A DNA stretch of 31,903 nt from IMG/VR virus record IMGVR_UViG_3300032218_000439, positions 1 through 31,903 of that record. The stretch is one strand, 5' to 3'. Source of the stretch: a virus (lineage: Duplodnaviria; Caudoviricetes). Below the pieces are notes generated by a model. It did no database searches and was not told where the DNA came from. It saw only the letters and a list, made by a program, of their open reading frames with translations. Position 1 is the first letter of the stretch. Every line of letters begins with the position of its first letter. Below, in pieces: positions 1 through 31,903 of this stretch. The position numbers and the translations under genes were made by a program.

Positions 1-1883
1 AATATATTTGCACCTGCACCAGGAACTTTTGTAGCAAAGTTGATGTTAGCACTATAGTCACCGTTATCTACACTATAGATACTTGCTTCGGGCGGGTATC
101 CCGCACCCGTGTATGTATAAAAATCTATACCTGATCCGCTACCACTACCCCCACCAGTATTAACAATATTGATTCCAGTGATTGTGTTACCAGCATTTGC
201 ACCTGTTACTGTTAGTGGAACAGTTTTGTATAAGTTAGTTACTGCTGAACCAACATATAGATAGTTAGTTATATTTGCATTGTTTGCACTTAAGTTACCA
301 CTGGCAGTAAGATTGCCGCTAGAAGTATCAATTGTTACACGTGCTGTAGCATCTAATGTTGGAGAGAACACAATGTTGCCTGTGCTACCAGCAGTACCAT
401 TACCAGTTTGAATGTAACTAGTAGTGCCGGCAGTGACAATGCGAGTCTTTGTGGCTGTAGCATTGGCTATGTTGCCCAGTGTCAATGCACCATATCCTGC
501 AATCTCTGCGTTAGAAGTTAAGTTGCCACCAGTGATGGTGCCTGTTACATTTAAACTAGTTAATGTACCTGTGCTTGTAATATTCGGTTGCGCAGCTGTT
601 GTTAATGTACCAGTAAAGTAATTAGCACTTACTAAATTACCACCAGTAACATTACCATTTGTTATATTACCGGTCACTGCTAAACTAGTTAGTGTACCAA
701 CTGAAGTAATGTTAGGTTGTGCATTTGTATATACCGTACCAGCTACCAGAGCATTACCAACTTGACCACTTACGTTGGCACCTGCTACTGCGTTAGCTGT
801 TGTTGCATATGTTGCTAAATTAGCGGTACCATATAGATTACCAGTGAAATAATTAGCAGTAACACTATTACCTAAACTAGCATTACCCGCGGTTAAGTTA
901 CCAGTGAATGCTGCCATTGCGGCATTTGCTCTAGCGTTAGTGTAATAAAGATTAGTTCCCTCACTAACATTACTTGTTGATTTTGTAGCCAATCTATTAT
1001 CAAATGCAGTATTTGCTCTTGCATCTGTATAGTATAAATTAGTTCCTTCAGTTAAGTTGGTTGTAGTCTTTGCGGCTAGTCTATTATCAAAAGCAGTGTT
1101 GCTTCTAGCAGTTGTGAAATAGATATTAGTAGAACCTTCAGTAACATCATCTGTATTGATTGTTACCGCCCCCGTCTTTGAATTAACACTTGTTACACCA
1201 CCAGTTACTGTAATAACACCAGTGGTATTGTCATAACTACCGCTACCAGTAACGCTTATTGCTGTTCTTGCTCTTGCGTTGGTAAAATATAAATTAGTAC
1301 CTTCGCTTAAATTACTTGTTGATTTGGTTGCTAATCTGTTATCAAACGCAGTATTTGCTCTATTGTCAGTGTAGTATAAATTAGTACCTTCACTTAAATT
1401 ACTTGTTGATTTACTAGCTAGCCTATCATCAAATGCTGAATTGGATCTTGCCACTGTAAAATATAAATTAGTACCCTCAGCCAATTCTGTGGTACTGATT
1501 GGAATATTTACATAAGTACTTCCATCACGTGTTTGTTCCCATTTCTGTGTTGATTCATTCCAGCGCAATCTTGTCTTTGGACTACTACCTCTATCAACAT
1601 CAACACTTGCGTTAAGACTTGGCGTACCAGTAGTACCGCTGTTCAATGTAATTTTAGTATCACTGATGTTTTGAGTAGTGGTATTTGTAATTGTTTCAGT
1701 ACCAGTAACACTTAAATTATGAAAGGTTACATCACTTGTAGTATCTAAACTTTGATTGGGTTTTCCAGTAACATTAGCATATGCTACTGCGTTTGCACTA
1801 TCTGCTACAATTGCTTTACTAGCAGTGATTGGTGCAGTTGCTGATACCTTAGGTATTAATTTATAATTTGATAAGTCTGCCAT
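1..1883 (-). CDS. Tail fibre-like virion protein, partial (runs off left edge)
   Basis: Absent from the ORF track because there is no stop in the window. Hand translation from ATG at 1883 (AAGGA SD upstream) gives MADLSNYKLIPKVSATAP..., open to the edge, T/N/G/A-rich, with EGTNLYYT-AR repeats and AQPNITS-GTLTSL fibre repeats. Confidence 0.85.
   Translation of the reverse strand, partial: MADLSNYKLIPKVSATAPITASKAIVADSANAVAYANVTGKPNQSLDTTSDVTFHNLSVTGTETITNTTTQNISDTKITLNSGTTGTPSLNASVDVDRGSSPKTRLRWNESTQKWEQTRDGSTYVNIPISTTELAEGTNLYFTVARSNSAFDDRLASKSTSNLSEGTNLYYTDNRANTAFDNRLATKSTSNLSEGTNLYFTNARARTAISVTGSGSYDNTTGVITVTGGVTSVNSKTGAVTINTDDVTEGSTNIYFTTARSNTAFDNRLAAKTTTNLTEGTNLYYTDARANTAFDNRLATKSTSNVSEGTNLYYTNARANAAMAAFTGNLTAGNASLGNSVTANYFTGNLYGTANLATYATTANAVAGANVSGQVGNALVAGTVYTNAQPNITSVGTLTSLAVTGNITNGNVTGGNLVSANYFTGTLTTAAQPNITSTGTLTSLNVTGTITGGNLTSNAEIAGYGALTLGNIANATATKTRIVTAGTTSYIQTGNGTAGSTGNIVFSPTLDATARVTIDTSSGNLTASGNLSANNANITNYLYVGSAVTNLYKTVPLTVTGANAGNTITGINIVNTGGGSGSGSGIDFYTYTGAGYPPEASIYSVDNGDYSANINFATKVPGAGANI
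930..1490 (-). repeat. Six EG(S)TNLY(Y/F)TxxR repeats, ~29-aa period, in two groups of three
   Basis: Translated repeats of the form STSNLSEGTNLYYTxxRANTAFDNRLATK; DNA copies diverge at synonymous sites. Boundaries approximate. Confidence 0.85.
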
Positions 1884-1903
1884 TTACTATTCCTTAATTT
1901 ATT

Positions 1904-4900
1904 TTAATAGACTCTCCAAGTAGTGCCGTTATAGAACAATCCAAAACTTTGATTGTCAACACTTACTGTCATATCACTTGCTGATCCCATAATTGTATGA
2001 CCGTTTCTAGCAATAACTAAATTGTTTGTATTATATGCACCACCTGCATCTGCAAAATATATTGCATCACCTGTTGCTGGACTTGCCGGTAGTGTTGCTG
2101 TTACTGCAACTGATGTTGTATCAACACCATATCTGCCACCAACTGTTGTATTAAAGTCTGCTGTTTTTATACTGAACGGTGGTTCAATTTTTATTACAGG
2201 CTTGTTATTACTATCTACAATATTGCCATTTGCTGGTAATGTTAAATTACCTGAAGCAGTAAAGTTCCAAGCAACACTAACATTAGTACCAATTTGCACA
2301 CCAGCATTACCAAACAATGTAGCACCACTAGGAATATCATCTAATCCTAAATAAGCATTTCCGCTAGTGGCATTGGCAGTGATACCAGCAGTACCTGCTC
2401 CCACACTATATACAGAACCACCACCGGGTATTGATAGATTACCATTTTTATTAAAAATCCAATTATTTGTAACATCAGTGTCGGTAGAACTATAATTAGC
2501 AATAGTGAATGTCGCAGTACCACTACCACCCAATATAGTTATAGTGTCACCATTTACATATCCAGTACCAGGATTATCAACAGTAACTAAATCAACTATA
2601 GTACCTGATTGATTTACATTTACAGTCATTCCCGTGCCACTACCGCCTGATGTAGATGTGCCAGATTGACTACCATAACCAGTACCACCGTTTGTAATAG
2701 TGGTAATATTATAAATTGCATGAGTTTTTAACGTTAAATTACTATTAATAGGGGAAGCGTGTATATTAGCAGTTATAATATTAGCAGTAATATTACCGGT
2801 GTATGTTGGTAGATAATTTGCAACATTGCTATTAGCATATGTACTACTAATTCCACTTAATATACTTGAACCATTAGCATAGTTAATTTTAGAAGTATTA
2901 GTTGGTAATGTTAGATTGCCATCTTGTGCAAATGTCCAACTTTGTGAATTAGCAGTTACAACTACATTACCTGGATTAGATCCTATGCCAGGTATACTTC
3001 CTATAGTAGTATTAGTATGGCTAATTATTCTAGCATATGAACTACTATCATCATATTCTGCACCAGACAATACATTCATCAACAACAATGTATCACTGTC
3101 AGATGCAAGTACTTCTGTCGGTAATGTAAAGTTTTGTGTGTATCTTGCAACTTTTGATATGCGAATGCCACTTAACACACCTGCCAAATATTGGAAGTCG
3201 CCAGAGCCTCCAATTTTGCCTATATATAGAGCATTGGTATTTTGATAATTACTAGGTCCACCATAGCCAGTGTGATTTGTTTGTAATACCCCGTCATAAT
3301 ATACATCAACATATTGAGTAGTATTATTATTAACAATTGCTATATGAGTCCATACATTTATAGTAGGTTGTGGGTAATATGATGGATTTTGAGCGGTACC
3401 TAAAATTGTGAGTTGACCATTAGATATACTTACCCCTATGCTAGTACCTCCTGCACCCGCAGGGTCCTGGTCAATTACTCTATAAATTTTACCGGTAGAA
3501 TCTCCGGTGATTTTAATTCTAAACTCTATTGTCCATACTGTACCTAATGCCCAATCACTTGAACTAGGCACAACCATATAGCCGCCGCCGGGTTCAGTAC
3601 CATTGAACACAATGCCACTTGGTATAGGTGTACCTAAACCACCTGCTACAGTAATATCAGTACCTGTTGAAGCATGTACGTTATTAGTAATTACACTATT
3701 GAATGTAACATTATTACTTGTGTTCAAGTTTTGATTGAATGTTGCTATCGTTGGCTTACCTGAAACATTAGCCCAGGCTACGGCATCGGCTGAACCAGCA
3801 CTTGTTGCATAAGTTGCATTTGCTACTGTACCGGTAACATTTGCACCTGCTAAAGATGTTAATGAACTACCGTTTCCACTGAATAATTTTGCTTTAAGTG
3901 TTCCGGTAGATACATCAATTGTTACATTACTGGTGTATTTGATACTACCATCGTATGTCATCACATCCATGTCACCGGCACTAGCATTATCTAATGTAGT
4001 TGATGGAGTAACAGAGGAGGCTGCAAATACACCATTACCATAAAGAACATTACTTGCATTACCGTCTTTATTAATAGATGATATATTACCTAATGTTGGT
4101 GCTCCAGTTAAATTAGAATATGCACCACTAAACAATGTTGGCTTACTTGTCAAATCATTATAATTACCACTAAATAAACTTGGTTTACTTGTCAAATCAT
4201 TATAACTACCACTGAATAAAGCTGGTTTATTAGTTAAATCAACATAGTTACCTGAGAACAATGTTGGCTTACTTGTCAAATCATTATAATTGCCACTGAA
4301 TAGTGCTGGTTTACCACTTAAGTTAGCCCATGTTATATTAGCAACAGTATTACTTACATTACTTACGTTACTATTTGTAGCATAATTAGCAATGTTTGGT
4401 GCACCACTTAGATTAGCATATGTAATGTTTGCAACAGTATTTGATAGTGCTGATAGATTAGAAGTAGTTGCATACCCACTTAAATCAGCACTGGTTAAGT
4501 AACTACCTGCCAATTGATACCCAGATAAATCAGAAGTAGTTGCGTACCCACTTAAATCAGCACTGGTTAAGTAACTACCTGCCAATTGATACCCAGATAA
4601 ATCAGAAGTAGTTGCGTACCCACTTAAGTCTGCACTAGTAATGTACCCTTGACTTGTTACATATGATTGTGTTGCATAACTACTTAGATTAGGAATATCA
4701 TCAAAGTTTGCTAACTTAATCCAATTGCCACTGTGTGCCATATAGCCATGTTCGGTTACATGAACGTGTGCAAACATTCCATGTTTACTGCTTGCATTAG
4801 GCAAATCAATTTCAGTTGGGTAAAAAGTCCATATTAAATCTTCTGATTTTCCACTTGTCGCTACTGTAGCTAAATTTGGCTTGTCACTTAAATTAGCATA

Positions 4901-5650
4901 AGTTACATTTGCTATTGCATTTGCTATTTTATTATCAACTACTGCATTGCTTGCTAATCCAGCGATACTAGGAATGCTAGGTTTATTAGATAAATCATTA
5001 TAATCACCAGTAGTTGCAACTTGCATCAAACTTGGTGGATTTAGTAAATCAGAAAAATTACCAGTTGTTGCTACTGTGGCTAAATTAGGTTTACCACTCA
5101 AACTAGCATAAGTTATGTTTGCAATTGCATTGGTCACATACCCGGTGTTTGCTAAATTAGATGGAATATTAGATAAATCATTATAGCTGCCCGATGTAGC
5201 TACTGTAGCAAATATGGGTTTGCCAGTTAGACTACTCCAAGTAGAAGTTGCTACTTGTTGACTAGCCCAGCTTAAATTTCCGCTACCATCCGTTTTAAGA
5301 ATATACCCATTACTACCGCCTGCAATTTTAACATTTCCCACATTTCCTAAATTTGCAGTGTTAGTTGTCGTGATATTTCCAACATGAAATGTTTCAGCAG
5401 TTAATATGTTTGTAATCGCATCATAAGTAAGTTCTGGGTCGCCGGTAGCTATGTTACCTTTGTTAATCAATACTTGATTGTTTGCTCCGGCTGTATTCAA
5501 GTTATATTGAATAATATTGACAATAGTATTGCCATTAGATATGTTATCAGTTGGATAGCGAATTTCGCCGTCAATACCCGGTGTACTAGGAACTACTATT
5601 CCGGGGTCTGCTGATGTGTTAACGAATACTTGTGATGGATCTTGTGGCAT
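1904..5650 (-). CDS. Large tail fibre/adhesin-like protein with LamG/concanavalin-like domain
   Basis: 1248 aa, low-complexity S/T/N/G; fibre repeats (LATVATSG.Y.DL..KP, LFSGNYNDLTSKP); LamG-like segment (WTIEF..., WTHIAIVNN...YYDG...LYIG...IRISKVARY, ~3075-3620); C-terminal DTT..TATLPASPATGD..ADA.G...NNL.I.RNG domain typical of phage fibres. AGGA SD. Confidence 0.8.
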   Translation of the reverse strand: MPQDPSQVFVNTSADPGIVVPSTPGIDGEIRYPTDNISNGNTIVNIIQYNLNTAGANNQVLINKGNIATGDPELTYDAITNILTAETFHVGNITTTNTANLGNVGNVKIAGGSNGYILKTDGSGNLSWASQQVATSTWSSLTGKPIFATVATSGSYNDLSNIPSNLANTGYVTNAIANITYASLSGKPNLATVATTGNFSDLLNPPSLMQVATTGDYNDLSNKPSIPSIAGLASNAVVDNKIANAIANVTYANLSDKPNLATVATSGKSEDLIWTFYPTEIDLPNASSKHGMFAHVHVTEHGYMAHSGNWIKLANFDDIPNLSSYATQSYVTSQGYITSADLSGYATTSDLSGYQLAGSYLTSADLSGYATTSDLSGYQLAGSYLTSADLSGYATTSNLSALSNTVANITYANLSGAPNIANYATNSNVSNVSNTVANITWANLSGKPALFSGNYNDLTSKPTLFSGNYVDLTNKPALFSGSYNDLTSKPSLFSGNYNDLTSKPTLFSGAYSNLTGAPTLGNISSINKDGNASNVLYGNGVFAASSVTPSTTLDNASAGDMDVMTYDGSIKYTSNVTIDVSTGTLKAKLFSGNGSSLTSLAGANVTGTVANATYATSAGSADAVAWANVSGKPTIATFNQNLNTSNNVTFNSVITNNVHASTGTDITVAGGLGTPIPSGIVFNGTEPGGGYMVVPSSSDWALGTVWTIEFRIKITGDSTGKIYRVIDQDPAGAGGTSIGVSISNGQLTILGTAQNPSYYPQPTINVWTHIAIVNNNTTQYVDVYYDGVLQTNHTGYGGPSNYQNTNALYIGKIGGSGDFQYLAGVLSGIRISKVARYTQNFTLPTEVLASDSDTLLLMNVLSGAEYDDSSSYARIISHTNTTIGSIPGIGSNPGNVVVTANSQSWTFAQDGNLTLPTNTSKINYANGSSILSGISSTYANSNVANYLPTYTGNITANIITANIHASPINSNLTLKTHAIYNITTITNGGTGYGSQSGTSTSGGSGTGMTVNVNQSGTIVDLVTVDNPGTGYVNGDTITILGGSGTATFTIANYSSTDTDVTNNWIFNKNGNLSIPGGGSVYSVGAGTAGITANATSGNAYLGLDDIPSGATLFGNAGVQIGTNVSVAWNFTASGNLTLPANGNIVDSNNKPVIKIEPPFSIKTADFNTTVGGRYGVDTTSVAVTATLPASPATGDAIYFADAGGAYNTNNLVIARNGHTIMGSASDMTVSVDNQSFGLFYNGTTWRVY
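4100..4320 (-). repeat. 42-nt-period coding repeat (LFSGNYNDLTSKPx, ~5 copies)
   Basis: Visible in the translation and in DNA (ttacttgtcaaatcattataa recurs). Boundaries approximate. Confidence 0.85.
4473..4627. repeat. Exact 72-bp tandem duplication (24-aa unit SADLSGYATTSDLSGYQLAGSYLT)
   Basis: 4473-4544 is identical to 4545-4616, with a partial third copy to 4627. Confidence 0.95.
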
Positions 5651-5662
5651 TTCTTTTCCTTA

Positions 5663-6532
5663 TTATGGCCTTAAGAGTGGGGGGATGCCCGCACGACTTA
5701 TTTTACTACCTAATTTACTTGCATTCTGTTTCATAGTCTCTGGACCAATGTCAACGGTTAATGCAGTTTTATATCTAGGATCATTTCTCTCTTTATAACT
5801 AGGGATATAACCACTAGCACTTTCAGGTAAACTTAATCTTTCACTATGTAGAACATCAAGTTTATCATATAATTGTTTAATAATACCTTTACTACGTAAT
5901 GCTTTGAATGCTAGATTCTCAGGACCAAACTCACCGTGTAAATGTAGTCCGTTCTTGCGATATTTTTTAATCTTGTCTATCACAGTTTGTATCTTATTTG
6001 GATCATTGTGCTTTAATGCTACTTTAGCTAAGTCACGCATTTTGTTGAACTTTAACTTAGTTGCCATTTGGTCTAAGTTAGCACGTGATTTCTTAGGTAA
6101 TTTGATCCATTTGTCATGTAGAATGCTGTACTCACCCAAACTGATAACTGGTTCGTTAGCGTCTTGTATGTATAATTCTACTTCATATCCGTTTACAATG
6201 ATATCATGTGTGTCATTGTATAATGTCTTTTTAGCGTGAAACAATTCACGGTAAACTAATTCGTCATTTAATTTGCTCATATCTACTAGGATATGTAAGT
6301 CTATATCACTGTGCTTTGTATAAGTGTAGGCTGCATTACTACCAGATAATGTGATGTCCATTACTTGTATATTGTCAAGACCTAGATGGTCAATAAAGTC
6401 ACCCGCAATTAACAATAATTGCTCTCTTACGTCATCACGCATGGTGTCTCCGGCAAAAACTGCATGATTTAGATCATCATGGAAGTAAATTGCGTCATGG
6501 AGTTTGAAACTGTCTAATTCTTTAAGGTTCAT
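5663..6532 (-). CDS. DNA polymerase beta-superfamily nucleotidyltransferase
   Basis: LSGSNAAYTYTKHSDIDLH fits the hG[GS]x9-13DhDh signature; likely third acidic residue in VELYIQD. Confidence 0.8.
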   Translation of the reverse strand: MNLKELDSFKLHDAIYFHDDLNHAVFAGDTMRDDVREQLLLIAGDFIDHLGLDNIQVMDITLSGSNAAYTYTKHSDIDLHILVDMSKLNDELVYRELFHAKKTLYNDTHDIIVNGYEVELYIQDANEPVISLGEYSILHDKWIKLPKKSRANLDQMATKLKFNKMRDLAKVALKHNDPNKIQTVIDKIKKYRKNGLHLHGEFGPENLAFKALRSKGIIKQLYDKLDVLHSERLSLPESASGYIPSYKERNDPRYKTALTVDIGPETMKQNASKLGSKISRAGIPPLLRP

Positions 6533-6537
6533 AGCTA

Positions 6538-6544
6538 TATTTAT
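6538..6544 (-). promoter_or_regulatory. T4-like late promoter (ATAAATA), 5 nt before ATG
   Basis: ATAAATA on minus, directly after a terminator; resembles the T4 late consensus TATAAATA and recurs before many genes here. Confidence 0.7.
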
Positions 6545-6546
6545 GC

Positions 6547-6580
6547 AAAAAGGCTAACGCAGTCTCCTACGTTAGCCTTT
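6547..6580 (-). terminator. Rho-independent terminator after glycosyltransferase gene
   Basis: Minus strand AAAGGCTAACGTAG-GAGA-CTGCGTTAGCCTTTTT: 14-bp stem (one G-U), GNRA tetraloop, U tract. Confidence 0.85.
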
Positions 6581-6600
6581 GGGGGTAAGAATGATACTTT

Positions 6601-7521
6601 TTAAGCGGCTGCTTCTACAGTAGTTTCTTGTGGTGTTGCATCAACCGTTGTAGCTGAAATTGCTTGTTGTTCTTGTTGTTTCTTTTGTAAATCTTGAACA
6701 TACATAGGACCAATTGTGTCCATTAAATGTTGTTGATTTTCCATACAGAATACATATGAACCTGAGTGACGTAGCAATACACGTTTGTCAACATATACTT
6801 TGCCACCAATATCACGCCAGTTTTCACAGAATGTCCAGTCTTCACTGTAGTAACGATTCTGACGAACTGCTGTGTCAAAATATGTTTTCAAGTGTTGGTC
6901 ATACTTTGGATCTAATCCAATGTCGTTTTTGTATTGCTTTACAGCTGGATGAGATTTAAGTTTCTCAAATACACCACGCTTCATTAACAAGAATCCAGTA
7001 CCTGCTTTAGATACTTCTTGGAATCCATCACTACCTTCTTCTGCACCCTCAAATCCATTGACAACCCACTTGATAGGCATAGTCTTCATTGGGTATAGAC
7101 CGCCGATAACGTCTACATCACGGTTTAACAATACTAACAAGTGCCAAGGTTCCCAACCAATGTCAGCGTCAACAAAGAATAAATGAGTTGATTCTGTTTG
7201 TTCTAAGAACTTTGCAGTTAGTGTGTTACGAGCACGACTGATAAGACTTTCGTTAACCATTGTTTCCAATGTCCAGTCAATACCAAGTTGACGGGCTGTG
7301 TTTGCCCACTTGATGAATGACATGAAAGTTGATTCAGTCAACATACCACCATAGCATGGCATAGCGATATGCACACGGGTAGTACGCAAGAAATCAACGT
7401 TAACTTGAACTTGATTTCCCTGAGCTTGTGTTTGCTCTGCTGCCGCTTTTTCAGCGATTTCCTGCACCTGTTCTACGGGTACAGTTTTCTCTTCGGTTTT
7501 TTTGGTTTTCTTTGTTGCCAT
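6601..7521 (-). CDS. GT-A fold (GT2-like) glycosyltransferase
   Basis: HIAMPCYGG, SLISRARN, FFVDADIGW (DxD), GTGFLL, SEDWTFC, L.HSG motifs; GAGGA SD. Confidence 0.8.
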   Translation of the reverse strand: MATKKTKKTEEKTVPVEQVQEIAEKAAAEQTQAQGNQVQVNVDFLRTTRVHIAMPCYGGMLTESTFMSFIKWANTARQLGIDWTLETMVNESLISRARNTLTAKFLEQTESTHLFFVDADIGWEPWHLLVLLNRDVDVIGGLYPMKTMPIKWVVNGFEGAEEGSDGFQEVSKAGTGFLLMKRGVFEKLKSHPAVKQYKNDIGLDPKYDQHLKTYFDTAVRQNRYYSEDWTFCENWRDIGGKVYVDKRVLLRHSGSYVFCMENQQHLMDTIGPMYVQDLQKKQQEQQAISATTVDATPQETTVEAAA

Positions 7522-7524
7522 TTT

Positions 7525-7563
7525 GTCCTCGTTAAAATGTATAATTATTTACACACTGAGGAC
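7525..7563 (-). promoter_or_regulatory. SD-sequestering hairpin enclosing late promoter TAAATA (7546-7551)
   Basis: Minus strand GTCCTC-AGTGTGTAA-ATAA-TTATACATT-TTAAC-GAGGAC; the outer helix pairs with the SD. Confidence 0.65.
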
Positions 7564-7578
7564 CGGTACGAAATATTT

Positions 7579-9342
7579 TTATTCTTCGTCTATATAATCA
7601 AATGATTCGTTTGTATTTGTTTTTTTGGGGCGATTGATACTTACTTTGATAAACTCTTTGTCATCTTGTTTGGGTGACGGTTTGTCTTTATAATTCTGAA
7701 TATCTTGATATTGTTTGATGGCAGATTGTTTGGTTACTTCTTTAACTTCTTCTTCCGCCACACCTTGCTTGACACTTTCACTTTTGTATGTGGCTCCAGT
7801 GCATACCCAAGCAGGGCCTGTGTATCCTTGAGGGAACGCCTTCAAATGCTGAATGGTTCTGTGCCAACCTTCGATTAAATCATAGCCGTTGGACAATTTG
7901 GCAACAATAATTGGTTCTGCACTCACACCCTTTTGCTGTATCATTTGTGATTGCAATGCGTGTCTTTCAGCATCACGCGGTACTTGAAAAGGATTAGAAC
8001 TACCGCCTTCTCTACTGGCAAGCATACGCTGAGTCTTGGGTGTAAAGATATCAAAGGTTATGGGCAGTTTAGTCAGTGTCCATTTACAATCGCCAAAGTC
8101 TTGTTTGTTTCTTTTAAGAAAATCATCTAACTCTGCCTGGTCACGAATGCCCTTGGCTTGTGGATACAAGAAGTCTTTCAACACATAGTCAGGCCAAGTT
8201 GGAAAATGTCGCTTCACAAAGGCAAACAAACTGTCTCTAGCTTCCGTCAAGCCTTCCGCCACACCTTGATTATCTCTATTATCCCAGAACTTTTTTCCTT
8301 TTGGTTTTAGTGTTTTACTAGGAATAATTTTACCAACTAAATCTTCTGCATAGTCATATATTTTAGTAGCAATACCTTGACGACGGAATTGTGGATATAC
8401 GTGAACTATGTCACCCGTCCATGCCCCGTCTATTTTTTTAAATCTTGCGCCACCTACATCTGTTCCATCTGATGTAGCGTGTACATACAACATATCAGGA
8501 GACATACTATGTAATAATTTAATATCGCCGGCGTTAGAGCCTTCCGCCACACCTTGCTGGCTTTCTTTAAGAGCAACCTTCATCAATTTGACAAATTGAA
8601 TTTTCTTTTCTAATGATGCTTCTTTTAATAAAGGTTTTGCTTTGCGAACAATGTCAACTACACTCTCTTTCAGTGCTTTATCTTTGATTTGCTTTACTGC
8701 TTTTTGCTTTGGTTCTTTGACCTTTTTAGGTACGTTTAATCTGCTTTTTGCTCTGTTCATAAATTCTAATACCTCTGCGTCTGATAATGCATCGGGCATA
8801 GCTTCACGCCAGTATGCAAATTGTTCTTCTTCTGTTGCGTTAGGATTCATTAATATCTCACGCATTGGAGTTGCTCTTGGACCTGCTTCACTTTGTGCTG
8901 GGTCATTTACTTGCTGTCGTGAAATTATTTGTAAACTTTCTAAGCCATAGCTTTGATAAGGTACATTACCTGATTTGTCTGGTTTCATTAACCATTGAAA
9001 GGGTTGAACTTGGTCTTCGCCCAACACTAATAATACATTTTTGTATTGTTGACCAACAGACGTTAACACTGATGCTAATGTACTTCCTGCATGAAAAATA
9101 CCAGCATATTGCGGGAACACTTTTTTATATATGAATAGTTTTTCTTCTGGCGTTAATGGATCATCTTTACCCATTGTTTCTGAAACAAAAAAGAAAGGTG
9201 TTGCTTTTAATTCTTGTGCTTGAACTATAACTGCTTGCGCCAACAACATATGACCTTTGTGACCCATGCCACGTCCCCAACCTACCACAGCATCTGCTTG
9301 TGCTTGTTGCAACGCTTCAATGATATATTGTTTTAAACTCAT
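7579..9342 (-). CDS. Multidomain probable head-packaged protein: HIGH-type (cytidylyltransferase/NMNAT-like) NTase + GNAT + ParB/Srx-like domain
   Basis: GWGRGMGHKGH (HxGH), KDDPL, LVLGEDQ and RATPMR in the N-terminal part; VYPQFRRQGIATKIY (GNAT motif A); EPIIVAK..YDLIEGWHR (ParB/Srx). N-terminus MSLKQYIIE|A resembles a T4 capsid-targeting sequence. Confidence 0.75.
   Translation of the reverse strand: MSLKQYIIEALQQAQADAVVGWGRGMGHKGHMLLAQAVIVQAQELKATPFFFVSETMGKDDPLTPEEKLFIYKKVFPQYAGIFHAGSTLASVLTSVGQQYKNVLLVLGEDQVQPFQWLMKPDKSGNVPYQSYGLESLQIISRQQVNDPAQSEAGPRATPMREILMNPNATEEEQFAYWREAMPDALSDAEVLEFMNRAKSRLNVPKKVKEPKQKAVKQIKDKALKESVVDIVRKAKPLLKEASLEKKIQFVKLMKVALKESQQGVAEGSNAGDIKLLHSMSPDMLYVHATSDGTDVGGARFKKIDGAWTGDIVHVYPQFRRQGIATKIYDYAEDLVGKIIPSKTLKPKGKKFWDNRDNQGVAEGLTEARDSLFAFVKRHFPTWPDYVLKDFLYPQAKGIRDQAELDDFLKRNKQDFGDCKWTLTKLPITFDIFTPKTQRMLASREGGSSNPFQVPRDAERHALQSQMIQQKGVSAEPIIVAKLSNGYDLIEGWHRTIQHLKAFPQGYTGPAWVCTGATYKSESVKQGVAEEEVKEVTKQSAIKQYQDIQNYKDKPSPKQDDKEFIKVSINRPKKTNTNESFDYIDEE
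7752..8556 (-). repeat. Three identical in-frame 16-bp direct repeats CAAGGTGTGGCGGAAG (QGVAE)
   Basis: Plus-strand cttccgccacaccttg at 7752-7767, 8253-8268 and 8541-8556; spacings 501 and 288 bp. Confidence 0.95.
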
Positions 9343-10517
9343 ATCTTTTTTGGTGCCCAGTTTTGTTGGTCAATCAACTTTAAAAATTGACCGGGTAATG
9401 GATTGTCAAAGCTAATCTCAGGGTGTGCTTGTACATATCCTTCAGGATTAGTTTGCATAATGCCACCATGCAGTCCTAAACTTAATGATTTAATTAATTG
9501 CATCTTAGCATTAGTTAGTCCTTCAACTGCACCTAGTGTTGCTTCGTAACCTTTTTTATCTGCTAACATACCCTGTGCTTGACCTTCGCTTAGATTAGCT
9601 TGTGCCCATTGTGGAAAGTCTCTGACTAATCCTTGTGTTCTTAAATGACTATTAAGATATGTGTATAATATTCCACCTGGCTTGCTTAAGCCCTTTTTAG
9701 GTGCAAGATAATTGTCAATGATATTAGCGTTACTACTAATAAAATTACCAACTTTGTCAATGTAACTTGTATCAACACCGGGCATTTCTTCTACATAAGT
9801 AGTGCCCTGTACAATAGCATCGGGTGTAGATAAACTTTCTGCATTTGGATATCTACCTTCTTCTGTACTACCCAATTTATCATACCAGCCAGTGGCTGCT
9901 ACCATTAACTTTGCCTTTAACTGTTTAGGTGTACCGATTTGTTTACCTAAATTACTATTTACTGGAATATGAAACCCAGTGATGTTAGGTTTGAAGTCAA
10001 ATGTTTTTGTGTTTTTGTTATAAACAGGCATTGCACTTTGGCCGTCTGGTTTAGTACCGGGATAAAACAACAACCCACCTTCTAAGAATCCTTTTTGTGG
10101 ACTAATCTTTTCAAAGTAAGGCCACATCTGTGCAAACTGTTTTGCAAACTGAACTCTACTTTCATCGTTTGGATCAGCATTTCCTGTACCCATAACAAAA
10201 GCATATATATCATTTGCATTATTCATTAATGTAGGTGCCCCACTACTTGTTTGTGTCTTACCTGACTTCAAGTATGCCCATGCATTCTTTGGAATCATTC
10301 TAAAGACACCTCTTTCGTCACGGCCCCAGTATACGACAGGCATGCCGTCCCATTTTAATTCAATTGAATCATAATTATCAACCATGTGACTCATACGTTC
10401 AACTGCATGTAATCCACCACTACTACCATTTGAAATGACGAGGTCTTCTATGTGTTGGTACTTACGTCCAACACCGGGAGCTGCCGCTTCAAATAATAAT
10501 ACGTCTGATAATTTCAT
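9339..10517 (-). CDS. ATP-dependent ligase-like covalent nucleotidyltransferase (DUF6267-like phage protein)
   Basis: Motif I ELKWDG, motif III-like FLEGGLLF, motif IV PEGYV, motif V FLKL; N-terminal MKLSDVLLFE|A. DUF assignment is from recall. Confidence 0.65.
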   Translation of the reverse strand: MKLSDVLLFEAAAPGVGRKYQHIEDLVISNGSSGGLHAVERMSHMVDNYDSIELKWDGMPVVYWGRDERGVFRMIPKNAWAYLKSGKTQTSSGAPTLMNNANDIYAFVMGTGNADPNDESRVQFAKQFAQMWPYFEKISPQKGFLEGGLLFYPGTKPDGQSAMPVYNKNTKTFDFKPNITGFHIPVNSNLGKQIGTPKQLKAKLMVAATGWYDKLGSTEEGRYPNAESLSTPDAIVQGTTYVEEMPGVDTSYIDKVGNFISSNANIIDNYLAPKKGLSKPGGILYTYLNSHLRTQGLVRDFPQWAQANLSEGQAQGMLADKKGYEATLGAVEGLTNAKMQLIKSLSLGLHGGIMQTNPEGYVQAHPEISFDNPLPGQFLKLIDQQNWAPKKI

Positions 10518-11362
10518 TTTCTGTGTTTTTGTACAAACTGTTCGGCTAGCATTACTAATTCTTGTAATTCTTCTATACTCTCACAATTCCATCTGCGTAG
10601 TGCTAATGCTTTGGGAGTCGGTTTACCGTTAGGTTTTTTCATAGGACCCTTGTTACCGCTCATTCTAGCACAGAAACTTTTACGGCGTTTGGCAGCTTTA
10701 CTTCCTGGTTTTAGTTTACTTGGTTTAGTAGTAACTGCTGTTTGTAATTTGCTGCCTGGATTTTCTCTGCGATATGCTTTTACAGCTTTGCGGCTCATTC
10801 CTGAAGTCTTGTCACGATGATTAACCTTATTCCAGTCTTCTGTCACGCCTTCATCTGTTCCTTTTCTTGAGTCTGGCATATTCATCTGACGATAATCATC
10901 TGGCCAATCAAAAACAATTTCTTCATAGCATTTGTAAACCTTAAGTAATTCTGCCGCCTCAGGATCGTGTTTTGCCGCGTCTATTAGAGTTTCTCCTACA
11001 TCACGTTCATCCCACGCATCTCTATAGTCTTTTGGTCCAAACTCATCCCACGGATCAACATTATCACCAAACCATACTAAAGCATCGTTTACATTTGTAT
11101 ATCCATTTCTTCGAGCCCATTGAGCAAAATGCTCATGGTATGGTTTTCTGTTTTTTCGAGCCCATTGTATCAATTCAGGAATGCTTGTTGGTATCATTTC
11201 TTTGTCAGGGTATTTTGGCTCAGCAGTCATTCTGCTCATCATTGTGTCAAACTTTTGATCGCCTGTTGCCTCCGACATGTTTTTTTTCTTTTTCTTAGCA
11301 ATAGCTATAGCTGCCTGTTGTTTAGGGTTGGCTGCTTCAGTTATAATCTCAGTTATTTTCAT
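10514..11362 (-). CDS. Probable internal head protein with basic C-terminal RRKSFCARM domain (DUF6321-like)
   Basis: N-terminal MKITEIITE|A; C-terminal K/R-rich AKRRKSFCARMSG...ALRRWNC module recalled from T4-like aquatic phages; ATGA overlaps on both sides. Confidence 0.6.
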   Translation of the reverse strand: MKITEIITEAANPKQQAAIAIAKKKKKNMSEATGDQKFDTMMSRMTAEPKYPDKEMIPTSIPELIQWARKNRKPYHEHFAQWARRNGYTNVNDALVWFGDNVDPWDEFGPKDYRDAWDERDVGETLIDAAKHDPEAAELLKVYKCYEEIVFDWPDDYRQMNMPDSRKGTDEGVTEDWNKVNHRDKTSGMSRKAVKAYRRENPGSKLQTAVTTKPSKLKPGSKAAKRRKSFCARMSGNKGPMKKPNGKPTPKALALRRWNCESIEELQELVMLAEQFVQKHRK

Positions 11363-12120
11363 TTTAATATCTCCAACATATTACGAAACCATTCATTTAC
11401 GTTTGGTGTAGCTTGTTGCCAACTACGTCCAGCACGTGCTGAATTCATAATTTCTTCTTTGCGTTTAGGATCAGGTATCTTTGCCATCATAGATTCTACA
11501 CTTCCTAAATCAGCACCTTTTGCACCTCTACCTAATAGATATTGTGCAATAGTATCCCAATCATCACTTAATAATTCGGCTTTTTTACCAGCCGCATCAC
11601 GCTTATACAATCCTTCATCAGGACTCCATAGCATACCCTGTGTACTAGCAAGTGCATTCATAACTAGTTGTTTGTTCACACCCTTATAAGGACTACCTTT
11701 TGGTATATCATGTCTATGATATACTGCAACTTTGTGAGCATTTTTTACAACTTTAATGTCAACTTGATAGAACTTATTATCCATTGGGATTTTAGAATGT
11801 ACAGTTACACCTGCTAATCTTGTTTCAATGTTTTGTTTATTTAAAAAATCTGCCAATGCTCTGCGTGTGTCTGATGCATCTTTTGTTTGAAATTGTTGCA
11901 TTAAAGTAGACAATTCTACCATTGAATCTAAATCATTTGATGGGACAACTTCGCCGTTTGCATTGTAGCGAGGTTTCCAGCAAGAACCAATTACTTCTAC
12001 TGTAACTCCCAATGGTGATAGATATTGTTGCGTTGTATCAGACAGTGGCTTTCCAACAACAGACGGGTCAAAGTTAGTCTCAACGTCTGGCCAAATGTTT
12101 CCACCTTCTAATAAAATCAT
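11359..12120 (-). CDS. Pol-beta-superfamily nucleotidyltransferase, probable head protein
   Basis: VIGS...SNDLD plus third Asp in YQVDIK; starts MILLE|GGN. Confidence 0.65.
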   Translation of the reverse strand: MILLEGGNIWPDVETNFDPSVVGKPLSDTTQQYLSPLGVTVEVIGSCWKPRYNANGEVVPSNDLDSMVELSTLMQQFQTKDASDTRRALADFLNKQNIETRLAGVTVHSKIPMDNKFYQVDIKVVKNAHKVAVYHRHDIPKGSPYKGVNKQLVMNALASTQGMLWSPDEGLYKRDAAGKKAELLSDDWDTIAQYLLGRGAKGADLGSVESMMAKIPDPKRKEEIMNSARAGRSWQQATPNVNEWFRNMLEILK

Positions 12121-12121
12121 T

Positions 12122-12460
12122 TTAGTAACTTACCTTAATACTTTGAATTGTTCCTTGACTGAACATATTTATTTGCGCTCTCATCCAAACAAAGTTGCCT
12201 TGAATATTAGTATAATTGATTTGTGTTAGATTATTTGCTTGGATAGTATGTACAGTGAACCAATCACTTCCTATTGGATTCTCAACTAATGTAGCTTGGA
12301 TAAGAATCTTACCACTTACACCAACTAGATTCCATAACAATGTTTGTGTATCTCTGTTGCCCAAATGATAATTGGCTGCTGGTTTTCTGTCGCCCGTAAC
12401 AGTTGATATATTGTTATACGGAGTCTGTGGTAACAGAATCTGAGTGGTAATTTGGCTCAT
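12122..12460 (-). CDS. Small beta-rich putative virion structural protein
   Basis: 112 aa, TAATG-coupled to the upstream gene in a late operon; IQATL..P...DWF and GNFVWMRA pattern. Confidence 0.6.
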   Translation of the reverse strand: MSQITTQILLPQTPYNNISTVTGDRKPAANYHLGNRDTQTLLWNLVGVSGKILIQATLVENPIGSDWFTVHTIQANNLTQINYTNIQGNFVWMRAQINMFSQGTIQSIKVSY

Positions 12461-12885
12461 TATGCTACCTCAGTAACTGTTCCAACACCCGCAACAAAAG
12501 CCACGTCGCCAGTCGCAGTTGAGGTAAATGTAACTGCTGAATTACTGCAGGTAACCACCATTGCTGTTCCGTTATATCCCGCTGGGGTAACATTAGTAAC
12601 TAATATATTTTGTCCGGGTAAGAACGGAGCATCTGATTGTGTATCAAAACTTAAAGTAGCTATATCTCCGGTGCCGGCTACATTAGTTATTGCAACTGAA
12701 TTGCCAATAATAGTAACATTGGCTATACTTGCAACATCTACGATAGTATCTGCCCCAAATAACCCTTCAATGATTCCTGAAAGTGAAGTTTTTATTTCGC
12801 TAGAAGAAGCGAATTGAGGTGAACCCCCGTCAGCAATAATTTTAGTGAATTTTAATGTGACAATTTCTTGTGTGATTTGAGCCAT
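12460..12885 (-). CDS. Putative structural protein: paralog of the 55-aa neighbour plus C-terminal beta-rich domain
   Basis: GGAG SD and late promoter upstream; first ~53 aa align with the 12921-13088 product. Confidence 0.7.
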   Translation of the reverse strand: MAQITQEIVTLKFTKIIADGGSPQFASSSEIKTSLSGIIEGLFGADTIVDVASIANVTIIGNSVAITNVAGTGDIATLSFDTQSDAPFLPGQNILVTNVTPAGYNGTAMVVTCSNSAVTFTSTATGDVAFVAGVGTVTEVA

Positions 12886-12912
12886 GATATGTAATACTCC
12901 GTTTTTATAAAA

Positions 12913-12919
12913 TATTTAT
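12913..12919 (-). promoter_or_regulatory. Late promoter (G)ATAAATA heading the 12885-7579 operon
   Basis: Intergenic GATAAATA followed by GGAG SD. Confidence 0.75.
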
Positions 12920-12920
12920 C

Positions 12921-13088
12921 TTAGGCTTTTACGACTTCAACGACTACAGAGTCGCCTACTAACTCTTGGGCGACTTGTTCTAATGCTTGTTGAATGTCAG
13001 CACTGGCAATAGTAGAAACATCTGATTCGCTGTCCTTGACTATTTTGCTGAGGGTGATGACTATGTTTTCTGTGACAATCTTTGCCAT
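12921..13088 (-). CDS. 55-aa hypothetical late protein
   Basis: Start revised to the ATG at 13088 (MAKIVTENIV...), because the GGAG SD lies at 13098-13101, within the track's longer TTG-start version. Confidence 0.75.
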   Translation of the reverse strand: MAKIVTENIVITLSKIVKDSESDVSTIASADIQQALEQVAQELVGDSVVVEVVKA

Positions 13089-13112
13089 GGTTAAATACTC
13101 CAATTAATAGAG

Positions 13113-13119
13113 TATTTAT
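13113..13119 (-). promoter_or_regulatory. Late promoter (G)ATAAATA
   Basis: Intergenic, same context as 12913-12919. Confidence 0.75.
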
Positions 13120-13121
13120 CT

Positions 13122-13826
13122 TTACTCCTGGCGCTTCTCTAGTTTGAATCTGCGCTTAATCATATCACCAAACATCAAAGAAAGTAAAGAATTGGTACTT
13201 TCATCGTCATATTCTATATAATAATGTGCTGAACAATAGTTTATATGCCAGGATTTATAGTGCCCTTTTAGCCAGTGACGTAATGCATCGCTAGGAACTA
13301 TAACTGTTTTAGTATTCTTATATCTGTTTATGAACTCAGACAATTCGTCTTTAAAAGTATCCTTGACCCGCTTACTTTTCAGATAAGCACGATATTTGTG
13401 CTTGGGTTCTTTTACAAAAGTTTTAATACCTGTGGGAGCAATATCAATTATCTCAGTGAAATTGACATGTTCAGGACCTGCAACATTGCGTAGTGTATGC
13501 AACAATGCTAAATCGTTGCTAAAAATACCCGCTGTGCTACCCTCAATTCGCATTGAACAAGTCTTGGACTTTATATGTTTATTCTTCCAATCAATGAAAG
13601 TCTCAATGTCATCTAAATCAATTGCTTGAATACGACTAGAATCATAATATCTTCGGTTAACTTCTAATCTTCTTAGATAGTCCAACATAGTATCAATGCC
13701 ATGCATGTATGCTAATCCGGGGATACTAAATCTAGCACGGTATCTGTACTTGCCGTAGTACAATACGTCCCGATAATCTATTGTATCTATTTCTGGTAAC
13801 TTAGTTGACGACATTAATGAATCCAT
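13122..13826 (-). CDS. Hypothetical protein
   Basis: 234-aa ORF overlapping the clpA stop; start may be 13814. No family recognised. Confidence 0.7.
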   Translation of the reverse strand: MDSLMSSTKLPEIDTIDYRDVLYYGKYRYRARFSIPGLAYMHGIDTMLDYLRRLEVNRRYYDSSRIQAIDLDDIETFIDWKNKHIKSKTCSMRIEGSTAGIFSNDLALLHTLRNVAGPEHVNFTEIIDIAPTGIKTFVKEPKHKYRAYLKSKRVKDTFKDELSEFINRYKNTKTVIVPSDALRHWLKGHYKSWHINYCSAHYYIEYDDESTNSLLSLMFGDMIKRRFKLEKRQE

Positions 13827-16077
13827 TACTATCTACCTCTACATTAATTTTCTGTGCTACATCAAACACAATTTTATCATCTACTAAGTTTGCTGTAACT
13901 GTGCTATTCTTAATCTTCTCAAACAAAATCTTCTTGCTCAATGGTACACGAATCAATTCATCAATCTTACGACTTAGTGGACGTGCGCCCATTTTATTAT
14001 CATATCCATGTTCTGCTAGATACTCAACTACTGGTTCGCTTAAGTTAAGAGTAATGTCATGTACGTTTTTAAGACTTTTCTTCAATTCGTCTGTAAACTT
14101 GATAACAATTTTCTTTATAGCCAATGTGTCTAGTTTGTTGAACTTACAAACCATGTCAATACGATTTCTAAATTCAGGCTTAAAGAACTCTTTCAATGCT
14201 TTATCATCTTCACCTGACTTTTCCTGTGATCCAAAACCAATAACGTTGCGTTCACTATCACTACTGCCCAAGTTACTGGTCATGATAATGATACAGTTTT
14301 TAGCATTGACTTCTTTGCCATTACTACCTGTAACTCGACCTTCATCAAGCAATTGCAAGAATACGTCAAAGACTTCTGGGTGAGCCTTTTCAACTTCATC
14401 AAACAATAATATTGAATATGGATTCTTACTTAAGTCATTGATAAGCTTACCGCCACCTAATTCACCTTCACCAAAGCCAACATATCCTGGGGGCGCACCG
14501 ATGAACTTAGCAATAGCATGTTTCTCGCTGAACTCACTCATGTCATATTTCAACAATGTCATATCTAAGTTTTTACTTAACAATTTAGCTAACTCAGTTT
14601 TACCTGTACCAGTTGGGCCTAAGAACAAGAAGCTACATGTTGGTTTAGTTTCATTACCAATACCCGCAAATGATACATAAACACGCTCAAGTACTTTATC
14701 AACTGTTTCATCTTGACCATATAGTTTGTCTTTGATGTTAGATTCAAGGTTCTTGATGCGGTCATCAGTGACATCACTCATTTTGTCAGCAGGTACACCT
14801 GTATACCGTTCAACTTGTTCGTGTATCAACTCTTTAGTGATTATTGCACCCACGTTTTCAAGCACACGTTGTTTAGCACACGCCGCATCCAACAAGTCAA
14901 TTGATTTGTCTGGATTCTTGCGGTCGTGAATATAGCGAATAGCACATTCTACGCTTGTATTGATTGCTTCGTCACTAATCTCTACACTATGAAAGTCATT
15001 CAATCGCATACTTAAACCTTTAAGAATACGAACTGTGCTTTCTTGACTTGGTTCATCAATAGATACACGATAGAACCGTCGCATCAATGCACGATCCTTT
15101 TCAAATGATTCGTAGAATTCTTCCCATGTTGTGCTTGCAATTACTTTCAATGTGCCCTTAGTAATTGCTGGCTTAATCATGTTAGCAAAGTCAACACCAC
15201 CGCCACTAGCGTTACCTGAACCCTTCATGGTATGTGCTTCGTCAATGAATAGAATAGCTTTGCGTTTAGTATTCAATGCTTGTAGGATGTTTTTAATCTT
15301 TTCTTCAAAGTCACCGCGGTATTTACTACCCGCAAGTAAGTTAGCAACTTCAAGCGAATACAATTCATGATCCTTTAAGAATTCCGGAACAACTTCATCT
15401 ACAATTTGTTGCGCTAGACCTTCAGCAATAGCAGTCTTACCAACACCAGGATCACCAACCATCAACACGTTTGACTTGAATCGTTTAGCTAATACATTGA
15501 CGATATCATCAACTTCTTTACTACGACCAATCATTGGCTCAAGCTTACCGTCTTTAGCTAACTGTGTTAAGTTAGTTGTATATTCTTCTAGTATTTCATC
15601 TGCTTGAGTATCACTTAATGCGGAAGTATAATTACCACCTTTGTAATGTTTCTGCCAAAAGGGTACAAACTCGTTCTTAACAATACCATACTTTAATAAG
15701 AAATAATGTGCATGACTGTTTGTCTCTGCACTGATACTTAAATACAAATCAATAGTTGTAATTGATTTACGACCAGTGAAAAGAACTTGTGTTACACCAC
15801 GATTGATAGTGCGTTCTAAACTGTTAGTTTTTCTGGGTTGAACTTCTTCACCTGGACTAACATTAACTTGAATAGCACGTAAACTATCCAAATATATAGA
15901 AATCTCTTTGGTTAAATTAGTTGTGTCTGCACCAAATTGATCCAGACACTTTTTGAATGGAGGATGATTTACCAACGCTAACAATAAATGCTCTACTGTG
16001 CAATACTGATGCTTGCGTTGTTTAGCAAATTCAATAGCCTGTTCGATAATTGCTTCTATTTCTACTGAACTATGCAT
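13801..16077 (-). CDS. clpA: ClpA-like ATP-dependent Clp protease ATPase subunit
   Basis: Clp N-domain (EHLLLAL), two AAA+ modules (GDPGVGKT/FIDEAH; GPTGTGKT/LFDEVEKAH), IGF ClpP-docking loop, GARPL, no ClpB middle domain. Confidence 0.92.
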   Translation of the reverse strand: MHSSVEIEAIIEQAIEFAKQRKHQYCTVEHLLLALVNHPPFKKCLDQFGADTTNLTKEISIYLDSLRAIQVNVSPGEEVQPRKTNSLERTINRGVTQVLFTGRKSITTIDLYLSISAETNSHAHYFLLKYGIVKNEFVPFWQKHYKGGNYTSALSDTQADEILEEYTTNLTQLAKDGKLEPMIGRSKEVDDIVNVLAKRFKSNVLMVGDPGVGKTAIAEGLAQQIVDEVVPEFLKDHELYSLEVANLLAGSKYRGDFEEKIKNILQALNTKRKAILFIDEAHTMKGSGNASGGGVDFANMIKPAITKGTLKVIASTTWEEFYESFEKDRALMRRFYRVSIDEPSQESTVRILKGLSMRLNDFHSVEISDEAINTSVECAIRYIHDRKNPDKSIDLLDAACAKQRVLENVGAIITKELIHEQVERYTGVPADKMSDVTDDRIKNLESNIKDKLYGQDETVDKVLERVYVSFAGIGNETKPTCSFLFLGPTGTGKTELAKLLSKNLDMTLLKYDMSEFSEKHAIAKFIGAPPGYVGFGEGELGGGKLINDLSKNPYSILLFDEVEKAHPEVFDVFLQLLDEGRVTGSNGKEVNAKNCIIIMTSNLGSSDSERNVIGFGSQEKSGEDDKALKEFFKPEFRNRIDMVCKFNKLDTLAIKKIVIKFTDELKKSLKNVHDITLNLSEPVVEYLAEHGYDNKMGARPLSRKIDELIRVPLSKKILFEKIKNSTVTANLVDDKIVFDVAQKINVEVDSNGFINVVN

Positions 16078-16099
16078 ATTTGTTTCCTTAAAATCTTAT

Positions 16100-16921
16100 T
16101 TACTTGTTTCGAGACTGCAATATAGCATCTAATATTGCGTTATCTATTTTATCAGGAACTATGGGTTTAAGCAAGACATATTGGTCACCTACTGATCCAT
16201 TTACTTGAAAACCCTGCCCGGCTACACGAACTTTGGTATTAGGTTGTGTTTTAGGTTTTACCCCCAAATTGAACTTAGTTCCGGATAATGTAGTAAACTC
16301 AATGTCAGTGCCCACAATTAAATCTAGTACCGAAATGTCTACTTCACTATACAAGTCTAAACCTTCTCGTCTAAACTTCTCGTTAGCATGTACTCTAAAT
16401 TCAATTATTAATACTCCGTCGGGTATCAGATTATCATAGCGCATTTGTCCACCGTTATCTATACCTTTAGGTATATCAACTCTGATAGTTTGATTTCCTG
16501 ATTGCGTTCTAAACTGCAATATTTGTTCACCGCCGGTTAATACTTGTTCTAATGTGATCCAAATTGTAGTTTTATAGGTAGGACGTTGTCTTTGATGTCC
16601 GAACATTGATCCAAACATGTCATGTATGTCCATTCCACTTCTTGGATCAAAATTAAAATTGAATCCTCCACCAAAAGGACTACCTGTAGTAAAGTGAAAT
16701 CCACCGGGTGCGCCATGCACTCCACCAAATGGATTTGGATTGTCGTATTGCTGTTTCTTTTCTGAGTCGCTTAGTGTTTCATAAGCAGTTTGAATTTTTT
16801 GAAACATAGCGGTATCACCACCTTTGTCAGGGTGATGTTGATTCGCTAGTTTGCGATATGCTCTTTTGATATCTTCGGGGGTAGCATTTCTGTCTACCCC
16901 TAGGGTTTGATAATGTTCCAT
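16100..16921 (-). CDS. dnaJ: Class B J-domain co-chaperone (DnaJ/CbpA-like)
   Basis: J domain with HPD, G/F-rich linker, C-terminal substrate domain, no zinc finger. Confidence 0.92.
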   Translation of the reverse strand: MEHYQTLGVDRNATPEDIKRAYRKLANQHHPDKGGDTAMFQKIQTAYETLSDSEKKQQYDNPNPFGGVHGAPGGFHFTTGSPFGGGFNFNFDPRSGMDIHDMFGSMFGHQRQRPTYKTTIWITLEQVLTGGEQILQFRTQSGNQTIRVDIPKGIDNGGQMRYDNLIPDGVLIIEFRVHANEKFRREGLDLYSEVDISVLDLIVGTDIEFTTLSGTKFNLGVKPKTQPNTKVRVAGQGFQVNGSVGDQYVLLKPIVPDKIDNAILDAILQSRNK

Positions 16922-16928
16922 AGTATTG

Positions 16929-16958
16929 ATTATAACACAGTTTGTGTGCTAGTGTCAA
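16929..16958 (-). promoter_or_regulatory. Consensus sigma70 promoter for dnaJ-clpA
   Basis: TTGACA-18 nt-TATAAT with TGn extension; ATG follows after 7 nt. An ATAAATA (16959-16965) abuts the -35. Confidence 0.85.
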
Positions 16959-16974
16959 TATTTATTATGAAATA

Positions 16975-17505
16975 TTATACCGGTAAAGTAATTCCTAATG
17001 GTATAAGTTTACTTCTCACTGACTCAGTAGCTAATGCAATTAACCTATATTGACCTGCCCAATATAAATACTTTTCACCACCAAATTTAAAAATAACGTT
17101 TCCGTCACTTTCTAAATTAGTTACAATAGCTTTTCTTTCTGCGGTAATTCCTCCGGGAGCAGAATATATGGGAATAGTTTTACTAATTCCAAAAAGACCA
17201 CCACCAATTTTTTGATAACCTGTGATTTGTGGTACTGAATATTTTGCTTTTAATGAAAGTTGTATAGCGGTCATAGCTGCCACAACGCTGGCAGCATCTC
17301 CTGCAATGATTCTCGGTAATTGTCCAATTTTAGCTAATACACCGGCAATTGCCGCTTTGTCAGTACTTTTAATTGTACCTAGATTAGTTAATCCTGCAAT
17401 GGCTAACCATCTGTTAGCCATTGATTGTAAAGCAATTGCTTGGTTAGTTGATCCAAATATTTCAGCATCTGTTAAATTATATGGGTTGTAGTTAAGTGTT
17501 GACAT
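16975..17505 (-). CDS. Hypothetical protein
   Basis: 176-aa ORF, GGAGG upstream, fills the gap between holin and dnaJ. Confidence 0.7.
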   Translation of the reverse strand: MSTLNYNPYNLTDAEIFGSTNQAIALQSMANRWLAIAGLTNLGTIKSTDKAAIAGVLAKIGQLPRIIAGDAASVVAAMTAIQLSLKAKYSVPQITGYQKIGGGLFGISKTIPIYSAPGGITAERKAIVTNLESDGNVIFKFGGEKYLYWAGQYRLIALATESVRSKLIPLGITLPV

Positions 17506-17506
17506 T

Positions 17507-18118
17507 TTATGAACTTACGCCTCCTAATTTTTCTTTTGTACGACCGTATGCGGCAATACCTAAAACTGCACCCATTGCAATGTGATACAATCCTGCACCT
17601 TGTAACGTTAATGGTTGCCATTGACTTGTGACTTGGCCATGACTCATTGCTTGTAGTACTGACCATAGTACTGGGAATAAAACAAAGTCACAAGTGCATG
17701 TCAACATATAAATCCAACCCATCATAGGGCGCATTTTCTTGTTGATCCAATCTGTTGCATCTTTGTCTAATTTAACTGTTGATTCACCGCCTTCACTCAT
17801 TGCGCCCCCGCCACTTTTTAGTGACTCTGCTTGATTTTGTGTTACGTTTAATGTATTTGTGTTTGTACTTGCCACGTTTGAACTCCCTTGATTAATTGTT
17901 GGTGGTGCCATCACTGATGGACCTTGTGCACCTGGACTTACGTTTCCAAAGCTACCAAATCCATCTGCCGCTGGTGCAGAGGGTGTTGGTGGAAAACCAA
18001 AACTGCTACCTGCCGGAAATGCTGATACTGTTGGGTCAGCTGCCATCATTTCATGATGGTCATCTGTTTTTGCTAATGGCATTGAGCCATCTGCTTTTTT
18101 TGCTAATAATGTTGCCAT
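17507..18118 (-). CDS. Holin-like membrane protein (GTA 3TM holin family-like)
   Basis: C-terminal W..KMRPMMGW...DFVLFP and AVLGIAAYGRTKEK with hydrophobic segments. Confidence 0.7.
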   Translation of the reverse strand: MATLLAKKADGSMPLAKTDDHHEMMAADPTVSAFPAGSSFGFPPTPSAPAADGFGSFGNVSPGAQGPSVMAPPTINQGSSNVASTNTNTLNVTQNQAESLKSGGGAMSEGGESTVKLDKDATDWINKKMRPMMGWIYMLTCTCDFVLFPVLWSVLQAMSHGQVTSQWQPLTLQGAGLYHIAMGAVLGIAAYGRTKEKLGGVSS

Positions 18119-18691
18119 TTATAATCCTGCCTTTGCAATAAAATCTTTTAGTAAACTATCTTTTTCTTTGTAAACATTTGCATTGGCTAATCCTGCAATG
18201 TTTCTCATCTCATTCAAATCACTATCTTCTATATCTTCACTATCTTCTACATCATCTTCGTTTTGTTCACGATACTCCATTGGGATAGTGATGATATGTT
18301 GCTTTAACGTACTCAAGTCTGGTTCATACTCTTCACCGTTAATTTTAACTGTCCAATCTTCTAAAGATAATCCAGTTAACGTTTCTAAATCATCTAATAT
18401 TTCTAATAATCTTTCTGGTGATTTGCTTCTACGATTAGTTTCTACGAATACAACGAAACGATTTGCCATTAACTCGCCTTCACTAACTTCAGCATCATTA
18501 ATGTAATCATATCCTTTAATTAACCAATCACACAAATCTTCACCAATTGCTTTACCTTTAACAATGAATGAGAATGTAATAATTTCGTCATTGTCACCGG
18601 ATCTAGCTTCGTATTCATCTACTGATACAGTCGGGATGATTTGATTTTCAAAATCTAAGTGGTCTAAGCCTTCAACAAGTACTTTTCTCAT
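18119..18691 (-). CDS. Acidic hypothetical late protein, possibly head-associated
   Basis: 190 aa; starts MRKVLVE|G; ends with MRNIAGL and IAKAGL motifs. Confidence 0.7.
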   Translation of the reverse strand: MRKVLVEGLDHLDFENQIIPTVSVDEYEARSGDNDEIITFSFIVKGKAIGEDLCDWLIKGYDYINDAEVSEGELMANRFVVFVETNRRSKSPERLLEILDDLETLTGLSLEDWTVKINGEEYEPDLSTLKQHIITIPMEYREQNEDDVEDSEDIEDSDLNEMRNIAGLANANVYKEKDSLLKDFIAKAGL

Positions 18692-18692
18692 A

Positions 18693-19316
18693 TTACATTC
18701 CTAAGGGTTGACCGCCGGGGGCGGCACCGCCACCTGGAGCTGGGGGAGGTACACCTTGACCGCCCAATGTTTGTTGACTCATATCCCCTTCAGTATCCTG
18801 ACCTTCTTTGTCATAATCTTTTTCGTATGCATCATCCAACTCGTCTAACTCAATGTTCTGACCAGCTAAGTCAATAGTACCTTCACGGATATCATTCATT
18901 AATTGTTTTGGAATCTCAATACGAACTAACCAAACGTCACGTTCAATCATTTTGGGATAATGTGTTCCGGCTTTGTAATCGTCAGGGCTATCAATTTTGA
19001 TAGGTACTTTGATTTTTGTCTTTTTAAAGTGTACAGTGCAACCCAACTTGATAATTCTTTTTCCTGCTCTTGGGTCGGGCATTAGTTTGGCAGGATACAT
19101 AAAAATACATGCCACCGTGTACTTTTTAATCTTTGGTCCATCAACTAATTCACCCAAATCCCAGTTCTGATAGGCGTACATATCGGCTTCATCTAATACT
19201 CGTTCAAAGTCTAATAATGTGGATAGGGAAGCATCGCTGGTAAAAATACCCTTGATACTGTCAATAATACTAGGGTAGTCAATATCTGTGAAAAAATCGG
19301 TTGTTGGTGACTTCAT
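18693..19316 (-). CDS. Hypothetical late protein
   Basis: 207 aa, late promoter 7 nt upstream, G/P-rich tail. Confidence 0.75.
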   Translation of the reverse strand: MKSPTTDFFTDIDYPSIIDSIKGIFTSDASLSTLLDFERVLDEADMYAYQNWDLGELVDGPKIKKYTVACIFMYPAKLMPDPRAGKRIIKLGCTVHFKKTKIKVPIKIDSPDDYKAGTHYPKMIERDVWLVRIEIPKQLMNDIREGTIDLAGQNIELDELDDAYEKDYDKEGQDTEGDMSQQTLGGQGVPPPAPGGGAAPGGQPLGM

Positions 19317-19323
19317 AATAAAG

Positions 19324-19386
19324 TATTTATCATTTAAAATCTTATTATGTTGATTTAAGAAATACCGGGGTTAGCCTAATATTTAT
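19324..19386 (-). promoter_or_regulatory. Two tandem late promoters (GATAAATA cores at 19324-19330 and 19380-19386)
   Basis: Both lie in the divergent intergenic region; a plus-strand TAAATA at 19437-19442 faces phoH. Confidence 0.65.
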
Positions 19387-19487
19387 CATAATATGTGTGA
19401 GAAATACATGACTATTAAACACACTACCAAAAGTCTTAAATAAATGTGAGAGGACAGTAAACTCTCATTTCAATAGGAGAATTTAAC

Positions 19488-20264
19488 TTGAGCAAAAGAA
19501 AAACTGGTGCTCTCCGACAGGAGCAAGAAGCTAGAACGTCATATTCTAAAAAACAAGAAAACACATACTACACACAGGAATCAAAAACAATCAACTTTAA
19601 CTCGTCAAAACCTAAATCAACAAACAAGCATATAGAACTAATACCCAAATCACTCAATCAGGAAAAATACATCTTAGCATTACTAAATCCAGAAACGGAT
19701 ATAGTAGTGGTCAGCGGTCCTGCGGGTACTGGTAAAACTTATCTAGCTATGCAAGCGGCGATTAAGGCTATGAAAGCTGGAGAATGTGAACGGATTATTC
19801 TGACACGTCCTGCAGTGGGTGTAGATGATGAAAAGCATGGGTTTTTACCAGGAGATTTAAACGCTAAAATGGAGCCATGGACTCGTCCGTTGCTTGATGT
19901 ATTGCGTGAATACTACACAGCAAAAGAAATTCAGTACATGTTGGAAGAACAAGTAATTGAAATTGCCCCACTTGCATTTTGTAGAGGTCGCAACTTCAAA
20001 AGAAGTTATGTAGTGTTAGATGAAGCTCAAAATTGTACACCTAGTCAACTCAAAATGATTATGACTAGAATCGGCATTGGCAGTAAGATTGTAGTTACTG
20101 GCGATATTGAACAAGCCGACAGAAAATCAGCCGACAACGGGCTACTAGACCTACAAAATCGTTTGGGGAAGGGGGTGATACCAGGTTTGCAGTTATGCAA
20201 GTTTGAACTGAAAGACGTTCAACGACACCAAATTATTGAACATATTTTGGGTCTATATCAGTAA
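19488..20264 (+). CDS. phoH: PhoH-family ATPase
   Basis: GPAGTGKT, LTRPAV, GFLPGD, RGR, DEAQN, TGD motifs; AGGAG SD before TTG start. Confidence 0.95.
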   Translation: MSKRKTGALRQEQEARTSYSKKQENTYYTQESKTINFNSSKPKSTNKHIELIPKSLNQEKYILALLNPETDIVVVSGPAGTGKTYLAMQAAIKAMKAGECERIILTRPAVGVDDEKHGFLPGDLNAKMEPWTRPLLDVLREYYTAKEIQYMLEEQVIEIAPLAFCRGRNFKRSYVVLDEAQNCTPSQLKMIMTRIGIGSKIVVTGDIEQADRKSADNGLLDLQNRLGKGVIPGLQLCKFELKDVQRHQIIEHILGLYQ

Positions 20265-20553
20265 CCTGGTCATCCGAGTCAGAGGGGGAGAGTACTTCCC
20301 CTCTCCAGCCATTCTCTTCGGACAATCTATCTACAATAGCAGGATATACACCCTTGTAATATGCATACAAATTATCCCAATCAGTATCTACTCGTTGTCC
20401 ATCAATAATGCATTTGTTAACTTTACGTTCCTGAAAGTCCATAATTATATTGACTGTTTGAAGGTCAGAATTTTTGATTTTCTTCCCCAAACCAACCATC
20501 TCATCAATTTTACCGTCAGGTTTCTTTACGTAAGTTACTAAAAGATATCTCAT
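20233..20553 (-). CDS. Hypothetical protein
   Basis: 106 aa, ATGA-coupled to clamp loader; overlaps the phoH 3' end by 32 bp. Confidence 0.7.
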   Translation of the reverse strand: MRYLLVTYVKKPDGKIDEMVGLGKKIKNSDLQTVNIIMDFQERKVNKCIIDGQRVDTDWDNLYAYYKGVYPAIVDRLSEENGWRGEVLSPSDSDDQVTDIDPKYVQ

Positions 20554-21473
20554 GTTGTTAATTCTGCTAATGTTGCTGCCAAACTAATTTCAGGAATGCC
20601 AACCATTGATAGATTGACTAAGCCATTACGAATCACAATGATTGCTTGGTCTTTTTGTTCTGGAGTCTTGCCCCACAAGTCTAAGTTATTATACATCCAA
20701 CGATACGTATCTTCAATACGTGTAGGATACAATGCTAAATGTTGTAACAATTGCTGACGACCTTCAATTACTTTACCACTCTTAAACAAACTAGTGGCTT
20801 CAAGCAATAATTCATCTTCGCTATTACCTATACTTACTGGTGGTAGTAATGTTCCTGTACTGCTGTTAACTTGAACTTGATTTAAGCACTTACGCAAGTC
20901 TGGATATGTGGCACGGACATAACTATCTAGTGTATCCAAATCAAATTGAACGTTTTCAGTAACCAATACGGTTGCCGCCCTTGCAGTAAACTCTGTCATA
21001 TCAGTTTTAGTGATATGGAATTCGTGACAACGACTCTTAAGTGCAGGGATAATCTTGTGCTGATAGTTACAAGTTAGAATATAACGAACTGTACCCGCGT
21101 AAGCTTCCATGTCATTACGCAATGCCGCTTGTGCTGCCGCTGTAAGATAATCTGCCTCATCTAATAGAACGACTTTGAAGTTACCAAAAGGCATTGTTTG
21201 TACAAAGCCATTGATTTTATCACGCATATTGTCAATGCCGTTTTCACGTGACGCATTAATTTCTAACACATCGTATTCTTGCACATCCAATTGATGTATC
21301 AATACTTTTGCAAGTGTTGTCTTTCCTGTACCGGGATCGCCGCTTAACAATAGATGCGGGATAGTACCAGAACTAATCCAACCCTCTACTTGTTGCTTTT
21401 GTCGTGCGTCAACAAAAACATATTCTTCTACTGTTGTAGGGCGATACTTTTCTACCCAAAGATTGTTCTTCAT
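20550..21473 (-). CDS. Sliding clamp loader ATPase subunit (T4 gp44/RFC-small-like)
   Basis: WVEKYRP, GDPGTGKTT, EINAS, LLDEAD, SRC motifs. Confidence 0.92.
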   Translation of the reverse strand: MKNNLWVEKYRPTTVEEYVFVDARQKQQVEGWISSGTIPHLLLSGDPGTGKTTLAKVLIHQLDVQEYDVLEINASRENGIDNMRDKINGFVQTMPFGNFKVVLLDEADYLTAAAQAALRNDMEAYAGTVRYILTCNYQHKIIPALKSRCHEFHITKTDMTEFTARAATVLVTENVQFDLDTLDSYVRATYPDLRKCLNQVQVNSSTGTLLPPVSIGNSEDELLLEATSLFKSGKVIEGRQQLLQHLALYPTRIEDTYRWMYNNLDLWGKTPEQKDQAIIVIRNGLVNLSMVGIPEISLAATLAELTT

Positions 21474-21808
21474 CGTTTCAATGCTTCGTAAGTGATAATG
21501 TGATTAAGTGATTCGCCCAAGTCTTTTTCATGGGGTACGATATGCAATGAGTTTTTCATTCTGTCTGATTTTTCATCATAGTGACGCAATTCAACTACAT
21601 GCCCGCCATTAGCAGGATATAAATTGAAGCAAGTGCCACGACTTTCTAACTCACCAGATGAATCATGTCTTACTGGATTAAGACGAACATTGTTTTGTCT
21701 TTTACTACCAGTAATAGCAAGATTGGGTCCGTCATCATAATCTTTCTCTTGCGGAGTGTTGTTTGCCCAGCGAACCTTCTTTAAAAACCATTTATCAAAC
21801 CATTTCAT
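21470..21808 (-). CDS. Hypothetical protein
   Basis: 112 aa, tightly packed between groES and the clamp loader. Confidence 0.7.
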   Translation of the reverse strand: MKWFDKWFLKKVRWANNTPQEKDYDDGPNLAITGSKRQNNVRLNPVRHDSSGELESRGTCFNLYPANGGHVVELRHYDEKSDRMKNSLHIVPHEKDLGESLNHIITYEALKR

Positions 21809-21809
21809 A

Positions 21810-22172
21810 TTAGTATACCTTATCGCTCATTGTATCATCATTGGGAAGTTCATCACTAACTAATAGGATATCGTTAGGATCAACTTTACGAATTGTTTTC
21901 TTACCTGTTTCATCTTCAATATCAATACCTCTAGTCCATCGTCCATGACTGATTAGTATCCATTCACCCACTTTAACGTCAGTTTGCTCTGGGCCAACAG
22001 CATAGACTTGTGCCCATCGTGGTCTAATACCTGAACTCTTACCATCATCACCTGGAATAATAATTCCACTTGATGTAATACGTGATTCAAAACTCATATC
22101 GGTAACAATGATTGCGTTACCGATAGGTTTTACTGCTTTAACTTGATGTGCTTCAAATGCTAATTTACTCAT
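21810..22172 (-). CDS. groES: Co-chaperonin GroES (Cpn10)
   Basis: VKPIG, TSSGIIIP mobile loop, VYAVGP, VKVGE, DIL; no groEL in the window. Confidence 0.88.
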   Translation of the reverse strand: MSKLAFEAHQVKAVKPIGNAIIVTDMSFESRITSSGIIIPGDDGKSSGIRPRWAQVYAVGPEQTDVKVGEWILISHGRWTRGIDIEDETGKKTIRKVDPNDILLVSDELPNDDTMSDKVY

Positions 22173-22178
22173 GTGTTT

Positions 22179-22207
22179 ATTATATGTGAAAGATTGTATA
22201 TTTTCAA
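22179..22207 (-). promoter_or_regulatory. Sigma70 promoter for groES-clamp loader operon
   Basis: TTGAAA-17 nt-TATAAT; ATG follows after 6 nt. Confidence 0.75.
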
Positions 22208-22626
22208 GGCTTTTGGCTAACTACTTTAACAATGTCATCAACTGAAAAGTCATCAGCTACTTCATCATCATTTAGCAATTCCATTTCTTCTAGCGTAACA
22301 ATATCTACTTCTTCTTCTACTGGTGGCGGAACATACATTGGTTCATCAGGTGTTAGCTCAGATTTTTTAATTTCGGGAAAAGTATCATCTGCTGTTGCTT
22401 GACGTAACTTGTCTGCCATGCCGAGACTGTCAGCTTTGTTGGATACTGTTTTATTGTATACCGAATTAATACGTTGGTTATTATCCAAAATAACCTGATT
22501 TTTTCCATCAATAACATCACCACGTGCATTTACGCCCATGTTACCTGCGGCTCTTACATGCTCAAATCTACCGGCTAGTGCTGCCATATCAATTTCTTTT
22601 CCGATTGCGGATCTCATTCTAGACAT
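22204..22626 (-). CDS. Hypothetical phage protein
   Basis: 140 aa, AAGGAG SD; RSA.GKEIDM...GNM.VNARGD motif, acidic tail. Confidence 0.75.
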   Translation of the reverse strand: MSRMRSAIGKEIDMAALAGRFEHVRAAGNMGVNARGDVIDGKNQVILDNNQRINSVYNKTVSNKADSLGMADKLRQATADDTFPEIKKSELTPDEPMYVPPPVEEEVDIVTLEEMELLNDDEVADDFSVDDIVKVVSQKP

Positions 22627-22637
22627 TTTATTACTCC

Positions 22638-23144
22638 TTATTTTAAAAACTCGTCAATTGACAAGTCATAGTATAAACTATTTATCCTGTGTACACCTAA
22701 TAGAAATAATACAAAACTAGCGATACTACTACCTCGTCCTACTCCCCAAACTACATTATTTGCTCTCATTGTGTCAACCAAATACTTAAGATATCTTAGT
22801 AACGGGAATAATCCACGTTCTTGGAACAATATCAATTCTTGCCCAGCACGTTGTAGTTCAGCGTATCCATTTGTTTGGTCAAGAACAAATCTAGCAATAT
22901 CCATATCAATATATTCTTTTGGCATGAACCATTTGTTTTGATTCTGTGTGTCAAATTCTTTTACAGATAGATTTGGTTTAGTGTATACGGTGAATTGTGG
23001 TTTACTTACAATTTCTAATGATTCATTAAAGATGATAGGTTTATCAACCAAAGCACGTTTAAGTTGTGCTTCTGGATCAGTTAGGTAGATATTACAAATA
23101 TCATCATGTGACAATATCTGTTGACCAAATTCATCTGTATACAT
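22638..23144 (-). CDS. DNA polymerase III alpha subunit fragment (split DnaE-like)
   Basis: C-terminal half matches the DnaE region R...EL......F..Y........G.GRGS..S.V...LG...I.......F; it stops just before the catalytic PDxDxD. Confidence 0.8.
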   Translation of the reverse strand: MYTDEFGQQILSHDDICNIYLTDPEAQLKRALVDKPIIFNESLEIVSKPQFTVYTKPNLSVKEFDTQNQNKWFMPKEYIDMDIARFVLDQTNGYAELQRAGQELILFQERGLFPLLRYLKYLVDTMRANNVVWGVGRGSSIASFVLFLLGVHRINSLYYDLSIDEFLK

Positions 23145-23150
23145 TTTGCT

Positions 23151-23179
23151 ATTGTAACAGATTACAAAACGAATGTCAA
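23151..23179 (-). promoter_or_regulatory. Sigma70 promoter for the DnaE fragment
   Basis: TTGACA-17 nt-TACAAT with TGn extension; ATG follows after 6 nt. Confidence 0.82.
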
Positions 23180-23180
23180 A

Positions 23181-23801
23181 TTATGATTTGTCCGTTTTAT
23201 TGTCAAAGTTAGCAAACATAACTTCGTTAGACGGATCTGTTGTAATATTTAAAGGGCTTTCTTCCCAACCAAGATACAAATCTTCCCAAGTAACATTATT
23301 TTTAATTAATTTTACAATTTTTTTAGATTTGTTTTTCTTGGTTACAGAAGTTGTTCTAATAGTAGAATCATTCCACCACCCAGGCTTATTGAATGGTCCT
23401 AAGTTTTCTTCTATTGAATGTTTACACCATACTCCGTCACTCATGCTGGACGATATAGTAATATCAGTTACAACTAACCTGCCTTCATTGATTGAATTTA
23501 GTTTAGAGATTAACATAATTCCAATAATTTGGTCATATGGTTCTTCGGGTAGTGTGCAAACTTTTAAATCAGCATCCAGATACTTCTGTATTGATTCATC
23601 TTCATCTTCACAAATGAAAATTGAATTTTGCAAACAGTGATTTAAAAAGTATTTGATACGCTCTAATGCAATATTTTGTTCACGTATGATTTCGGATTCA
23701 ACATTAAAGTCTACATCAATCTCATAGTTGTTCAATATAAATTCATTGCTGAAGTATACACCGGTTGTAAATGCAAATGCACTATTAATTCTTGCTGTCA
23801 T
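23181..23801 (-). CDS. Hypothetical protein, possibly degenerate QueD/PTPS-like T-fold
   Basis: 206-aa ORF; fold suggestion from secondary-structure pattern only. Confidence 0.65.
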   Translation of the reverse strand: MTARINSAFAFTTGVYFSNEFILNNYEIDVDFNVESEIIREQNIALERIKYFLNHCLQNSIFICEDEDESIQKYLDADLKVCTLPEEPYDQIIGIMLISKLNSINEGRLVVTDITISSSMSDGVWCKHSIEENLGPFNKPGWWNDSTIRTTSVTKKNKSKKIVKLIKNNVTWEDLYLGWEESPLNITTDPSNEVMFANFDNKTDKS

Positions 23802-24042
23802 TGGATATGTTTATCTGTTGGTCGATGTTTTGTTTTTTATACATCTCATCCATACGTTTCTTTAACTCAATGTTATAGCTGTTGATTACCATTTGAATTT
23901 GGTTAGCCATATGTTGATTATTCATGCGACTTGCAAAGGTCATCTTTTGATACAAACTAGTAATAGCAGTTTGTATTTCTTCCGATGATTTTTTGGATAA
24001 GTCGTTTAAATCTAAGAATGGATGAGTAATATGATTATTCAT
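23785..24042 (-). CDS. Small helical hypothetical protein
   Basis: ATG at 24042 preferred over TTG at 24045; TAAATA (24048-24053) lies 5 nt upstream. Confidence 0.7.
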   Translation of the reverse strand: MNNHITHPFLDLNDLSKKSSEEIQTAITSLYQKMTFASRMNNQHMANQIQMVINSYNIELKKRMDEMYKKQNIDQQINISNDSKN

Positions 24043-24054
24043 CAATATATTTAA

Positions 24055-24867
24055 TTAGATGCTAGTTAGTGATATTTTTTTCCAAATGATAGAGGATCCA
24101 TCATAATTACCTACACAGTAGTACAAATATGTTCCATCACCGCATATAGTACCAGCAGTGTCGCCCACTGCACCAATTCCACCTGGCGTGCGTGTTCCTA
24201 CTTGAAAGGTTTTTTGACCTCTACTAATAGGAGATATTTCTAATGTAGTTCCGCAATTTTCAGTTGATATCATATACTGCAATTTAACTACATCTTTGGG
24301 AACACTTACCGTATTAGTGTAAACTGAACTAGGTGCGGGATTAGCATTACTTGAATAGTTTTCTAAAATTCTAGCACTGAATCCCATACCAGAAACAATA
24401 TTTCCTGTACTATCAATTGTAGTATCTGGAAATTTAATAGTTGCTTGACTGTTTGCAATTGTCAATATCAATTGTACATTACTTTGTGTTCCAGTTGGAG
24501 CCCAACCACCAAAATTAATAGTAGTATTACCTGTAATAGTACCATATTGTACGTCACCTTGACTGACATTTATTAATTTAACATCTGAACCAGAAGTATT
24601 AATATCAGTTCCTATGTTAAACGTACTTGCTCTAAAACTTTTTACCAGTGCATTACTTATTAATGTATTAGCCATATCATTGTTAAGATTGACACCGTTT
24701 AGTGCAGTTTTAACAATAGCTTTATTTTGTAGGTCAGTAATTTCTGTACCTGCAGTGGTTAAGTTATTTTTGATACTACTAAAATTATCTCTAAATCCTC
24801 GGCTGTCATTGTTAATACCGGGTATTGGATAGTTTGCATCAATGTTGTTACTGTTTATTTGGCTCAT
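24055..24867 (-). CDS. Virion structural (tail/baseplate-type) protein
   Basis: N/T/S-rich; N-terminal YPIPG.NNDS.GFRDNF..IK coiled segment; C-terminal GDTAG.I..D..YLYYC...W fibre-tip-like motif; late promoter at 24886-24892. Confidence 0.7.
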   Translation of the reverse strand: MSQINSNNIDANYPIPGINNDSRGFRDNFSSIKNNLTTAGTEITDLQNKAIVKTALNGVNLNNDMANTLISNALVKSFRASTFNIGTDINTSGSDVKLINVSQGDVQYGTITGNTTINFGGWAPTGTQSNVQLILTIANSQATIKFPDTTIDSTGNIVSGMGFSARILENYSSNANPAPSSVYTNTVSVPKDVVKLQYMISTENCGTTLEISPISRGQKTFQVGTRTPGGIGAVGDTAGTICGDGTYLYYCVGNYDGSSIIWKKISLTSI

Positions 24868-24900
24868 AGTGTTATTTCCGTAGTGTATTTATGATTCAAT

Positions 24901-27063
24901 TTACTTGGGTAAAATTGTTTTTTGCGGGAATAATACGTAAAAATCATGTGAATCTAGTGGATCAGGTTGAGGGCTGGCGCTTGGTAATTTCTCCCAACTT
25001 GCCGGTGAGACGTAATTATTAAAATCAAACGTAGAACTCTTATCCACAGTGTAACGGTCAATTAAGAAATATATTTCATTAAGTTTGTGACCCCAATTAT
25101 TGTTTATATTGTTCTTAACTGTTTCAGCATATCCTGGCTTAGTATAACAAATTACCCAAGCTTGTTGAAATCCTAAAATGCTACCATTTGCTTGTTGACT
25201 TGACATCCATCTTGGTAATAGTTTACTATCGTAATTTTCTTCTAAAACACTTGCAATTTGTTTCCTCATGTTATCAAAACTTGCAGGGTATAAGGTGTTT
25301 ACTAAATTTGAACCCATACTAGCAAAATAATTTACTGACGCATTCATATCTGTTTCATAACTAGTATATAAATCTGTTCTGCTATCAATATTGTTACTGT
25401 TAGTAGTATCAATGCTTCTTGGTAGTGCGATTTCTTTTGATACGCTTACACCTGAAGGAGTAGCTAAGTTATCTATTACTTCACTATAGACAACTTCATA
25501 AAGTACATTTCCAAAATCATCTTTTGCTATAGCAGTTTTTAAATTGCCTAAGGTAATTTGTCTCCAATAATGATTTTTGTTAATAGCAGAAATATATTTT
25601 TCTATAGTGCTTGCTTTTATTCCATAAACTTGTACAAATTTAATTTCTTTTGCTTTACCAAAATAAATGTCATTTGGTCTGTACAAGTATTCAGTTGGTA
25701 TTAAGTTAGTGTCTGTTAATAAAGAATTAATTATTGCTCTGTCGGCAAAATTAGGTGTTGCTTTAAAATACATTGTTTCTGTGGGTACAGTATAATATTG
25801 TTTCATGATTAATGTAAATTCACGTGTATCTTTCAATAATGGATAGTTAGGACTAAATGCTTCTACTGTAAATTTAAAAGTTGTATTGCTACCAAATTTG
25901 CTTAACGTAGTATTAACTTCGTTTGCTACTTTTCCTGCTATCTCACCGGTTTCAAGTAACGTTAAATTTGGTGGTAGATTGCCAGAAATTAATTTATATT
26001 GCAACGAATGTGACGCAGTAGCATTTATTTTTAATTCACTGATAGTATTATTGTTTATGATTCCCAAATAATAATTTGTAACCCAATTAACTTTTGTACT
26101 GACGTTGTTTGTTACGTTGATAGAAAAAATATATATTTGACTAATGGCGGTTGGAAAGTTTTTCTTTTTCACACGCACAGAAAAATTATATCTATTGAAG
26201 CCTTCTCCGTTGATTACAATAGTACCGGTAACCCAGCCTGTAGTAGAATTTGCAGTCAACCCATAAGGTAAATTAATAAATTCATACACTATATCATCAT
26301 TTTCAAAATCGTATCCTATGATTTTAAATGTAAAATTACTTCCGCTTTTTATTGTAGGTATGTCGTTATATGGAATATAATATCCATAGTATGGATCGCT
26401 TGGTGGAATATTAAACGACAATGGTTTGTTATTTAAGATTTGTGGTTTTCTAGAATTAGCTGACTTGTTTAGTAAATTATTCAAAACAGTTATAGAAAAA
26501 CTTTGAATTGCTGTACCCAAATCATTTTCAAGTTTTACTGTAAAACTATAAGCTTGTTTGATAGGTATGCCAGTAGAAGTTTTTGGTGGTTTAGGGTAAC
26601 CTCTAATTAATCCTAAATTATTCATCTCTAGCCCAGGGGGCAAAGATCCGGAATATAATGTAACTTTAACTGAACTAAGTTCTACTGGTTTAGAATAAAG
26701 TAATTGATATTCTACCCAAGTGCTGTCTACAACAGTTAAAATATTTCCTGTAGTAGTAGTAAAACTAGGTTGTAATTCTCCTAATATTGTTAAAGAGAAT
26801 GTTCTGTCTGCAATTTTACCATATGAGTCAGTTGCACGTACTGTGAAAGTATTGGTTGTGTCGTTTGCTACAGTAGCAGGGTAACCATCAATAACACCGT
26901 TTTCAGTTAAACTTAATGGGGCAGGTAAACTACCATTTAATATACTATAAGTAACTGTTTTTGCTCCCACACTAGGGTTAGCAAGCAATACAATATGTAA
27001 TAATTTGGTAGGGGTATATGTGCCTAATGAACCTGCGGGAGTTACCCATGTTGGCTGTGCCAT
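24901..27063 (-). CDS. Structural protein with repeated Ig-like (putative Ig/cadherin-like) domains, possible baseplate component
   Basis: Four GSLP.GL...G.I.G...F.V units followed by a globular C-terminal region. Confidence 0.7.
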   Translation of the reverse strand: MAQPTWVTPAGSLGTYTPTKLLHIVLLANPSVGAKTVTYSILNGSLPAPLSLTENGVIDGYPATVANDTTNTFTVRATDSYGKIADRTFSLTILGELQPSFTTTTGNILTVVDSTWVEYQLLYSKPVELSSVKVTLYSGSLPPGLEMNNLGLIRGYPKPPKTSTGIPIKQAYSFTVKLENDLGTAIQSFSITVLNNLLNKSANSRKPQILNNKPLSFNIPPSDPYYGYYIPYNDIPTIKSGSNFTFKIIGYDFENDDIVYEFINLPYGLTANSTTGWVTGTIVINGEGFNRYNFSVRVKKKNFPTAISQIYIFSINVTNNVSTKVNWVTNYYLGIINNNTISELKINATASHSLQYKLISGNLPPNLTLLETGEIAGKVANEVNTTLSKFGSNTTFKFTVEAFSPNYPLLKDTREFTLIMKQYYTVPTETMYFKATPNFADRAIINSLLTDTNLIPTEYLYRPNDIYFGKAKEIKFVQVYGIKASTIEKYISAINKNHYWRQITLGNLKTAIAKDDFGNVLYEVVYSEVIDNLATPSGVSVSKEIALPRSIDTTNSNNIDSRTDLYTSYETDMNASVNYFASMGSNLVNTLYPASFDNMRKQIASVLEENYDSKLLPRWMSSQQANGSILGFQQAWVICYTKPGYAETVKNNINNNWGHKLNEIYFLIDRYTVDKSSTFDFNNYVSPASWEKLPSASPQPDPLDSHDFYVLFPQKTILPK

Positions 27064-27067
27064 TAAA

Positions 27068-27685
27068 TTATCCTAATAATTTTAGTGCTAACTCGTAATG
27101 ATGTTTTCTATCTTCAATTCCAATAGTACCACCGTTGATACGTTTTGTAAGACCCACAAAGTCATCATTATCACAAAATTTGTTTAAGTCATTGTTGTCC
27201 CAGAACCAACCAGCAGAACTAACTGCACCTTCTGGTGTCTCTAAATATGCAACTGTTTCTTCAACACTGATGCCTAAATCTTCTGCAAACTTTGTATAGT
27301 TAGCACGACCGGTCAATTGAATTAATCCACGACCACAGAATTTGTATCCATCACCACTTGCTTCATCACCGTTACTCATACGATTAGCATACACACGATT
27401 AGCAATCTTTTCCGGCTGACGTTCATATTGTTTTGCAATATCTTCACTTGAGAAATACTTTTTGAATGTACCCATTAATCCTTTAGCACTGTAGTTTAGA
27501 TTCTCTTTAACAAAATTAAATCCACCTGATTCATGTGCAGTTTGTGCTAAGAATGCGGCTGCTCGTTTGTGATTATCGTACATGTCATAATAGTCAGCAA
27601 CTTCATGCAATGCTGTAGCATATTTTTTCAATACAGTTTCTTTTGTTTTTGGACATAATGCTACTAAAATTTCTAATGTTATCAT
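27068..27685 (-). CDS. Glycoside hydrolase family 19 endolysin/lytic enzyme
   Basis: FLAQTAHESGGF, ENLNYSA, YANRMSN, GRGLIQLTGRANY, TKRINGG. Confidence 0.92.
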   Translation of the reverse strand: MITLEILVALCPKTKETVLKKYATALHEVADYYDMYDNHKRAAAFLAQTAHESGGFNFVKENLNYSAKGLMGTFKKYFSSEDIAKQYERQPEKIANRVYANRMSNGDEASGDGYKFCGRGLIQLTGRANYTKFAEDLGISVEETVAYLETPEGAVSSAGWFWDNNDLNKFCDNDDFVGLTKRINGGTIGIEDRKHHYELALKLLG

Positions 27686-27696
27686 AATCTTTCCTT

Positions 27697-29745
27697 TTAA
27701 AATCTTCCTACTGCAATTTCAATGACGCCCATTCCGCCATCAAAGTTTTCTAAACTCTTACCAATCACACTTCCTACTTTAGGTGATTCTTCTGCTTTTG
27801 CTACACCACCACCAGCTGATACTAACATATCGCCTTTGCGTACTTTACCAATTACTTTACACGGAACACGTCCTTGTAGTGCAACCATTGTAGGAAATTC
27901 ACATTTCATAGCAGAGTTTAATACATATGCAGGATCAGTTGAAACTACACCTGCAACCCTTGTTGACATAATTCTATATGACTCAATAACTTCTTGGTCA
28001 CCATCAAAATCAACAACAGTACCTGGTTCTATATATTTATTGGCAGCATATACTTCTGCTAAGTCAGCAAATGTAGCAGTTAATTTTGATCCTGGACTTA
28101 GTTGCCAATTACCAGTGATAGTACCTACAGCAACGTTAGACCCGGTTGTTAGCAACGGTGTTCTAATATACCCAGTGCCTACTACAGCACCACCTATTAA
28201 ATTTAATGGAGTTGTAATGTCAGCACTAGAGGTTAGTCCAGCAGTAGTAGTACTACCTGATACTATTAACGTACTTGACGACCTTAAACTACCTGCAGTT
28301 AAACCACCGGTTACACCTATTGTTCCATTAGTAGTTAAATTACCTACGCTAGCATTACCGGTAGCAGTCAAACTACCAGTACTAATGCCACTAAGGGCTA
28401 CAAAAGTATTTGCATTTAATGTACCGGTATCAGCATTGAATCCAAAATTGCTATTTGTAAATAATCTTACATTACCTGTAGCAACAGAAGTCATTGTTAA
28501 GAAATACGCACCTGAACTAGCACTAGCAGGTATGTTAGCTAGGTAACTTACGTTTGCACTTGAAACGTTACCTATAACATTTGCTCCTGATATATTAGTT
28601 AAGTTTGCACCACTACCATTAAAACCAGTAGCCACAACTTGTCCAGCATTAATATTTCCAGGAAGTGTTACATTACCGGATAAGGTAACATTTTTTGAAC
28701 GTAAGTTACCGTCTGAATTTATGTCTCCGGTTGTTACTAACGAATTAACAGTACTTACACCGCTAACTGTTAAACTAGTCAAAGTCCCTATACTAGTAAT
28801 GTTAGGTTGTGCACCGGTATAAACAGTTCCGGATACAAGTGCATTGCCTACTTGTCCGGATACATTAGCACCTGCTACTGCATTAGCAGTTGTTGCATAA
28901 CTTACTGCTCCTACTACACTTTGACCTAAAATATTTGTAAGCCCTGCACCATTACCAACTAAGTTACCCACGGCAACAACACCTGTAAGATTTATATTAC
29001 CGCACGTAATATCACCAGTAACTGTTAATCTAGATAAAGTCCCAAGGCTGGTAATATTTGGTTGAGCACTGGTGGTTAGTGTTCCTTGTAAATAATTTGC
29101 TGTTGCAAGATTTCCTAAGTTTGCATTATTAGTACTAACGTTTCCTAAAACAGTTAGAGTATTACCGTTGAAGGTAAGATTAGCACTAGCACCAACAACA
29201 GAATTGTTATTAAATAAAACTTGTGTATTACCCCCCACAGCCGATATTGTAGGAGATGAAATAGAATTTGCTGAAATACTATTAGCAGTTACTGATGGAG
29301 TAATAAGTCCGGATCCTACTGCACTTAATGTCAACCCTCTTAGTACACCCACGCTAGTAATATTTGGCTGAGCCGCAGTTGCTAATGTACCAGTTACACT
29401 AGATGCTGAAATACTTGTCATATTAATACTATCGGATAAACTAAGTGCAAAAATATTATTACTACTCGTAGCTATTGCTGAATTACCTGAAGGACTTCCA
29501 ATACCAACTTTTAAATTATTATCAGTTTGAATAGTTACTTTTGCAATATTTGAAGATACTGTTACTGCACCGGTTTGTGTGTTTACGCTTATGCCGTTAC
29601 CGGATTGTATACTACTGACACCAGTAGTATAAATTGTACCAAATAATTCTGTAAAATTGTTCTGTGCTTTTAAAAATGCAATTCTAACTGGATCAGCATC
29701 TGGATCATTTGGAAATGCGCCTAAATTAATATTTTCTTGTGCCAT
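27697..29745 (-). CDS. Baseplate-attached fibre/spike with C-terminal intramolecular chaperone (peptidase G2-like) domain
   Basis: N-terminus QENINLG..PND..D..R.AF.K...NFTELF resembles T4 gp9/gp10; AQPNITS repeats; C-terminal ADLAE...GVVST.PAY..N...ALQGRVPCKV.G...KGD...IGK. Confidence 0.78.
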   Translation of the reverse strand: MAQENINLGAFPNDPDADPVRIAFLKAQNNFTELFGTIYTTGVSSIQSGNGISVNTQTGAVTVSSNIAKVTIQTDNNLKVGIGSPSGNSAIATSSNNIFALSLSDSINMTSISASSVTGTLATAAQPNITSVGVLRGLTLSAVGSGLITPSVTANSISANSISSPTISAVGGNTQVLFNNNSVVGASANLTFNGNTLTVLGNVSTNNANLGNLATANYLQGTLTTSAQPNITSLGTLSRLTVTGDITCGNINLTGVVAVGNLVGNGAGLTNILGQSVVGAVSYATTANAVAGANVSGQVGNALVSGTVYTGAQPNITSIGTLTSLTVSGVSTVNSLVTTGDINSDGNLRSKNVTLSGNVTLPGNINAGQVVATGFNGSGANLTNISGANVIGNVSSANVSYLANIPASASSGAYFLTMTSVATGNVRLFTNSNFGFNADTGTLNANTFVALSGISTGSLTATGNASVGNLTTNGTIGVTGGLTAGSLRSSSTLIVSGSTTTAGLTSSADITTPLNLIGGAVVGTGYIRTPLLTTGSNVAVGTITGNWQLSPGSKLTATFADLAEVYAANKYIEPGTVVDFDGDQEVIESYRIMSTRVAGVVSTDPAYVLNSAMKCEFPTMVALQGRVPCKVIGKVRKGDMLVSAGGGVAKAEESPKVGSVIGKSLENFDGGMGVIEIAVGRF

Positions 29746-29762
29746 AATTATGCCCTATAGTG

Positions 29763-29769
29763 TATTTAT
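29763..29769 (-). promoter_or_regulatory. Late promoter (G)ATAAATA
   Basis: Lies between the terminator and the 682-aa gene, 17 nt before ATG. Confidence 0.75.
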
Positions 29770-29782
29770 CGTTTTTACAGCC

Positions 29783-29812
29783 AAAAAAATAGCCCGAGAA
29801 CATCGGGCTATT
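29783..29812 (-). terminator. Rho-independent terminator
   Basis: AATAGCCCGA-5 nt loop-TCGGGCTATT running into a U tract on the minus strand. Confidence 0.88.
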
Positions 29813-29827
29813 AAATGCGTGAATTAC

Positions 29828-31903
29828 TTAGATTCCGCTTAGTTTTCTAAAATCTGACAACAAATCTGTGCTGTCTTTCATTAATGTACCTTCTAGTGTA
29901 ACTTTTATTACAGGGACAGTAGATTGGTCATGCTTTTGACGATTCAAACCACCGCTTATAGTTTTCATCATATACTCTAAGTCTTGGTCTGCTGTATCGT
30001 CAGCACTGTTAGCATAGCTTTCATCTACTGGGTGCTCACATCCACATGATTCCATTGGGTAACCGCATTCGTTACATGAATCGTGACCTTCTTCAATACT
30101 GCTTGTATCAGTATATTCTTTGCCACCTATGCTGAATTTTTCACCGTGTGGTGTATCTTTTAACTTTTCAGTGAAATTATTACCTTCATCTACATCGTCA
30201 CCGCCAGTATCAAGTCTGCGAGGATCTCTTTTTGAAAATTCTGAAGAACTTTGTCCAGCTCCGGCATCGGATGTAGTTGGGGGTGGAGCAGTTGGAGTTG
30301 GAGTTGGATTTTTCTTTTTATCACCATATCCAGCCATGTCCGCAGCCTGGTTTACAGCACTACCAATACCGTTTAAGGCTACCAATCCAGCTCCTGTACT
30401 AATTAATGCTTTTTGGTGTGGAGTATAACCTGACCCTTTATTATGTGATACTACTTTACCTTCATCTACTTCTTCATCACAATCACATGGGCTTTCTCCG
30501 CATTCTTCACAATCACCTTCTTCATGGTCGTGACCTTCTTCCTCTTCATAGTCTTGAGAACCGTGTTCTCCGCTATTTTCAATGCCAGTCATCTTTTGAA
30601 TCAATGACATCATATCATCACCGCCTTCGTCACCCATTTCACTATGTGCTTGAGGACTACCAACTGCAATTAATTGTGCTTCTGGACCAGAATGTTCATC
30701 ATTTGACATTGGAAGACCGTAGTTGTTAACTTGTTGACCATGCTCTTGTTTAGCACCACCCATACCACCTAGACCTGCGTTACGCAATAGTTCAATGATT
30801 TCATGTGCATTACCTTCAGTAGCACTTACATTAACACTGTCATGACCTTGGTCATCAATTGTTGTGCTGATTGTAAGATTTTCATTAATCAATTCGTTTA
30901 ATGTACTTTTCCAAGTTTCAACTTGCATATCTTTCATATTTTTTCCTTCAAATGCTCTACGTGAGCTTGCTAAGTTTCTGATAAAGCTTCCTGCTTCTTT
31001 AACACCTTCAGGATCAGATACTGCAGGTTTAAATGTTTTAGAATTGTCCGGTACTAATGGTTTGTAATCATCTTTACCCCATCCTGGGCTTGCTGTACGT
31101 GCTGCCGGTGCAGGTGTATTTGGATTAACTACAGGAGGATTAACTGAACCGCGACCCGCACCTGCGCCTTCATCAACTGTACCCTGACCTAGATAATGAT
31201 GGAATGCTGTAACAACTTCACCTAAGAAATCTGGGTCATGGTTTAATTTGTAATGTGCAGACTTAGGTGTCATGCCCATTTGAATCATTTCGTGATATAC
31301 TGCATTAGCAAACTCATCAGAGTCAGAAGCCAATGTAGGATTCTCTTGTGCTAAAGTCTTACCAACTTTCTCGTAAGTATATTCGCTTTCTTCCATTACA
31401 CGTGCTTCAGAAACTTTCTTTTTCTTACGCAATGCTTCAAAGTCAGCCTTTGTTAGTTTACCTTTTGGTTCTGCAACATCTAAGTTGTCTTGCTTGCCCG
31501 GTAAATCTTTTGTCTCTTTAACTTTCTTAGCAAGTGGATTCTTTTTCTTGAAGGACGGATAAGGTGCTGTCTGCGTGAATGCATTGGAGGTTTTAGCTGG
31601 CTCTTTCTTGTCGCCAATGGCTTTTTTCATTGGCTCTTCTTTGTCACCATCAATTTCTGATTCATTAATCATGTTATCGGAAACAACTTCCATCCAATCT
31701 TTTAGGCTATGCTTAACAGACTTCTTACCTACTTCACCTTTTGCTTTGCTACCCAACATGCCTTGTAAGCCTGATGTGTCAAACTTAGTATCATTACCGT
31801 GTTCGTCTTTATCACCTTTTGTTGGGCGACCACGACCACGCTTTGGTGCATCTTTTTTAGCTTCAGAGCCTTTATCAACTTTGCCAATCTTATGTCCATA
31901 TTG
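29828..31903 (-). CDS. Large acidic head-internal/prohead core-type protein, partial (begins beyond right edge)
   Basis: The frame stays open for 48 more codons upstream of the track's Met at 31759 (QYGHKIG...KRGRGRP...GLQG); many hydrophobic-x-E|G/S/A sites, two Cys clusters, ends FRKLSGI. Confidence 0.7.
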   Translation of the reverse strand, partial: QYGHKIGKVDKGSEAKKDAPKRGRGRPTKGDKDEHGNDTKFDTSGLQGMLGSKAKGEVGKKSVKHSLKDWMEVVSDNMINESEIDGDKEEPMKKAIGDKKEPAKTSNAFTQTAPYPSFKKKNPLAKKVKETKDLPGKQDNLDVAEPKGKLTKADFEALRKKKKVSEARVMEESEYTYEKVGKTLAQENPTLASDSDEFANAVYHEMIQMGMTPKSAHYKLNHDPDFLGEVVTAFHHYLGQGTVDEGAGAGRGSVNPPVVNPNTPAPAARTASPGWGKDDYKPLVPDNSKTFKPAVSDPEGVKEAGSFIRNLASSRRAFEGKNMKDMQVETWKSTLNELINENLTISTTIDDQGHDSVNVSATEGNAHEIIELLRNAGLGGMGGAKQEHGQQVNNYGLPMSNDEHSGPEAQLIAVGSPQAHSEMGDEGGDDMMSLIQKMTGIENSGEHGSQDYEEEEGHDHEEGDCEECGESPCDCDEEVDEGKVVSHNKGSGYTPHQKALISTGAGLVALNGIGSAVNQAADMAGYGDKKKNPTPTPTAPPPTTSDAGAGQSSSEFSKRDPRRLDTGGDDVDEGNNFTEKLKDTPHGEKFSIGGKEYTDTSSIEEGHDSCNECGYPMESCGCEHPVDESYANSADDTADQDLEYMMKTISGGLNRQKHDQSTVPVIKVTLEGTLMKDSTDLLSDFRKLSGI

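Follow-up and report, generated by a model that had tools for sequence, protein, structure and literature searches.

The window analysed here, a stretch of 31,903 nt, is a 32-kb fragment of a jumbo phage. Pseudomonas phage PA5oct has a clamp loader 51% identical to the one encoded here, and the surrounding gene order agrees; the ClpA, DnaJ, PhoH, clamp loader and GroES-like genes at 13801-16921 and 19488-22172 lie in the order seen in PA5oct. The gene of interest is a minus-strand ORF of 587 aa (7579..9342), which is built from a targeting-like start, a nucleotidyltransferase, two cassettes and a 57-aa tail. The N-terminal 9 residues, ending in I-I-E (9316..9342, minus strand), are predicted from their sequence to be a capsid-targeting-like propeptide. 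Residues 9-247 (8602..9318, minus strand) form an HxGH-type cytidylyltransferase-like domain matching the PHROG cytidyltransferase family phrog_3041 (E 4.3e-21), in agreement with an earlier note on this DNA, which had read a HIGH-type NTase at the N-terminus. The C-terminal tail (7579..7752, minus strand) is retained in 5/5 close orthologues.

The sequence CAAGGTGTGGCGGAAG, called the joint below, occurs as three exact minus-strand copies in this gene: copy 1 at 8541-8556, copy 2 at 8253-8268 and copy 3 at 7752-7767. All 3 are in frame and read QGVAE, followed by G in copies 1 and 2 (QGVAE/G, the slash marking the predicted cut) and by E in copy 3 (QGVAE/E), and they are spaced 96 and 167 codons apart. 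The window holds no other match at up to 3 mismatches, and shuffled sequence gave a mean of 0.07 matches and never reached three, so the three exact in-frame 16-mers reported in the earlier note are borne out. The pairwise identity of 18-19 bp given there holds for two pairs (19 and 18 bp) and not for the third, which has 16 bp. The identity at synonymous positions does go beyond chance, as had been claimed: under the window's codon use, in which GTG makes up 9% of Val and GCG 7% of Ala, three QGVAE copies would share all five codons with p=0.0018.

The first cassette (8254..8541, minus strand; 96 codons, Glu to Glu) is the GNAT module it was taken for, matching PF00583 at E 5e-6, above the family cut-off. 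Copies of it in other proteins are 70-98% identical, and 22 rows show 14 upstream and 16 downstream contexts. The second cassette (7753..8253, minus strand) has the proposed 167 codons; its assignment as a ParB/Srx-like module is supported by homologues and predicted fold. It has no Pfam match itself, but several of its near-identical homologues match PF02195. Modelling from an alignment of 62 sequences reached a pLDDT of 91 (a single-sequence fold, at pLDDT 49, was unusable), and the model's top Foldseek matches in both structure libraries are sulfiredoxin (Srx)/ParB chains, all of them weak, with 0 at E<=0.001. A PDB sequence search with the alignment returned no match, and neither did a search among cultured phages. 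With a G+C content of 44%, this cassette exceeds the N-terminal domain (37%), as an import from a higher-G+C relative would.

Other genes of the window touch on the same subject. The modular ORF at 10514-11362 (minus strand) has a degenerate joint with 4 mismatches, EGVTE/D (10837..10852, minus strand), before its DUF6321 module, and DUF6321 recurs as the terminal module of many joint-bearing proteins. Three neighbouring genes at 9339-12120 (minus strand) also begin with short hydrophobic-x-Glu peptides, which suggests a cluster of head-internal proteins. The 643-aa product of the gene at 29828-31759 (minus strand) is acidic, of low complexity and rich in hydrophobic-x-Glu sites, and may be a prohead core protein; its relatives L005 and L011 bear joints.

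Cassettes gained, lost and exchanged at the joint

Single-domain cassettes are gained, lost and exchanged among many genes at the joint. A comparison of N-terminal-domain relatives (the best 80 of 243) showed that orthologues at 98-99% N-terminal identity differ exactly between joint copies. L135 (98% identical) lacks exactly the GNAT cassette, its homology breaking at joint copy 1 and beginning again at copy 2. L134 (99%) has an unrelated 126-aa cassette between joints and L133 (99%) and L136 (87%) have a 62-aa cassette there; homology to L133 and L134 breaks at copy 1, and homology to L133, L134 and L136 picks up again at copy 3. L137 (85%) has no joint. DNA homology ends and restarts at joints in every close pair examined. 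The expectation that cassettes are added or lost exactly at the repeat, and that alignment of the orthologues would find domain content varying there and not constant, is thus borne out by the L133-L136 breakpoints. The GNAT cassette is precisely absent in L135; no circular (go-back) or tandem cassette junctions were seen in 8 runs, all of them contigs, which drop rare forms. A contig of run X6 has 163 other bases in place of both cassettes (shorter side 208 letters), and run X5 has a precise 288-bp skip, which is weak, its shorter side being only 26 letters. In 35 of the 48 complete distinct orthologues among the best 80 of 243 there is no joint and the C-terminal modules still vary, so the joint is the most visible and not the sole route of module change.

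The exchange extends well beyond this gene. Across all phage loci, 311/329 neighbouring joint spacings below 1.5 kb are in frame and open, and the 311 in-frame cassettes fall into 239 families, 196 of them single in this small sample. Nearly all close cassette families (29/30) occur in more than one context. When 145 cassettes, the longer representatives, were scanned, 17 had a Pfam match; because 128/145 have none, the description of cassettes as "effector" domains is mostly unproven. The ParB/Srx-like cassette is joined to 38 N-terminal families among 74 proteins and has 65 different downstream contexts (counted in the best 120 of 203 longer proteins, 74 of which have a usable N-terminus). 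It is 89% identical in DNA over 516 bp to a copy in the unrelated gene L002, with the homology beginning at joint copy 2, and copies in different genes have diverged by 2-28%. The cassettes at L065:1601-2392, L086:452-886 and L549:318-779 open with a match to a twin-arginine-like signal (PF10518), which would be odd in head cargo.

The ParB/Srx-like domain is also found as stand-alone genes of 157-175 aa. Among 74 short stand-alone forms, drawn from the best 120 of 190 found, 69 have a hydrophobic-x-Glu motif within residues 2-14 and 2 have the linker. The L-T-E just past joint 2 lines up, in matching register, with the point where the targeting-like start of these genes ends, and the G-L-T-E at 8242..8253 (minus strand), a second hydrophobic-x-Glu, is likely a remnant of a stand-alone gene's start. 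A quick midpoint-rooted tree of 201 rows places all 103 cassette forms in one branch (support 99) together with 18 stand-alone genes, leaves 52 stand-alone genes outside, and has branches near zero among cassette copies; distant cassette forms such as L044 are missing from it because the sample was ranked by similarity to the window. From this we infer that the ParB/Srx cassettes were captured from stand-alone genes and then spread rapidly.

The joint is not special to the 587-aa gene and spans many genes and phages. An exact scan of 6/64 parts of viral contigs extrapolates to about 1,400 viral stretches carrying the 16-mer, and among the matches listed the QGVAE frame is the longest frame in 169/174 distinct contexts. 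The holders are mostly freshwater metagenomes, with no RNA holder among those listed, and the phages carrying the joint are uncultured freshwater T4-type jumbo phages from lakes. Each joint-bearing genome has the joint in 2-4 ORFs; G006, a near-complete relative, has zero, and the 4 nearest cultured phages have one 2-mismatch match in total. Bacterial genomes contain an 18-letter form of the joint in 72 stretches, as single copies save for one 3-copy contig, and no multi-copy host pool was found among them. A 9-kb contig in a Bacteroidetes bin (L435, CAILDT010000116.1) has three joint copies and may be a binned phage contig or a hint of the host.

The conservation lies in the DNA, as the earlier note had held, and not just in the peptide. 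In a scan that left the third letters of Val and Ala free, GTG-GCG was found in 82/154 distinct matches, where codon use at joint loci has GTG at 21% of Val and GCG at 9% of Ala. The codons GGT GTG GCG GAR are kept in 20/24 EGVAE copies and the joint codons in 10/13 KGVAE copies, all of them copies that the exact scan could not select. Sequence conservation around the joint is confined to about positions -2 to +18. The joint is common to genomes of 37%, 45% and 47% G+C, and the proteins shared by low- and high-G+C joint-bearing genomes have a median identity of 45-48%; over such distances a letter-perfect joint is hard to get from drift and general recombination alone.

Two features of the related genomes were noted along the way. 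The 524-kb record G001 (L213-L240) is a fusion, its first 172 kb being a related phage in reverse orientation and the remainder a roughly 350-kb genome. Six or more radical SAM genes are clustered at 285-306 kb of G001 (L228-L229) and at 50-60 kb of G002, a cluster that is common to joint-bearing genomes and has no match in G006.

A predicted protease site in the joint

The V-A-E of the joint is predicted to be cut by a gp21-type prohead protease, and the indirect support for this is strong. An S77 protease (PF03420) is present in 4/5 related genomes, and the relative G001 has a gp23 capsid and a gp20 portal; none of the three lies in the window fragment. Allowing up to 3 mismatches gives 659 joint copies, of which 650 have Glu at P1 and 656 a hydrophobic P3 (V/M/L/I), while P5 is changed in 139, P4 in 46 and P2 in 38. 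In T4, gp21 cleaves after L/I-X-E and the internal proteins have a 10-residue targeting peptide (PMC9026906), and the SPN3US protease motif is A-X-E (PMC5694885); the joint has Val at P3, unlike either, which counts against the prediction. A hydrophobic-x-Glu motif lies within residues 2-14 in 41/63 joint-bearing ORFs, compared with 36/228 ORFs of the related genome G001. The 22/63 joint-bearing ORFs that have no N-terminal motif count against the overall reading favoured below.

The strongest test of the protease reading comes from modules that follow a joint in some proteins and stand in joint-free contexts in others. In these joint-free contexts a hydrophobic-x-Glu occurs in the register of the joint in 203/395 cases, where 8 are expected and the next highest offset has 48. 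One such case lies in the window, in the Pol-beta-type nucleotidyltransferase gene at 5663-6532 (minus strand), which is in the joint-free state: it has L-P-E (5822..5830, minus strand) where L033 and L044 carry QGVAE before the same last module. Orthologues of this gene have 275-1100 extra residues before that module, 275-500 in L033 and L044.

Route of exchange and rival explanations

Taken together, we estimate a probability of roughly 0.6 that the shared in-frame joint serves cassette exchange, likely through short-homology recombination by general machinery, and that its V-A-E is cut by a gp21-type protease. The cassettes would have begun as small stand-alone internal-protein genes, each with a targeting peptide ending in hydrophobic-x-Glu and one domain, and the joint would have replaced the natural hydrophobic-x-Glu sites. 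A domain with a joint on both sides could then move, during co-infection, into any joint-bearing gene, where it would keep the frame, use the recipient gene's targeting peptide and still be released, the gp21-type protease freeing each domain as a separate protein inside the maturing head. Since trade with the common pool would be limited to matching copies, the joint sequence would remain constant. By analogy with T4 IPI and IPIII, the domains may act after injection against host defences or metabolism.

Linkage to the flanks narrows the exchange only to positions 2-16 of the joint. Copies paired by a common upstream flank match as far as position 1, those paired by a common downstream flank match from position 17 on, and variant letters within 2-16 are rarely common to a pair (9/149 and 9/163 pair-positions, the pairs not being independent). 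A tyrosine recombinase (PF00589), a serine recombinase (PF00239), a reverse transcriptase (PF00078) and an IS110 transposase (PF02371) were each found in 0/5 related genomes, 3 of which are at least 90% complete. When 270 ORFs (110-1300 aa) from the 172-524 kb part of G001, the closest near-complete relative, were scanned against Pfam, no recombinase came up, and comparison of four joint-bearing genomes with the joint-free G006 left about 55 shared ORFs with no obvious recombinase candidate. RecA/UvsX is present in 4/5 related genomes, and gp32, gp46/47-like proteins, a helicase and endonuclease VII are present in one. Amplifications and deletions in T4 occur at microhomologies of 6-10 bp (PMC9391042), and exchange at the PeSL elements of T4-type phages needs no identified recombinase (PMC2839356). 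Short-homology recombination is therefore favoured. RecA prefers TGG-rich DNA (PMC3763553), which might explain the codon choice of the joint. The three joint copies have no common fold or dyad (0 to -4.5 kcal/mol), and the perfect match between the two joints of a cassette ranges over 4-25 bp with a median of 15, giving ragged edges. A two-tier G-quadruplex of four GG runs was considered and rejected, since just 63% of copies have the fourth run and joint 3, a place of past exchange, lacks it. Fresher joints were predicted around recently moved cassettes and were not found (70 vs 238 cassettes, p=0.13).

A tentative alternative, which we consider possible and rather unlikely, keeps the same cassette and protease system and makes the joint the target of a dedicated recombinase, either unrecognised by Pfam or supplied by the host. 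In its fullest and equally doubtful form, the phages' own unrecognised enzyme would read a non-palindromic 16-bp site that also spells the protease site, and a guild of jumbo phages would trade hundreds of injected domains. Such an enzyme would fit a joint that is identical across genomes of 37-47% G+C at about 46% protein identity, recombinant pairs that almost never share variants in 2-16, and joint decay that shows no age effect; many ORFs common to joint-bearing genomes and missing in G006 are also unannotated. It is opposed by the absence of all four enzyme families from the 5 related genomes and of any recombinase among the 270 ORFs, by the ragged edges and the missing dyad or conserved fold, and by the lack of circular or tandem junctions in contigs and of a multi-copy pool in bacterial genomes. 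An unlikely reading is that the joint is a recombination site only and QGVAE a flexible linker in uncut proteins of the polyvalent type, perhaps not in the virion at all. The 22/63 host ORFs with no N-terminal motif and the Val at P3, a departure from the T4 consensus, would agree with this, but the register test (203/395 vs 8) does not, and P1 and P3 resist change where P5, P4 and P2 tolerate it, the motif starts the stand-alone forms, and the protease gene is present.

It is very improbable that the peptide alone matters, with identical codons left over from recent copying and domains recombining at arbitrary micro-homologies. Joint-free orthologues do vary their modules too, beside other hydrophobic-x-Glu sites, and the near-zero branches of the tree indicate that the ParB cassette radiated recently. 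However, the same rare codons stand beside 239 unrelated cassette families across differing codon use, and DNA homology stops at the joint in every close pair examined; this reading is already largely refuted. Least probable of all, to the point of being nearly dismissed, is that the differing architectures are assembly chimeras formed at a short repeat. All of the data come from metagenome assemblies, one related record (G001) does fuse two related phages, and contig breaks often fall near joints. Against this, assembly words are usually longer than a 16-19 bp match, architectures recur across records (eight 650-aa proteins; the 62-aa form in both L133 and L136), cassette copies in different genes differ by those 2-28%, and the GNAT and ParB parts are independently covered in different runs.

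Under the favoured reading, exchange at the joint by general recombination with predicted release by the prohead protease, the joint is a natural standard for domain shuffling: the frame is preserved, the place of exchange is marked and the product is probably released. It also shows how internal-protein genes of a single domain could have grown into modular polyproteins. Searching with the joint as a tag recovers a large set of probable injected proteins (239 families from 311 cassettes in a small sample); most have no Pfam match, and new counter-defence functions may be sought among them. It is directly testable whether a 16-mer can be kept constant at about 46% protein identity by general recombination alone.

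Comparison with known systems

Integrons are arrays of single-function cassettes with a recurring site between them and a very large pool. The cassettes here share the arrays, the recurring site and the large pool, but the domains lie within one ORF, no IntI-type recombinase was found (PF00589 0/5), and the joint has no attC-like hairpin or conserved flank. The earlier note's term "integron-like" describes the arrangement and does not carry over to the mechanism, given the 0/5 recombinase count and the missing attC-like features.

In polymorphic toxins the boundary motif is also a processing site. The CdiA-CT and Rhs-CT systems resemble the present one in that a conserved coding motif bounds an exchangeable domain, but they have one C-terminal domain and an immunity gene, swapped from silent orphan modules (PMC3150448, PMC3967940). 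The cassettes here are several, internal and in open frame (311/329) in many host genes; no immunity genes were seen, and the neighbours in the window are not small immunity genes. Polyvalent proteins are likewise variable and multidomain with GNAT and ParB domains, and injection and proteolytic release have been proposed for them, with processing ascribed to an internal metallopeptidase (PMC5512222); a check of that text for the words linker, direct repeat and shuffling found none of them. No description of the joint was found in the accessible portions of the polyvalent-protein and jumbo-phage papers, and none of its peptide, DNA motif or concept in a search of the main texts of open-access literature.

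The closest likenesses are to two T4-type systems. The PeSL cassettes of RB49 and phi1, the elements of the T-even IP locus and Botstein-type linkers are short conserved stretches of DNA where accessory modules enter, drop out or are exchanged (PMC2839356). Modules are gained and lost at a conserved element in both the PeSL and the joint system, and no dedicated recombinase has been identified in either. Mini-circles have been demonstrated for PeSLs, and a PeSL is an intergenic promoter and stem-loop that moves whole genes (PMC2839356), whereas the joint, a coding 16-mer read in frame and lacking a promoter or hairpin, moves domains and is a predicted protease site. T4 IPI-III and Alt share with the present proteins a short N-terminal peptide ending in hydrophobic-x-Glu, an S77 protease in the genome (here in relatives) and highly variable small cargo domains (PMC9026906, PMC3012670, PMC7411985). 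The T4 internal proteins have one domain per gene and are known to be packaged and cut; the present ORFs each string together many domains separated by a fixed DNA joint, and the single targeting-like peptide that heads the whole chain is read from sequence. The joint system is not a PeSL, an integron or a polymorphic toxin locus, and by analogy it appears to combine modular exchange of the PeSL or linker kind with processing as in T4 internal proteins.
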